Positions 1 through 64,000 of a stretch of DNA of 64,000 nt are shown here, in pieces; positions within the stretch are counted from its first letter, which is position 1; the number at the start of each line of letters is the position of its first letter. The DNA comes from Trueperaceae bacterium (GTDB taxonomy: Bacteria > Deinococcota > Deinococci > Deinococcales > Trueperaceae). Location: the NCBI GenBank assembly GCA_034521815.1, contig JAXHLW010000013.1, positions 480,001-544,000 of the forward strand, given 5' to 3'. The notes under the pieces were generated by a model. That model worked only from the letters and a program-made list of their open reading frames with translations. It did not search any database and was not told the DNA's origin. Position numbers and translations under genes: made by a program.

Positions 1-25
1 TGGACCCGAAGCAGTGGACCCGAAG
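1..25. repeat. Short direct repeat TGGACCCGAAG x2 (14-bp period)
   Basis: tggacccgaag at 1-11 and 15-25; may extend beyond the window edge. Confidence 0.6.
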
Positions 26-59
26 GGCACGACGTTCCGCGGATCGCGAGGCTCCTTTG

Positions 60-242
60 ATGACGACGCAGCCCCAACGTACGATCCCCGATCACGACCA
101 CGTCCGGCGTGCGACCACCGAAGAGCTCGCCCGTACGATCGCCCGATGCGAAGGCGCGATCGCCGACGGCTCGGCCGAGATCGAGGACTACGAAGCGTTC
201 GTTCTTTGCCAGAAGGAGCTCGCCCGCCGGACCTGGTCCTGA
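60..242 (+). CDS. Small hypothetical protein (60 aa)
   Basis: ATG at 60 with GAGG upstream; codon usage typical of this genome and a helical-looking, non-low-complexity sequence (TTEELARTIARCEGAI...YEAFVLCQKELARRTWS). Confidence 0.65.
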   Translation: MTTQPQRTIPDHDHVRRATTEELARTIARCEGAIADGSAEIEDYEAFVLCQKELARRTWS

Positions 243-311
243 CCGACGGTGCCGACCGAACGGTAGGCTCGGCGTTGGCGCCTGGCGGGTCGTCCGCGTA
301 GGATGATCGCG

Positions 312-1055
312 ATGACGGCGATCCGAGACCTCTTTCCAATCCCGAAACCGCGTCGCGGCCGAACGGCCGCGACGACGTTCCTCGTGCTCGGGGCGGCGTG
401 CCTGCTGATGGTGGCGGGCTGTGCTCCCGCCGTCGGCTCTCGTACCGATTCGGGAGCGTCCGACCCGTACCTCCCGGGTGCGGCGGTCGCCGCGGTGGCC
501 GCTCCCGAGCCGGAGCTGCCGGTCGGTTGGCGTCAACGGGGCGAGGCGTCGTGGTACGGCCCCAACTTCGCCGGAAGGCCGACCGCCAACGGCGAGATCT
601 TCGATCCGTCGAGGCTGACGGCCGCCCACCCGAGCCTGCCGTTCGACACGCGCGTGCGCGTCACGAGCCTGGAGAACGGTCGCAGCGTCGTGGTCCGCAT
701 CAACGACCGTGGGCCGTTCGCCCGCGACCGGGTGATCGACCTTTCGAGGGCGGCGGCGGAAGCGATCGGCCTGATCGGCAGCGGGGTCGCCGACGTTCGC
801 ATCGAGCTCGCCGAAGGGCCGGACGGGACCCGGCCCCTTCTCGAGGACGCACGCCTCAGCGGGTACGACGTGATCCTTCCGGGCGCCGAGCCGGGATCGC
901 TGCTGGTGCTGAGGAGCGCATCGGGCGCCGAGGTGCTGGCGCGCGCCGTCGACATGGAGCCCGAGCTCGTGCCCGGCTCGGACGGGTTCGGCTTGTGGAC
1001 CTCGCCCTCGCTGGCCGAGCGGCTGGGCGCGGTCGTGACCGTCGCGGTCGAGTGA
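312..1055 (+). CDS. rlpA: RlpA-family septal lytic transglycosylase lipoprotein
   Basis: Lipobox VAG-C; DPBB motifs GEASWYG, TANGE, TAAHPSLP, VRINDRGPF, IDLS; start placed at ATG 312, 7 nt after TAGGAT (-10). Confidence 0.9.
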   Translation: MTAIRDLFPIPKPRRGRTAATTFLVLGAACLLMVAGCAPAVGSRTDSGASDPYLPGAAVAAVAAPEPELPVGWRQRGEASWYGPNFAGRPTANGEIFDPSRLTAAHPSLPFDTRVRVTSLENGRSVVVRINDRGPFARDRVIDLSRAAAEAIGLIGSGVADVRIELAEGPDGTRPLLEDARLSGYDVILPGAEPGSLLVLRSASGAEVLARAVDMEPELVPGSDGFGLWTSPSLAERLGAVVTVAVE

Positions 1056-1105
1056 CGCGGGGGCGTGACGCGGGGGCGTGGCGCGAGGGGCGTTGCGCGA
1101 GTGGC
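1052..1105. repeat. 13-14 bp tandem repeat (GTGACGCGGGGGC x2 plus 2 degenerate copies) starting on the rlpA stop codon
   Basis: Units at 1052, 1065, 1078 and 1092; the first unit contains the TGA at 1053-1055. Confidence 0.85.
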
Positions 1106-1141
1106 GTGCGCTCCCGCCAGGCGACGCGCGGGAGCTCGTCC

Positions 1142-3171
<2,030 letters not shown>

Positions 3172-3304
3172 GGACCTCCTCCGATCCGGCGCGAGGCCGG
3201 CGGACGGGTGAGCGGGAGCGGCATGAGCAGGGCCTGGCTGACGAGGTCGAGCTGAGGTCGAGCTGATGGGGTCTAGCTGCGCGCAACGAGCTGCACGGGC
3301 CGGA

Positions 3305-3382
3305 TCAACCGCGACGACGCCGCCAACGCTGGTGGCGGTGCTTGAACGCACGGGGCGTCCGGACGCGGGACCTCGGTCGCAT
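3305..3382 (-). CDS. Putative trp leader peptide, 25 aa ([25 protein letters not shown])
   Basis: TAGACT (-10) + 7 nt + ATG, the leaderless pattern seen across this window; one Trp codon; lies in the 220-bp gap upstream of trpBA. Confidence 0.55.
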
Positions 3383-3392
3383 GGCCGCGAGT

Positions 3393-4415
3393 CTACCGGG
3401 CGGTCCCGGGCGTGTCCAGGCCGTCCCCAGGTGCGCGGGGCGGGCCGCCGGGTCCGGGACCGCCGTGCAGCCACCCCAGCGCGGCGTCGTCGAGGCGGAC
3501 CGGATGGCGCGGCACGGCGGCCAGCTCGAACAGCTCGGCGAACCGTTCGGCCTGCAGCGGCTCGGGGCGCTCGATCTGTCCCAGCGACCAGGCCAGCAGG
3601 CCCACCACCCGCTCCGGGGGGACGCCCGCGTCGCGGAGCGCGCCGACGGTGAGGTCGCCGCGCCGCTTCGCCAGGCGCGCGCCGTCCGGACCGTGGAGCA
3701 GCGGCAGGTGCGCATGCCGAGGCGCTCGCTGATCCAGCAGCCGGGCCAGGACGCGCTGCGCCGCGGTGGAGGGCAAGAGGTCGTCGCCGCGGACCACCTC
3801 GTCGATGGCCATCGCGGCGTCGTCGACCACGACCGCGAGCTGGTACGCCCAGGCACCGTCGGCACGTAGGAGCACGATGTCGCCGACCTCGCGCGCCACC
3901 TCGCTCTCGCGCGGCCCGGCGAGAAGATCGTCCCACCGCTCGGTCCCTTCGGGCATGCGCAGCCGGATCGCCGGCTCCTTGCCCTGGGCCCGCTTGTCGG
4001 CCTCCGCACGGGCGTTCGCGGCGCGCTCGCGTGGGCCGTACACGGCGCCCGCACCGTGAGGTGCGGACGACAGCTCGCGAAGGTCCTTGCGCGACAGCCA
4101 GCAGCGGAACGTGCGTCCGTCTTCGCGGAGGCGCTCCAGCGCGTCGGCGTAGCGGTCCTCGCGCAGCGATTGACGGTACGGCCCGAACGGTCCGCCCACG
4201 TCGGGACCCTCGTCCCAGTCGAGCCCCAGCCAGCGAAGCTCGGCGACGTTCCCGGTGACCGCCTCGGGCACGGTGCGTGGGCGGTCGAGGTCCTCGACCC
4301 GCAGCACGAAGCCGCTCCCGTCGGAACGGGCCCGCGCCCAGGCCGCCAGGGCGGTACGGGCGTTGCCGAGGTGCTGCGCTCCCGTCGGCGAGGGCGCGTA
4401 GCGGCCGCGCGGCAC
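3393..4415 (-). CDS. gluQ: Glutamyl-Q tRNA(Asp) synthetase (GluRS catalytic-domain paralog)
   Basis: [42 protein letters not shown]; no anticodon-binding domain (340 aa). Confidence 0.85.
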
Positions 4416-4421
4416 GGGCGC

Positions 4422-5012
4422 TCAGCCCTCCCGGACGTCCACTCGGCCGGTGCCTTCGTCCACGGCGTCCACCGCCGCGAGGGACACGACCGGCACGCCG
4501 AGCGGCTCGAGGCGGACGCGTCCCTCCTGGAACGTCTTCTCGATCACGGTGCCGATGCCCTGCAGATCGGCTCCCGCCCCCAGGATCAGGCGGGCGAGCG
4601 CATCGATCGTCAGGCCGCTGGCCAGAAAGTCGTCGATCAGCAGCACCCTGTCGCCCGCCTGGAGCGCCTCTGACGACACGACCAACGGCGTGACGCCGCC
4701 CTTCGTCGGGCTGGGCGCCTCGGCCTGGAACACCGGCCCGGGCATCGTGGCGGGCCGCTTCTTGCGCGCGTACACGACCGGAGCGCCGTAGGCGATCCCG
4801 GTCGCGAGCGCGGGGGCGATCCCCGACGCCTCGGCGGTCACGACGACGTCGACCTCGCTCACGCCGACCGCCTCGAATCGCTCGCGGAACGCTCGGCCCA
4901 TGGCCAGCGTCAGCTCGGGCTCGAGGCGGTGGTTGAGGAAGCCGTCGACCTTGAGCAGGCCGCCGGGCAGCACGCGCCCTCCTTCACGGATTCGCTCGAC
5001 GAGGGCGATCAC
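4422..5012 (-). CDS. xpt: Xanthine phosphoribosyltransferase
   Basis: [21 protein letters not shown] and the PRPP loop [19 protein letters not shown]. Confidence 0.92.
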
Positions 5013-5028
5013 AGGTCGCGGCGCCCGC

Positions 5029-5967
5029 TCAGGTCCGACGGCGCCGCCGCATCGCCTCGATCATCGCCGAGCCCATGTCGCTGGGCGTCGACGCCACGAC
5101 GACGCCCGCGTCCTCGAGCGCGGCGATCTTGGCGTCCGCCGTTCCCAGGCCGCCCGACACGATCGCGCCGGCGTGCCCCATGCGCTTGCCGGGAGGCGCC
5201 GTGGTCCCGGCGATGAAGCCCGCGACCGGCTTGCCGAGATGCGCGGCGATCCAGGCGGCCGCGTCCTCCTCGGCGGTCCCGCCGATCTCGCCGATCATGA
5301 TCACGCCCTCGGTGGCGTCGTCGGCGGCGAACAGCTCGAGCACGTCGACGAAGCTGGTGCCGTTGACCGGATCGCCGCCGATGCCGATCGCCGTGGTCTG
5401 GCCCAGGCCGACGTCGCTGAGCTGCTTGACGGCCTCGTAGGTCAGCGTTCCCGAGCGGCTGACCACGCCGATGCGGCCGCCTTCGTGGATGTAGCCGGGC
5501 ATGATGCCGATCTTGCACTCGTGCGGCGTGATGACGCCCGGGCAGTTCGGGCCGACCAGGCGCGTCCCGCTGCCCTGCAGCGCACGCTTCACGGTCACCA
5601 TGTCCTGGACCGGAATCCCCTCGGTGATGGCGACGACCAGCGGCAGGCCGGCGTCGGCCGCCTCGAGGATCGCGTCGGCGGCCCCGAACGGCGGGACGTA
5701 CACGACGCTGGCGTTCGCGCCCGTGCGCGCGACGGCGTCGCGCACGGTCTCGAACATCGGCACCTCGACGTCGTAGCGGTCCTCCCGGTCGGGGACGCCG
5801 CTATGGTCGGTCTCGCCCTCGAACCGGAGCGAGGTGCCCCCCTTGCCGGGGTGGACGCCGGCGACGACGTTCGTGCCGTAGGCGATCGCCTTGTCGGTGT
5901 GGAACCGCCCGGCGCTTCCCAGGCCTTGCACCAGCAGGCGGGTGTCGGTGCCGACGAGGACGCTCAC
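5029..5967 (-). CDS. sucD: Succinyl-CoA synthetase alpha subunit
   Basis: [40 protein letters not shown] (phospho-His); GTG start overlaps the sucC stop. Confidence 0.96.
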
Positions 5968-7187
5968 CGGGCCGCCTCGACGATCTTGGCCGCGCCGTCC
6001 TTCATGTCGCTGGCGTTCACGACGTCGAGGCCGGACGCGTCGATGATCCGTTTTCCGAGCTCCACGTTCGTGCCCTCCAGTCGCACCACCAGCGGCACCT
6101 CGAGCCCCACCTGTTTCACGGCCTCGACGACGCCTTCGGCGATGGTGTCGCACTTCATGATCCCGCCGAAGATGTTCACGAAGATTCCTTTGACGTTCGG
6201 ATCGCGCGTGATGATCTTGAACGCCGCGGTGACGTTCTCGGTCGTGGCACCGCCGCCCACGTCCAGGAAGTTCGCGGGCTCGCCGCCCACCTGCTTGATC
6301 GTGTCCATGGTGGCCATCGCCAGGCCCGCGCCGTTCACCAGGCAGCCGACGGTCCCGTCGAGCTTGATGAAGCTGAGCCCGTACGAGCTCGCCTCCAGCT
6401 CGGCCGGGTCCTCTTCGCTCTCGTCGCGAAGCTCGGCGACGTCCGGATGCCGGAACAGGGCGTTGTCGTCGAAGCCCATCTTGCCGTCCAGCGCCATCAC
6501 GCCGCCCTCTTCGGTCACGACCAGCGGGTTGATCTCGATCAGATCGGTGTCCATCCGCACGGCGAACTCGGCCAGCGCTTTCATGAACGAGGTCCCGTTC
6601 TTCGCGGCGTCGCCGCTCAGCCCCAAGCCCAGCGCCAGCCGGCGCGCCTGGAAGTCGGCCATGCCGACGGCGGGATCGATCGTCTCGCGCAGGATCTTCT
6701 CGGGCGTCTCGGCGGCCACCTCCTCGATCTCGGTGCCGCCCTCGGTCGAGGCCATCATCAGGTTGCGTCCCGTGGCCCGGTCGAGAACCACCGACAGGTA
6801 CAGCTCGCGGGCGATGCGGACGCCCTGCTCGATGTAGAGCCGGTGGACCGTCTTGCCTTCGGGGCCGGTCTGGACGGTGACGAGCGTCGAGCCGAGCATC
6901 TTCTCGGCCAGCTCGCGGACCTTCGCCTCGGCGGCGGCTGCGCCGCCGGAAAGACCGTCGGTGACGACGTTCACGCCCGCCACGTCGCTGTGCTCGATGA
7001 ATCGGCCCTTGCCGCGGCCACCGGCGTGGATCTGCGACTTGACGACGACGACCGGCGATCCGCCCGCTTCGATCAGCGGTCTGACGGCCGCGACCGCCTC
7101 GTCCGGCGTCCGGGCGACGCGGCCCGCGGGGACCGCGATGCCGCGCTCCGCCATCAGTCGTTTGGCCTGATACTCGTGGATCTTCAA
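5964..7187 (-). CDS. sucC: Succinyl-CoA synthetase beta subunit
   Basis: [54 protein letters not shown] start with GGAGG RBS. Confidence 0.96.
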
Positions 7188-7224
7188 CGCAACTACCTCC
7201 AGGGGGGTTCGTCGACCGACGCAG

Positions 7225-7258
7225 GGTACCGCACGTCGCCGCCGACGCGTGCGGTACC
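7225..7258 (-). promoter_or_regulatory. Strong hairpin in the sucC 5' region
   Basis: ggtaccgcacg (7225-7235) pairs perfectly with cgtgcggtacc (7248-7258). Confidence 0.5.
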
Positions 7259-7385
7259 GGCGCGCGTGGCGCCGGCGAGCGGGACCAGCGTGCGGCGTCG
7301 GCGCGCAGGACCCGCCGTCCCGTCGGTCCCGTGACGAGCGGACGATCGTGCACGCCCGGTGCACGCGGAGCGGTAGGCTTGGCGC

Positions 7386-7886
7386 ATGTACCGCACCGCC
7401 ATCCTCACCGTCAGCGACCGTGGCGCGGCCGGCACACGGGACGACACCGCCGTGCAGTCGATCCGCGAGGTCCTCGGGCGCGGCCCGTTCGTCGAGGTCG
7501 ACTACGACCTGATTCCCGACGAGCAGGCGCGGATCCGCGCGAAGCTGAGGCTTTGGTCCGACGCGGACGGCACCGACCTGGTGCTGACCTGCGGCGGCAC
7601 CGGTCTGGCTCCGCGCGATCGGACGCCCGAGGCCACGAGGGACGTGCTCGATCGCGACGTTCCGGGCATGGCCGAGCTGATGCGCTCCGAGGGCGCTCGC
7701 TCGACGCCGCTCGCCGTGCTCTCGCGGGGGGTGGTGGGGGTTCGACGCGGCACGCTCATCGTGAACCTGCCCGGCAGTCCGACGGGCGCCAAGCAGTCGC
7801 TCGAGGCGCTGATGCCCGTCCTGGCGCACGCGCTCGACGTGCTGGCCGGCGAGGCGTCCGGCGACCCCGGCGCTTGGCACGCCTGA
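7386..7886 (+). CDS. mog: Molybdopterin adenylyltransferase (Mog/MoaB family)
   Basis: [34 protein letters not shown]. Confidence 0.92.
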
Positions 7887-7896
7887 GGATCCTGGC

Positions 7897-8376
7897 GTGA
7901 CCTGGCTGGCGCTCGCCGTATTCGTCGCCTCGCTCCTCGTGGGGCTCGTCGGCGTCGTGGCGCCGGTTCTCCCGGGCGTGCCTCTGGCCGCGCTGGGCGC
8001 CGTGGCTGCGGCCTGGATCCGCGGATTCGACGTGGTGGGCGTCGCTCCGCTGGTCTGGGTCGCCGTTCTGGCGGTGGTGGCGCAGGCGCTCGACTTCGCG
8101 GCCGGCGCCGTGGGCGCGCGCGTCTACGGCGCGCGGCGGGCCGGCTTCTGGGGAGGGGTGCTGGGCTCGCTGGCCGGGCTGATCTGGTTCCCGCCGTTCG
8201 GGTTCCTGCTGGGCGCGCTCATCGGCGCGGTCGGAGCCGAGCTGCTCACCGGTCGGCCATTCGACGAAGCTGTGCGGGCGGGGGTGGGCGCCTTCGCGGG
8301 AAGCGTCGGCGGCATCGTCGCGAAGGGCCTGATCCTGATCGCCATGGCGGTCGTGATGGTGCCCGCCCTGCTCTGA
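7897..8376 (+). CDS. DUF456-like membrane protein
   Basis: [18 protein letters not shown] and PPFGFLLG pattern; multiple hydrophobic segments. Confidence 0.75.
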
Positions 8377-8412
8377 GGCTGCTATCCTCTCCGCTCTGGA
8401 AGCGAGGATTTC

Positions 8413-9330
8413 ATGGACCCCGTACTCGTTCAACTCGGCCCGCTGGCGATCCGCTGGTACGGCCTTCTCATCGCCCTCGGGGTGCTCGCGGGCTCGGTCT
8501 GGTCGCTTCGCGAGGCCCGGCGGCGCGACATGGACACCGACGCGCTGCTCGACATGGCGCCGTGGCTGGTGCTGGCCGGACTGGTCGGTGCGCGTCTGGT
8601 GTTCGTGCTCACCAGCCCCGGGCCGTTCTTCGGGCCCGGAGGTCGCCCGCTGGACGCGTTCGCCATCTGGCAGGGCGGCATCAGCATCCACGGTGGCATC
8701 CTCGGAATCATGATCGCCGTGTTCGTGTTGGCCCGCCGCAAGAAGATGTCCGGCTGGGGCGTGTTGGACGTCCTCACGCCGGTCGGCGCGTTCGGGATCA
8801 TCGGGGGGCGGATCGGCAACGTCATGAACGGCACCGACACGGGTGGCCGGCTGACGGAGCTGCCGATCGGCGTCGCCTGGCCCGAGCGGGGCACCGAGAC
8901 GTTCGGAGCGATCGGACGGTGGATCTTCGGATCCGACCTCTGGGCGTACGCCCCACCGGTGTGCGCACAGGTCCCCGCCGGCGAGCCGTGCGTCGTGCAC
9001 CTCGCGCCGGTGTACGGCGCGGTGGTCGGCCTGGCGCTGATCCCGATCCTCGCCTGGGCGTTCCGGAGGAGCCGCACGCCGGGCTTCGTGTTCGCGCACT
9101 TCGCGCTCTGGTATTCGCTGCTCAGGAGCCTGATCGAGGAGCCGTTCCGCGACAACCCGCTGTTCTGGCCGGTGTACGAGAACGCCTCGATCGGGATCGG
9201 GGTCTTCACCCTGACGCAGCTCGTGTCGCTCCCGATCGTGCTGATCGCGCTGTACGCGCTGATGACGCTGGACCCGGATCGCGACGTGCGGCGCAGCGCG
9301 CTGACGCGGCGCGCCGCCAACCGCCGGTGA
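8413..9330 (+). CDS. lgt: Prolipoprotein diacylglyceryl transferase
   Basis: LAIRWYG, GARL, IWQGGISIHGG, GRIGN and EEPFR motifs. Confidence 0.95.
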   Translation: MDPVLVQLGPLAIRWYGLLIALGVLAGSVWSLREARRRDMDTDALLDMAPWLVLAGLVGARLVFVLTSPGPFFGPGGRPLDAFAIWQGGISIHGGILGIMIAVFVLARRKKMSGWGVLDVLTPVGAFGIIGGRIGNVMNGTDTGGRLTELPIGVAWPERGTETFGAIGRWIFGSDLWAYAPPVCAQVPAGEPCVVHLAPVYGAVVGLALIPILAWAFRRSRTPGFVFAHFALWYSLLRSLIEEPFRDNPLFWPVYENASIGIGVFTLTQLVSLPIVLIALYALMTLDPDRDVRRSALTRRAANRR

Positions 9331-10382
9331 GCGGCGCGGCCGGCGCGCCAGAGGCGGCCTCCGCCGTCCCGGCCTCGCCCGCCGCGGTGATCCTGGCGGC
9401 CGGGCAGGGGACGCGGATGCGCTCGTCGCTGCCCAAGGTCGTGCACCAGGTCGCGGGCCGGCCGATGATCGCCCACGTGGTCCGGACCGCGCGAGAGGCG
9501 GGCGCCGATCCGATCGTCGTCGTCGTCGGCCACGGCGCCGACGCGGTGCGCGAGGCGCTCGGCGACGCCCCGGTCCGCTTCGCCCGTCAGGCGGAGCAGC
9601 TCGGGACCGGTCACGCCCTCGCGTGCGCCCGCTCCGCGCTGCGGGATCACGACGGTCCCCTCTTCGTGTTGAACGGCGACGGACCGCTGCTGCGGCCGGC
9701 GACGCTGCGCGCCATGGCGTCGGTCCACGGCGTGGGCGCCGAGGTGCGTGAGGATCGGCCCGGAATGACCCTGGCGACCGTGCGCGTGGACGACCCGCGA
9801 GGATTGGGTCGGATCGTGCGGGATGCGGGCGGTGCGCTGACCGAGATCGTGGAGGAGGCCGACGCCGACGAGGCGACGCGCGCGATCCACGAGGTCAACC
9901 CAGGCGTGTACCTCGTCGACGCTGGGGTGTGGGAGCACCTGGGCCGGCTCGGAACGGACAACGCCCAGAACGAGACGTACGTGACCGACCTGCCGGCTCG
10001 CTACCTGGCCAGCGGCCAAGGCGTCCGGACGGTCGAGATGACCGATCCCGACGAGGCTCTGGCCGCGAACGATCGCACGCAGCTGGCCCGTTTGGAGCGC
10101 GTGGCTCGGATGCGAATCGCTCGTCGCTGGATGGACGAGGGCGTCACCATGCTCGCGCCCGCGTCGACGTTCCTCGACGACGACGTGGTGCTGGCGCGCG
10201 ACGTGGTGCTGGAGCCGTTCGTGATGCTGCTGAACGGGACGACCGTCGGCGAAGGCGCGCGCATCGGGGCGGGCGCGCATCTGACCTCGTGCGTCGTTGC
10301 GCCGGGCGCGGCCGTCGCGGCGAACGTCGTCGCGCGGGACGCGCGGTTCGAGGCGTCGTCGGGTCAGCCTCTGAGCCGGTAG
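9327..10382 (+). CDS. glmU: GlmU-like N-acetylglucosamine-1-phosphate uridyltransferase, C-terminally truncated (351 aa)
   Basis: ILAAGQGTRMRSSLPKV, QLGTGHA, NGDGPL, GRIVR, NAQNETYVTD; only a few hexapeptide repeats before the stop. Confidence 0.85.
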   Translation: MSGAAGAPEAASAVPASPAAVILAAGQGTRMRSSLPKVVHQVAGRPMIAHVVRTAREAGADPIVVVVGHGADAVREALGDAPVRFARQAEQLGTGHALACARSALRDHDGPLFVLNGDGPLLRPATLRAMASVHGVGAEVREDRPGMTLATVRVDDPRGLGRIVRDAGGALTEIVEEADADEATRAIHEVNPGVYLVDAGVWEHLGRLGTDNAQNETYVTDLPARYLASGQGVRTVEMTDPDEALAANDRTQLARLERVARMRIARRWMDEGVTMLAPASTFLDDDVVLARDVVLEPFVMLLNGTTVGEGARIGAGAHLTSCVVAPGAAVAANVVARDARFEASSGQPLSR

Positions 10383-11833
10383 CCGGCGTCCTCGGGTCCG
10401 TCGAGCGTCTCGAGGGTCAGGCTCTCCACCCGGATCGCGCCGCTCTCGACGTAGAAGCCGACGCGTCCCTCCCGCACGGTGTCGTCCGCCAGGCTCAGCA
10501 CGACCACCCCGGCGATCGACGCTTCGAGGTACCCGCCGAACGCCACGACCTCGATCTCGAACGGCTCCGCTCGCAGGTGGTGGGCCGCCTGCTGGAGCTC
10601 GCGGTAGTCGAACGCCGGCATGCCGGGCGCGACCTCCTCGGCGCGTGCGGTCCACACCCGAATCGCGGCCAGCGCCTTGTCCGGCGACAGGCTGAGGTGG
10701 TAGCCCTCGCCGCGCTCGTCGACGCGGACGAGGACGCCGAACTTGCCCGCCCCCTCGCGCGATAGGCGGGCGCGAAGGCGCACGTCGCGCTCATCGTCCG
10801 GCAGCAGGAACAGCTCGGTTGCGGAGCTCGACACCAGTCGCGCGTCACCGTCGTCGTCGGGTCCGTCCGCGGACGTGCCAGGGACGCCGCAGACCGCCTC
10901 GAAGCGGCCCAGCGCCGATCCGGTCCGCACGCCCACGACCTTCGACTCGAACCCAGAGAACGACCTGACCGACAGCCGGTCGCCGTCCGCGTGGACCTCC
11001 TTGGGCGGCGCCAGCAACGGTCCTCCGGCGGGAGGCGCGAAGAAGTTCCAGAGCAGCCGCGTCTCGCCGTCCGTCGCGAGCGCCGGACGGACCGCGTAGT
11101 TGCCTTGGGGGAGAAGGACGTTGTCGCTTGGCGCCTCGAACGGCCGGTCCAGCGACGCGGTGGACCACAGGTGCACCTTCCGGTCCTCGCGGATCGAGCC
11201 GATCAGCCACCAGCGCTGGCCGGCTCGGAACAGCGCCGGCAGCTCGACGTCGTCGTAGCGATTGGGGTGGTGAAGCGGAGGAAGCGTCGTCGGCGCCCCG
11301 TCGCCGTCCCACGCCAGTCGCGCGACGCAGCCGCGACGCAGCGGCGGACCTTTCGGCCACGCGCGCGGCCGCCAGGATCTCCAGGCGCTCGCCGGTGTCG
11401 ACGAGGAACGGATCGCGGAAGCTGGACCAGCCGCGGGTGCCCGGGCCGGTCTCGTACGCCGGGTGCCCGAGCTCGATGGGGAAGCCGTTCCCTTCGACCT
11501 TGCGCCACGCGTACAGGTCGTGCGAGCGCGCCAGGCCGATGCGCTGCACGCGGCCCTCCTCGGTACGCGACAGGCCCGTGTACAGCATGCGGAACCCCCT
11601 GCCGGATCGGCGCTGACGTGGACCGACCAGAGCATGTCGTCGTCGAACGCGCCGGGATCCCCGACGAACAGGGCGTTGCGTACCGGCGTCCAGCGGGCGC
11701 CGTCCTCGCTGGTGGCGTGCGCGATCAGGTCGTGGTTCGGCAGCACCAGGTGGAACAGGTGGTACACGCCGTCGTGGGCCACGACGTCCACGTCGCCGAT
11801 CTCGACCGGCCGGAATCCGCCGCTCCGGTACAT
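10364..11833 (-). CDS. GH32-like glycoside hydrolase (beta-fructofuranosidase-like); two compensating frameshifts, probably sequencing errors
   Basis: EIGDVDV / YHLFHL / HATSEDG propeller start; MLYTG...IGLARS.DL..W and FRDPF lie in a shifted frame (ORF 10845..11588); DDVELP; C-terminal beta-sandwich. Indels at homopolymers ~11595-11599 and ~11351-11353. Confidence 0.75.
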   Translation of the reverse strand: MYRSGGFRPVEIGDVDVVAHDGVYHLFHLVLPNHDLIAHATSEDGARWTPVRNALFVGDPGAFDDDMLWSVHVSADPAGGSACCTRACRVPRRAACSASAWRARTTCTRGARSKGTASPSSSGTRRTRPARAPAAGPASAIRSSSTPASAWRSWRPRAWPKGPPLRRGCVARLAWDGDGAPTTLPPLHHPNRYDDVELPALFRAGQRWWLIGSIREDRKVHLWSTASLDRPFEAPSDNVLLPQGNYAVRPALATDGETRLLWNFFAPPAGGPLLAPPKEVHADGDRLSVRSFSGFESKVVGVRTGSALGRFEAVCGVPGTSADGPDDDGDARLVSSSATELFLLPDDERDVRLRARLSREGAGKFGVLVRVDERGEGYHLSLSPDKALAAIRVWTARAEEVAPGMPAFDYRELQQAAHHLRAEPFEIEVVAFGGYLEASIAGVVVLSLADDTVREGRVGFYVESGAIRVESLTLETLDGPEDAGYRLRG

Positions 11834-11834
11834 C

Positions 11835-14078
11835 TCAGTCGACGAATCCGAGGGCGCGCAGGCCCTCGAGCACCCCGTGGGCATGGGATCGCTCGACGAA
11901 GGTGATGCCGCGGCTGCCCCGGAGCTCGTCGAGCTCCTTTTCGTGGTTGCCGACCACGATGGCGGGGAACGGCGCGCGCAGCATCTCGGTGTCGTTCCCG
12001 CTGTCGCCGGCGACAGCGATGCACTTGGGGTCGAGACCCCACTTGTCGGCGAGGTAGCGGATCGCCTTGCCTTTTCCGGCCCGGTGGGGGAGCACGTCCA
12101 GGAACTGGCCGTGCGACCAGATCAGGTGGCGGCGCAGGTTCCGCTCGTCGAGCGCCTTCTCGATCTCGCGAAGTCGGTCGCCGTCCTCGAGGAAGAAGCT
12201 GAGCTTGCGGGGCGTCTGCGCCTCGTCGGGCTGCGGCTCCAGGCCGAGATCGAGCAGTACCTGCCGAATCTCGTCAGGACGCCACTTGGCCTCGAGGTGC
12301 CGCCGGTAGCCGCGGTCGGGGATCCGGTCCTTTCCGTAGCGGATGTCGCTGCCGACGTCGCACACGATCACCTGCGGCTCGGGCAGGCCGAACTCCGAGA
12401 TCGCCTCGTCGACGAGCTCCACGCTGCGCCCCGATGCCACGCCGAAGCCGACGCCGTTGGCCGCGAGCGCTTCGCTCAGCTCGCGCAGCCCCGCCGTGTC
12501 GGCGTTCGTCCCGACCAGGGTGCCGTCGATGTCGCTGATCAGCATCCGGTCCTGGGCCTGCAGGGCGCGCCCCACCGCGCTCCGCCACGGCGCGTCGGTC
12601 AGGTCCGAGACGTCCTGGTTCAGCAGCGGACGGACGGCGCTCAAGTAGCTCTCGACGTGGGCCCGCCACGAGTAGTGCCGCTTGACGCCGTCGATCCCGG
12701 CACGGCTGTAGCGGTCCCAGAGCTCCTCGTCGAGCAGGATGCGACGCAACGCGGTCTGGATGGCGTCAGCGTCCTCGGGGTCGACGAGCTCGCCGGATCC
12801 GCAGGTGTCGATGATCTCCTGCGGACCGCCGTGGTTCGTCGAGACGACCGGCAGGCCCGACGCGGAGGCTTCGATCAGGGTGATCCCGAAGTTCTCGACC
12901 AGGGCGGGGTTGATGAACACGCCGCGTCGCTCGGCCGCGAGCCGGTAGAGGACCGGGATGTCGGTGTCGGGGTCGTGCTTCTTGGGCAGGGCCAGCTTTC
13001 CGTACAGGTCGTAGCGGTCCATGCGCAGCAGCAGGTCGGTCAGCACCTCGCGCTCGTTGTCGCTCATCTCCTCGATGTCGCTTCGGACGCCGGCGAAGAT
13101 CGCCAGGTTGGCGATGTGCTGCAGCTCCTTGTCGGTGCCGTAGGCGTCGACGAGGCCGTCGATGTTCTTGCGTCGGTCGGGACGGCTGACCGCCAGGATC
13201 ATCGGCTTGTCGGTATCCGTCAGGAAGCGGTCGAGCTCGCGGCGCATGCGGACGCGCGCCTCGATCACCTCGTCGCCCGGATCGAAGGCGTTGTCCGAGT
13301 CGTAGAACCAGGGGTAGAACCGCTCGACGTCCGTTCCGGGCGCCAGCACTTGGTAGTCCGCCGACTGGTGCGCCTCGTACAGCTCGTAGCCGTACTCGAC
13401 CTCGTGGCGGGTGCTGGCGACGACCACGTCGGCCTTGCGGAGCAGCTCCTCCTCGATCTCGATGCGGTGCGAGATCTTGTAGCGCTTCTCGATCGCCTCG
13501 TCGTCGACGCCGGCGTTCTGGAGCACGCGGAGCTTGTTGCGCCCCAGCGAGTGGCCGGTGAACACCAGCGGCACCGCCAGCGCGGAGGCGAGCTCCAGCG
13601 CGACGTAGCCGGCGTCGGCGTAATGGCCGTGCACCAGGTCGGGCCGAACGCCCTGCTCGCGGTTCCAGCGCAGCACGCCCGACACGAACGCGTCGAGCGT
13701 CGGCCACAGCATCTCCTTGCGTCGGTACTTCGTGCCGCCGGCCTTGATGCGTACGATCTTCGCGCCCGGACCGAGCTCCTCGACCGGCTGGGCGTAGTCG
13801 TCCGAGACCCGATCGTCGTCGACGAGCCGGGTGAACAGCACCGCCTCGGCGACGTCTTCGTGGCGTCCGAGCGCGCGGGCCAGCTCGACGACGTACGTCG
13901 TCTGACCGCCCGTGTCGGCGTCGCGGCCGAGCTCGAGATCGTGGCCGCGGATCAGTCCGTGAATGCTGAAGAGGTGAACGATCAGGCCCCGCGAGGAGGT
14001 CTCGCCCGGACCGTCGTCGTGCGCGCCTGCGTCGCGCGGATCGTTCGAGGGGTCGGGAGCGGTGTCGGCTACGGTCAT
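11835..14078 (-). CDS. Sucrose-phosphate synthase fused to HAD-IIB sucrose-phosphate phosphatase (SPS-SPP)
   Basis: HGLIRG..LELGRDADTGGQ..YVVELARAL, HGHYADAG, FTGHSLG, RPDRRKN, KLALPKKH, NPALVENFGITLIEA; C-terminal DIDGT and AGDSGND HAD motifs; GGAGGG RBS. Confidence 0.92.
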   Translation of the reverse strand: MTVADTAPDPSNDPRDAGAHDDGPGETSSRGLIVHLFSIHGLIRGHDLELGRDADTGGQTTYVVELARALGRHEDVAEAVLFTRLVDDDRVSDDYAQPVEELGPGAKIVRIKAGGTKYRRKEMLWPTLDAFVSGVLRWNREQGVRPDLVHGHYADAGYVALELASALAVPLVFTGHSLGRNKLRVLQNAGVDDEAIEKRYKISHRIEIEEELLRKADVVVASTRHEVEYGYELYEAHQSADYQVLAPGTDVERFYPWFYDSDNAFDPGDEVIEARVRMRRELDRFLTDTDKPMILAVSRPDRRKNIDGLVDAYGTDKELQHIANLAIFAGVRSDIEEMSDNEREVLTDLLLRMDRYDLYGKLALPKKHDPDTDIPVLYRLAAERRGVFINPALVENFGITLIEASASGLPVVSTNHGGPQEIIDTCGSGELVDPEDADAIQTALRRILLDEELWDRYSRAGIDGVKRHYSWRAHVESYLSAVRPLLNQDVSDLTDAPWRSAVGRALQAQDRMLISDIDGTLVGTNADTAGLRELSEALAANGVGFGVASGRSVELVDEAISEFGLPEPQVIVCDVGSDIRYGKDRIPDRGYRRHLEAKWRPDEIRQVLLDLGLEPQPDEAQTPRKLSFFLEDGDRLREIEKALDERNLRRHLIWSHGQFLDVLPHRAGKGKAIRYLADKWGLDPKCIAVAGDSGNDTEMLRAPFPAIVVGNHEKELDELRGSRGITFVERSHAHGVLEGLRALGFVD

Positions 14079-14182
14079 GGGGGATCCCTCCGCCGCCATG
14101 GTAGCCGAGCCTCGGGCCGGGTGCGTCCCCCGGGGTACCTGATCGGTCCGAGGCGGTGCTATCCTCCCGGACGGGAGGCGCG

Positions 14183-15334
14183 ATGTCGCTGTTGAACAAA
14201 CCGCCTGCGGCGCTGGCACTCGAGGACGGCACGGTGTACTACGGCTACGCGTTCGGTCATCCCGGGCGCACGGTCGGCGAGATCGTGTTCAACACCTCGA
14301 TGACGGGCTACCAGGAGATCCTGACCGATCCCAGCTATCACGGCCAGATCGTGACGATGACGTATCCGCACATCGGGAACTACGGCGTCTCGGTGTACGA
14401 CATGGAGTCGAACCGGCCGTTCGCGCGTGGCTTCATCGTGCGCGAGTTCTCGCGCGCGGCCAGCAACCACCGCGCCAACCAGGATCTGCAGAGCTTCATG
14501 GAGCAGCACCTGATCGTCGGGATCGAGGGGATCGACACGCGGGCGCTGACGCGTCGGCTGCGGACCGGTGGCGTGATCAAGGGCGTGATCCACCACGGCC
14601 CGGTCGACGATGCGCTCGAGGCCGAGCTGGTGCAGCACGCGCGCGAGCACGAGGACATCGACGGTCGCGACATGACGCCCGAGGTGACGACGCCCCTGCC
14701 GTACGCCCGGCCCAGCTTCCAGGAGACGCCGCGGGTCGTGGTGATCGACTTCGGGATCAAGCACTCGATCGTGTACAAGCTCGAGCAGGCCGGGGCCGAG
14801 GTCATCGTCGTTCCTGCGCAGACGACGCCGGCGCAGATCATGGCGCTCGACCCGTACGGCCTGGTCCTGTCGAACGGGCCGGGCGACCCGGATGGACCGA
14901 AGTACGCGCACGACACGGTGTGGCAGATGTTGGGCCTGCTCCCGACGTACGGGATCTGCATGGGACATCAGCTGTTGGGGCTGGCGGTCGGGGGGCGGAC
15001 GTACAAGCTCGCGCACGGCCATCACGGCGCCAACACGCCGGTGAAGAACGTGGTCACCGGGGAGGTCGAGATCACCAGCCAGAACCACAACTACGCGGTC
15101 GACATCGACTCGATTCCCGGTGGTCAGTTCCGCGCGACGCACATCAACCTGAACGACGGAACGCTCGAGGGCATGGCGCACGAGCGTTATCCCGTGTTCA
15201 GCGTCCAGTACCATCCCGAGGCCAGCCCCGGCCCGCACGACGCGAACTACCTGTTCCGCCGCTTCATCGGAGAGGTGAACGCGTTCGAGGGCGCAGCGTC
15301 GGTGCCGCAGCCCGCGTCGCTGGCCGAGGTCTGA
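14183..15334 (+). CDS. carA: Carbamoyl-phosphate synthase small subunit
   Basis: [53 protein letters not shown]. Confidence 0.97.
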
Positions 15335-15384
15335 GGCGGCGAGGCTGAGGCGGCGAGGCTGACGCGCGGCGAGGCTGACGCGAC
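15331..15384. repeat. 14-16 bp tandem repeat (CTGAGGCGGCGAGG) filling the gap between convergent stop codons
   Basis: Units at 15331, 15345, 15359 and 15375; the first contains the carA TGA. Confidence 0.85.
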
Positions 15385-15813
15385 TCAGTTCAGGGTGCGC
15401 GGCGGCGCGCCGGGACCGCTCCAGCGCCTGCGCCGCCACAGGTACGTCCCCAGCCCCAGCGGTCCGGCCCACCACGTCAGGACCAGCTCCCAGCGGGGGA
15501 GGCGGCCGTAGTAGCGGGCGTCGCGGAAGATCCAGGTGCCGGCGAACAGGTCCAGGGCGACCATGTGCGTCCATGCGGTGAGGAACCCCCACGGCCCGGC
15601 GACGGCCGAGGCCAGTGACGCGGCGTCCAGACTTCTGGGTGCCGGCCCGGCCAGGAGCGATCCCGACAGCAAGGCCAGGTAGACGCCCGCCAGCGCGATG
15701 AACGGCCATGGCGAGGTGACCAGCTTCACGGTCGTGCGGCTCTTCGGGAACAGCAGCATCGACAGCCACCAGGGGAGGGTCGCCAGGCTCACCAGCGCGA
15801 ACACGGTGTCCAT
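15385..15813 (-). CDS. ABA4-like (DUF4281) membrane protein
   Basis: LPWW..ML..P, AWTHMVALDLFAG.W, GPLGL pattern; ATG overlaps the dtd stop. Confidence 0.8.
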   Translation of the reverse strand: MDTVFALVSLATLPWWLSMLLFPKSRTTVKLVTSPWPFIALAGVYLALLSGSLLAGPAPRSLDAASLASAVAGPWGFLTAWTHMVALDLFAGTWIFRDARYYGRLPRWELVLTWWAGPLGLGTYLWRRRRWSGPGAPPRTLN

Positions 15814-16271
15814 CAGCGGGCGCTTCCGAGCTCGTCGCCGTCCAGCCAGATCGTGACCGGACCGTCGTTCACGAGCTCCACCTCCATGTGCGCCTGGAAC
15901 GTGCCGGTCTGGACCGTGACGCCGTGCCCACGGAGGGCCTCGACGAAACGGGCGTAGAGCTCGTCGGCTCGCTCGGGTGGCGCCGCCGCGACGAAGCTGG
16001 GACGGTTTCCCTTGCGGGCGTCGGCGAACAGGGTGAACTGACTCACCACCAGCGCCGCGCCCTCCACGTCGGTGAGCGCCAGGTTCATCTTGCCTTCGGC
16101 GTCGTCGAGCACCCTGAGCTTGGCGATCTTGCGGGCCAGCGCCGCGGCGTTTTCCGTGCCGTCGTCGCGGCCGACCCCGAGCAGAATGAGGAATCCTCGG
16201 CCGATGCGTCCCACCGTCGCGCCGTCGACCCGGACCTCGGCCCTGGAGACGCGCTGAATCAGCGCACGCAT
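15813..16271 (-). CDS. dtd: D-aminoacyl-tRNA deacylase
   Basis: [26 protein letters not shown]. Confidence 0.97.
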
Positions 16272-16570
16272 CAGTTCGTCGTGTCCGGTTCGTGCAGCGG
16301 CAGCGAGGTGGCTCCGTCGGTGCCATCCTTCAGCCCCGAGCGGAGCCTGCCGATCGCGTCGTGCAGGGCCGCGCGCTCGGTCTCGTCGAGGTTGCCGGCG
16401 GTCTTTTCGTGCAGCATCTCGAGCAGCGCCAAGCTCCGCTCGGCGGTTCGGCGCGAGCGCAGGCCGTCACGGTCCAGGTGCCGACCCATCGGGCTGTGCT
16501 CCTCGCCCAACGACGCCTGCGCCGACGCGAGCACGCTGTGCACGAGGCCGACGAAGCGGGGATCGGGCAT
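16271..16570 (-). CDS. DUF1844-like hypothetical protein
   Basis: FVGLVHS...[15 protein letters not shown] motif; start and stop overlap the neighbouring genes. Confidence 0.75.
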
Positions 16571-17184
16571 CAGAACAGCCCCTGCTGATGGGCGGTGTCG
16601 ATCGGGACCGGCGCGCGGTCGTCCGGCAGGGCGTCCAGGGTCGCCTTGAGGACCTTCATCGCTTCCCACATCTTCCATTTCGGGCCGTTCTTGTCGCGGC
16701 TGGGGTTGCGCAGCAGGTAGGCGGGATGGAACAGCGGCATCAGGCGGATGCCGTTCCACTCGTGCCAGGTTCCGTGCAGGCGGGTGATGCCTTCGCTGGT
16801 CTCCAAGAACCACTGGCTGGGCACGTTCCCCAGCGTCGCGATGATCTTGGGCTTCACGATGCGGATCTGCTGCAGCAGGATCTCGGCGCTGGCCCGGATC
16901 TCCTCGGGGCGAGGATTGCGGTTTCCTGGAGGTCTACGCTTGACGAGGTTCGTGATGTACACGTCGTCGCGGTGCAGCTCGACGCTCTCCAGGATCCGAT
17001 CGAGCAGCTGCCCCGCCCGTCCGACGAACGGACGACCCGACCGGTCCTCCTCCTCGCCCGGGGCCTCGCCGATGATCATCAGGTCGGCGTCTTCGGGGCC
17101 TTCGCCGAAGACCAGGGCGTCGGACAGATCGGAGAGGGCGGCGGGCGCGTCCGCGGCTTGACGCTCGAGCTCGGCCAAGGTCAT
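16570..17184 (-). CDS. udg: Family-4 uracil-DNA glycosylase, without Fe-S cysteines
   Basis: VFGEG, GEAPGEEEDRSGRPFVGRAG, RPPGNR, HPAYLLR. Confidence 0.9.
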   Translation of the reverse strand: MTLAELERQAADAPAALSDLSDALVFGEGPEDADLMIIGEAPGEEEDRSGRPFVGRAGQLLDRILESVELHRDDVYITNLVKRRPPGNRNPRPEEIRASAEILLQQIRIVKPKIIATLGNVPSQWFLETSEGITRLHGTWHEWNGIRLMPLFHPAYLLRNPSRDKNGPKWKMWEAMKVLKATLDALPDDRAPVPIDTAHQQGLF

Positions 17185-17218
17185 GCCGAGGTTGTACCAC
17201 GCACCGCTGCCGCTCTTC

Positions 17219-17587
17219 TCAGCTCAGCGACGGCCGCTGGCTGCGGACTTCGCGGCGCACCTTGGGCTCGAGCCCGATCATCAGAAAGAAGTTCTCGAGC
17301 GCGTTCTCGCGGCCTTTCACGTCGACGTGGTCCTCAGGAGGCGTACCGGTCACGAACGGCAGGCTCTTGTACAGCTCCAGGGCCGAACGGGCGACCTCTT
17401 CCGCGGTTCCGGCGGCCGCAGCCTCGGCCAGCTGGGCGTACACGTCCCGACGCGCCTCGGCGTGGCGCCGGAAGGCGTCGGGATGGTCGGCCTGATCTGC
17501 GCGGAGTAGGTCCTGCTTGGCGATGCGCCGGTAGTGCTTGAGGCCCCGAAGGATCTCGTCGGTGCTCAACACGACCTTGACGTCCAT
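17219..17587 (-). CDS. Hypothetical protein (122 aa)
   Basis: AAGGAG RBS, typical codon bias, globular-looking sequence (ENALENFFLMIG). Confidence 0.75.
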   Translation of the reverse strand: MDVKVVLSTDEILRGLKHYRRIAKQDLLRADQADHPDAFRRHAEARRDVYAQLAEAAAAGTAEEVARSALELYKSLPFVTGTPPEDHVDVKGRENALENFFLMIGLEPKVRREVRSQRPSLS

Positions 17588-17666
17588 GCGCGCTCCTTCC
17601 GAACGGACACGACCGAGGCGTCGCCCCGTCGCGCCGCTGGCTGCGCTTAGCGTAGCCTTGCGCGCT

Positions 17667-17894
17667 TCAGGCGCGCAACGGTCGTTTGGGGACCGGCGCG
17701 TCCACCTCGTCGTCGCGCGTCAGAACGTCGCCCGACGCTCGCTGGAGGTCGGCGATCGCCTCGGCGTCGCTGCGGTAGCCGCAGGTACGACACTCGAGCT
17801 CGTCGAACCCTTCCTCGAAGCGCCAGCTGATCGTGCGTTCGCTGCCGCACTCGGGACAGGGCACGCCTTCGAAGCTTCCTTCCGCGTCGATCAC
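17667..17894 (-). CDS. Small zinc-ribbon protein (CPEC...CRTC)
   Basis: Two CxxC pairs; G-rich RBS before the GTG. Confidence 0.7.
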   Translation of the reverse strand: MIDAEGSFEGVPCPECGSERTISWRFEEGFDELECRTCGYRSDAEAIADLQRASGDVLTRDDEVDAPVPKRPLRA

Positions 17895-18038
17895 GCTCCA
17901 CCCCCTCTAGGCTCCAAGGCTAGCCGAGGCGACCCCCGGACGGCGTGGTCCGGAGGACCTCGCTCGAGGTGACGCGAGGCGCAGGAGCGCGTCCGCGCCA
18001 GCCTTGGGCCTGCCGACGAGCGTCGCCAGCCTTCTGCA

Positions 18039-19718
18039 CTACTCGGACGCGTCCGACGTCGCTGCGCTGCTCGGGGCGCTCGACGAGCTGCCGCTCGACC
18101 CGGCCTGAGCGCGACGGCGCGCCGCACGCTCGAGCAGGTCGCGGGCCGTCACGATCGCGGCGTCGCCTTCGTGGCCGGCCAGCATCCGTGCGAGCTCGCG
18201 TTCCCGCTCGGCGTCGCCCAGCGGCTCGACGACGGTGGTCGTTCGGCCCTCCTCGACGAGCTTTCCGACACGCACGTGGCGATCGGCGTGGGCGGCGACC
18301 TGGGCGAGGTGGGTCACGACCAGGACCTGATGGCGGCGGGCGAGCTCGGCGAGGAGCTCGCCGACGGCCGCGGCGGCGCGTCCGCCCACCCCCGCGTCGA
18401 CCTCGTCGAACACGAGCGTGGGGCGGTCGCTGCCCGTCACCAGCCACAGCGCCAGCATCACGCGCGAGAGCTCGCCGCCCGAGGCGGCCTGTGCCAGCGG
18501 TGCCAGGGCTTCGCCAGGATCGGCCGCGAAGTCGAATCGGATGCGGTCGCCACCGTGCGGTCCGGGCGGAGCGGGATCGACGGCCACCTCCAGTCGGGCA
18601 CCGACGAGAGCGAGCCGGGCCAGCAGCGGCGCCACGTCGCTGGACAGTCGCGCTGCCGCTTCGCGGCGCGCCGTACGGAGCGTTCCTGCCAGCTCGGCGA
18701 GGTGCTCGTCCAGGCGGGCCAGGCGAGTCTCGAGCTGTTCGCTCCGGAGGTCGTGCGCTTCGAGGCCGGCGCGCTCCTCGGCGGCCTCCGCGCGGAAGGC
18801 GAGCACCGCAGCGGAGCCGTCGCCGTACTTCGCGAACAGGCGTTGCAGCGCCGCGAGACGGCTCTCGACCTGATCCTGCCGTCTGGGATCGGCGTCCACG
18901 TCGTCCAAGAAGGCCTGGAGCTCGCTGGCGACCGCTTGCGCTCCCTGCGACGCGTCGGCCAGGTCTCGCACCAGCGCCCCGAGCCGGTCGTCGAGCCGTG
19001 CGGCGCCGTCGAGGTCGCGACGGGACCGAAGAAGCGACTCGACCGCGCCTTCTTCGGCGTCCAGGCCTGCCAGAGCGGACGCGACCCCTTGGCGGATCGT
19101 GTCCGCGTGACGGAGCCGCCGGGCTTCCGACGCGAGCCGGTCCTCTTCACCGATCTCGAGATCGGCCGCGTCGATCTCGGCGACCTGGAGGTCGAGCAGG
19201 TCGGCACGCTGCAGACGCTCCCGAGCGTCGGCGCGCAGGCGGTCGAGCTCGGCGCTCGTGTCGCGCCGCTCCTGCCAGGCGCTGCGCCAGGCCGCTGCCG
19301 CCTGGGCGCCCCGGTCGTCGAGAAGGCGGTCCAACGACTCGCGTTGCGCGGACGCCGAGAGAAGCGCCTGCTGGGCGTGCTGCGCGAACACGGCGACGCG
19401 GGCGCCGACCGCCTGAGCCAGCTCGGCGACGGTGACCAGCTCGCCGTCGAGGCGCGCGTGATTGCGCCCCTCGGCCACCAGCACTCTCGAGGCGGAGGCC
19501 GGCTCGTCGTGCACGAACTCGGCTTGGACCAGCGCCCGCTGCGTGCCACGGCGAATCAGCCCGGACTCGGCGCGCACCCCGGTCAACAGGCCCAAGGCGT
19601 CGACCAACAGCGATTTGCCTGCGCCGGTCTCGCCGGTCAGGACGTTCAGGCCGGGATGGGTGTCCAGCCGCGCGGTGGCGACCAGGACGAAGTCGCGGAG
19701 CTCGAGGGCGCTCAGCAC
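18039..19718 (-). CDS. recN: DNA repair protein RecN
   Basis: LTGETGAGKS Walker A, coiled coil, ASGGELSR, VFDEVDAGVGG, VTHLAQVAA, ELARML. Confidence 0.96.
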   Translation of the reverse strand: MLSALELRDFVLVATARLDTHPGLNVLTGETGAGKSLLVDALGLLTGVRAESGLIRRGTQRALVQAEFVHDEPASASRVLVAEGRNHARLDGELVTVAELAQAVGARVAVFAQHAQQALLSASAQRESLDRLLDDRGAQAAAAWRSAWQERRDTSAELDRLRADARERLQRADLLDLQVAEIDAADLEIGEEDRLASEARRLRHADTIRQGVASALAGLDAEEGAVESLLRSRRDLDGAARLDDRLGALVRDLADASQGAQAVASELQAFLDDVDADPRRQDQVESRLAALQRLFAKYGDGSAAVLAFRAEAAEERAGLEAHDLRSEQLETRLARLDEHLAELAGTLRTARREAAARLSSDVAPLLARLALVGARLEVAVDPAPPGPHGGDRIRFDFAADPGEALAPLAQAASGGELSRVMLALWLVTGSDRPTLVFDEVDAGVGGRAAAAVGELLAELARRHQVLVVTHLAQVAAHADRHVRVGKLVEEGRTTTVVEPLGDAERERELARMLAGHEGDAAIVTARDLLERAARRRAQAGSSGSSSSAPSSAATSDASE

Positions 19719-19722
19719 CCCG

Positions 19723-20781
19723 TCAGGATAGCCCGGGGTCCGTCGTCGGTCCGGCGCCGGTGGGCACGGCGCCCTGATCGCCTGGTCCGTGGCGCTGCAG
19801 CTCTCGGCCGATGGCCTTCAGGACGCGGTCGCGTGCCGCGTTCAGGTCGGAGCCGGCCAGCTTGGCGCCCGCCGCGGCGACGTGCCCCCCGCCGCCCAGC
19901 TCGACGCAGATCGCCTGGGCCGAGACGGGCGCGCGCGCACGCATGCTCACCTTCACCGCATCGTCCTTCTGCTTCAGCAGCGCGGCGACCTCGACGCCTT
20001 CGACGTAGCGGATCATCCCGACGTAGTCGTCACTGTCGTCCCCGCCTTCGCGGAATCGCTCCTTCATCTCGAGCGTGACCGTGGCCAGCGACGCCCGCCC
20101 GTCGAACGGCAGCTCGAGCGTGTCCATCACGGCGCCCAGCATCCGGTAGAACGACGGCGTGCGGAGCTGAAGCCGGTCGGTGAGCCCGGCGTAGTCCACG
20201 CCGACGGCGATCAGGTCGCCGGCGGTGCGCAACACCTCGCGGTCGGTGTTCGCGAAGCGGAACGTTCCCGTGTCGGTGAGGATGCCGGCCAGGCACGGGG
20301 TCGCCAAATCCACCGTCCAGGGCACGGGCAGCGCGTCGACGATGTCCTTCACGATCTGCGCCGTCGCGGCCGCGCCCGGCTGGACCAGCGCCAGGTCGCC
20401 GAAGCGTGGATTGGTGCCGTGATGGTCGACGTTCACCACGAACGCGGCGCCGTCCAGCGGCGCGCCCGCCATCCTGCTCGCCTCGGCGACGTCCAGCACG
20501 GCGAGGAGCGCCCCGTCGGGAAGCTTCTCGAGAGGGGCCGCGACCTCGCCCTCGCGCACCAGGAAGCGGACGTACGGCGGCGGGTCCATGGGCAGGACGG
20601 TCGTCTTGCCCATCGCGTCCAGCGCGCGCTTGAGCGTCAGCGTGCTCCCCAGGGCGTCGCCGTCGGGGTCGACGTGCGCTGCGAGCACGATCGGTCCGTC
20701 CCACGTGACGAGGCGCTCGGCGATGGCGGCGATCTTGGCCGGGTAGTCGCGTTCGTTTCGGTTGTCGACGGGAGGGTGCAT
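19723..20781 (-). CDS. nrnA: DHH-family bifunctional oligoribonuclease/pAp phosphatase
   Basis: HVDPDGDALGS, NVDHH, TDTGTF, SMRA, GGGGHVAAAG. Confidence 0.9.
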   Translation of the reverse strand: MHPPVDNRNERDYPAKIAAIAERLVTWDGPIVLAAHVDPDGDALGSTLTLKRALDAMGKTTVLPMDPPPYVRFLVREGEVAAPLEKLPDGALLAVLDVAEASRMAGAPLDGAAFVVNVDHHGTNPRFGDLALVQPGAAATAQIVKDIVDALPVPWTVDLATPCLAGILTDTGTFRFANTDREVLRTAGDLIAVGVDYAGLTDRLQLRTPSFYRMLGAVMDTLELPFDGRASLATVTLEMKERFREGGDDSDDYVGMIRYVEGVEVAALLKQKDDAVKVSMRARAPVSAQAICVELGGGGHVAAAGAKLAGSDLNAARDRVLKAIGRELQRHGPGDQGAVPTGAGPTTDPGLS

Positions 20782-20866
20782 GGCCGCGATGATACCCGCG
20801 CATGCGGACGCGACCGACCTCGTTCGTCCGCGCTCGACGCGGCGGAGGGGCGAACGCGGACGGCGA

Positions 20867-20904
20867 GACGGACAGGGAGTGACGGACAGGGAGTGACGGA
20901 CAGA
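20867..20904. repeat. 14-bp direct repeat GACGGACAGGGAGT x2.7 in the divergent nrnA/protease intergenic region
   Basis: Units at 20867, 20881 and 20895. Confidence 0.85.
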
Positions 20905-20942
20905 GAACAGACGCAGCCGCGAACGCGTACGATACTCACTCC

Positions 20943-22238
20943 ATGCACGACGACCCCACGCCACGAGATTCCGACGGCGGCCGTGTCGGCGAGCGCCGCG
21001 ACGCGCTCCCGGTGCCCCTGCCCGACGTCCCACCCCGCCGCCGCGGGGTTCGTGGCGTCACGCTGGGCCTGCTGGCGCTGCTGGCGCTCGTCGGCGTGCT
21101 CGCGCCACGGCTGATCACCTCCCCCGAGCCGGAGCTGCAACGCGTTCAGGCCGCTCCGCCCGACCCGGTCGCGCCGCAAGGCGCGCTGGCCGAGGCGTTC
21201 AAGGTCGCTCGTCCTGCCGCGTTGCGGATCGAGGCGCGCTGCGACGGCGCGTTCCGTGGCGGACCGCTGGGGGTCGGCAGCGGCTTCTACGTCAGCCCCG
21301 AGGGCGACGTGCTCACCGCGTACCACGTCGTCGAGGGCGACGCCAACGCGATCTGTCCGATCCGCTACGTGGCGGTCGAGGCGGACGGCGACGAGCTCGA
21401 GCTCGAGCTCGTGGGCTTCGACGCCTACTTCGACCTGGCGTGGATGCGCGCGGATGTCGCGGGCGAGGTTCCCTACCTGCCGCTCGCCGAGCGCTCGCCT
21501 CGGCCCGGGACCGAGGTCGTCGCCATCGGCAACAGCCGAGGGGACGTCCTTGCGCCGAGGGCCGGGCGCGTCAGCCGGCTCGGGGTGCGGGCCAGTCGCG
21601 CGGACTTCGCGGACGGCACGATCGAGCTCACCGCTGCGCTGGCGCCCGGCGATTCGGGAGGGCCGGTCGTCACCGCCGCGGGCGAGGCGGTGGGGGTGGT
21701 GAGCTACATCAGCTTCACGCCGGGCTCGTTGCGATCGGACGCCTACGTTCCGCCGTTCCTGCAGGGGCTGTCGTTGCCCAGCGAGTTCGCGTCGTACGCC
21801 GTGCCCATCACGGCCGAAGGCGACCTGGTCACGGCGCTCAGGGTCGGCGAGCAGCGCGACGTGCCGGTGATCGGCTTCTCGTGGCGGCCAGGGTTCGACT
21901 ACGAGCCATCCGCCGGGGATCGGTCGTTCGGCGTGCGGCCGGGGCCCGTGGTCGTGAGCGTCGCCCCGGGCGGTCCCGCGGACGATGCCGGCCTGCGCTC
22001 GTACAGCGAACGGCCGGTGTACGACGACGACGGCGATCTGATCGAAGTGGAGCGCGAGGCCGACGTGATCGTCGCCGTCGACGGGGAGCCCACGCCCACG
22101 TTCTACGCGTTGCTCGAGACGATCCGTCGCAAGGGCATCGGCGAGACGGTGTCGTTGACCGTGCAGCGGGGCCGGACCACCGTGCGTCTGGAGCTGGAGC
22201 TCGGCGCGAAGCGGGACGTGTTCGCCTCGCCCCGTTGA
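20943..22238 (+). CDS. HtrA/DegP-like S1C serine protease with PDZ domain and N-terminal membrane anchor
   Basis: GSGF, LTAYHVV, FDLA and PGDSGGP triad; PDZ-like GGPADDAGL / DVIVAVDG. Confidence 0.88.
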   Translation: MHDDPTPRDSDGGRVGERRDALPVPLPDVPPRRRGVRGVTLGLLALLALVGVLAPRLITSPEPELQRVQAAPPDPVAPQGALAEAFKVARPAALRIEARCDGAFRGGPLGVGSGFYVSPEGDVLTAYHVVEGDANAICPIRYVAVEADGDELELELVGFDAYFDLAWMRADVAGEVPYLPLAERSPRPGTEVVAIGNSRGDVLAPRAGRVSRLGVRASRADFADGTIELTAALAPGDSGGPVVTAAGEAVGVVSYISFTPGSLRSDAYVPPFLQGLSLPSEFASYAVPITAEGDLVTALRVGEQRDVPVIGFSWRPGFDYEPSAGDRSFGVRPGPVVVSVAPGGPADDAGLRSYSERPVYDDDGDLIEVEREADVIVAVDGEPTPTFYALLETIRRKGIGETVSLTVQRGRTTVRLELELGAKRDVFASPR

Positions 22239-22274
22239 GGGGCGCGTCCGACGCCGTCGACGCTGGTCCGACAC

Positions 22275-22308
22275 GGTCGCGCCCCCGCAGGTATACGGGG
22301 GCGCGACC
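22275..22308. terminator. GC-rich hairpin between the convergent protease gene and tRNA-Ile
   Basis: 13-bp perfect stem ggtcgcgcccccg/cgggggcgcgacc with an 8-nt loop. Confidence 0.75.
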
Positions 22309-22312
22309 TTCG

Positions 22313-22389
22313 TGGTGGGCGATGGTGGACTCGAACCACCGACCTCGTCGTTATCAGCGACGCGCTCTAACCAACTGAGCTAATCGCCC
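22313..22389 (-). tRNA. tRNA-Ile(GAT)
   Basis: Reverse complement GGGCGAT...TAGCTCAGTTGGTTAGAGC CGTCG-CTGATAA-CGACG ...GGTTCGAGTCC...ATCGCCC-ACCA; encoded CCA. Confidence 0.97.
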
Positions 22390-22492
22390 GGGCAGCGAGC
22401 GGAAGTCTAGCACCTGGTCTCTAGGCGGTCAACCGCGTGCCCGACGCCTGGTAGCCTCCTCGGCATGAGCGCTCGCGACGACGCGTCGGACG

Positions 22493-23617
22493 GTGTCTCG
22501 GCCCGGTTGGGCGACCCGCTGGGCACACGCGGTCGAGCGCCGCGTCGATGCCTTCGTGGCTCGACTGCGGCGGCGGCGAGGCGACGGGATCGTGCAGCCG
22601 TACCTCGGCTACGGCTGTGGACGCAGCGTCCGCGTGCGGGCTCGGGTTCTACGGGAGACGGCCCTGCGTCCCTCGCTGCCGGGTGACGGCTGGAGCACGA
22701 ACGTGGTGGCTGCCTTGCGCCGATTCGCCAGCGCCGAGATCGCCGGTGCCGACGTCGCGATCGAGGTCGTCGCAGCGGCCGCCGACGGGCGTCGGCTGGC
22801 CGCCGAGGTCGTCGCGCGCGCCGATCGGGAGGGGCACCTCGACGTGATCGTCGAGCTGCCGGCCCAGGCCGCTGCAGGCTGGGCGACCGTCCGCTACCGT
22901 CTGCTCGACCCGGCGCCACGGACGCCGCGCCCGACGACGTTCGACGGTCTGGCGCTGATTCCCTCGGACGACGCGCCGTTCGGCGTGATCAGCGACCTGG
23001 ACGACACGGTTCTCGTCAGCGACGCGACGCGGCTGGTGAGGCTGGTGCAGCGCACGCTGCTCCAGAACGTGCACCATCGCTTGCCGTTTCCCGGGGTGGC
23101 AGCGCTGTATCGCGCCTTCGCCGAGACCGGGGCGCCCCTGTTCTACGTCAGCTCCAGTCCGTGGAACCTGTACCTGCCGCTGTCGCGCTTCCTGGAGCTG
23201 AACGGCGTCCCGGCGGGACCGTTGATGCTGCGCGACTGGGGCCTCGAGCTGGACGCGTCGGCGGGACGCGGGCACGCAGGTCACAAGCTGGGCGAGATCG
23301 AGGCGATCCTGGACGCCTGTCCCAGGCTTCGTTTCCTCCTGATCGGCGACTCCGGCCAGGAGGACCCGGAGATCTACGCTCGCCTGGTGGCGACCCGACC
23401 AGGACGCGTGGCAGGCGTGCTGATCCGCCACGTCGCCGGCCCCGAGCGGGCGGCGGAGGTGGACGAGCTCGCACGCGGCGTCGCGAGCGCCGGCGTTCCG
23501 TTCGAGCGCGTCGACGATTCGGCCCAGGCCGCCCGGATCGCGGCCGAGGCCGGCTGGATCGATCCGCGAGCCCGCGCGTCGGTCGAGGCCGCGAGTCGCT
23601 CGGGCGCGTCCTCGTGA
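22493..23617 (+). CDS. App1/DUF2183-like phosphatidate phosphatase family protein
   Basis: GVISDLDDT, YVSSSPWNLY, GPLMLRD, LIGDSGQEDPEIY; the true start may be ATG 22465 with an indel. Confidence 0.85.
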   Translation: MSRPGWATRWAHAVERRVDAFVARLRRRRGDGIVQPYLGYGCGRSVRVRARVLRETALRPSLPGDGWSTNVVAALRRFASAEIAGADVAIEVVAAAADGRRLAAEVVARADREGHLDVIVELPAQAAAGWATVRYRLLDPAPRTPRPTTFDGLALIPSDDAPFGVISDLDDTVLVSDATRLVRLVQRTLLQNVHHRLPFPGVAALYRAFAETGAPLFYVSSSPWNLYLPLSRFLELNGVPAGPLMLRDWGLELDASAGRGHAGHKLGEIEAILDACPRLRFLLIGDSGQEDPEIYARLVATRPGRVAGVLIRHVAGPERAAEVDELARGVASAGVPFERVDDSAQAARIAAEAGWIDPRARASVEAASRSGASS

Positions 23618-23666
23618 CGTGCCGCCTCGTGACGTGCCGCCTCGTGACGTGCCGATCGACGTGCCG
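23611..23666. repeat. 15-bp tandem repeat CTCGTGACGTGCCGC x3 plus a partial copy, starting on a stop codon
   Basis: Units at 23611, 23626 and 23641; the TGA at 23615 is the App1 stop. Confidence 0.9.
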
Positions 23667-23724
23667 AGGAGGGCATGGACCCTCGCCTACGGACGGTCCG
23701 AAAACGCGCGTGTAGCATGCGCCC

Positions 23725-24756
23725 ATGGTCCGAACCGTTCGACTCGCCAAGCCGCGCGGCTTCTGCGCCGGGGTGGTCATGGCCATCGACGCCGTCGAGG
23801 AGGCCGCGAGCGAGAACCGCGACGCGGGACGCGGCGATCTGGCCGTCTACCACGCGATCGTTCACAACGACACCGTCGTCGATCGACTGGAGCGCGAGCA
23901 TCGGGTGCACGTCGTCGAGGATCTCGCGTCGCTGGACGAGGTCCGGGAACGCATCGAGCGCTCGGGAGGCCGCCTCGACCCGACGGTCGTGTTCAGCGCG
24001 CACGGCGTGTCGCCCGCCGTGCGTGCGCAGGCACGCGAGCTGGGCTTGACCACGATCGACGCGACCTGCCCGTTGGTCACGAAGGTGCACAGCGAGTCGA
24101 AACGGTACGCCCGCGAGGGCTACCACATCCTGCTGATCGGCGATTCGAGCCGGCACCAAGAGGTGGTCGGGACCCGCGGCGAGGCGCCCGAAGCGACCAC
24201 GGTCGTGTCCGTCTTGGGCAACCGCAAGGACGATCCGGAGCTGGCCGATCCGCACACGGTCGAGGTGCCCGATCCGGCCAAGGTCGTCGTGCTGACGCAG
24301 ACGACCCTGTCGGTCGACGACACGATGCGCACCATCGCGCTGCTGCGCGAGCGGTTTCCCGCCCTCGTCGTCCCGTCGAGGGACGATCTGTGCTACGCGA
24401 CGAAGAACCGCCAGGACGCCGTCCGCGCGATCGCGGCGGAGGTCGACGCGTTCGTGGTCGTCACCAGCGACTACAGCAGCAACGGCATGCGGTTGCTGGA
24501 GCTGGCCGAGCGGCTCGTGGGGCGCGCTTACCGGGTCGAGAGCGCCGGCGATCTGGATCCGGCCTGGTTCGACGACGTCGCGTCCGTCGGCGTCAGCTCT
24601 GCGGCGTCGACGCCGGACGACCTGGTGGAGGGGGTGGTGGCCTGGTTCCGTGACCGGAATCCGGACCTCGAGCTGGTCGAGGAGGGCGAGTGGGAGGACA
24701 TCGCGTTCCGCAAGCCCAAGCGCGTACCGCCGCCGACCGCCGCCGACGGCCCGTGA
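23725..24756 (+). CDS. ispH: 4-hydroxy-3-methylbut-2-enyl diphosphate reductase
   Basis: [45 protein letters not shown]. Confidence 0.96.
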
Positions 24757-25892
24757 CGGTCGCGCCCCGGGCGGGAAGCCCGGTGCTGTCGGTGGCGCCG
24801 ATGATGGGGTGGACCGACCGATCGTACCGGCGGATGATGCGGCGGATCACCCGGCGAACGCTGCTGTACACCGAGATGGTCACGACCGGGGCGCTGCTTC
24901 ACGGCGACGCCGCGAGGCTGTTGGCGCGGAGCGAGGAGACCTCGCCGCTGGCGTTGCAGCTGGGAGGGGAGGACGCGCGGGCGTTGGCGCGATGCGCAGC
25001 GATGGCGGAAGCGGCGGGGTACGACGAGGTGAACCTCAACGTCGGGTGTCCCTCGGAGCGGGTGCAGCGGGGCAGGTTCGGGGCGTGCCTGATGGCCGAG
25101 CCGAACGTCGTCGCGGACGCCGTCCGGGCGATGCGCGACGCGACCGCCCTGCCGGTCACGGTGAAGCACCGGATCGGCATCGACGATCTCGACGACTATG
25201 AGCACCTGCTCCGGTTCGTGGACGTCGTCGCGGCGGCCGGTGCCGATCGCCTCACGATTCACGCCCGCAAAGCGTGGCTGCAGGGTCTCAGCCCGAAGCA
25301 GAATCGGGAGGTGCCCCCGCTCCGGCACGACGAGGTCCATCGGCTGGCCGCCGAGCGTCCCGACCTGATCGTCGAGACGAACGGCGGAATCCGGGATCTG
25401 GACAGCGCCGCCGCCCACCTGGCGCACGTGGACGCGGTGATGATCGGCCGCGCCGCGTACGAGGCGCCGATGACGCTGGCGACGGCCGATCGACGCATGT
25501 TCGGTGCCGCGTCGACGGTTCCGTCGTTGCGGGACGTGATCGAGGGGATGCGCGAGGTGATCATCGACGAGCTGGCACGCGGGACACGCCTGGCCACGGT
25601 GGTGCGGCCGATGATCGGATTGGCCCGCGGCGTGCCCGGCGCGCGTCGTTGGCGACGGGCGTTGACGGAGGGCGCGGTGCGTCGCGGCGCGGGCCCCGAG
25701 CTGATCGACGAGGCGCTCGCTCAGCTCCCGGACGCCGTGTTGGACGCCCGTCAGGATCCGGGTCCGGGCGCGCGCCCACGCGCCCGTCAGGCGGGCGAGA
25801 CGCGGAGCTCCGTTCCGCGTGGAATCGCCCAGGCCGAGGCCGCATCGCCGTCGCGCAGCGCTACCTCGACCGTTCCGAGCGATCCGAGGTAG
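24753..25892 (+). CDS. dusA: tRNA dihydrouridine synthase DusA
   Basis: [52 protein letters not shown]. Confidence 0.93.
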
Positions 25893-26617
25893 GCGACCGG
25901 CTCTCCGGGCGCGACGGAGGCGAATCCCGCAGCAGGTCCCGGCACGCTGCGCCCCGCCACCCGGACCACCCAGCGCCCGCTAGGAAGACGGTCGGCAGGC
26001 ACGTCGCTGACGAGGTCGCCGAAACGATCGATCCAGACCACGCGTCCCGTCCAGGCGTCGCCCTCGTGGGTGAGCTCGGGCGTGGCGGACGTCGTCAGCT
26101 GCGCCGTCCCGACCTGCTCGCCCAGCGTGTCGGCATCGTCGCCTCGGGCCAGGCGAGCGGCTGCGGGCGCGAACAGGTCGCGGCCATCGAACGTCGTGCC
26201 CGGTCCACGGGGCGCCAGCGCCGCTGGATCGATCCGCCAGGCACGCTGGGCCCGCGCGGCGCTGGCGTACGGCGCTCGGTCGTCGCGCAGCAGCATGGTC
26301 AGCAGACCGTTGTCGGGCGCGACCGCCCAGAGCCCCCTGCCGTCCGGGTGCGCCGCGCGGACGACGATGGCGTGCCGGTCGGTCCCGACGCCGGGATCCA
26401 CGACCGCGCAGACCACCGCACCGTCCGGAAGCCAAGGCAGCGCGGCCGCGAGCTGGATCCGGGCTCCCGTCAGGTCTTGCGGCGGCAGCTCGTGGAGCAG
26501 GTCGTGAACGGCGGAACGGGGGGCGAGGCCGGCCACGACGGCGCGCATGACACCCACGTAGGCGTCGCGTAGACCGAAGTCGCTGAGCAGGAACAGGGGA
26601 GCGGTCGGGCTCTGCAT
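25787..26617 (-). CDS. DUF62 SAM hydrolase / SAM-dependent halogenase family protein
   Basis: LSDFG..D.YV, VVDPGVGTDR, APDNG, TFDGRDLFAP, IDRFG. Confidence 0.9.
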   Translation of the reverse strand: MQSPTAPLFLLSDFGLRDAYVGVMRAVVAGLAPRSAVHDLLHELPPQDLTGARIQLAAALPWLPDGAVVCAVVDPGVGTDRHAIVVRAAHPDGRGLWAVAPDNGLLTMLLRDDRAPYASAARAQRAWRIDPAALAPRGPGTTFDGRDLFAPAAARLARGDDADTLGEQVGTAQLTTSATPELTHEGDAWTGRVVWIDRFGDLVSDVPADRLPSGRWVVRVAGRSVPGPAAGFASVAPGEPVAYLGSLGTVEVALRDGDAASAWAIPRGTELRVSPA

Positions 26618-26703
26618 GAGCGCAGCGTACCGGGCGGCTCGGACCGCGTTCGCGGCGAGCGTGGCTCCCGGAAGAGCGCTCGGCCCGTGCTAGGCTCTCC
26701 GCC

Positions 26704-27081
26704 ATGGAACGATGGCTGCGAGGGATCCGGGGTGCGACCACGGTCGAGCGGGACGAGCCGGGGCTGATCCTCGAAGCGACGCGCGAGCTGCTCGTCACCA
26801 TGCTCGAGTCCAACGGCGTGTCGGATCACGAGGTGATCGCGTCGATCTTCTTCACGACGACGCCGGACCTGGTGTCGACCTTTCCCGCCGAGGCGGCGCG
26901 CGAGCTGGGTATGGACATGGTTCCCCTGATCTGCAACCAGGAGATCCCGGTCCCGGGTCGGCTGCCGAGGGCTGTGCGGGTGATGATGCAGGTGAACACC
27001 CGGCGGCGGCAACGGGAGATGAAGCACGTGTACCTGCGGGGCGCTGCGGCCCTGCGTCCAGACCTGATCAGCGCGCAGTAG
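26704..27081 (+). CDS. aroH: AroH-class chorismate mutase
   Basis: RGIRGATT, FTTTPDL, FPA.AAR, HVYLRGA..LRPDL. Confidence 0.95.
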   Translation: MERWLRGIRGATTVERDEPGLILEATRELLVTMLESNGVSDHEVIASIFFTTTPDLVSTFPAEAARELGMDMVPLICNQEIPVPGRLPRAVRVMMQVNTRRRQREMKHVYLRGAAALRPDLISAQ

Positions 27082-27102
27082 GCGCGGCCCCACCGCGGCG
27101 CT

Positions 27103-27276
27103 TCAGAACAGCGCTGCGGCGCTGCGGCGGAGCGATGCGAGCAGGTGGTCCCAACGGTTCGGCGAGGCGATCGGTCGTGGTTCCGCGGACCGGCGATGAG
27201 GCCGGGGCGTCGCGATCGTGCGTTCCGAGTGGCGTTCGCGGGCATCGCGGAACGGACGGTCTGGATGCGTAAGCAT
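27103..27276 (-). CDS. Putative small protein (57 aa, MLTHPDRPF...WDHLLASLRRSAAALF)
   Basis: GGAGG + 6 nt + ATG directly downstream of a near-consensus promoter. Confidence 0.55.
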   Translation of the reverse strand: MLTHPDRPFRDARERHSERTIATPRPHRRSAEPRPIASPNRWDHLLASLRRSAAALF

Positions 27277-27296
27277 CGGCAACCTCCAATGCATGA

Positions 27297-27326
27297 AGCA
27301 TAATCGGTGATCTACGATGCTGTCAA
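27297..27326 (-). promoter_or_regulatory. Near-consensus sigma-70 promoter TTGACA-N18-TATGCT with an inverted repeat in the spacer
   Basis: + strand agcata (27297-27302) and tgtcaa (27321-27326); ATCG-N8-CGAT in the spacer; locally AT-rich. Confidence 0.75.
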
Positions 27327-27342
27327 TAGGCACACACCGATC

Positions 27343-28383
27343 CTATTCGTGCCCGATATCGCTCCGAGGCTCGTGCAGGACCGACGCGAGCGCGTCGAGC
27401 ACGGCACGCCCGGCGTCGGCCTCGAACGTCGGAAAGCTCCGGTTCCCTCTCCGCTCGACGCGGACGAGCCCCGCTTCGCGCAGCTGCTTCAGGTGCCCCG
27501 AGACCGTGGGCTGACTGACGCCCAGCTGCCGGGCGAGATCGCCGACCGTCAGCGGCGTCGTGGGATAGCCCGCCAGCAAGCTGAGCAGCATGAGACGGGT
27601 CGGATCGGCGAGCGCCTTGGCCCGCCTCGCGACCTCCGCGACGCGCTCCTCGGTCCGCGCATGCACGTGCTCCGACTGCAGGCCGAATCCCAGCGCCGCG
27701 CGCTCGTCGGACTGCACGTGGAAGCCGCCGCCCGCGGCCAAGGCCAGTGGAACGATCCACAACCGACCGGCCTCGGCGTCGGCGCGCACCTTCGCGGCCA
27801 GGCTCTCGAACTGCGCGAAGCTGTGTTCCGGCAGGGCGCGCAGCACGTCGTCGGCACCGGCCAGCCGCTGCCGCACGCGAGCTGCGGCGGCCTCCGTGGC
27901 GGCGCGGCCCTCGCCCTCCCAGTACGGCCCGACCTCGCGCCAGAGCGCGCGCAGCGTCGAGCTCACGCGGGAAGGCCAGCCTGGGTCCGCGCGATCGACG
28001 ATCCACCTCCGCTGCGCGTCTGGAAGCTCGGACGCGGCGTCCGACGCCAGCGACGCGCGAAGTCGCGCCTCGAGGTCGGGAAGGTCGTCGATGAACCGGC
28101 GCGGGTCGTCGTCCCAGACGTAGCCGTGGTCCATCGCCAGGCCGAAGAGAACGAACGCCGGGCCGGCCTCGGCGGTTCGGTCGCCCAGCGCCGCGGCCTC
28201 CGCGGCGACGCCGGGCGCATCGCGCAGCAGTCGCTCCGTCCAAGGGGGAAGGTCCTGCGGGCTGCGTGTCGCGCCGTTCAGGTAGAAGCAGCCGTACACG
28301 AGATCCAAGGTGGCGGAGGGCGCCACGACGAGGCGAGCGCCGCTACGGCCGGTGGTGTCGACGGACAGGATGCCGTTGTCCAT
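27343..28383 (-). CDS. ArsR/SmtB-family regulator with a long N-terminal domain
   Basis: C-terminal wHTH KALADPTRL...TVGDLA..LGVSQPTVSGHLKQLREAGLV. Confidence 0.85.
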   Translation of the reverse strand: MDNGILSVDTTGRSGARLVVAPSATLDLVYGCFYLNGATRSPQDLPPWTERLLRDAPGVAAEAAALGDRTAEAGPAFVLFGLAMDHGYVWDDDPRRFIDDLPDLEARLRASLASDAASELPDAQRRWIVDRADPGWPSRVSSTLRALWREVGPYWEGEGRAATEAAAARVRQRLAGADDVLRALPEHSFAQFESLAAKVRADAEAGRLWIVPLALAAGGGFHVQSDERAALGFGLQSEHVHARTEERVAEVARRAKALADPTRLMLLSLLAGYPTTPLTVGDLARQLGVSQPTVSGHLKQLREAGLVRVERRGNRSFPTFEADAGRAVLDALASVLHEPRSDIGHE

Positions 28384-28454
28384 TGGTCTCTGCCGATCCT
28401 AGCAGTCGACCAGCCGTGACGCACGTCGTCCGCGGCGACGTACCCGTCGGCGGC

Positions 28455-28736
28455 TCAATCCCACTCGGCCACGGGGATCAGCTCGCCTCCGTCGACCGTC
28501 GCGACCTTGACCTTGTGTCCGCGGTTCAGGGTCACTTCGAGCACGGCCTGGTCGAACGACTCGGGTCCGACGAGCGCCTTGCGCACGAAGTAGCCGCCGT
28601 CGACCGAGCTCATCTCGCTGGTCTTCGACAGCCGCACGTGAATCGTCTCGCCGTTGCGCTGGGTACGGACCCGCGCGAGCAGCGCGTTGCCCTCGTCCTT
28701 GAACCGAGGATCCTGACGACGGAAGAGGCCGAACAT
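28455..28736 (-). CDS. Hypothetical protein (93 aa)
   Basis: Leaderless pattern TAGGAT + 6 nt + ATG; typical codon bias; beta-rich sequence. Confidence 0.75.
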   Translation of the reverse strand: MFGLFRRQDPRFKDEGNALLARVRTQRNGETIHVRLSKTSEMSSVDGGYFVRKALVGPESFDQAVLEVTLNRGHKVKVATVDGGELIPVAEWD

Positions 28737-28754
28737 GGCGGTATCCTACCGCAC

Positions 28755-28774
28755 GGGTCCGGGCGCCCGGACCC
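28755..28774. promoter_or_regulatory. Perfect 20-bp palindrome GGGTCCGGGCGCCCGGACCC beside overlapping divergent -10 boxes
   Basis: The sequence equals its own reverse complement; TATCCT(+) and TAGGAT(-) overlap at 28742-28748. Confidence 0.55.
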
Positions 28775-28879
28775 CCCACGTGTTCCGCGGGTCGGTTACG
28801 AGCTCGCAGGGAAGGGAGCTGCCATGTGGATCGGAGTCGCCGCACGCGGCCTCCTGCGCCTCGACCGCAGAGGAGATCC

Positions 28880-30205
28880 GTGACGTCCTCCACCAGATCC
28901 GCCAGAGCGGTGCTGGGAGCCGCGTTCGACGCCGCCGTGCGGGCGGCCGATCCAGCTCGCGTGCTGGTCGACGCGTGGCCGGACCCCCCGCGGGGGCAGG
29001 TCCTGGTGCTGGGCATGGGCAAGGCGGCCGTGAAGATGGCCGCCGCGGCCGAGGCCCACTACCGCGCCGTCGGCGTGCGCGTCCGCGGCGCCGTGTCGGC
29101 CCCGCACGGCAGCGTCGAGCGATCCGACACGGCGCCGACCACGATCGAGGTGCTCGCGGCCGGTCACCCCGTGCCCGACGCGGGCTCCGAGGTCGCCGGC
29201 AGGCGCCTCTTGCAGCTCGCTGCCCACGCCGTGGCCGACGACCTGGTGCTGGTCCTGGTGTCGGGCGGGGGGAGCGCCCTGGCCACGGTGCCCGACGGCG
29301 TGACGCGTGAGCAGCTCGCCGGGCTGAGCCGTGAGCTTCTCGCCTCCGGCGCCGACATCCGCGAGATGAACGTCGTCCGGCGTCGCCTCGACGCGATCAA
29401 AGGGGGACGGCTGGCGGCTGCGGCGCATCCCGCGCAGGTCGCAGCGTTGATCGTCTCCGACGTCGTCGGCGACGATCCGCTGGACATCGCATCGGGGCCC
29501 ACCGTCGGCGATCCTGGCGAGGCCCGTGCGGCGCTCGACGTCCTGGACCGGTACGGCGTCGCGGCACCGGCCGCTCGTGACGCCTTGCGGGCCGAGGCCG
29601 AGGGGCGCCGCGACGGTCCGCCGCGCCCGGACGACCCACGCCTCGCGCGGTGCCGGACGACGATCGTCGCGTCCGGATCCACCGGGCTGGCTGCCGCTCG
29701 CGAGGTGTTCGAGGCGGCCGGCGTGCCGACCCGTCTGCTGTCCGCCGAGGTCGTCGGCGACGCCCGCGAGGCGGGACGTCGCCACGCCCGCGAAGCGGCG
29801 TCCGTGTTGGAGCACGGCCGGCTGCTCGACGGGTCGTCGTGCCGCCCCCCGGTCGTGCTTCTCTCGGGCGGCGAGACCACCGTTCACGTGCGCGGCGAGG
29901 GCCGTGGCGGACGAAACAGCACCTTCGCGCTGGCGCTGGCGCTGGCGCTCCCGAGCGGCGCCCCGGTGCACGCTCTCGCCGCCGACAGCGACGGCATCGA
30001 CGGCGTCGGCGGCCACGCCGGCGCGTTCGTGGACCCCGGCCTGTTCGAGCGGATTCCGCGGGAGGAGGCGCGTGCTCTGGACGCGAGCGACGACTCGTAC
30101 GCCGCGTTCGAGCGGGCAGGCGGCCTGTTCACGACCGGTCCGACCGGCACCAACGTGAACGACCTGCGCTTCGTCTGGGTCCACGCCTGGAACGAGACGC
30201 GATGA
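28880..30205 (+). CDS. Glycerate 2-kinase (TtuD/GckA, MOFRL family)
   Basis: GMGKAA..MA, GHPVPD, SGGGSAL, IKGGRLA, SDVVGD...IASGPT, GGETTV, GGRN, DSDGIDG, TGTNVNDL; AGGAG RBS. Confidence 0.92.
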   Translation: MTSSTRSARAVLGAAFDAAVRAADPARVLVDAWPDPPRGQVLVLGMGKAAVKMAAAAEAHYRAVGVRVRGAVSAPHGSVERSDTAPTTIEVLAAGHPVPDAGSEVAGRRLLQLAAHAVADDLVLVLVSGGGSALATVPDGVTREQLAGLSRELLASGADIREMNVVRRRLDAIKGGRLAAAAHPAQVAALIVSDVVGDDPLDIASGPTVGDPGEARAALDVLDRYGVAAPAARDALRAEAEGRRDGPPRPDDPRLARCRTTIVASGSTGLAAAREVFEAAGVPTRLLSAEVVGDAREAGRRHAREAASVLEHGRLLDGSSCRPPVVLLSGGETTVHVRGEGRGGRNSTFALALALALPSGAPVHALAADSDGIDGVGGHAGAFVDPGLFERIPREEARALDASDDSYAAFERAGGLFTTGPTGTNVNDLRFVWVHAWNETR

Positions 30206-31329
30206 GCCGCATCGTGCCGGGCGACGCCGCGGGCGTGAGGGACGCCGTGCGCACCCTGCTCGCCGGGGGGCTCGTCGCGTTCCCGACCGAGACCGTGTAC
30301 GGGCTGGGCGCCCGGGCGCGCGACGTGAACGCCGTTCGGTCGGTATTTCGCGCCAAGGGGCGCCCCGCGGATCATCCCCTGATCGTGCACCTCCCCACCG
30401 ACGCGTCGCTGGACGACTGGGCCGCCGACGTGCCCCAGGCGGCGCGCACGCTGGCTGCGCGCTTCTGGCCGGGACCGCTCACGCTGGTGCTTCGTCGCGC
30501 GCCAGGCGTGGCGAACGAGATCACCGGCGGGCAGGACACCGTCGCGCTACGCACGCCGTCCCATCCGGTCGCGGTCGCCCTGCTCCGTGCCCTCGGCGAG
30601 CCCGTCGTCGCGCCGTCGGCGAACCGGTTCGGCCGGATCAGCCCGACCCGCGCAGAGCACGTCGCCAGCGAGTTCTCCGACCTCGACCTCACCGTCCTCG
30701 ATGGCGGGCCGTGCGACGTCGGTCTCGAATCGACGATCGTGGACCTGTCGGGAGCAGCGCCGGCGCTGCTTCGCCCCGGCGCGGTGTCCGGAGCCGAGCT
30801 CGAGCGGGCGCTGGGCGCTCGCCTGGTGCTGCCCGGCGAGCTCGGACCCGCCGTGCCCCGGGTACCGGGCCGGCTGGAACGCCACTACGCCCCCGCCGCA
30901 CCGACGCGCCTGATCGACGCCGCCGAGCTGCGCACGCCGTTTCCGCGGCTGGAGGGCGCGGCGCTGCTGCTCTGCCGCGCTCCGCTGCCGGACGGAGGCT
31001 TCGCGGCGATCCGTCGGCTTCAGGCCGAGCCCGTCGCCTACGGACGGGAGCTCTACGCGGCGCTCAGGGCGCTGGACGCGGCGTCCCCAAGCGAGGTGAT
31101 CATCGAGCGGCCTCCTGCCGGGGAGATGTGGACGGCCGTCCACGACCGGCTTGCACGCGCGACCGGTTCGCGACCCGGTCAGGATAGCGGCGGCCTGCAC
31201 GCTGGCGACCCCGCCCACGATGTCGTCCGCGACGAGCCCGCGAGCGACGAGCCTGCGGACGACGAGCCCGCCGGGAGCGAGCGAGCCCGTGACCACGGCG
31301 ATCCGCGCCACGACGAGGAGCGACGATGA
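30202..31329 (+). CDS. sua5: L-threonylcarbamoyladenylate synthase (Sua5 type)
   Basis: [51 protein letters not shown]; acidic repeat tail. Confidence 0.94.
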
Positions 31330-31940
31330 GCGACGACCCGACACGATCCGATCCGAAAGACGCCGACGCGCGAGCGTCGACCGCACGCCATGACGCCGCC
31401 GGATCCGAGGCGAGGTCCGAGGCGGATCGACCCGACCCACGTGCACCCCTGGTCGCCGTGCTCATGGGCAGCGCCAGCGACTGGGACACGATGCGCGAGG
31501 CCGACGAGGTGCTCGGCGAGTTCGACGTACCGCACGTCTGCCGTGTCGTCTCCGCCCACCGCACGCCCGACCGGCTGCGCGACGTCGCCACCGCGGCGGC
31601 GGAGCAGGGGACGGAGGTGATCATCGCCGGCGCCGGTGGCGCCGCCCACCTGCCCGGCATGCTGGCCGCCTGGACGCACCTTCCGGTGTTGGGCGTGCCC
31701 GTGCGCAGCCGCGCGCTCGCGGGGACGGACTCGCTGCTGTCGATCGTGCAGATGCCGCGCGGCGTGCCGGTCGGCACGCTCGCCATCGGCGGCGCCGGCG
31801 CTGCGAACGCGGCGCTGTTGGCGGTCCGCATCCTGGCGCTCGGCCGGCCGGAGCTGGCCGAGCGCCTGAAGAGCTACGCGAGTGCGCAAGCGCAGGCGTC
31901 CGAGGCGTCGGAGCTGCCCACGACGAGCTACCGGCCGTGA
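31326..31940 (+). CDS. purE: N5-carboxyaminoimidazole ribonucleotide mutase
   Basis: [33 protein letters not shown]. Confidence 0.96.
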
Positions 31941-33127
31941 AGGCAGCGGCCGTGCGCGGGGTCGACGCGCCGATCGTGCCGGGCGGCACCCTGGGCGTGC
32001 TGGGCACGGGCCAGCTCGGACGGATGTTCGCCGCGGCAGCGGTCCGGATGGGGTACCGCGTGCACGTGTTCGGGCCGGACGCCGAGCGGGCGCCTGCCGC
32101 CGCCCACGCCCAGCGGGTCGTGTCCGCGGGCTGGGACGACGAGGAGGCGCTCGCGTCGTTCGCACGGGGCGTCGACGCGGTCACGCTGGAGTTCGAGAAC
32201 GTGCCGACCGCGGCGCTCGACCTGGTCGCCAGGCACGCGCCGGTCCGGCCCGGCCCCCAGGCGCTGCACGTCGCGCAGAATCGCGGCCGTGAGAAGGCGT
32301 TCCTGGAGCGCCTCGGCGTGCCGGTGGCCGCCTGGTCGCTGGTCGAGAGCGCGGACGCGGCGGCCGAGGCGTCGGCGCGTCTCGGGGGACCGGGGCTGCT
32401 CAAGACCGCCGGCTTCGGCTACGACGGCAAGGGACAAGCGGCGCTGGACCAGCCCGGCGACGCCGGGGCCGCCTGGCGCGCCATCGGCGGGGGACCGGCC
32501 GTGCTCGAAGCTCGTATCGCGCTGGAGCTCGAGTTCTCGGTGGTCGCCGCCCTCGACGTGAGGGGCCGCTTCGTGCCGTTCCCTCCGACCGCGAATCGTC
32601 ATGTGAACGGGATCTTGGACCTGTCCTCGACGCCGCTGGCGCTTCCGCCGGCCGTTCTGCAGGAGGCGACCGAGGCGACCGAGGCGGTGCTGCGTGGCCT
32701 GGAGCTGGTCGGGGTCGCGTGCGTCGAGTTCTTCTTCGGCGAAGGCGGTCGGCTCACGGTGAACGAGGTCGCGCCGCGGCCGCACAACTCAGGTCACTGG
32801 ACGATCGAGGGCGCCGCGGTGTCGCAGTTCGAGCAGCAGGTCCGCGCCGTCGCCGCCCTGCCGCTGGGCGACCCTTCGCCGCACGGGGCGGCGGCGATGG
32901 CGAACCTGCTGGGCGACGCCTGGACGGCCGGCGAGCCGGACTGGCCCGCCGCGCTGAGCGTGGAGGGAGCGACCCTGCACCTGTACGGCAAGCTCGAGGC
33001 GCGTCCCGGCCGGAAGATGGGTCACCTCACCGCCGTCGCGGCCACCTCCGCGGACGCGGAACGGACGGTGCTCACGGCGCGAGCGGCGCTGGCCGGCCGA
33101 GGCAGGGGCCCGCAGCGGCTACGGTAG
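31937..33127 (+). CDS. purK: N5-carboxyaminoimidazole ribonucleotide synthase
   Basis: [44 protein letters not shown]...RKMGH. Confidence 0.96.
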
Positions 33128-33137
33128 TGTTTGGCTC

Positions 33138-35093
33138 ATGCAGAACGTCCTGCACCTCGACCCCGAGGCGCGTGATCTCTTTCTCGAAGCCCGCGCGGCC
33201 GCCCAGCGGCCGCTGGCCCGGCTGTCCGAGCGAGACCGGCAGATCTTCGTGTTGCGCCTCGAGCGCTGGTTCCAGAACCTCGTGGACGGGCTGCGGCCGG
33301 TGTACGGTCGACGGCCCGACTTCCGGAGCTTCGTCGTCAACTTGTGCCGCGAGATGGCCGAGGCGTACGCCGAGCGACCCGAGGCGCTCAAGGAGCTCGA
33401 CCTGGAGCGGGACCTCACCCCGGACTGGTTCCAGCGCGAGTCGATGCTGGGCTACGTGTTCTACGTCGATCGCTTCGCCGGCACGCTCCGCGGCGTGCGC
33501 GAGCGCCTGGACTACCTGACGGAGCTCGGCGCGACCTACCTGCACCTGATGTCCACGCTCCAGGCGCGCGAGGGAGCGAGCGACGGCGGCTACGCGATTC
33601 GCGACTACCGCGAGGTCGAGCCGGCGCTGGGCGACCGGGACGACCTCCGTGACACCTGCACCGTGCTTCGCGAGAAGGGGGTCAGCGTCTGCATCGACCT
33701 GGTCCTGAACCACTGCGCCGATCAGCACGAGTGGGCGCGTCGTGCCTTGGCCGGCGAGCAGCGCTACCAGGACTACTTCTACATGTACGAGGACCGCGCA
33801 GCCCCCGACGCGTACGAGCGGACGCTGCCCGAGATCTTCCCGGACATGGCGCCCGGAAGCTTCACCTACCGTCCCGAGATCGACCGCTGGGTGTGGACCA
33901 CGTTCCACGAGTACCAGTGGGACCTGAACTGGTCCAACCCGCAGGTGTTCCTCGAGATCGTCAGGATCATGCTGGACCTCGCGAACCTCGGCGTCGAGGT
34001 GTTCAGGCTCGACGCCGTGGCGTTCCTGTGGAAGCGTCTCGGCACGAACTGCCAGAACCAGCCGGAGGTGCACGACCTGCTCCAGGGTCTTCGCGCCTGC
34101 AGCAAGATCGCCACGCCCGCCGTGGCGCACAAGGCGGAGGCGATCGTCAGCCCGGACGATCTGGTCCACTACTTCGGCACCGGCCGGCGCTACGGCAAGG
34201 TGAGCAACATCGCGTACCACAACAGCCTGATGGTCCACTTCTGGTCCGCCCTGGCGAGTCGCGACACGCGCTTGATGACGCACACGCTGCGCGAGTTCCC
34301 GCGGACCCCGACCTCGATCGCCTGGGGCACGTATCTCCGCGGTCACGACGACATCGGCTGGGCGATCACCGACGCGGACGCCGCGGCGGTGGGCCTGGAC
34401 GCGTTCGCGCACCGCGCGTTCCTGTCCGACTTCTACTCCGGCCGGTTCCCGGGCAGTCACGCCCGAGGTCGCGTGTTCGGGTTCAATCCGCGAACGCAGG
34501 ACCGTCGCATCAGCGGCTCGGCCGCCAGTCTGGCCGGGCTCGAGAAGGCCCTCGAGACCGGCGACGAGCGGCTGGTGGCGCTGTCGATCGAGCGGATCCT
34601 GCTGGGCCACGCGCTGATCCTGGGCTTCGGGGGCATCCCGCTGCTGTACATGGGGGACGAGCTGGGGATGCGGAACGACTACGGCTACGAGCACGAGCCG
34701 CACGAGCTCGGCGACAACCGCTGGATGCACCGGCCTCGCATGGATTGGCGCGCGGCCGAGCGGCGCGACCTGGAGGGGACCGTCGAGGAGCGCATCTTCC
34801 ACGGCATCCGGCGCATGGTGAGGGCGCGCTCGCGGACGCCGCATCTGCACGCCTCGTACGCCACCGACGTCCTGGACATCGGCCATTCGCACGTGTTCGC
34901 GTACGCCCGGCCCCATCCGCTGGGGACGATGGTGGCGCTGATGAACTTCAGCGAGCAGGTGCAGACGGTCGACGCGGAGGTGCTCACGTCGCACGGGATC
35001 GAGCAGCCGTACGACCAGATCCAGCAGGCGTTCGTCGGGATCGAGGCCGGAGAGCTGGCGTTGACGCCGTACCAGCGCTACTGGCTCATCTGA
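33138..35093 (+). CDS. Amylosucrase (GH13_4)
   Basis: YVDRFAG, SDGGYA, DLVLNH, QWDLN, FRLDAVAFLWKRLGTNCQN, KAEAIV, YLRGHDDIGW, RISG, DNRWMHRP. Confidence 0.9.
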   Translation: MQNVLHLDPEARDLFLEARAAAQRPLARLSERDRQIFVLRLERWFQNLVDGLRPVYGRRPDFRSFVVNLCREMAEAYAERPEALKELDLERDLTPDWFQRESMLGYVFYVDRFAGTLRGVRERLDYLTELGATYLHLMSTLQAREGASDGGYAIRDYREVEPALGDRDDLRDTCTVLREKGVSVCIDLVLNHCADQHEWARRALAGEQRYQDYFYMYEDRAAPDAYERTLPEIFPDMAPGSFTYRPEIDRWVWTTFHEYQWDLNWSNPQVFLEIVRIMLDLANLGVEVFRLDAVAFLWKRLGTNCQNQPEVHDLLQGLRACSKIATPAVAHKAEAIVSPDDLVHYFGTGRRYGKVSNIAYHNSLMVHFWSALASRDTRLMTHTLREFPRTPTSIAWGTYLRGHDDIGWAITDADAAAVGLDAFAHRAFLSDFYSGRFPGSHARGRVFGFNPRTQDRRISGSAASLAGLEKALETGDERLVALSIERILLGHALILGFGGIPLLYMGDELGMRNDYGYEHEPHELGDNRWMHRPRMDWRAAERRDLEGTVEERIFHGIRRMVRARSRTPHLHASYATDVLDIGHSHVFAYARPHPLGTMVALMNFSEQVQTVDAEVLTSHGIEQPYDQIQQAFVGIEAGELALTPYQRYWLI

Positions 35094-35160
35094 GCACGTC
35101 CCTCTGATCACGTGCGCTCTGATCGCGTGCGCTCTGATCGCGTCGGCTCTGAACGCGTCC
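35088..35160. repeat. 14-15 bp tandem repeat (CTCTGATCGCGTGCG-like x5) starting on the amylosucrase stop codon
   Basis: TGA at 35091, 35105, 35120, 35135 and 35150. Confidence 0.85.
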
Positions 35161-35199
35161 GCGAGGCGCGCCTCCATCCGCGGCTCCGTCACCTGGGCC

Positions 35200-35229
35200 T
35201 TGTGCTGACCCGCCCGGAGAGGCTATACT
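35200..35229 (+). promoter_or_regulatory. Putative str-operon promoter (TTGTGC-N18-TATACT)
   Basis: TATACT at 35224-35229, about 200 nt upstream of rpsL. Confidence 0.65.
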
Positions 35230-35431
35230 GCACCGGTTTGCGTCCCCCTGGCTCGCAACGACGGGTCTGGGGGCTGGTCTGTCGCATGCGCCCCGGTGGC
35301 GCAAGAGCGGGCCGAAAGCACCATCCTGAAGGGGCGGACGGTCCGTCCCACCGAACCCAGAAGCGAGGCCCGAGCCACCGCGCCGGACGTCGCATCGACG
35401 CCGGCGACGCCGAGTACGAGGAGTGATCACG

Positions 35432-35821
35432 CTGCCCACCGTCAACCAGCTGCTCCGCAAGGGGCGCAACAAACTGAGCAAGAAGAACAAGACCCCCGCC
35501 CTGAAGGGCAGCCCGCAGCGCCGTGGCGTCTGCACGGCGGTCAAGACCCAGACGCCGAAGAAGCCGAACTCCGCGCTTCGCAAGATCGCCCGCGTCCGGC
35601 TGTCCACCGGCTACGAGGTCACCGCCTACATCCCGGGCGAGAAGCACAACCTCCAGGAGCACTCGGTCGTGCTGATCCGCGGCGGCCGCGTGAAGGACCT
35701 GCCGGGCGTCCGCTACCACATCGTCCGTGGCGCGCTCGACGCTCAGGGCGTCGAGGTCGGTCGCTACGTCCAACGCAACCAGGGCCGAAGCAAGTACGGC
35801 ACCAAGAAGCCGAAGAAGTAG
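35432..35821 (+). CDS. rpsL: 30S ribosomal protein S12 (probable CTG start)
   Basis: [32 protein letters not shown] 8 nt upstream of CTG 35432. Confidence 0.97.
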
Positions 35822-35832
35822 GGGGAGCCAGA

Positions 35833-36303
35833 ATGGGTCGCAGAAGACGCGCCGAGATCCGCAAGCTCGAACCGGACCTGGTCTACGCCGACACCACCGT
35901 GACGGCGTTCGTGAACAAGCTGATGCGTGCCGGGAAGAAGAACCTCGCCAGCCGCATCTTCTACGGGGCGTGCCGCCTCATGCAGGAGCGCAGCGGCCAG
36001 GAGCCTCTCAAGGTGTTCCGCCAGGCGCTGGACAACGTCCGCCCGCGCACGGAGGTCAAGAGCCGACGCGTCGGCGGCGCCACGTACCAGGTGCCGGTCG
36101 AGGTCGGTCCGCGCCGTTCGCACTCGCTGAGCATGCGTTGGCTGGTCGCCGCGTCGGACTCGCGTCCGGAGCGCACCGCCGTCGAGCGCGTCGCGGGCGA
36201 GCTGCTGGACGCCTCGCAGGGCCGCGGCGGCGCCGTGAAGAAGAAGGAGGACGTCGAGCGCATGGCGGAGGCGAACCGAGCCTACGCCCACTACCGCTGG
36301 TAG
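35833..36303 (+). CDS. rpsG: 30S ribosomal protein S7
   Basis: [32 protein letters not shown]. Confidence 0.98.
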
Positions 36304-36319
36304 TCGCCGACAAACGATC

Positions 36320-38389
36320 ATGACGACCGAGACCAAGATCGATCTCCATATGACGCGCAACATCGGGATCGCCGCCCATATCGACGCGGGCAAGACGACC
36401 CTGACCGAGCGCATCCTGTTCTACGCCGGCCGCATCCACAAGATGGGAGAGACCCACGAGGGGGGCTCCCAGATGGACTGGATGGAGCAGGAGAAGGAGC
36501 GCGGCATCACCATCACGTCCGCGGTGACGCAGTGCGCCTGGAACGGCTACACGATCAACATCATCGACACGCCCGGCCACGTGGACTTCACGATGGAGGT
36601 CGAGCGTTCGATGCGCGTTCTGGACGCGGCCGTGGCCGTGTTCGACGCTTCGCAGGGCGTCGAGCCTCAGTCCGAGACGGTCTGGCGTCAAGCCGATCGC
36701 TACAAGGTGCCCCGCCTCGCGTTCGCGAACAAGATGGACAAGACGGGCGCCGACTTCCAGCTGGTGCTCGACTCGATGGACGAGCGCCTGGCGGCCAACG
36801 CCGTGGCGATCCAGTGGCCGATGGGCGCCGAGGACGACTTCCTGGGCGTGATCGATCTGGTCGAGCTCAAGGCCTACACGTACGGCGACGATCTCGGTCA
36901 GGACATCCGCGTCTCCGAGATTCCCGACGAGTACGTCGAGCTGGCCAACGAGAAGCGCACGCTGATGATCGAGAAGCTCGCCGACGTCGACGACGAGGTC
37001 GCGATGAGCTTCCTCGAGGGCGAAGAGATCGCCGTCGACGTGATCAAGAACGCGATTCGTCAGGGCGTCATCGATCTCGCGCTGTTCCCGGTCATGTGCG
37101 GCTCCGCGCTGAAGAACAAGGGCGTGCAGCGGGTGCTGGACGCGGTGACCTACTACCTGCCGAGCCCCCTCGACGTGCCGCCGATCCACGGCGTGCTCGA
37201 GGACGGCACGGAAGAGGTCCGGCCGGCCGACGCCGACGCGCCCACCTCCGCTCTGGCGTTCAAGATCGCCGCGGATCCGTACGTGGGCCGCCTGACCTTC
37301 GTCCGGGTGTACTCGGGCGTGCTCGAGGCCGGCAGCTACGTGCTGAACGTGTCGAAGGGCAAGCGCGAGCGCATCGGGCGGCTGCTCAAGATGCACGCCA
37401 ACAGCCGTGAAGAGGTGGACCGCATCTCCGCAGGCGATCTGGGCGCCGTGATCGGTCTGAAGGACACCAGCACCGGCGACACGCTGTCGCACGTCGACCA
37501 CCCGATCGAGCTCGAGTCGATCGAGATCCCCGAGCCGGTCATCACGGTCGCCATCGAGCCCGTCTCGAAGGCGGACCAGGACAAGCTGGGCGCGGGGCTC
37601 GCGAAGCTCGCCGAGGAGGATCCGACGTTCCGCGTCGAGACCGACCCGGAGACCGGACAGACGAAGATCTCGGGCATGGGCGAGCTGCACCTCGACATCC
37701 TCGTCGACCGGCTCAAGCGCGAGTTCAAGGTCAACGCCCACGTCGGCGCGCCCCAGGTGGCGTACCGCGAGACGATCACCCGCCACGTCGAGGTCGAGGG
37801 CAAGTTCGTCCGCCAGACCGGTGGCCGCGGCCAGTACGGCCACGTCAAGATCAAGGCCGAGCCGCGCGAGCGGGGCGAGGGGTTCGAGTTCGAGAACTCC
37901 GTCGTCGGCGGGACGATCCCGAAGGACTTCATCCCCGCCGTCCAGAAGGGCGTCGAGGAGTCGATGCAGAGCGGTCCGTTGCTCGGCTTCCCGATCGTGG
38001 ACATGAAGATCTCGCTCTACGACGGCTCCTACCACGAGGTCGACAGCTCCGAGATGGCGTTCAAGATCGCCGCCTCGATGGCCGTGCGCAACGCGATGGA
38101 GAAGGGTGGCGCGGTCGTGCTGGAGCCGGTGATGCGCGTCGAGGTCGTCACGCCCGAGAACTACATGGGCGACGTCATCGGCAACCTGAACTCCCGGCGC
38201 GGCCAGATCCAGGGCATGGAGCCTCGCGGCAACGCGCAGGTCGTCACCGCCCACGTTCCGCTGGCCGAGATGTTCGGCTACGCGACCGACCTCCGCAGCC
38301 TGAGTCAGGGCCGCGCGACCTTCACGATGTTCCTCGACCACTACACCGCGGTGCCCAAGGGCATCCAAGAAGAGCTCACCAAGAAGTAA
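36320..38389 (+). CDS. fusA: Elongation factor G
   Basis: [46 protein letters not shown]. Confidence 0.99.
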
Positions 38390-38417
38390 TCCCCAGGGAT
38401 TCAGAGGAGAAGCTGTC

Positions 38418-39635
38418 ATGGCGAAAGCTACGTTCAACCGTACGAAGCCGCATGTGAATGTTGGGACGATTGGGCATGTGGATCATGGGAAGACGACGTT
38501 GACGGCGGCGATTACGTTTGCTGCTGCGGCGATGGATCCGTCGGCGACGACGATGTCGTATGACCAGATTGATAAGGCGCCGGAGGAGAAGGCGCGTGGG
38601 ATTACGATTAATACGTCGCATGTGGAGTATCAGACGGAGTCGCGTCATTACAGTCATGTGGATTGTCCGGGGCATGCGGATTATGTGAAGAACATGATTA
38701 CGGGTGCTGCGCAGATGGATGGTGCGGTGTTGGTGGTGTCGGCTGCGGATGGTCCGATGCCGCAGACGCGTGAGCACATTTTGTTGGCTCGGCAGGTGGG
38801 GGTTCCTTACATTTCCGTGTTTTTGAACAAGGTGGACATGGTGGATGATGAGGAGTTGTTGGAGCTTGTGGAGATGGAGGTTCGTGAGCTTTTGTCTAGT
38901 TACGAGTTTCCTGGGGATGATGTGCCTGTGGTGTCTGGGTCTGCGTTGAAGGCGTTGGAGGCGTTGTCGGCGAATCCGAATGTGCAGCGTGGTGAGGATG
39001 CGTGGGTGGATAAGGTTTGGGAGCTTCTTGATGCGGTGGATGCGTATATTCCGACGCCTGAGCGGGATGTGGATAAGCCGTTTTTGATGCCTGTCGAGGA
39101 TGTGTTCACGATTACGGGTCGTGGGACGGTGGCGACGGGTCGTGTTGAGCGGGGTGTTGTGAAGACGGGGGATGAGGTTGAGGTTGTTGGTCTTGTCGGC
39201 GACGCGGAAGACGGTTGTGACGGGTGTGGAGATGCATCGGAAGACGTTGGATAGTGGGATGGCTGGGGATAATGTCGGGGTTTTGCTTCGTGGTGTGGCG
39301 CGGGATGATATCGAGCGTGGGCAGGTGCTTGCGAAGCCGGGTTCGATTACGCCGCATACGAGGTTTTCTGGGAGTGTGTACATTTTGAGGAAGGAGGAGG
39401 GGGGCGTCATTCGGCGTTTTTTGCGGGGTATCGTCCTCAGTTTTACTTTCGGACGACGGATGTGACGGGGGTTTGTACGTTGCCGTCGGATGTGGAGATG
39501 GTGATGCCGGGGGATAATGTGGAGTTGTCGGTGGAGTTGATCAAGCCGATTGCGATGGAGGAGGGTCTTCGGTTCGCGATTCGTGAGGGTGGTCGTACGG
39601 TGGGTGCGGGCGTCGTGACGGGAATCCAGGAGTAA
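38418..39635 (+). CDS. tuf: Elongation factor Tu; +1 then -1 frameshift in this assembly; extreme G/T3 codon bias
   Basis: [21 protein letters not shown]; shifts at ~39192-39196 and in the G-run 39399-39404; C-terminus [16 protein letters not shown]..., TAA at 39633; 405 codons in total. Confidence 0.95.
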
Positions 39636-39639
39636 TCTC

Positions 39640-39960
39640 GTGGCGACCCCGAAGATTCGTATCAAGCTCAAAGCGTTCGATCACCGCAGCCTCGACAGCT
39701 CGGCGACGCGAATCGTCGACACGGTGCGTCGAACCGGTGCGGACGTGGCCGGCCCCGTGCCGCTACCGACCCGTACCCGGCGCTTCTGCGTGTTGCGCGG
39801 CCCCTTTACCGACAAAGACAGCCGCGAGCACTTCGAGATCCGTACCCACAATCGGTTGATCGACATCAAATCGCCGACGAAGAGCACGATCGACAGCCTC
39901 ATGCACCTCGACCTCCCGACCGGGGTGGACATCGAGATCAAGACGGTCGGAGGGCGGTAA
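39640..39960 (+). CDS. rpsJ: 30S ribosomal protein S10
   Basis: [24 protein letters not shown]. Confidence 0.98.
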
Positions 39961-40583
39961 TGAAAGGACTCCTCGGCACCAAGGTGGGCATGACCCAGGT
40001 CTGGCGCGGTGAGCGGCTCGTACCCGTCACCGTCGTCCTGGCCGGGCCGTGTCCCGTGGTGCAGCGCAAGAATCAAGCGACCGACGGCTACGACGCCGTC
40101 CAGCTCGGCTGGCACGAAACGTCGGGCAAGGCCGCCAACAAGCCTGCGCTGGGCCACTTCAAGATCCACGGGGTCGCTCCGCAGCGGCATCTCGTGGAGT
40201 TCCGCGACTACGTCCCCGACGGCGACGCCGTCACCGTCGAGATCTTCGAGGGTGGCGAGACCGTCGACGTGACCGGCACCAGCAAGGGCCGCGGCACGGC
40301 GGGCGTCGTCAAGCGCTGGGGGTTCGCCGGCATGCCCGCGACCCACGGCACGAAGAAGAAGCATCGTCACGGCGGCTCGATCGGCAACCGCAAGTCGCCC
40401 GGCCGCGTGTACAAGGGCAAGCGCATGGGCGGTCGGATGGGCGCGAAGCCGGTCACCACCGTCGGCCTCGAGGTCGTCGAAGTGCGCAGTGACGACAACC
40501 TGCTTCTGATCAAGGGCGCTCTGCCCGGCCCGAACGGCGGCCTGGTCGTCGTCAAGGCTTCGAACCGGAAGAAGGTGAGCTGA
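39960..40583 (+). CDS. rplC: 50S ribosomal protein L3
   Basis: [33 protein letters not shown]. Confidence 0.98.
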
Positions 40584-41182
40584 TGCCGGTCACGCTGGAC
40601 GTCGTCGGTAGCGGCCGCACGGTGACCCTCGACCTGCCCGAGCCGCAGGAGTCGGTGCTCCACGAAGTGGTGCGCTGGCAGCTGAGCAAGCGGCGCCGCG
40701 GCACGGCGTCGACGAAGACGCGCGGCAAGGTCGTCGGCTCGACCGCCAAGATCTACCCGCAGAAGGGCACCGGCCGCGCGCGTCACGGCAGCCGCAAGGC
40801 GCCGATCTTCGTCGGCGGGGGCATCGCCTTCGGTCCCCAGCCGCGCGACTACGCCTACACCCTTCCCAAGCGCGTGCGCCGGCTGGGCCTGCACATGGCC
40901 CTCGCCGCCCGCGCCGAAGAGGGCAAGCTGACGCTGGTCGAGTCGTTCGACCTGAGCGGCAAGACCAAGGAGTTCGTCGCCTGGGCCGGTCAGAACGGCT
41001 TCGACGGCAGCGAGCGGGTGCTGCTCGTCACCGACGACGAGCTCGCCCGCCGCGCGGCCCGCAACCTGCCGTGGGTGGACGTGCTGCCCGGACGCGGGAT
41101 CAACGTCTACGACATCCTGCGCAACCAGGCGATCATCGCCGACGCCGCGCTGTTCGACCTGGACGAGGAGGAGGAGCGATGA
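40583..41182 (+). CDS. rplD: 50S ribosomal protein L4
   Basis: RRGTASTKTR, QKGTGRARHGS, FGPQPRD. Confidence 0.98.
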   Translation: MPVTLDVVGSGRTVTLDLPEPQESVLHEVVRWQLSKRRRGTASTKTRGKVVGSTAKIYPQKGTGRARHGSRKAPIFVGGGIAFGPQPRDYAYTLPKRVRRLGLHMALAARAEEGKLTLVESFDLSGKTKEFVAWAGQNGFDGSERVLLVTDDELARRAARNLPWVDVLPGRGINVYDILRNQAIIADAALFDLDEEEER

Positions 41183-41466
41183 ACCCGCACGACGTGATTC
41201 TCCGCCCCGTCCTGAGCGAGAAGGCGGTCATGGAGATCGAGAACGGCAAGTACGCGTTCTTCGTCCACCCGCACGCCAACCGCAGCCAGATCAAGGACGC
41301 GGTCGAAACCGTCTTCGAGGTCACGGTCGAGAAGATCAACCTGCAGAACGTCGGCGGGAAGACCAAGCGGATGGGCCGGTACGCCGGCAAGCGTCCCGAC
41401 CGCAAGAAGGCCATCGTCACCCTCGCTGCCGGAGAGAAGATCCAGCAGCTCGAGGGTCTCACCTAA
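41179..41466 (+). CDS. rplW: 50S ribosomal protein L23
   Basis: PVLSEKA, IKDAVE..F.V, KKAIVTL. Confidence 0.97.
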
Positions 41467-41479
41467 GGGAGGGGCGCGC

Positions 41480-42316
41480 ATGCCGACCAAGAAATACAGA
41501 CCGTATACGCCCTCTCGCCGCTTCATGACGACGTCCGACTTCGCGGAGGTCACCAAGGACCGGCCCGAAAAGTCGCTGGTCGTTCGGATGAAGAAGAGCG
41601 GGGGCCGCAACAACCGCGGCCGGGTCACGTCGCGCTTCCGCGGCGGCGGCCACAAGCGTCGCTATCGCCTGATCGACTTCCGTCGTCGCGACAAGGAAGG
41701 CGTCCCGGCCAAGGTCGCCAGCATCGAGTACGATCCGAACCGCACCGCGAACATCGCGCTGCTCCACTACCTCGACGGCGAGAAGCGCTACATCATCGCG
41801 CCCGAGAGGCTCGAGGTGGGCATGCGGATCGTGGCGGGCGCGGACCAGGAGCCGATCGTCGGCAACGCCTTGCCGCTGCGCTTCATTCCCGTCGGCACGG
41901 TCGTCCACGCCGTGGAGCTCATTCCCGGCAAGGGCGCCCAGCTGGGCCGTAGCGCGGGCACCGGCATCCAGATCCAGGGTCGCGACGGCATCTACGTGAC
42001 GTTGCGGCTCCCCTCGGGCGAGCTGCGCCGGGTGCACGGCGAGTGCTACGCCACCATCGGAAACGTCGGCAACGCGGAGCACAAGAACCTGGTGCTCGGC
42101 AAGGCCGGCCGCAAGCGTTGGATGGGTCGCAAGCCCCACCAGCGCGGCCGGGCGATGAACCCGGTCGACCACCCGCACGGTGGTGGCGAGGGTCGTTCGA
42201 CCAGCGGTCGTCCGCCCGTCAGTCCGTGGGGCCAGCAGTCCAAGGGGCTTAAGACCCGCAACAAGCGCAAGGGGTCGAGCCGCTTCATCGTGCGTCGTCG
42301 GAAGGGGAGGAAGTAA
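41480..42316 (+). CDS. rplB: 50S ribosomal protein L2
   Basis: [25 protein letters not shown]. Confidence 0.99.
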
Positions 42317-42579
42317 TGTCCCGGAGCATGAAGAAGGGTCCGTTCATCGACGGTCACCTGCTGAAGAAGGTGGACGCCGCGAACGCTTCGGGCGACCGCC
42401 GCGTGATCAAGACCTGGAGCCGCCGCTCGACGGTCGTGCCCGAGATGGTCGGTCACACCATCGGCGTCTACAACGGCCGTCAGCACGTGCCGGTCTTCGT
42501 TCAGGAGAACATGGTCGGGCACAAGCTCGGCGAGTTCTCGCCCACCCGCACCTTCCGCGGACACGGCCGGAGGGACTGA
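42316..42579 (+). CDS. rpsS: 30S ribosomal protein S19
   Basis: [23 protein letters not shown]. Confidence 0.98.
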
Positions 42580-42580
42580 C

Positions 42581-42922
42581 GTGCAGGCCAAGGCGTCCCT
42601 TCGCATGCACCGCGCCACGCCGCGCAAGACGCGCCTGGTCGTCGACCAGATCCGCGGCAAGAACGTGGCCGAGGCGGAGTCGATCCTTCGCTTCACCGAC
42701 AAGCGCGTGGCGAAGCCGGTGCTCAAGCTGCTGAAGAGCGCGAAAGCGAACGCCGTCAACAACCACGACATGTTCGAGGACTCGCTGTTCGTCTCGGACG
42801 TGCAGGTCGGCGACGGCCCGACGCTCAAGCGCTTCCTGCCGCGGGCACGCGGCCGCGCCGACATGCTGCGCAAGCGCACGAGCAACATTTCGATCACGCT
42901 GGAGGAACGCAGTGGGGAATAA
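42581..42922 (+). CDS. rplV: 50S ribosomal protein L22
   Basis: PRKTRLV, SAKANA, PRARGR. Confidence 0.97.
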   Translation: MQAKASLRMHRATPRKTRLVVDQIRGKNVAEAESILRFTDKRVAKPVLKLLKSAKANAVNNHDMFEDSLFVSDVQVGDGPTLKRFLPRARGRADMLRKRTSNISITLEERSGE

Positions 42923-43667
42923 GATCAATCCACTCGGTTTCCGCCTGGGGGTCAACAAGGTCGCGTCGGCGCGTTGGTACGCCGGCCGGGCCGACTACCC
43001 GCGGTTGCTCGAGGAGGACGAAAAGATCCGGACGTTGATCCACAAGGACGTGGGTCACGCCGGCATCGCGCGCATCGACATCGAGCGCGCCGCCCACAAC
43101 CTGAACATCACCATCTTCACGGCCAAGCCGGGCGTGGTGATCGGGCGCGGTGGCGAGTCGATCAAGGCGCTGCGCGCCCGTCTCGACAAGGACATCGACG
43201 GCACCGTCGGCGTGAACGTTCAAGAGGTGCCGAACGCGAACACGAACGGCATGCTGGTCGCCCAGCGCATCCGCGACCAGCTCGAGCGACGCTTCGCCTT
43301 CCGGCGCGCCATGAAGCAGGCCGTGCAGCGCACCATGGAGTCCGGCGCCAAAGGGGTCAAGATCCGCTGCTCCGGCCGCCTCGGCGGGAGCGAGCAGGCC
43401 CGCCCCGAGTGGTACGCCGACGGTCGCGTGCCGCTGCAGACGTTGCGTGCGGACATCGACTACGGCACGGCCGAAGCCAAGACCAGCTACGGCATCGTGG
43501 GCGTCAAGGCGTGGGTGTTCCACGGCGAGATCGTCGGCGACCGGCAGCGCCAGGCCGCCGTGCTGCCCCGGGTCCGGACCGACGAGGACAAGAAGAAGCG
43601 CCGCCGCCCGGCTCGCAAGCGTGACCAGGCCGGTGGCCGCCGTACCCGCGTGAAGAGGGAGTCCTGA
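42912..43667 (+). CDS. rpsC: 30S ribosomal protein S3
   Basis: [33 protein letters not shown]. Confidence 0.98.
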
Positions 43668-44092
43668 TGCTTCTTCCCAAGCGCGTCAAATACCGCAAGC
43701 AGTTCCGCGGTCGCATGCAGGGTGATACCAAGGGCGGCGACTACGTCGCGTTCGGCGACTACGCTCTGGTCGCGATGGAGCCCGCCTGGATCAAGTCCAA
43801 CCAGATCGAGGCGTGCCGCATCACCATGAGCCGCTACTTCCGGCGCGGCGGCAAGATCTACATTCGGATCTTCCCCGACAAGCCGGTCACCAAGAAGCCG
43901 CAGGAAGTGCGGATGGGGAAGGGCAAGGGCGCGGTCGAGTTCTGGGTCGCCGTCGTCAAGCCCGGCCGAATCCTGTTCGAGGTCGCCAACGTGACCGAGG
44001 CGCAAGCCAAGGAAGCGTTCCGCCTCGCGGCGCACAAGCTGCCGATCCAGACCAAGATGGTCTCGCGGGAGATCTACGATGAAGCCCAATGA
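43667..44092 (+). CDS. rplP: 50S ribosomal protein L16
   Basis: [21 protein letters not shown]. Confidence 0.98.
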
Positions 44093-44270
44093 GATCCGCA
44101 ACCTGACGGCCGAGGAGATCACGGCCGAGGTGGACGCCAGGCGCGAGGAGCTCCTCGACCTGCGGTTCCAGGCGGCGGTCGGCCAGGCCTCCAACCCGCG
44201 GCGCATCCGCGAGGCCAAGCGTGAGATCGCACGCCTGATGACGATCGCCTCGGAGAAGGAGAACGCGTGA
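44079..44270 (+). CDS. rpmC: 50S ribosomal protein L29
   Basis: LRFQ...KREIAR..T; operon position. Confidence 0.96.
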
Positions 44271-44512
44271 AGAAGGTCATGCAGGGGCGCGTCGTCAGCG
44301 ACGCGGCCGAAAAGACGGTGACCGTCTCGGTCGAGCGGCGCTTCAAGCACCCGCTCTACGGGAAGGTCGTGAGCACCAACAAGAAGTACCTCGCGCACGA
44401 CGAATCGAACGCCTACGGCGTCGGCGACCTGGTCGAGATCGTCTCGGCCCGTCCGCTGAGCAAGCGCAAACGATTCGTGGTCACGAGGCTTCTCGAGAAG
44501 GCACGCAGCTAA
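44267..44512 (+). CDS. rpsQ: 30S ribosomal protein S17
   Basis: GRVVSD, HPLYGK, RPLSKRK. Confidence 0.97.
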
Positions 44513-44526
44513 GCCCCGGAGGCATC

Positions 44527-44895
44527 GTGATTCAACAGGAGACCTATCTCGACGTCGCCGACAACTCCGGTGCGAGACGCATTCAGTGCATCCGCGTGCT
44601 CGGGACCGGCCAGCAGTTCGTCGGTGGCGTGGGCGACGTGATCGTCGCCGCGGTGAAGGACGCCATCCCGCAGGGCCAAGTCAAGAAGGGCGAAGTGGTC
44701 CGCGCCGTCGTCGTCCGCACCAAGAAGGAGATCAACCGCAAGGACGGCTCGTCGATCCGATTCGATACGAACGCCGCCGTCCTGATCAACCCGCAGAACG
44801 AGCCGCGCGGAACGCGCGTGTTCGGGCCCGTCGCGCGGGAGCTGCGTGAGAAGCGCTTCATGCGCATCGTCTCGCTGGCGCCGGAGGTGCTGTGA
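44527..44895 (+). CDS. rplN: 50S ribosomal protein L14
   Basis: [26 protein letters not shown]. Confidence 0.98.
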
Positions 44896-45236
44896 TGGCC
44901 GCCACGACCAAAGCCGCCAAGACCAAGCTGAAGACGGGCGACCAGGTCCGCGTCATCGCCGGCAAGCACAAGGGGCTCGAGGGCGAGGTCATCGCCGTCC
45001 ACCGCGACACCGGTCGCGTGCTGGTCGAAGGCGTGAACGTGATCAAGAAGGCCCTGCGCCCCACGCAGGAGAACCCGCGCGGAGGCTTCCGCGAGCAGGA
45101 GGCCCCGATTCACGTCAGCAACGTGCAGGTGCTCGACCCGTCCTCGGGCGAGCCGACCCGCATCGGCGTGAAGATCGGCGAGGAAGGCCGCAAGGTCCGC
45201 GTCGCCAAGAAGAGCGGGGTGGAGCTCGATGGCTGA
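44895..45236 (+). CDS. rplX: 50S ribosomal protein L24
   Basis: KOW motif [22 protein letters not shown]. Confidence 0.97.
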
Positions 45237-45795
45237 GGAGGCCGTCATGACCAAGGTGGAGCTGCCGATCAAGGCGCGCTACGCCGACATCCGCGAGACG
45301 CTCGTCGAGCGCCACGGCTACGCCAATCCGATGGCGATTCCGAAGGTGAGCAAGATCGTCCTGAACATGGGCGTCGGCGAGGCGAAAGAGGACAAGAAGG
45401 TCCTCGACAAGGCCTCCTCGGACCTCGCTCAGATCGCCTTGCAGCGTCCGGTCGTCACCAAGGCGAAGAAGTCGGTGTCGAACTTCAAGATCCGGGCCGG
45501 CATGCCGGTCGGCGTGAAGGTCACGCTGCGCGGCGAGCGCATGTGGGCGTTCCTCGACAAGCTGATCAACGTCGCGCTTCCGCGCGTCCGCGACTTCCGC
45601 GGCATCAGCGCCAACAGCTTCGATGGGCGCGGCAACTACAACCTCGGGCTCCGCGAGCAGCTGGTGTTTCCCGAGCTGAGCTACGATTCCGTCGACGCGA
45701 TCCGCGGTCTGGACTGCGTCATCGTCACCTCCGCCGAGACCGACGAAGAAGCGCGCAGCCTGCTCGAGCTTCTCGGCATGCCGTTCAGGAAGTAA
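45229..45795 (+). CDS. rplE: 50S ribosomal protein L5
   Basis: [30 protein letters not shown]; the start may be ATG 45247. Confidence 0.97.
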
Positions 45796-45804
45796 GGAGG
45801 CCCC

Positions 45805-45990
45805 GTGGCCACCAAAGCGAAGATCGCCAAGTCCAAGAGGACGCCCAAGTTCGAGGTTCGAGGCGTGAGCCGCTGCAGCCGCTGCGGTCGGGCCCGTGCC
45901 TACATGCGGGATTTCGGCCTGTGCCGGATCTGCATGCGGGAGATGGCCCACAAGGGGTACCTCCCGGGCGTCACCAAGTCGAGCTGGTAA
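45805..45990 (+). CDS. rpsN: 30S ribosomal protein S14, zinc-binding (type Z)
   Basis: RCSRCGR...[13 protein letters not shown]; 61 aa. Confidence 0.97.
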
Positions 45991-46065
45991 GCACAAGACA
46001 GACATCCCGTTCCAGGGGTGAAGGCCGGCGATATGGTCGCCGGTACCTACTCCACGGAGGCAAAC

Positions 46066-46461
46066 GTGCACTCTGATCCCATTGCAGACATGCTGAACCG
46101 GATCCGCAACGCGGTGGCCGTCGGCCACGCGCATGTGGACGTCCCCGCCAGCAACTTCAAGAAGGCGCTCGCGACCCTGCTGGTCCGCGAGGGCTACCTC
46201 AAGAACGTCGCCGAGGTCGAGGTGGAAGGCCGCCCGCAGCTCCGTATCGGGCTGAAGTACGGTCCGAAGCGGCGACCCATCATCAACAAGATGACGCGGG
46301 TGTCGAAGCCCGGCCGGCGCGCCTACACGAAGTCCAAGCACGTCCCCGTCGTCCGCGGCGGCCTGGGCGTCGCGGTCGTCTCGACCTCCCAAGGCCTTCT
46401 CGCCGACCGCGAAGCGCGCCGCAACGGCGTCGGTGGCGAGATCGTCTGCGAGGTGTGGTGA
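46066..46461 (+). CDS. rpsH: 30S ribosomal protein S8
   Basis: DPIADML.RIRNA, SKPGRR.Y, STSQG, GGE; GGAGG RBS before GTG 46066. Confidence 0.97.
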
Positions 46462-47006
46462 TGTCTCGCATCGGTCGCAGCCCCATTTCGGTGCCCAGCG
46501 GCGTCGAGGTCGCGGTCGAGGACCGCGGCGCCACCGTGAAGGTCAAGGGACCCAAGGGCGACCTGACGATCACGATCGATCCGCGCATCACCATCAAGAA
46601 CGACGACGGCGTCCTGGCGTTCGAGCGCCCCAGCGACCACCGCGAAGACCGTGCCCAGCACGGCTTGGCGCGCAGCCTGGTGGCGAACGCGATCGCCGGC
46701 GTGACCGAGGGCTTCACCAAGAAGCTCGAGATCCAAGGCGTCGGCTACCGCTGCCAGATGAAGGGCCAGAACCTCGAGCTGGCGCTCGGCTACTCGCACC
46801 CCGTCGTGATCACGCCGCCCGATGGCGTCACGATCCAGGCGCCGGAGCCGACCCGGATCGAAGTGAGCGGCATCGACAAGCAGCTCGTGGGCCAGGTCGC
46901 GGCCGACATCCGTGCCAAGCGGCCGCCCGACAGCTACCACGGCAAAGGCGTCCGCTACGCCGGCGAGTACGTCCGACTGAAGGCCGGCAAGGCCGCGTCC
47001 CGCTGA
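46461..47006 (+). CDS. rplF: 50S ribosomal protein L6
   Basis: [24 protein letters not shown]. Confidence 0.98.
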
Positions 47007-47026
47007 CCCCGGAAGGGAGCGAAACG

Positions 47027-47374
47027 ATGAACCAGCTCAATGCCAAGCAACGCCGCACCTTCCGCACGCGGCGCTCCATCCGACGGCCGGTCGACAACGG
47101 TCGCCTGCGCCTGACGGTGTTCCGCAGCGCCCGCTACATCTACGCCCAAGTGATCGACGATCGCACCGGTCGCACGGTGGCCGAAGCCAACAGCAAGACG
47201 CTCTCGGTCGACGGCGACAAGACCGCGCAGGCCAGCGCCGTCGGCAAGGCGGTCGCCGAGCGCGCCCGCACCGCCGGCGCCACGCGCGTCGTGTTCGACC
47301 GGGGACCGTACCGCTACCACGGCCGCGTCAAGGCTCTTGCCGACGGCGCACGCGAAGGAGGACTCGAGTTCTGA
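47027..47374 (+). CDS. rplR: 50S ribosomal protein L18
   Basis: [33 protein letters not shown]. Confidence 0.97.
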
Positions 47375-47847
47375 TGGCTGAACAGGATTTCGAAGACAAG
47401 GTCATCTTCATCAGGCGTACCGCCAAGACGTACAAGGGCGGACGCAGGTTCCGTTTCGGCGCCATGGTGGTCATCGGTGATCGCCAGGGACGCGTCGGCG
47501 TCGGCCTGGGCAAGGCGAAGGAAGTCCCGATCGCGGTGCAGAAGGGCCAGTACGTCGCGCGCCGCAACCTGATCGAGGTGCCCATCGAAGAGCCCGGCAC
47601 GATTCCGCACGAGGTGCTCGGTGCGCACAGCACCAGCCGCGTGATGCTGAAGCCGGCCGGAGCGGGTACCGGCGTGATCGCCGGCAGCGTTCCCCGCGCC
47701 ATCGTCGAGCTCGCCGGCTACCGCAACCTGCTCACCAAGGAGCTGGGCTCGCGCAACCAGACGAACGTCGCGTACGCGGTCATCGACGGGCTCAAGCAGC
47801 TCAAGACCTTCGCCGAGTCGAAGGCCGAGCGGGACCGGGCGGAATGA
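47374..47847 (+). CDS. rpsE: 30S ribosomal protein S5
   Basis: [25 protein letters not shown]. Confidence 0.98.
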
Positions 47848-48023
47848 TGCGCATCACCCTCACACGTAGCCTGATCGGCGTGCCGAAGGACCAGAAGGCC
47901 ACCGTCCACGCGCTCGGTCTGCGCAAGACCGGCGACACGCGCGAGGTGAAGGACACGCCCGACGTCCAGGGGATGGTCGACAAGGTCGCCTACCTCCTGA
48001 CCATCGAAGGGAACCCCTCGTGA
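47847..48023 (+). CDS. rpmD: 50S ribosomal protein L30 (absent from the ORF track)
   Basis: Manual translation [27 protein letters not shown]...GMVDKVAYLL; lies between rpsE and rplO. Confidence 0.95.
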   Translation: MRITLTRSLIGVPKDQKATVHALGLRKTGDTREVKDTPDVQGMVDKVAYLLTIEGNPS

Positions 48024-48475
48024 AACTGAACGATCTCAAGCCCGCGAAGGGCGCCACCAAGGCCCGTCGCCGTGTCGGCCGAGGCCTCGGCAGCGGTCGC
48101 GGCAAGACCGCCGGCCGCGGCCAGAAGGGCCAGGCCTCGCGCAGCGGATTCAGTCAGGGAGCCGGCTGGGAAGGCGGCCGCTCGCGGCTGGTCATGCGCC
48201 TGCCCAAGCGCGGCTTCACCCGCGTGAAGGAGCCCGTCCAGATCGTGAACGTCGGCGATCTCGAGGCGTTCGACGACGGCACCGTGGTGACTGCGGAGCT
48301 GCTCGCAGATGCCGGCCTGGTGCGTCGTCTCGATCGGCCGGTCAAGCTGCTCGGCGACGGCGAGCTCACCAAGAAGCTCCAGATCGACCTAGACGCCGTC
48401 AGTCGCGGTGCCGCCAGCGCGGTCGCCGCCGCCGGCGGTTCCGTGAAGGGCGCGGCGGCCGAGGAGTCGGCCTGA
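48020..48475 (+). CDS. rplO: 50S ribosomal protein L15
   Basis: RVGRGLGSGRGKTAGRGQKGQ, EGG, RLPKRGF. Confidence 0.98.
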   Translation: MKLNDLKPAKGATKARRRVGRGLGSGRGKTAGRGQKGQASRSGFSQGAGWEGGRSRLVMRLPKRGFTRVKEPVQIVNVGDLEAFDDGTVVTAELLADAGLVRRLDRPVKLLGDGELTKKLQIDLDAVSRGAASAVAAAGGSVKGAAAEESA

Positions 48476-49794
48476 TGCTCGCGGCCTTCCGCAACGCCGC
48501 GGCCATTCCGGCTCTGCGCGCGAAGCTGCTGGTGACCATCGGCCTGCTGTCGGTGTACCGGCTGCTGGTGTTCATCCCCACGCCGGGGATCGACATCGAC
48601 CGACTGCGGGAGGGGAGCTTCGGACAGGGCGACATCTTCACCCTGCTCAACTTCATCTCGGGCGGCAACTTCGAGGTGTTCTCGATCGCCGCTCTCGGTG
48701 TCATCCCGTACATCACGGCGAGCATCATCGTGCAGCTCCTGCAGTCCACCTGGCCCCCGCTCGAGAAGCTGGCCAAGGAGGGCGAGGAGGGCCGTCGCAA
48801 GATCACCCAGTACACCCGCTACGGCGCCACGGCGCTCGGGGCGGTCCAGGCGGTGTTCCTCGCGATCGCGCTGCTCGGTCCCTCCGGCGCCCTCAAGGTC
48901 GGCTGGAGCAACGGCCCGTTCTTCTGGTTCATCGTCCTGGTCACGCAGGTCGCCGGCGTCTCGCTGGTGATGTGGCTGGGCGAGAAGATCAGCGAGCACG
49001 GCGTCGGCAACGGCATCTCGCTCATCATCTACGCCGGCATCGTCGCCGCCTTCCCGGGCGCCATCACGCAGCAGTTCGCGCTGATCGGCCGCGGCGAAGG
49101 GAACCTGTTCGGACTGCTGTTCTTCTTCGCGCTGCTGATCGTGGCGCTCGCGGGGATGGTGCTCATCCAACAGGCCGAACGGCGGATCCCGGTCCAGTAC
49201 GCACGCAAGGTGGTCGGGCGGCGCGTCATGGGCGGCCAGTCCACCTACATTCCGCTGCGCCTCAACGCCGCCGGCGTGATTCCGATCATCTTCGCGGTGT
49301 CGATCATCATCCTGCCCCAGACGCTGATCGGGGCGTTCCCCGACATCGGCTGGCTCCAGGCGATCGGTGCCTGGTTCAACCCCGCCCAGTGGCAGGGCCT
49401 GATCACCTCGACCGCGCTGATCGTCGCGTTCACCTACTTCTACACGCAGATCAGCTTCGACCCGCGGCGGATCAGCGAGAACCTCCGCGAGTACGGCGGC
49501 TTCGTGCCGGGCGTCCGTCCCGGCCAGCCCACGACCGATCACCTGACCCGGATCACCAGCCGGATCACCCTCTGGGGGGCGTTGTTCCTGGGCGCCGTGA
49601 ACGCGCTTCCGCAGACGCTCGCCTGGATCACCGGCGCCGGTCAGCTGTCGTTCGTGTTCAGCGGCATCGGCCTGCTCATCATGGTCGGCGTCGCGCTCGA
49701 CACGCTGCGGCAGCTCGAGTCGCAGCTGATGATGCGGCACTACGAAGGGTTCGTCTCGAAGGGGCGGATCCGCGGTCGCGGACGGCGATTCTGA
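48475..49794 (+). CDS. secY: Preprotein translocase SecY
   Basis: SIAALGVIPYITASII, GVGNGIS, RRIPVQY, AGVIPIIFA, PGVRPG. Confidence 0.98.
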   Translation: MLAAFRNAAAIPALRAKLLVTIGLLSVYRLLVFIPTPGIDIDRLREGSFGQGDIFTLLNFISGGNFEVFSIAALGVIPYITASIIVQLLQSTWPPLEKLAKEGEEGRRKITQYTRYGATALGAVQAVFLAIALLGPSGALKVGWSNGPFFWFIVLVTQVAGVSLVMWLGEKISEHGVGNGISLIIYAGIVAAFPGAITQQFALIGRGEGNLFGLLFFFALLIVALAGMVLIQQAERRIPVQYARKVVGRRVMGGQSTYIPLRLNAAGVIPIIFAVSIIILPQTLIGAFPDIGWLQAIGAWFNPAQWQGLITSTALIVAFTYFYTQISFDPRRISENLREYGGFVPGVRPGQPTTDHLTRITSRITLWGALFLGAVNALPQTLAWITGAGQLSFVFSGIGLLIMVGVALDTLRQLESQLMMRHYEGFVSKGRIRGRGRRF

Positions 49795-50360
49795 TGGCGT
49801 CCGAAGTGATCCTGCTGATGGGACCGCCCGGAGCCGGCAAGGGCACGCAAGCCGCTCGCCTGGCGTCGGCCGAGGGCCTGCGCAAGATCTCGACGGGCGA
49901 CATGCTGCGCGCCCACGTGGCCGAGCGCAGCGAGCTGGGCACGAAGGCGGAGGCGATCATGAAGGCCGGCGATCTGGTGCCGGACGACCTGATCGTCGCG
50001 ATGGTCCGGCGCGAGGTCGAGGCCATGGACACCGTCCGCATGCTGCTCGACGGCTTTCCCCGCACGCCGGGGCAAGCGAAGGCGCTCGACGAGCTCCTCG
50101 CCGAGTTCGGCACGGAGATGACCGCCGCGGTTCTGCTCGAGGTGCCCGAGGACGAGCTGGTCCGGCGCCTGGTGCTCCGCGCGGAGGAAGAGGGCCGTGA
50201 GGACGACGACGAGGCCACCGTGCGCAAGCGCATGGAGGTGTACCGGTCCTCGACGCGTCCGCTGATCGAGTTCTACGAGAAGCGCGGTCTGCTGAAGCGT
50301 GTGGACGGCGTCGGCGATGTCGACGAGGTGACCGGACGGATTCAAGGGGTGCTTTCTTGA
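49794..50360 (+). CDS. adk: Adenylate kinase (short LID)
   Basis: GPPGAGKGTQA, STGDMLR, LDGFPRT, REDD. Confidence 0.97.
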   Translation: MASEVILLMGPPGAGKGTQAARLASAEGLRKISTGDMLRAHVAERSELGTKAEAIMKAGDLVPDDLIVAMVRREVEAMDTVRMLLDGFPRTPGQAKALDELLAEFGTEMTAAVLLEVPEDELVRRLVLRAEEEGREDDDEATVRKRMEVYRSSTRPLIEFYEKRGLLKRVDGVGDVDEVTGRIQGVLS

Positions 50361-51142
50361 TCCTCAAGCGGCCCAGCGAGATCGCCGCCATGGCGGACGC
50401 CGCGGTGATCAACCGCGAGGCGCTCGAGGCGGTCGAGGCCGCCTTGGCGCCGGGCGTCACCACCGCCGAGTTGAACGCAGTGGCCGAAGAGGTTATCCTA
50501 CGGAGCGGTGGCCGCCCTGCATTCAAGGGCTACCGCGGATTTCCCGCGACGCTGTGCACCTCCGTCAACGAGGTCGTCGTCCACGGCATACCGGACGACC
50601 GACCCCTGAACGAAGGCGACATCGTCTCGATCGACGTCGGAACGTTCTACAAGGGCTACGCCGCCGACCAGGCGAAGACCTACGCGGTCGGCGAGATTCC
50701 CGAAGCGACCCGGCGTCTGCTCGACGCGACCGAGCGCTCCCTCTACGCCGGTATCGAGCGAGCACGACCGGGAAACCGCCTGGGCGACGTGTCCGCGGCC
50801 ATTCAGGACGTCGTCGAGGAGGCAGGGATGTGGGTGGTACGCGAGTTCGTGGGGCACGGCATCGGCCGTGAGTTCCACGAAGGACCGGACGTGCCCAACT
50901 TCGGCCGCGCCGGCACGGGACCCGTGCTCCGGCCCGGTCTGGTCCTGGCGATCGAGCCGATGGTGACGCTCACGCGCACCTCGGTCATCGTTCTGGACGA
51001 CGGATGGACGGCGCCCACCGAGAACGGGGCTCCGGCCGCGCACTTCGAGCACACCGTGGCCGTCACCGAGGACGGACCACGCATTCTGACCGCGAAGGAG
51101 ACGATGGCGCAGACTGCACAGGGAGGACACGATGGCGCGTAG
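50357..51142 (+). CDS. map: Methionine aminopeptidase type I
   Basis: [33 protein letters not shown]. Confidence 0.97.
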
Positions 51143-51425
51143 ACGAGGTGGCGGACGAGGCGGCCGACGAGGCGGCCGAGGACGCACGGAGAACCGCCAG
51201 AAGGGGAACGAGACCACGCAGGACTCGATCCGAACCGAAGGCGTGGTCCTCGAGGCGCGCCCCAATACGACCTTCCTGGTGCAGCTCGACGCCGGGCCGG
51301 AGATCCTGGCCCACGTGGGCGGAAAGATGCGCCGACACTACATCCGCATCCTGCCCGGCGACCGCGTCGTCGTCGAGATCAGCACCTACGACCCGGAAAA
51401 GGGTCGGATCGTGTACCGAAAGTAG
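51132..51425 (+). CDS. infA: Translation initiation factor IF-1 with an Arg/Gly-rich N-terminal extension
   Basis: [30 protein letters not shown] before ATG 51132. Confidence 0.95.
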
Positions 51426-51432
51426 GGGTGTC

Positions 51433-51549
51433 ATGAAAGTACGGGCCAGCGTCAAACCGATGTGCTCCAGCTGCAAGGTGATCCGGCGAGCCGGGCGGGT
51501 CTACGTCATCTGTTCCTCCAATCCGAAGCACAAGCAGAGGCAGGGGTAA
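51433..51549 (+). CDS. rpmJ: 50S ribosomal protein L36 (Zn-ribbon form)
   Basis: [19 protein letters not shown]...[10 protein letters not shown]. Confidence 0.97.
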
Positions 51550-51553
51550 GCGA

Positions 51554-51934
51554 ATGGCACGAATCGCAGGAGTCGATCTTCCACGGGACAAGCGCGTCGA
51601 GCATGCGCTGCCCTACATCTACGGCATCGGCCTCACACGGTCGCGCGCCATTCTCGAAGCGACCGGCGTCGATCCCGACACCCGGGTGAAGGACCTCGCC
51701 GAGTCCGAAGTCGCCAAGCTGCGCGACATCGTCGACAGCCAGTACAAGGTCGAAGGCGATCTGCGCCGCGAGGTGCAGCTCAACATCAAGCGTCTCATGG
51801 ACATCGGCTGCTACCGCGGTCTCCGTCACCGCCGCGGCCTTCCCGTGCGGGGCCAGTCCACCAAGACCAACGCCCGCACCCGCAAGGGACCGCGTCGCAC
51901 CGTCGCCGGCAAGAAGAAGGCGCCGAGGAAGTAG
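51554..51934 (+). CDS. rpsM: 30S ribosomal protein S13
   Basis: [28 protein letters not shown]. Confidence 0.98.
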
Positions 51935-51946
51935 GGGTAGACCACC

Positions 51947-52354
51947 GTGGCCAAGCAGACCACCAAAACCGCGAAAGGCAAGGCGCCGCGCAAGCGCGTC
52001 AGGCGCAACCTCGTCGAGGGCAAGGCGTACATCCACGCCAGCTACAACAACACCATCATCACGATCACCGATCCTGATGGCAACACGGTGGCGTGGTCGT
52101 CGTCCGGATCGATCGGCTACAAGGGATCGAAGAAGGGCACGCCGTACGCCGCCCAGCTCGCGGCCGCCGATGCGACCCGCAAGGCGCAGAACATGGGCCT
52201 CTCGACCCTCGACATCGTCATCCGCGGGACCGGCTCGGGCCGTGAGCAGGCGATCCGATCGATCCAGGGCACCGGCGTGAACGTGCGCTCGATCATCGAC
52301 GACACCCCGACCCCGCACAACGGCTGCCGCCTCAGCAAGCGGCGTCGGCAGTAA
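51947..52354 (+). CDS. rpsK: 30S ribosomal protein S11
   Basis: YNNTIITITD, TPYAAQ, TPTPHNGCR. Confidence 0.98.
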   Translation: MAKQTTKTAKGKAPRKRVRRNLVEGKAYIHASYNNTIITITDPDGNTVAWSSSGSIGYKGSKKGTPYAAQLAAADATRKAQNMGLSTLDIVIRGTGSGREQAIRSIQGTGVNVRSIIDDTPTPHNGCRLSKRRRQ

Positions 52355-52366
52355 GGCAGGAGGATC

Positions 52367-52984
52367 ATGGGCCGATACCGAGGACCGATCGTCAAGCTCA
52401 GCCGCCGCGAAGGGGTGAACCTCGCCGAGACCCCCAAGGTGCAGAAGTACATGGAGCGCCGCCCCTACCCTCCCGGAGAGCACGGGCAGCGTCGTCGCCG
52501 GCGTATCAGCGACTACGGCGTCCGTCTGCGCGAGAAGCAGAAGCTTCGCTTCCTGTACAACATGAGCGAGAGGCAGTTCGCGAGCCTGTTCGTCGAGGCC
52601 TCCAAGGCCGAGGGCGCGACCGGCACGGTGTTCCTGCAGCTGCTCGAGCGTCGTCTCGACAACGTCGTGTACCGCATGGGCATCGCCCACACGCGGCGTC
52701 AGGCGCGCCAGTTCGTCGGGCACGGCCACATCGCCGTGAACGGGCGGCGGATCGACTCGCCCTCGTACCGGGTGCAGCCCGGCGACGCGATCACCGTCGT
52801 CGAGCGTGCGCGCAAGAACCCGCACATCAAGCAGAACGTCGAGGAGCGCCGCCGCGGCAAGACCCCGCCGTGGCTCGAGTTCGACGGCGAGACGCTGAAA
52901 GGCGTGTTCAAGGCCGTCCCCTCGCGCGAGGACATCGTCGTCCCCGTCAACGAGCTGCAGGTCATCGAGTACTACTCGCGTTGA
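52367..52984 (+). CDS. rpsD: 30S ribosomal protein S4
   Basis: [34 protein letters not shown]. Confidence 0.98.
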
Positions 52985-53001
52985 GCCGCTAGGAGATCAC
53001 C

Positions 53002-53943
53002 GTGCAGATCATCCCCGAATTCAAGGCCAAATCCACGGACCGTTACGGCGAGTTCGTGGTGGAGCCTCTCCAGCGCGGTTTCGGCGTCACCCTGGGGAAC
53101 CCCCTCCGGCGCGTCCTGCTCTCGTCGATCCCCGGCACCGCGGTCACCAGCGTGTACATCGAGGACGTGCTCCACGAGTTCTCGACGATCACCGGGGTCA
53201 AAGAGGACGTCATGCAGATCGTCCTCAACCTCAAGCAGCTCGTCGTCAAGCTCCACGACGGCGAGCCGGTGACCCTGACCCTCCGAGCCGAGAAGGCCGG
53301 GACCGTCACCGCGGGTGACCTCGACGTGCCGATGGGCGCCGAGGTCGTGAACCCGGAGCTGACCCTCGCCACGCTGGGCGAAGGCGCCAAGCTGGTGATG
53401 GAGGTCCGCGTCGATCCCGGCGTGGGCTACGTGCCCGCCGAGCTGCTCCACGGCCACAAGGACCGGATCAACTCGATTCCGATCGACGCCGTGTTCACCC
53501 CGGTGCGCCGCGTCGCCTACCGCGTCGAGGACACCCGCGTCGGCCAGAAGACCGACCTCGACCGCCTGGTCGTCCGCGTCTGGACCGACGGCAGCGTGCT
53601 CCCCAAGGACGCGCTGGACCACGCCGTCGAGATCCTCCGGACGCAGCTGAACGTGTTCGGTGGCGACGGCGTCCAGGTCGAGGAGGACGTCCCCGTCGTG
53701 ACGGTGCCGTCCGCCGCCGGCGAGCCGATCCCGGCCGAAGAGGAGCCGCCCCGCCTCAACCTCGAGAGCCTCGAGCTGTCCAACCGCGTGCTGCACTCGC
53801 TGCAGGAGGAAGGGATCGACTCGGTCAATGCGCTCATGGCGCTGTCCGAGCGCGACCTCAAGCGGGTCAGCGGCATCGGGGAGAAGTCGCTCGACGAGAT
53901 CCGCGAACGCCTTTCGGCGCGCGGCATGAAGCTGAAGGAGTAA
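53002..53943 (+). CDS. rpoA: RNA polymerase alpha subunit
   Basis: [32 protein letters not shown], alpha-CTD GEKSL.EI. Confidence 0.98.
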
Positions 53944-53945
53944 CG

Positions 53946-54308
53946 ATGCGTCACCTCTCCGCCGGCCGCAAGCTGAACCGGAACAGCAGCCACCGCATCG
54001 CCTTGGCCCGCAGCCAGGCGACGGCGCTGTTCCGACACGGCCGCATCAAGACCACCCTCGTCAAGGCCAAGAACCTCCAGCCGTACGTCGAGAAGCTCAT
54101 CACCACCGCCCGCGGCGGCGACCTGCACGCCCGCAGACTGGTGGCCAAGGAGATCCACGACGTCGAGGTGCTGCGCAAGATCATGGACGAGATCGGCCCC
54201 GCCTACCTGGAGCGCAAGGGCGGCTACACCCGCATCTACCGCCTCGGTCACCGTCGCGGCGACGCGACCCAGGAAGCGCTGATCGAGCTGGTGCAGGCCG
54301 AAGCCTGA
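53946..54308 (+). CDS. rplQ: 50S ribosomal protein L17
   Basis: MRH...[22 protein letters not shown]. Confidence 0.98.
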
Positions 54309-54327
54309 GCCCCGCCACGTCCGCGGC

Positions 54328-54350
54328 AGCGCGGCCTTCGGGCCGCGTTT
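54328..54350 (+). terminator. Intrinsic terminator of the alpha operon
   Basis: gcgcggcc-TTCG-ggccgcgt hairpin followed by a short T run. Confidence 0.75.
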
Positions 54351-54381
54351 CGTGCGTCCGCTCCGGCCTCCGGAGCGGACG

Positions 54382-55548
<1,167 letters not shown>

Positions 55549-55627
55549 GCCCCAGCATACCGGCGCCGGACGCGCCGCCCCTCGCGCGCTGCGGGACGGC
55601 AGCGGCGAGGCCTGCGATACTGGACCG

Positions 55628-57307
55628 GTGACACCCCCCGTCCCCATGGAGGAGAGCGTCCGCGCGGCGCTGCGACGCCTCGCTCCCGAGGCGCGGCGCG
55701 TCCTGCTGGCCGTCTCGGGCGGCAGCGACTCGGTCGCCCTGCTACGCGCCCTTCACGGCGCACCGAGGCTCGAGGTGGTGGTCGCGCACCTCGACCACGG
55801 GCTCCGCGACGACGCCGAGGAGGACGCCGCCTGGGTCCAGGCCACCTGCGCCGGTCTGAACGTGCCGTTCGTGCTGGAATCGGCGCCGATCGGGGAGGTC
55901 GCCAGCCGCGAGGGTCGCAACGTCGAAGAGGTCGGGCGCACCGTCCGCTACGCGTTCCTGGCGCGCATCGCCCGCCAGCGCGGCTGCGACGTCGTCGCGA
56001 CCGGGCACACCCGCAGCGACCAGGCCGAGTCGGTGCTGCTGCAGCTCCTTCGCGGCGCCGCGCACCCGCGCGGCATCGAGCCGCGTCGGGGCCGGGTCGT
56101 GCGCCCGCTGCTGGAGCTGTCCAAGGACGACCTGCGCGGCTGGCTGGACGGGCTGGGCCAGGGCTGGCGCGAGGACGCCTCGAACCGCGACATGAGCAGG
56201 GACCGCGCCTGGATCCGTCTTCAGGTGATGCCGCGGCTCGAGCGGCGCAGGCCCGGCGCGGTGGCCCGCCTGGCGCGGTTCGGCCATCTGCAGCGCGAGC
56301 AGGCCGACCTGCTCGCGGACGAGGCTCGCCGCCGCTTCGGCGACGGTCCCCTGGCTCGGGACGCCCTGCTGGCCGCGCCCCCCGCGCTGCAGCGCGAGGC
56401 GCTGGCCCGGCTGATCCGGGCCGCCGGCGGGGAGGCCGAGAGTCTCCACCTCGACGCCATCCTCGCCGCGCTTCGCGGCGAGGGTGCGATCCGGCGCGAC
56501 CTGCCCGGTGGCGTGCGGGTCCGCGTCCTGCCCGACGTGGTGGACGTCGTTCGGCCTCACGACGGTCGCCCTGGGCCCGACCGGCCCGCGGTGTCCGAGC
56601 GGACGATCCGGACGCCCGAGGAGCTGCCCGCAGGACTGCCCGCCAGCCTGCTGGACGACGGGCCCTGGACGCTCCGGACGCCGCGTCCGGGCGATCGGAT
56701 CCGCCTGCCGGGCGGCCGCAGGAAGGTCTCGGACGTGCTGACCGACGCGAAGGTCCCACGCGAGGACCGGCCGGCGATCGGCGTGCTGGCCCGCGGCGAC
56801 GAGGTGGCGTGGATCGAGGGCACGGCCGTCGCCGCCGGCCTCGACGAGGCGGCAGCCGATCCCGACCGGCCGTGGATGCGCCGCGCCTTGGAGCTCGCCG
56901 ACGAGGCGGCCGAAGCGGGCGAGCTGCCCGTCGGCGCGGTCGTGGTGCGCGACGGACGGATCGTCGGCGAGGGCAGGAACGTGCGCGAGTCCGCCGCCGA
57001 CCCGAGCGCGCACGCCGAGATCGAGGCGATGCGCGACGCGGCGACGCGCGAGGGCGACTGGCGTCTGGCGGACGCCACCCTGTACGTCACCCTGGAGCCG
57101 TGCCCGATGTGCGCCGGCGCCGTGCTGCAGAGCCATCTGGGCCGTGTGGTGTGGGGCGCCGCGAACCGCCGCGACGGCGCGTTCGGAAGCGTGGTGGATC
57201 TCGCCGCCGGACCGTGGAAGCGGGTGCCGGAGCGTCGCGGCGGCGTGCTGGCCCGCGACGCGGCCCGGCGGCTCGAACGGTTCTTCGCCGCCAGGCGCGA
57301 CGCCTGA
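55628..57307 (+). CDS. tilS: TilS (tRNA-Ile lysidine synthetase) - TadA (tRNA adenosine deaminase) fusion
   Basis: [25 protein letters not shown]-terminal [24 protein letters not shown]; start GTG 55628 or ATG 55646. Confidence 0.92.
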
Positions 57308-57419
57308 GGCGGCGGCCGGACGGGGACGGGACGTCCGCGCGGATGCGCGCCACGAGACGCGTCCGGAACGGCGTTCATGGCGTCCGGCGCGCAGCCACGC
57401 CGCATGTATGATGACCGGG

Positions 57420-59207
<1,788 letters not shown>

Positions 59208-59218
59208 GCGGCCGGGCG

Positions 59219-60280
59219 ATGGCGCTGGGTCGACGCCGGTTCAGGCCGTCCTTGCGGGCCCAGCTGGGCCTGGTGATCGCCCTGCTCTCGCTGCTTCCCA
59301 ACCTGGTGATGGCCGGCCTGGTGTTCCTGCCCGCCGTGCGCGAGCTGGGCGGCCTGGCGCCACGCGTCACGGCGGGCCTGATCGGCTGGCTGGTGGCGAT
59401 CGTGATGCTGTCGGTCACGATCGGCGGGGTGCTGGCGCGGGTGCTGCTGGCCCCGTTGACCCGCGTGATGCGGGACGCGGACGCGCTGCCGCGCACCTCG
59501 CGCCGGCTGGGTCTGGCGCGCCTGCCCGTCGCCGACGACGATCCGCCCGAGATCACCTCGCTTCGCAACGCGATCAACCGCCTGCTGGCGCAGGTCCAGA
59601 CCCAACAGCGACGTCGCAGCACCTTCAGCGCGACGCTGATGCACGACATGAAGACGCCGCTGCTGGCGCAGGGCAACGCCCTTCGGCTGTTGAGAGACGA
59701 GCGTAGCGGACTGAGCGAGATCGACGTCCAGGCGCTGCTCACGCAGGCGGCCGACGAGACCGACGCGCTGCGCGCGCTGGTGCAGCAGCTCGTCGACGCG
59801 CACCGCTTCGAGCAGGGCGAGGTCGTGCCCAAGTCGACCGAGGTCGGCGTGCGCGACCTGGTCGAGGGCGAGGTGGCGCGCCTGCACGAGGTCGCCCGCG
59901 AGCGTGGCGTGCGGGTCGAGGTGCACGGCGCCGCCGACGCCCGCGTCGATCCGGACCTGATGGCGCGTGCGGTGGGCAACCTGCTGGGCAACGCCGTGCG
60001 CTACGCCTCGTCGTCCGTCCAGGTCGAGATCCGCCCCGGCCTTCTCCGCATCGCCGACGACGGCCCGGGGCTGCCCGCGCCGCTCGAGGAGCTGGCCCGG
60101 CCGTTCAACGACCAGCCGGCCGTGATCGCGGGGCATCGCTACCGTGTGGGCAGCGGCGGTCTGGGCCTGTACGTCGCGCGCAGCATCCTCGAGGCGCACG
60201 GGGGGCGCCTGGTGGCCGAGTCGTACGGGCCCGGCGGCACCGTGCTGCTGGCCTACCTGGGCCGAAAGGGGTTCGCATGA
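59219..60280 (+). CDS. Membrane sensor histidine kinase
   Basis: Two TM segments, HAMP-like linker, H-box LMHDMKTPL, N-box NLLGNAVRY, DDGPG, GLGL. Confidence 0.92.
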   Translation: MALGRRRFRPSLRAQLGLVIALLSLLPNLVMAGLVFLPAVRELGGLAPRVTAGLIGWLVAIVMLSVTIGGVLARVLLAPLTRVMRDADALPRTSRRLGLARLPVADDDPPEITSLRNAINRLLAQVQTQQRRRSTFSATLMHDMKTPLLAQGNALRLLRDERSGLSEIDVQALLTQAADETDALRALVQQLVDAHRFEQGEVVPKSTEVGVRDLVEGEVARLHEVARERGVRVEVHGAADARVDPDLMARAVGNLLGNAVRYASSSVQVEIRPGLLRIADDGPGLPAPLEELARPFNDQPAVIAGHRYRVGSGGLGLYVARSILEAHGGRLVAESYGPGGTVLLAYLGRKGFA

Positions 60281-60861
60281 TCCGCGTCCTGATCGCCGAC
60301 GATCATCCGCTGTTCCGGGTCGGGCTGGCGCACGCGCTCAGGGCCCGCGGATTCGAGATCGTGGCCGAGGCCGAGAACGGTCGGCACGCCGTCGAGCTCG
60401 CTCGCACGCACCGGCCCGACCTGGTGGTGCTGGACGTGAGGATGCCCGAGATGGACGGGATCGAGGCGTGCGAGGCGCTCTGCGCCATGGACGACGCGCC
60501 CAGCGTGGTGATGCTGACGACGTTCGACGAGCCGGCCCTGGTGTCGGCCGCCGCCGCGGCCGGCGCCACCGCGTACCTCTCCAAGGAGACGGATCCGAGG
60601 CGTCTGGCCGAGAGCCTCGAGCGGATCGCGGTCGAGCCGGGCCGCGACTGGATGCCGCGGGTGGCGCTGCCCGAGCTGACGCGCCGCGAGCGCGAGGTGC
60701 TGGCGCTGCTGGCCGACGGGCTCACGAACCGCGAGATCGCCCAGCGCCTGGGCATCGGGCCCGAGACGGTGAAGGACCACGTCGCCTCGCTCTACCGGAA
60801 GCTGGACGTGCGCGACCGCGTCAGCGCGGTGCGGGAGGCCGATCGGTTCGGCTTCGTCTGA
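60277..60861 (+). CDS. NarL/LuxR-family response regulator
   Basis: LIADDH, LDVRMPEMDG, LTRREREVL...GLTNREIA..L..GPETVK.H. Confidence 0.94.
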   Translation: MIRVLIADDHPLFRVGLAHALRARGFEIVAEAENGRHAVELARTHRPDLVVLDVRMPEMDGIEACEALCAMDDAPSVVMLTTFDEPALVSAAAAAGATAYLSKETDPRRLAESLERIAVEPGRDWMPRVALPELTRREREVLALLADGLTNREIAQRLGIGPETVKDHVASLYRKLDVRDRVSAVREADRFGFV

Positions 60862-60874
60862 GGCGGCGTGGCCC

Positions 60875-60910
60875 GCGCCGCCGTGCGCGCCACCGTGCGC
60901 GCCGCCGTGC
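60875..60910. repeat. 12-bp tandem repeat GCGCCRCCGTGC x3 just after the response-regulator stop
   Basis: Units at 60875, 60887 and 60899. Confidence 0.8.
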
Positions 60911-61053
60911 GCCGAGGCTCGGCGGTCGGACGTGCGCCGTAGCGGAGCGGTCCGCCGCACCTGCCCAGATCGACCGCAGCGGATGATCAGCGTGCAGCGG
61001 CGCGTGGCGCAGCGTCCGCCGCTCGCCGGGGCGTCGTCCTCTAGCGTACGGGC

Positions 61054-61503
61054 ATGCGAGCTCGCTCCGGTTTCACGCTTCTCGAGACGATCGTCGTGCT
61101 GGCGGTGCTGGCCGTCGTCCTCGGCCTCGCCTGGGCGGCGTGGACGCCGTCCGCCGCGAAACGGACCGCGCGGGGCTACCTCCAGACCGTTCAGGGCGCA
61201 CGGATCGCCGCCTTGGCGGGGACGCCGGCCTCGGTCCGCTGGGATCCCGACCGGCACGCGTTCCTGGTGCGTCACGGCGATCCCGGCTGCAGCGGCGATC
61301 CGCGCCAGGTCTTGGCGCCCGACCCTCCGGTGGCCGTGACCCGTCGGCTTCGCGACGGGGTCGCCTGGCTTCCCGACGGCACCGGTCGGGCGTGCAGCGG
61401 AGGCGGCGTGTTCGGCGGCCGCGTGCGGTTCGAGGATCGCCGCTCCGCCTGGGACGTCGTCGTCGCCAGTACCGGGCGGCTGCGGCTCGAGGCGGCTCCG
61501 TGA
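61054..61503 (+). CDS. Type IV minor pilin, FimT/GspH-like
   Basis: Prepilin site RSG|FTLLE, hydrophobic helix, C-terminal VVASTGR. Confidence 0.82.
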   Translation: MRARSGFTLLETIVVLAVLAVVLGLAWAAWTPSAAKRTARGYLQTVQGARIAALAGTPASVRWDPDRHAFLVRHGDPGCSGDPRQVLAPDPPVAVTRRLRDGVAWLPDGTGRACSGGGVFGGRVRFEDRRSAWDVVVASTGRLRLEAAP

Positions 61504-61910
61504 CCGCGCGCACGGCGGGGCCGGTGGGATGGACCCTGGTCGAGGTGCTCGTCGCGCTGGTCGTGTTCGCCGTGCTGTCGACGGCGGCGTCGGGGCTGCT
61601 GATCGGCGCGGCGCGTCTGCAGGCCAGCGCCGCGACGAAGGCGGCACGCGTGGAGGCGCTCGATCCGTACCTGCTCGTCGCCGGCGCGCGGATCGGGGCG
61701 TTATCCGCCTGTCCCGCCCCGTCGGGTGCGGCGGAGATGGCGGAGACGGCCTCGACGACGCCCGTCGCCTGTCACGCCGGATCGCGCCGCTGCCGCCTGG
61801 ACGCCGGCCGGATCGTGTGCGACGGTGGACCGATCGTGCGATCGCGCCTTCGGACGTGGGCCGGTGGCCAGCTGGGACCCGAGGTCGAGGTCTGGAGCGT
61901 CGCGCCGTGA
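61500..61910 (+). CDS. Type IV minor pilin, PilV-like
   Basis: G|WTLVEVLVAL prepilin motif; GTGA coupling to the upstream gene. Confidence 0.72.
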   Translation: MTARTAGPVGWTLVEVLVALVVFAVLSTAASGLLIGAARLQASAATKAARVEALDPYLLVAGARIGALSACPAPSGAAEMAETASTTPVACHAGSRRCRLDAGRIVCDGGPIVRSRLRTWAGGQLGPEVEVWSVAP

Positions 61911-62563
61911 GACGGCGGCGCTCCCTGGAGGCGTTCACGCTGGTGGAGCTGCTCGTCGCCCTGACGTTGGCGGCGTTCCTGGCAGGCCTGCTGGGATCCA
62001 CGCTGGCGGGAGGGGCGTCCGTCGCCGGCCGGGTCGGTCGCGCCTCCGAGGCCGCCCAGTTGCGGATTCTCGCATCGAGCCTGCTGAGGTCCGAGATCGA
62101 GCTTGCCGGGCGGGGCTCCGCGACGAGCGGCCTGGCGCTCGAGCTCGATCCGGCGGGGGAGGGCGGCGACCGGATCGTCGTCCGTTACCTCGCTGACGCG
62201 TACCGGGCCGAGCCGCTCCTGGTCGAGGCCACCTTCTTCGCGGCCGTGGACGGCCGGGGCCGACCCAACCTGTATCGGCAGCCCGACGACGGCGTTCGGC
62301 AGCCGTGGCTGCTCGGGGCGACCGGCGTGCACGTGCTCGGCGGGCGTGGCCCGGACGGCGCGACGCTGGCGCGGTCCGAGCTTACGCCTGGAACGAGGAT
62401 CGCAGCGCTGGAGGTCGAGGTCCGCTTCGCGGCGGGACGGCCGGTTCGTGGCTGGGCGGCGACGGCGCGATCGGGAACGCTGAGCGACGCCCCCCTGCCT
62501 TCGCTGCCCGTGTCGCCGACCGCGTCGCCGACCGCCTCGCCGACCGAGACCGGACCGGGCTGA
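61907..62563 (+). CDS. Type IV minor pilin, PilW-like
   Basis: A|FTLVELLVAL, EIELAG motif; GTGA coupling to the upstream gene. Confidence 0.75.
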   Translation: MRRRRSLEAFTLVELLVALTLAAFLAGLLGSTLAGGASVAGRVGRASEAAQLRILASSLLRSEIELAGRGSATSGLALELDPAGEGGDRIVVRYLADAYRAEPLLVEATFFAAVDGRGRPNLYRQPDDGVRQPWLLGATGVHVLGGRGPDGATLARSELTPGTRIAALEVEVRFAAGRPVRGWAATARSGTLSDAPLPSLPVSPTASPTASPTETGPG

Positions 62564-62931
62564 TGAAGAACGATCGTCGTGGCCTGATCCTGGTGGCGGT
62601 GCTCAGCGGCGGCGTCGCGCTGCTGCTGATCGCCACGTTCACCCTCACGGTCGCGCTTCTGCAGCTACAGGGGGCCGAGTACCAGCAGCGGATGCAGCGC
62701 GCCCGGGCCACCGCCGAGGCCGGCGTCGTCCTGCTGGACGCCGTGCTGCGCGAGCGCTGGAGCCGCGGCGAGGGGCTGCCGGACACGGCGCCGCCGCTGC
62801 CCGGTGGGCACGGCCTGGAGCTGCGCGTGATCGGCTACCGGCCGCTGGCGGTCGGCCTGGTCGAAGTCGAGGTGGAAGGCGGGGAGGCCGGCGCCATCGC
62901 CGTCGCAGGCGCCGAGCTGCGCTACCCGTGA
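62563..62931 (+). CDS. PilX-like minor pilin
   Basis: RRG|LILVA with no Glu5, A.ATAEAGV motif. Confidence 0.7.
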   Translation: MKNDRRGLILVAVLSGGVALLLIATFTLTVALLQLQGAEYQQRMQRARATAEAGVVLLDAVLRERWSRGEGLPDTAPPLPGGHGLELRVIGYRPLAVGLVEVEVEGGEAGAIAVAGAELRYP

Positions 62932-62961
62932 CGCGGCACCGCGACGCGGTATCGTGCCGCC

Positions 62962-63486
62962 GTGAGCGTGCGATCCCGTCTCTGCGCGGCGCTGCTGGCC
63001 GCTGGTCGTCCGGTGAGCGCCCCCGACCTGGCGCGGGCGCTGAGCATCGCGCCCGACGCGGTCGAGGAGGCCACCAGGGAGCTCCAGCGCGTTCTCGACG
63101 AGGCCGATCTCGGCCTTCAGGTCGAGGCCGTCGCCGGCGGCTACCGTCTCGTCGTCCACCCCGCGGTGGTGCCCGACCTGCAGGCGTTCCTGGCCCCGGC
63201 GCCGCTCCCGCAGCTGTCCAACGCCGCGATCGAGACCCTCGCCCTCGTGGCGTACCACCAGCCGATCGCCCGCGGCGAGCTCGAGGCCGCCCGTGGCGCA
63301 TCGTGCACCTCGACGCTGGACACGTTGCAGGAGCGCGAGCTCGTCAAGGTCGTCGGCCGCAAGGAGGTCGTCGGCCGCCCCCTGCTGTACGGCACGACCG
63401 ACCGGTTCCTGATCGAGTTCGGACTGGCTTCGCTGCACGATCTGCCAGCGCTGGGCGACGCGCCGGAGGCGTTCCTGCGAGGCTGA
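62962..63486 (+). CDS. scpB: SMC-Scp complex subunit ScpB
   Basis: VAGGYRL, LS.AAIETLALVAYHQPI.R, GRPLLYGTT..FL..FGL. Confidence 0.95.
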   Translation: MSVRSRLCAALLAAGRPVSAPDLARALSIAPDAVEEATRELQRVLDEADLGLQVEAVAGGYRLVVHPAVVPDLQAFLAPAPLPQLSNAAIETLALVAYHQPIARGELEAARGASCTSTLDTLQERELVKVVGRKEVVGRPLLYGTTDRFLIEFGLASLHDLPALGDAPEAFLRG

Positions 63487-63489
63487 CCC

Positions 63490-63526
63490 GTCCTGCTCGC
63501 GACATGCTCGCGTCCTGCTCGGTCCT
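63490..63526. repeat. 11-bp degenerate tandem repeat (GTCCTGCTCGC) between the convergent scpB and aroQ stops
   Basis: Units at 63490, 63501, 63512 and 63522, abutting the aroQ stop. Confidence 0.7.
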
Positions 63527-63954
63527 CAGTCGCGGACCAGCGCCTCGATCGCGGCGCGGTACCCGACCGGCCCCAAGCCCGACACCGTCCCGGCGCAGAC
63601 GGGGGCCAACAGGCTGGCTCGCCTGAACGACTCGCGAGCGTGCACGTTCGACAGGTGCACCTCGATCACCCGGGTCGGCACCGACGCCACCGCGTCCCGG
63701 AGCGCGACGGAGGTGTGCGTGTAGCCGCCGGCGTTCAGCACCACGCCGACCGCGCCCTCCTGCTCGGCGTCCTGGACCCAGCCGATCAGGTCGCCCTCGT
63801 GGTTCGACTGGCGGCATTCGACGACGGCGCCGAGGGCGCTGCCCCAGTCGCGACAGAGGCCGTCCAGCTCGGGAAGCGTGGTGGTTCCGTACACGTCCGG
63901 CTGGCGCGTGCCCAACAGGTTCAGGTTCGGGCCGTTCAGGACAAGGATCTTCAC
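63526..63954 (-). CDS. aroQ: Type II 3-dehydroquinate dehydratase
   Basis: LNGPNLNLLGTR.P..YG, QSNHEG, NAGGYTHTS, EVHLSN. Confidence 0.97.
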   Translation of the reverse strand: MKILVLNGPNLNLLGTRQPDVYGTTTLPELDGLCRDWGSALGAVVECRQSNHEGDLIGWVQDAEQEGAVGVVLNAGGYTHTSVALRDAVASVPTRVIEVHLSNVHARESFRRASLLAPVCAGTVSGLGPVGYRAAIEALVRD

Positions 63955-64000
63955 GAGTCGCTCCTCTCATCGGGCAGCACGGCGCCCAGGGTGGACGCTG
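63951..64000 (-). CDS. 3' end of an upstream gene (partial; possibly aroB by context)
   Basis: Open frame ...ASTLGAVLPDERSDS* whose TGA overlaps the aroQ GTG; too short to identify. Confidence 0.35.
   Translation of the reverse strand, partial: ASTLGAVLPDERSDS

Follow-up and report, generated by a model that had tools for sequence, protein, structure and literature searches.

The tufA and tufB genes of Salmonella and E. coli are a model for concerted evolution by gene conversion (PMC5485169), and concerted evolution of tuf has been described in six phyla, including Deinococcus-Thermus (PMC6053082). The accessible text of these two papers does not mention any strand asymmetry in which silent sites lose C and A, and in that of PMC6053082 neither 'skew' nor 'GC content' occurs. 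Conversion can itself be biased, as in GC-biased gene conversion, where the handling of heteroduplex mismatches causes a non-adaptive fixation bias that can override codon preferences and that favors G and C on both strands. A weak keto skew of leading and coding strands, genome- or operon-wide, has reportedly been described by Lobry and by Francino and Ochman; C to T and A to G changes on the sense strand are the known direction of replication- and transcription-linked asymmetry. Fungal repeat-induced point mutation (RIP), in turn, hits both strands of duplicated sequence and destroys genes.

A further relevant system is the mismatch-acting protein NucS (EndoMS). The parts of the NucS literature available to us report that EndoMS prefers G/T, G/G and T/T, with little or no action on C/C, A/C and A/A (PMC4838380). 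In Mycobacterium smegmatis, lagging-strand-template oligonucleotides were kept when they formed C-C, A-A, C-A, A-C, G-A or A-G mispairs, and those forming G-T or G-G mispairs were rejected, with a patch of about 5-6 bp (PMC11551744). Deletion of nucS increases homeologous recombination (PMC5290159), and in Haloferax volcanii it severely impairs gene conversion (PMC11276520).

Here we analyze a tuf gene of a Trueperaceae bacterium (GCA_034521815.1) that lies in a 64,000-nt stretch of contig JAXHLW010000013.1, positions 480,001 to 544,000, referred to as the window; all coordinates without a prefix are window positions. Like tufA and tufB, the two copies of this tuf occupy the str locus and a tRNA-tuf-secE-nusG context, their near-identity is restricted to the coding sequence, and conversion is bounded by the gene ends; unlike in tufA/tufB, conversion appears to be biased besides homogenizing the copies. 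A fixation bias arising from mismatch handling would resemble GC-biased gene conversion, but in tuf C is lost and T gained, with low C3 and high T3, on one strand only and thus along a keto/amino axis. In its direction, toward G and T on the leading or sense strand, the tuf skew resembles replication- and transcription-linked keto skew, but it is limited to the converted tracts of two gene pairs. As in RIP, only duplicated sequence is affected and C is removed; unlike in RIP, the effect is confined to one strand and leaves the proteins intact. The proposed retention of A/C-type mispairs and short-patch rejection of G-T and G-G parallels oligonucleotide rejection by M. smegmatis NucS, although the latter is an engineered assay with synthetic oligonucleotides, whose accessible description covers neither natural paralog conversion nor an evolutionary consequence (PMC11551744).

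The str-operon copy of tuf occupies 38418..39635 on the + strand, as judged from its open reading frames, its sequence and its alignment to the second copy. It lies 28 nt downstream of fusA (36320..38389, +), which served as internal control in the codon table and composition profile, and rpsJ (39640..39960, +) starts 4 nt past the tuf stop, has normal composition and forms the 3' boundary of the island. C and A are nearly absent from the silent sites of the tuf sense strand. Measured in 300-nt windows across 38450-39649, GC skew runs at 0.38-0.49 and GC content at 0.52-0.59, versus -0.11 to +0.11 and 0.63-0.72 in the flanks, and GC overall is about 0.55-0.56 inside tuf versus 0.67 outside, in a host genome of 2.63 Mb and 71% GC. 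Genome-wide, 45 of 26,219 600-nt windows have an absolute GC skew above 0.25, and these merge into six regions: both tuf copies, two recA copies, one opposite-strand C3-rich gene and one further region.

For a per-gene comparison, 2187 ORFs were called genome-wide from codon positions 1 and 2 only, so that the third position had no influence on the calls, and third-position keto excess was expressed as keto3 (G3+T3-A3-C3). Keto3 averages -0.058 with a standard deviation of 0.115; the two top ranks go to the tuf copies, with 0.87 for the intact one and 0.82 for the one in the window, about 8 standard deviations off the mean. The island confined to tuf that the preliminary description had reported is thus borne out by both the skew profile and the genome-wide ranking. 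Besides tuf, no gene of known function ranks above the recA pair; the single ORF between them is a low-complexity ACG/ATG repeat. C3 in tuf is 0.06 versus a genome mean of 0.485, and T3 is 0.34 versus 0.059; the open 278-codon part of the window copy has third positions of A.02, C.07, G.55 and T.36. In the intact copy, Thr is ACG in 32 of 32 codons with no ACT, GCC, CCC, ACC, CTC and CTG do not occur, and Leu is TTG 18 and CTT 8 times, whereas CTG and CTC make up 88% of Leu codons genome-wide. The T:C ratio of two-fold pyrimidine-ending codons is 72:18 in the intact tuf versus 12:152 in fusA, an approximately 76-fold shift in odds between genes 28 nt apart in one operon. The earlier hand count of three C-ending codons and one A-ending codon among the first 60 fits the window copy, where these are codons 6, 7 and 49 plus one ending in A. 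The fading of the bias toward the gene ends is likewise seen: two C-ending codons fall among the first 10 and five among the last 21, compared with 17 among the 374 in between (terminal 7/31 versus internal 17/374; Fisher p = 0.0011).

The second, intact copy that had been postulated is found at G000:C13:312767-313984, in a tRNA-tuf-rpmG-secE-nusG locus. It matches all three domains of elongation factor Tu, GTP_EFTU (PF00009, 2.7e-66), D2 (PF03144, 9.7e-21) and D3 (PF03143, 1.4e-38), and its product is elongation factor Tu. The window copy is identical to it at 1203 of 1219 positions (98.7%), in a tract that runs from 1 nt 5' of the ATG into the stop codon and has flanks without similarity. 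As this tract spans the CDS only, identity boundaries equal skew boundaries in tuf, as the preliminary description had asked. The paralogs are closer to each other (98.7%) than to the tuf of the closest relative, G004 (96.1%, 48/1218 differences), and in two-copy relatives both copies give identical scores; coding-only identity together with paralogs closer than orthologs constitutes concerted evolution. The tuf protein is 79-98% identical to those of relatives in the same order, with same-genus relatives (88-98%) showing the same skew, whereas a broad scan, which yielded 80 tuf genes and no close relatives, reached no more than 75%; keto3 in these 80 genes spans -0.56 to +0.51. The island is therefore native, as had been argued, and inherited in both copies, which are kept alike by gene conversion. 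A milder skew had been suggested for Thermus, whose tuf reportedly has a G3 of about 61% (Eur J Biochem, 1987); graded versions of the skew do occur among relatives, milder ones in sister families included. In a further phylum-wide sample of 30 loci centered on G031, keto3 ranges from -0.24 to +0.54. Several lineages carry two identical tuf copies and are unskewed, so duplication alone is insufficient for the skew. Several draft genomes of the genus have tuf at the end of a contig or yielded no tuf.

The two recA copies, the next keto3 outliers after tuf, show the same anatomy in a different gene. Their skew is limited to a common core of 984 nt (C3.20-.21, G3.65-.66, T3.13), and the unshared N- and C-terminal tails have a C3 of.31-.56, so that here, too, skew boundaries coincide with identity boundaries. 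This contrast between core and tails is repeated in seven further recA genes of the genus and in two of genus g7. In G013, a genome with MutS and MutL, recA is likewise present twice; the core is 100% identical between the copies and unskewed. The expectation that a skew tied to the tract shared with a second copy would extend to other multicopy loci holds for the recA pair and fails for the other duplications of the genome (2-8 kb, 96-98% identical), which are unskewed and may be assembly artifacts. A PPK2 gene with a 447-nt partial duplicate (keto3.29) was set aside, its skew not being limited to the common tract.

Comparison between species tells how the silent sites change. Alignment with G004, the nearest relative, gives 48 differences over the 1218 sites of tuf and 495 over the adjoining 7469 nt; G<->T changes account for 28 of the 48 in tuf versus 34 of the 495 outside, and C<->T for 8 of the 48. 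This closer pair was used for divergence in place of G005, G001 and G003, against which four-fold sites differ by 0.23-0.24 in tuf and 0.32-0.61 in ten neighbor genes, values so near saturation in the neighbors that only the direction of the difference is usable. In these comparisons, 36-41 of the 39-47 four-fold differences in tuf are G<->T and only 1-3 are C<->T. Since silent change is slower in tuf than in its neighbors and mostly exchanges G and T, a bias in fixation or spread between copies fits better than a bias in mutation. The pressure is on nucleotides, not codons: Leu has moved from CTN to TTG, and amino-acid replacements are skewed as well. At codon positions 1-2 of otherwise conserved residues, replacements pooled over six NucS-only lineages are amino to keto in 28 cases and keto to amino in 5, versus 26:38 in eight other lineages, the lineages not being independent; they were counted per lineage, a strict test of fixed differences having yielded only one site.

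The repair genes of these organisms provide a second line of comparison. The host encodes a NucS protein (L242:789-1571; NucS_N 9.8e-13, NucS_C 1.8e-24) that matches Thermococcus EndoMS (5gke) over residues 4-231 at E = 6.4e-39, and by analogy its mismatch specificity is probably that of the enzymes from Thermococcus and mycobacteria. None of the 11 genomes of the genus (completeness 80-98%) gave a match to MutS_I or MutL_C, whereas the same searches found them in 13 and 14 other relatives, respectively; all 11 genomes have a strong NucS without MutS_I. Within Trueperaceae, six genera with strong NucS and no MutS_I have a tuf keto3 of.31-.96 and T3 of.19-.45, and four genera with MutS_I and no strong NucS have a keto3 of -.17 to +.30, none of the four exceeding 0.30; the NucS-only genera may be one clade and hence one event. 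In a second phylum, 8 of 23 genomes with two tuf copies reach a keto3 of.24, and none of 26 with a single copy does; copy numbers were taken from assemblies, in which collapsed repeats hide copies. Three of three one-copy genomes with strong NucS are unskewed. The first ten genomes typed for repair genes were picked by skew, in a case-control manner, and the typing was eventually extended to all 23 with two copies. A keto3 of.36 or more is found in 6 of 9 that are NucS-only, 0 of 6 that are MutS_I-positive and 0 of 8 with neither. The three unskewed NucS-only genomes among the nine have a keto3 of.13, -.14 and -.14; G353, likewise NucS-only, is moderately skewed (.31). Genera with both repair systems are split, g10 being unskewed and g14 skewed. 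Two counter-examples, the sister-family genus g12 (G021, G025; MutS and MutL, weak NucS_C matches; C3.16-.19, G3.64, T3.16-.18) and G380 (MutS, no NucS; tuf G3.60, C3.31), indicate that a G-rich skew can arise without NucS. These comparisons of repair and copy number are correlative, and the lineages are related. G001 and G017 were considered as single-copy cases (fusA-tuf-rpmG-nusG on one contig) and rejected: their rpsJ lies 86 nt and about 56 nt, respectively, from a contig end, which indicates a collapsed second tuf copy.

Building on the observed anatomy, the observed restriction to converted tracts and pattern of substitution, and the co-occurrence of two copies with NucS-only repair, we propose that the skew reflects strand-polar gene conversion filtered by NucS and acting as a fixation bias, a reading to which we assign a probability of roughly 45%. 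Pairing of one copy with the other would create a mismatch at each differing site, and NucS, without MutS and MutL, would act on G/T, G/G and T/T in these tuf and recA paralog heteroduplexes and pass A/C, C/C and A/A. We suppose that, in most heteroduplexes, the sense strand supplies the resident single strand; where gene and replication run in the same direction, this strand is the lagging-strand template. Where both the resident and the incoming base are A or C, the mismatch would then escape NucS and the resident base be converted to T or G; where both are G or T, the mismatch would be caught and the resident base restored. By such filtering, G and T variants would reach both copies and C and A variants would be erased; silent sites would ratchet toward G and T, exchange between G and T would be neutral, and the ends of the homology tract would lag behind. 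The strand polarity of conversion is an assumption of this scheme. GC skew suggests that both tuf copies are co-oriented with replication and that one recA copy lies where the + strand looks lagging, the genomic skew being weak (cumulative amplitude 0.46, 30 windows). More generally, and tentatively, any strand-polar conversion under NucS-only mismatch surveillance could act as a keto drive, in which G and T of the resident strand spread and A and C are erased.

A literature search found no publication on G/T-ending tuf genes or on keto-biased conversion. New here are the skew of recA in its common core, the coincidence of skew and identity boundaries in both gene pairs and the slow, G<->T silent change. 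If NucS-filtered conversion is indeed the cause, it would represent a new class of biased gene conversion, one by which duplicated essential genes (tuf widely, recA in Trueperaceae) have their silent sites and some of their amino acids rewritten. Such a keto drive would operate across Deinococcota and Actinomycetota and should also leave its mark on duplicated genes in NucS-only archaea. In some lineages, it would be an undirected side effect of DNA repair, rather than translation or expression, that determines how the most expressed bacterial gene uses its codons, which bears on inference of codon bias and 'optimal codons' and on the interplay between gene conversion and mismatch repair. NucS, known mainly from studies of mutation rate, would gain a visible evolutionary footprint, from which its in vivo mismatch specificity could be read in uncultured organisms. 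To detectors of horizontal transfer and to metagenome binners, skewed tuf genes look foreign.

Several other explanations have to be weighed against NucS-filtered conversion. Gene-specific selection on the base composition of mRNA or DNA, with conversion merely spreading favored variants, would also leave silent sites conserved and limited to G and T. In one version, a G-rich, C-poor sense RNA could not be loaded by Rho, and the C-rich antisense RNA would be terminated at once; Rho is present in the genome as an ORF of 672 aa, and the last ~21 tuf codons, where premature termination ceases to matter, are relaxed. In another version, C-poor mRNA folds less in a cell of 71% GC. Such selection does not require a second copy, yet skew at the.24 level is absent from all the one-copy genomes of the second phylum, and it does not predict the link to NucS-only repair; moreover, recA, not among the most expressed genes, is affected solely in its converted core, and the skew spares fusA and the ribosomal protein genes encoded alongside tuf in the same operons. 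We therefore consider it rather unlikely. Strand-specific mutation by deamination of C and A on the non-template or lagging-template strand, made extreme by transcription, R-loops or recombination intermediates, appears more doubtful. The direction of the skew does match the known asymmetry, and two features, the move of Leu from CTG to TTG and the CGT:CGG ratio of Arg codons, look like plain C to T change of the usual codons. Against this, Thr is ACG without a single ACT, the T:C odds shift abruptly between fusA and tuf, the silent sites of tuf are slower than those of its neighbors with few C<->T differences, and the recA tails are transcribed and yet unskewed. An asymmetry that affects a whole transcribed stretch is not what is seen, fusA, rpsJ and the recA tails all being normal. 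For the same reasons (slow silent sites, mostly G<->T change, unskewed recA tails), the process suggested in the preliminary description, C-to-T/G mutation through single-stranded DNA, R-loops or RNA templates, is not supported.

Translational selection for a special codon set, suited to particular tRNAs such as C34 isoacceptors or a modified G34 and restricted to EF-Tu and RecA, might be invoked, EF-Tu being the most abundant protein and a tRNA-Gly(CCC) that reads the favored GGG being encoded in the tRNA cluster upstream of tuf copy 2. However, T- and C-ending two-fold codons are read by the same tRNA, the first positions of Leu codons and the amino-acid replacements are shifted too, and the recA tails are exempt. 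Other highly expressed genes had been named as a possible source of refutation: in fusA, rpsL, rpsG, rpsJ, rplC and further genes of this kind the preference is reversed, with C-ending codons in fusA and the genes for ribosomal proteins, so that no set of preferred codons is common to these genes and tuf. This makes translational selection quite improbable. Foreign DNA or a chimeric assembly would account for the fall in GC from 0.67 to 0.55 within tuf, and the assembly does contain indel errors and suspicious duplications of 96-98% identity. Both tuf copies, however, lie at canonical loci, relatives of the same genus share the skew, the best matches outside the order reach at most 75% identity, and the fusA-tuf junction is bridged by contigs of public runs X1, X2 and X5, the last from another study. 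The percent identities of the protein and this bridging speak against a horizontal island, and we regard a foreign or chimeric origin as hardly credible in comparison with a native island shaped by conversion.

The same public runs bear on the reading frame of the window copy. The preliminary description assumed an open frame of 405 codons; as assembled, this copy carries an extra base near 39195 (39192..39196, +; an alignment gap relative to copy 2) that shifts the frame, and a G-run at 39398..39404 (+), one base shorter than in copy 2, that restores it. The approximately 203 nt between these indels are out of frame with a stop at 39252-39254, and the ORF consequently ends at 39254. The public runs are fragmentary contigs, whose uncovered stretches and depth differences were left unused, and among the contigs listed there is no piece bridging the tuf-rpsJ junction, while fusA-tuf is supported as described. 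The extra base is skipped at 39191-39196 in all covering contigs of X1, X2, X4 and X5, and an extra G follows 39398 in 4, 7, 1 and 1 contigs, the whole covering depth in each of four public runs. Both frameshifts being absent from all covering contigs in four of four runs, the two compensating indels are most likely assembly errors. The extra base adjoins the sole variant codon that differs from copy 2 at all three positions, GCG in the window and AAT in copy 2. A 390-nt contig of X4 (record 22) is otherwise equal to the window, including the window-specific variant codon.

The tuf gene for EF-Tu lies on the + strand between fusA and rpsJ (38418-39635), and its composition departs sharply from that of its surroundings: in 300-nt windows GC skew is 0.38-0.49 and GC 0.52-0.59, with flanks on both sides within +/-0.11 and at GC 0.63-0.72. 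The assembly (2.63 Mb, 13 contigs, 71% GC), in which the window is C13:480001-544000, holds an intact second copy on the same contig, C13 (312767-313984), which follows tRNA genes for Thr, Tyr, Gly and Thr and precedes rpmG, secE and nusG. Among 2187 ORFs, called genome-wide with a model that used codon positions 1 and 2 only, the third-position difference (G3+T3)-(A3+C3), or keto3, averages -0.058 (SD 0.115), and the tuf copies rank first and second (0.87 and 0.82). Rank 3 is a low-complexity ORF of Thr/Met/Ile repeats on contig C1 (281141-281407), an ACG/ATG-rich tandem repeat that is probably not a gene. In the intact tuf all 32 Thr codons are ACG, Leu is encoded by 18 TTG and 8 CTT, A3 is 0.00, and ACC, GCC, CCC, CTC and CTG do not occur; two-fold pyrimidine-ending codons end in T or C at 72:18, versus 12:152 in fusA. 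C is thus avoided at every silent site, including the first positions of Leu codons. The skew relaxes at the tract ends: C is the last base in 7 of the 31 terminal codons and in 17 of the 374 internal codons (p = 0.0011). Six other skewed lineages show a like trend.

The preliminary description credited the window copy with 405 codons, which is correct for the second copy but not for the window copy as assembled; the latter stops at 39254 because of one surplus base near 39195 and a G-run at 39398 that is one base short. All covering Logan contigs, from four runs in three studies, lack the surplus base and carry the added G, and one 390-nt contig matches the window everywhere else; we interpret the two indels as errors of assembly. 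The runs in which the sequence occurs are metagenomes from salt-pan, hypersaline-lake, sediment and microbialite samples. The assembly also contains duplicated stretches of 2-8 kb, in tandem or close together and 96-98% identical, which are unskewed and enclose broken ORFs (C13:1667675-1683560, C12:16766-31987 and C13:961753-986044). They resemble artefacts of strain mixture or of long-read assembly; for some duplicated ORFs, such as a large molybdopterin oxidoreductase-like gene, one of the copies is truncated. In drafts of relatives (G001, G017, G004, G003 and others) tuf often sits at a contig end, or fusA is joined straight to rpmG-nusG, and tuf was not found in 5 of the 10 other genomes of the source genus. 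It seems that assemblies or bins break at the tuf repeat, to which its unusual composition may contribute.

The tuf copies are identical at 1203 of 1219 positions, over a tract that runs from 1 nt 5' of the ATG into the stop codon. A comparable case is recA. In 600-nt windows, |GC skew| exceeds 0.25 in no more than six regions of the genome, and these include two recA genes (the L002/L003 pair; C1:332470-333582 and C13:1275596-1276714). The pair has a common core of 984 nt, 98.6% identical, between unrelated N- and C-terminal tails. C3 is.20-.21 in the core (G3.65-.66, T3.13) and.31-.56 in the tails; the recA skew goes with the shared tract, not with the transcript. One of the two recA genes lies in a cinA-recA-rny context. 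A recA pair whose cores are 98-100% identical is also found in three other Trueperaceae genomes (G005, G013, G016), which makes recA a second gene under concerted evolution in this family.

Within the source genus, tuf C3 is.01-.06. Elsewhere in the family and order, where all genera have two copies, tuf runs from just as extreme, by way of G-rich (G3.64, C3.16-.21), to C-rich (C3.57-.71), and the recA skew is limited to genera with the most extreme tuf. A sample of 80 tuf genes spread over many phyla reaches a keto3 of 0.51 at most. The nearest relative, G004, is 93.5% identical over 8.7 kb. Within this stretch 48 of the 1218 tuf sites differ, as do 495 of the other 7469 nt; G<->T exchanges make up 28 of the 48 and 34 of the 495, and C<->T accounts for only 8 of the 48. 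In comparisons with three more species, four-fold divergence is 0.23-0.24 in tuf versus 0.32-0.61 in ten neighbouring genes; the tuf differences are G<->T in 36-41 of 39-47, and changes in the neighbours are mostly C<->G. A higher C->T mutation rate would predict faster turnover and C<->T differences, contrary to these data. They look instead as if only G and T were admitted at tuf silent sites, which means selection or a transmission bias. At codon positions 1 and 2, replacements from A/C to G/T and the reverse number 28:5 in six lineages with a strong NucS match and no MutS_I (NucS-only), pooled, and 26:38 in eight others; as the lineages share history, this lean in amino-acid replacements is only suggestive.

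The keto/amino axis of the skew is also the axis of NucS/EndoMS specificity. According to one study, the enzyme prefers G/T, G/G and T/T mismatches, with little or no action on C/C, A/C and A/A (PMC4838380). In Mycobacterium smegmatis, oligonucleotides on the lagging-strand template survive with C-C, A-A, C-A, A-C, G-A and A-G mispairs, and those forming G-T or G-G are rejected within a patch of ~5-6 bp (PMC11551744). Excerpts of a 2017 survey place bacterial NucS in Actinobacteria and Deinococcus-Thermus only, link its loss to more homeologous recombination, and mention Deinococcus-Thermus species only as carriers of both systems (PMC5290159). Relatives were therefore typed for repair genes. 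Six Trueperaceae genera, including all 11 genomes of the source genus, have strong NucS and no MutS_I, with tuf keto3.31-.96 and T3.19-.45; four have MutS_I and no strong NucS, with keto3 -.17 to +.30. MutL_C is likewise absent in the five NucS-only genera tested (G353 not among them). MutS_I and MutL_C are undetected, and NucS present, across a whole clade of this Deinococcota family (genus g1, G000-G010, and G012, G015, G016, G018). Outside the family, tuf is unskewed in genus g10 and G-rich in g14, both with both systems, and G-rich (T3.16-.18) in g12, which has MutSL only and is a clear counter-example to NucS necessity. Genus g11 has neither NucS nor MutS_I and a C-rich tuf; in its genomes G020 and G028 (99-100% complete) none of NucS_C, MutS_I and MutL_C was found, so both appear to lack the two known mismatch-repair systems; tuf in these genomes strongly prefers codons ending in C (C3.71).

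Another sample was drawn from the phylum to which a Gaiellaceae MAG belongs: 121 genomes were searched, and the composition of 50 tuf genes was measured. Five genomes flagged as unpublished bear on none of the conclusions. Here keto3 is at least.24 in 8 of 23 two-copy genomes and in none of 26 one-copy genomes (maximum.17). It reaches at least.36 in 6 of 9 two-copy NucS-only genomes, in none of 6 that are MutS_I-positive and in none of 8 with neither system; three one-copy genomes with strong NucS are all unskewed.

These patterns could be accounted for by gene conversion between the copies under NucS surveillance. In a heteroduplex the resident single strand would mostly be the sense strand, which is the lagging-strand template where the gene is co-oriented with replication; a weak GC skew suggests this orientation for both tuf copies, and the strand polarity remains putative, as does NucS action on paralog heteroduplexes. 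An incoming A/C facing a resident A/C would be missed by NucS, and the resident base would become T or G after replication; an incoming G/T facing a resident G/T would be caught and the resident base restored. New A/C variants would thus be erased and new G/T variants reach both copies, while G<->T changes, giving G/A and T/C mispairs weakly handled by NucS, would be roughly neutral. Such a process would cover the skew axis, strand specificity, limitation to converted tracts, relaxed ends, polymorphism between G and T, the requirement for a second copy, and the range of taxa affected. C/C is poorly recognised by MutS, which might lead to a milder G-only skew in some MutSL lineages.

Selection on the tuf RNA, for instance for resistance to Rho, is a possible alternative. 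Rho is present in the genome. Such selection predicts dependence neither on a second copy nor on NucS, and leaves the escape of fusA and the ribosomal protein genes unexplained. Strand-specific deamination is contradicted by the substitution patterns of tuf and its neighbours and by the tract-limited recA skew. Our tests also contradict tRNA-based selection as the cause of the tuf skew, as well as a foreign origin or chimera, the fusA-tuf junction being spanned by contigs in three public sequencing runs (X1, X2, X5). A literature search covering main texts in part of the journals found no description of a G/T-only tuf pattern or of keto-biased conversion, which may thus have been published elsewhere; 'gene conversion', 'codon' and 'duplicat' do not occur in a NucS review (PMC8228993), nor 'tuf' in PMC5290159.

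Several further features were observed in the source genome. The tRNA cluster directly upstream of the second tuf, Thr(TGT)-Tyr(GTA)-Gly(CCC)-Thr(GGT) (L001:1664-2147, contig C13), has the order of the Escherichia coli thrU-tyrU-glyT-thrT-tufB operon, with a differing Gly anticodon, CCC. A region with a + strand GC skew of -0.34 (C13:220701-221500) adjoins a transposase-like ORF. Two kaiB-kaiC-like pairs (C12:130956-133705 and C13:942727-945391), each followed by a GGDEF-type gene, share 86% DNA identity and are of normal composition.
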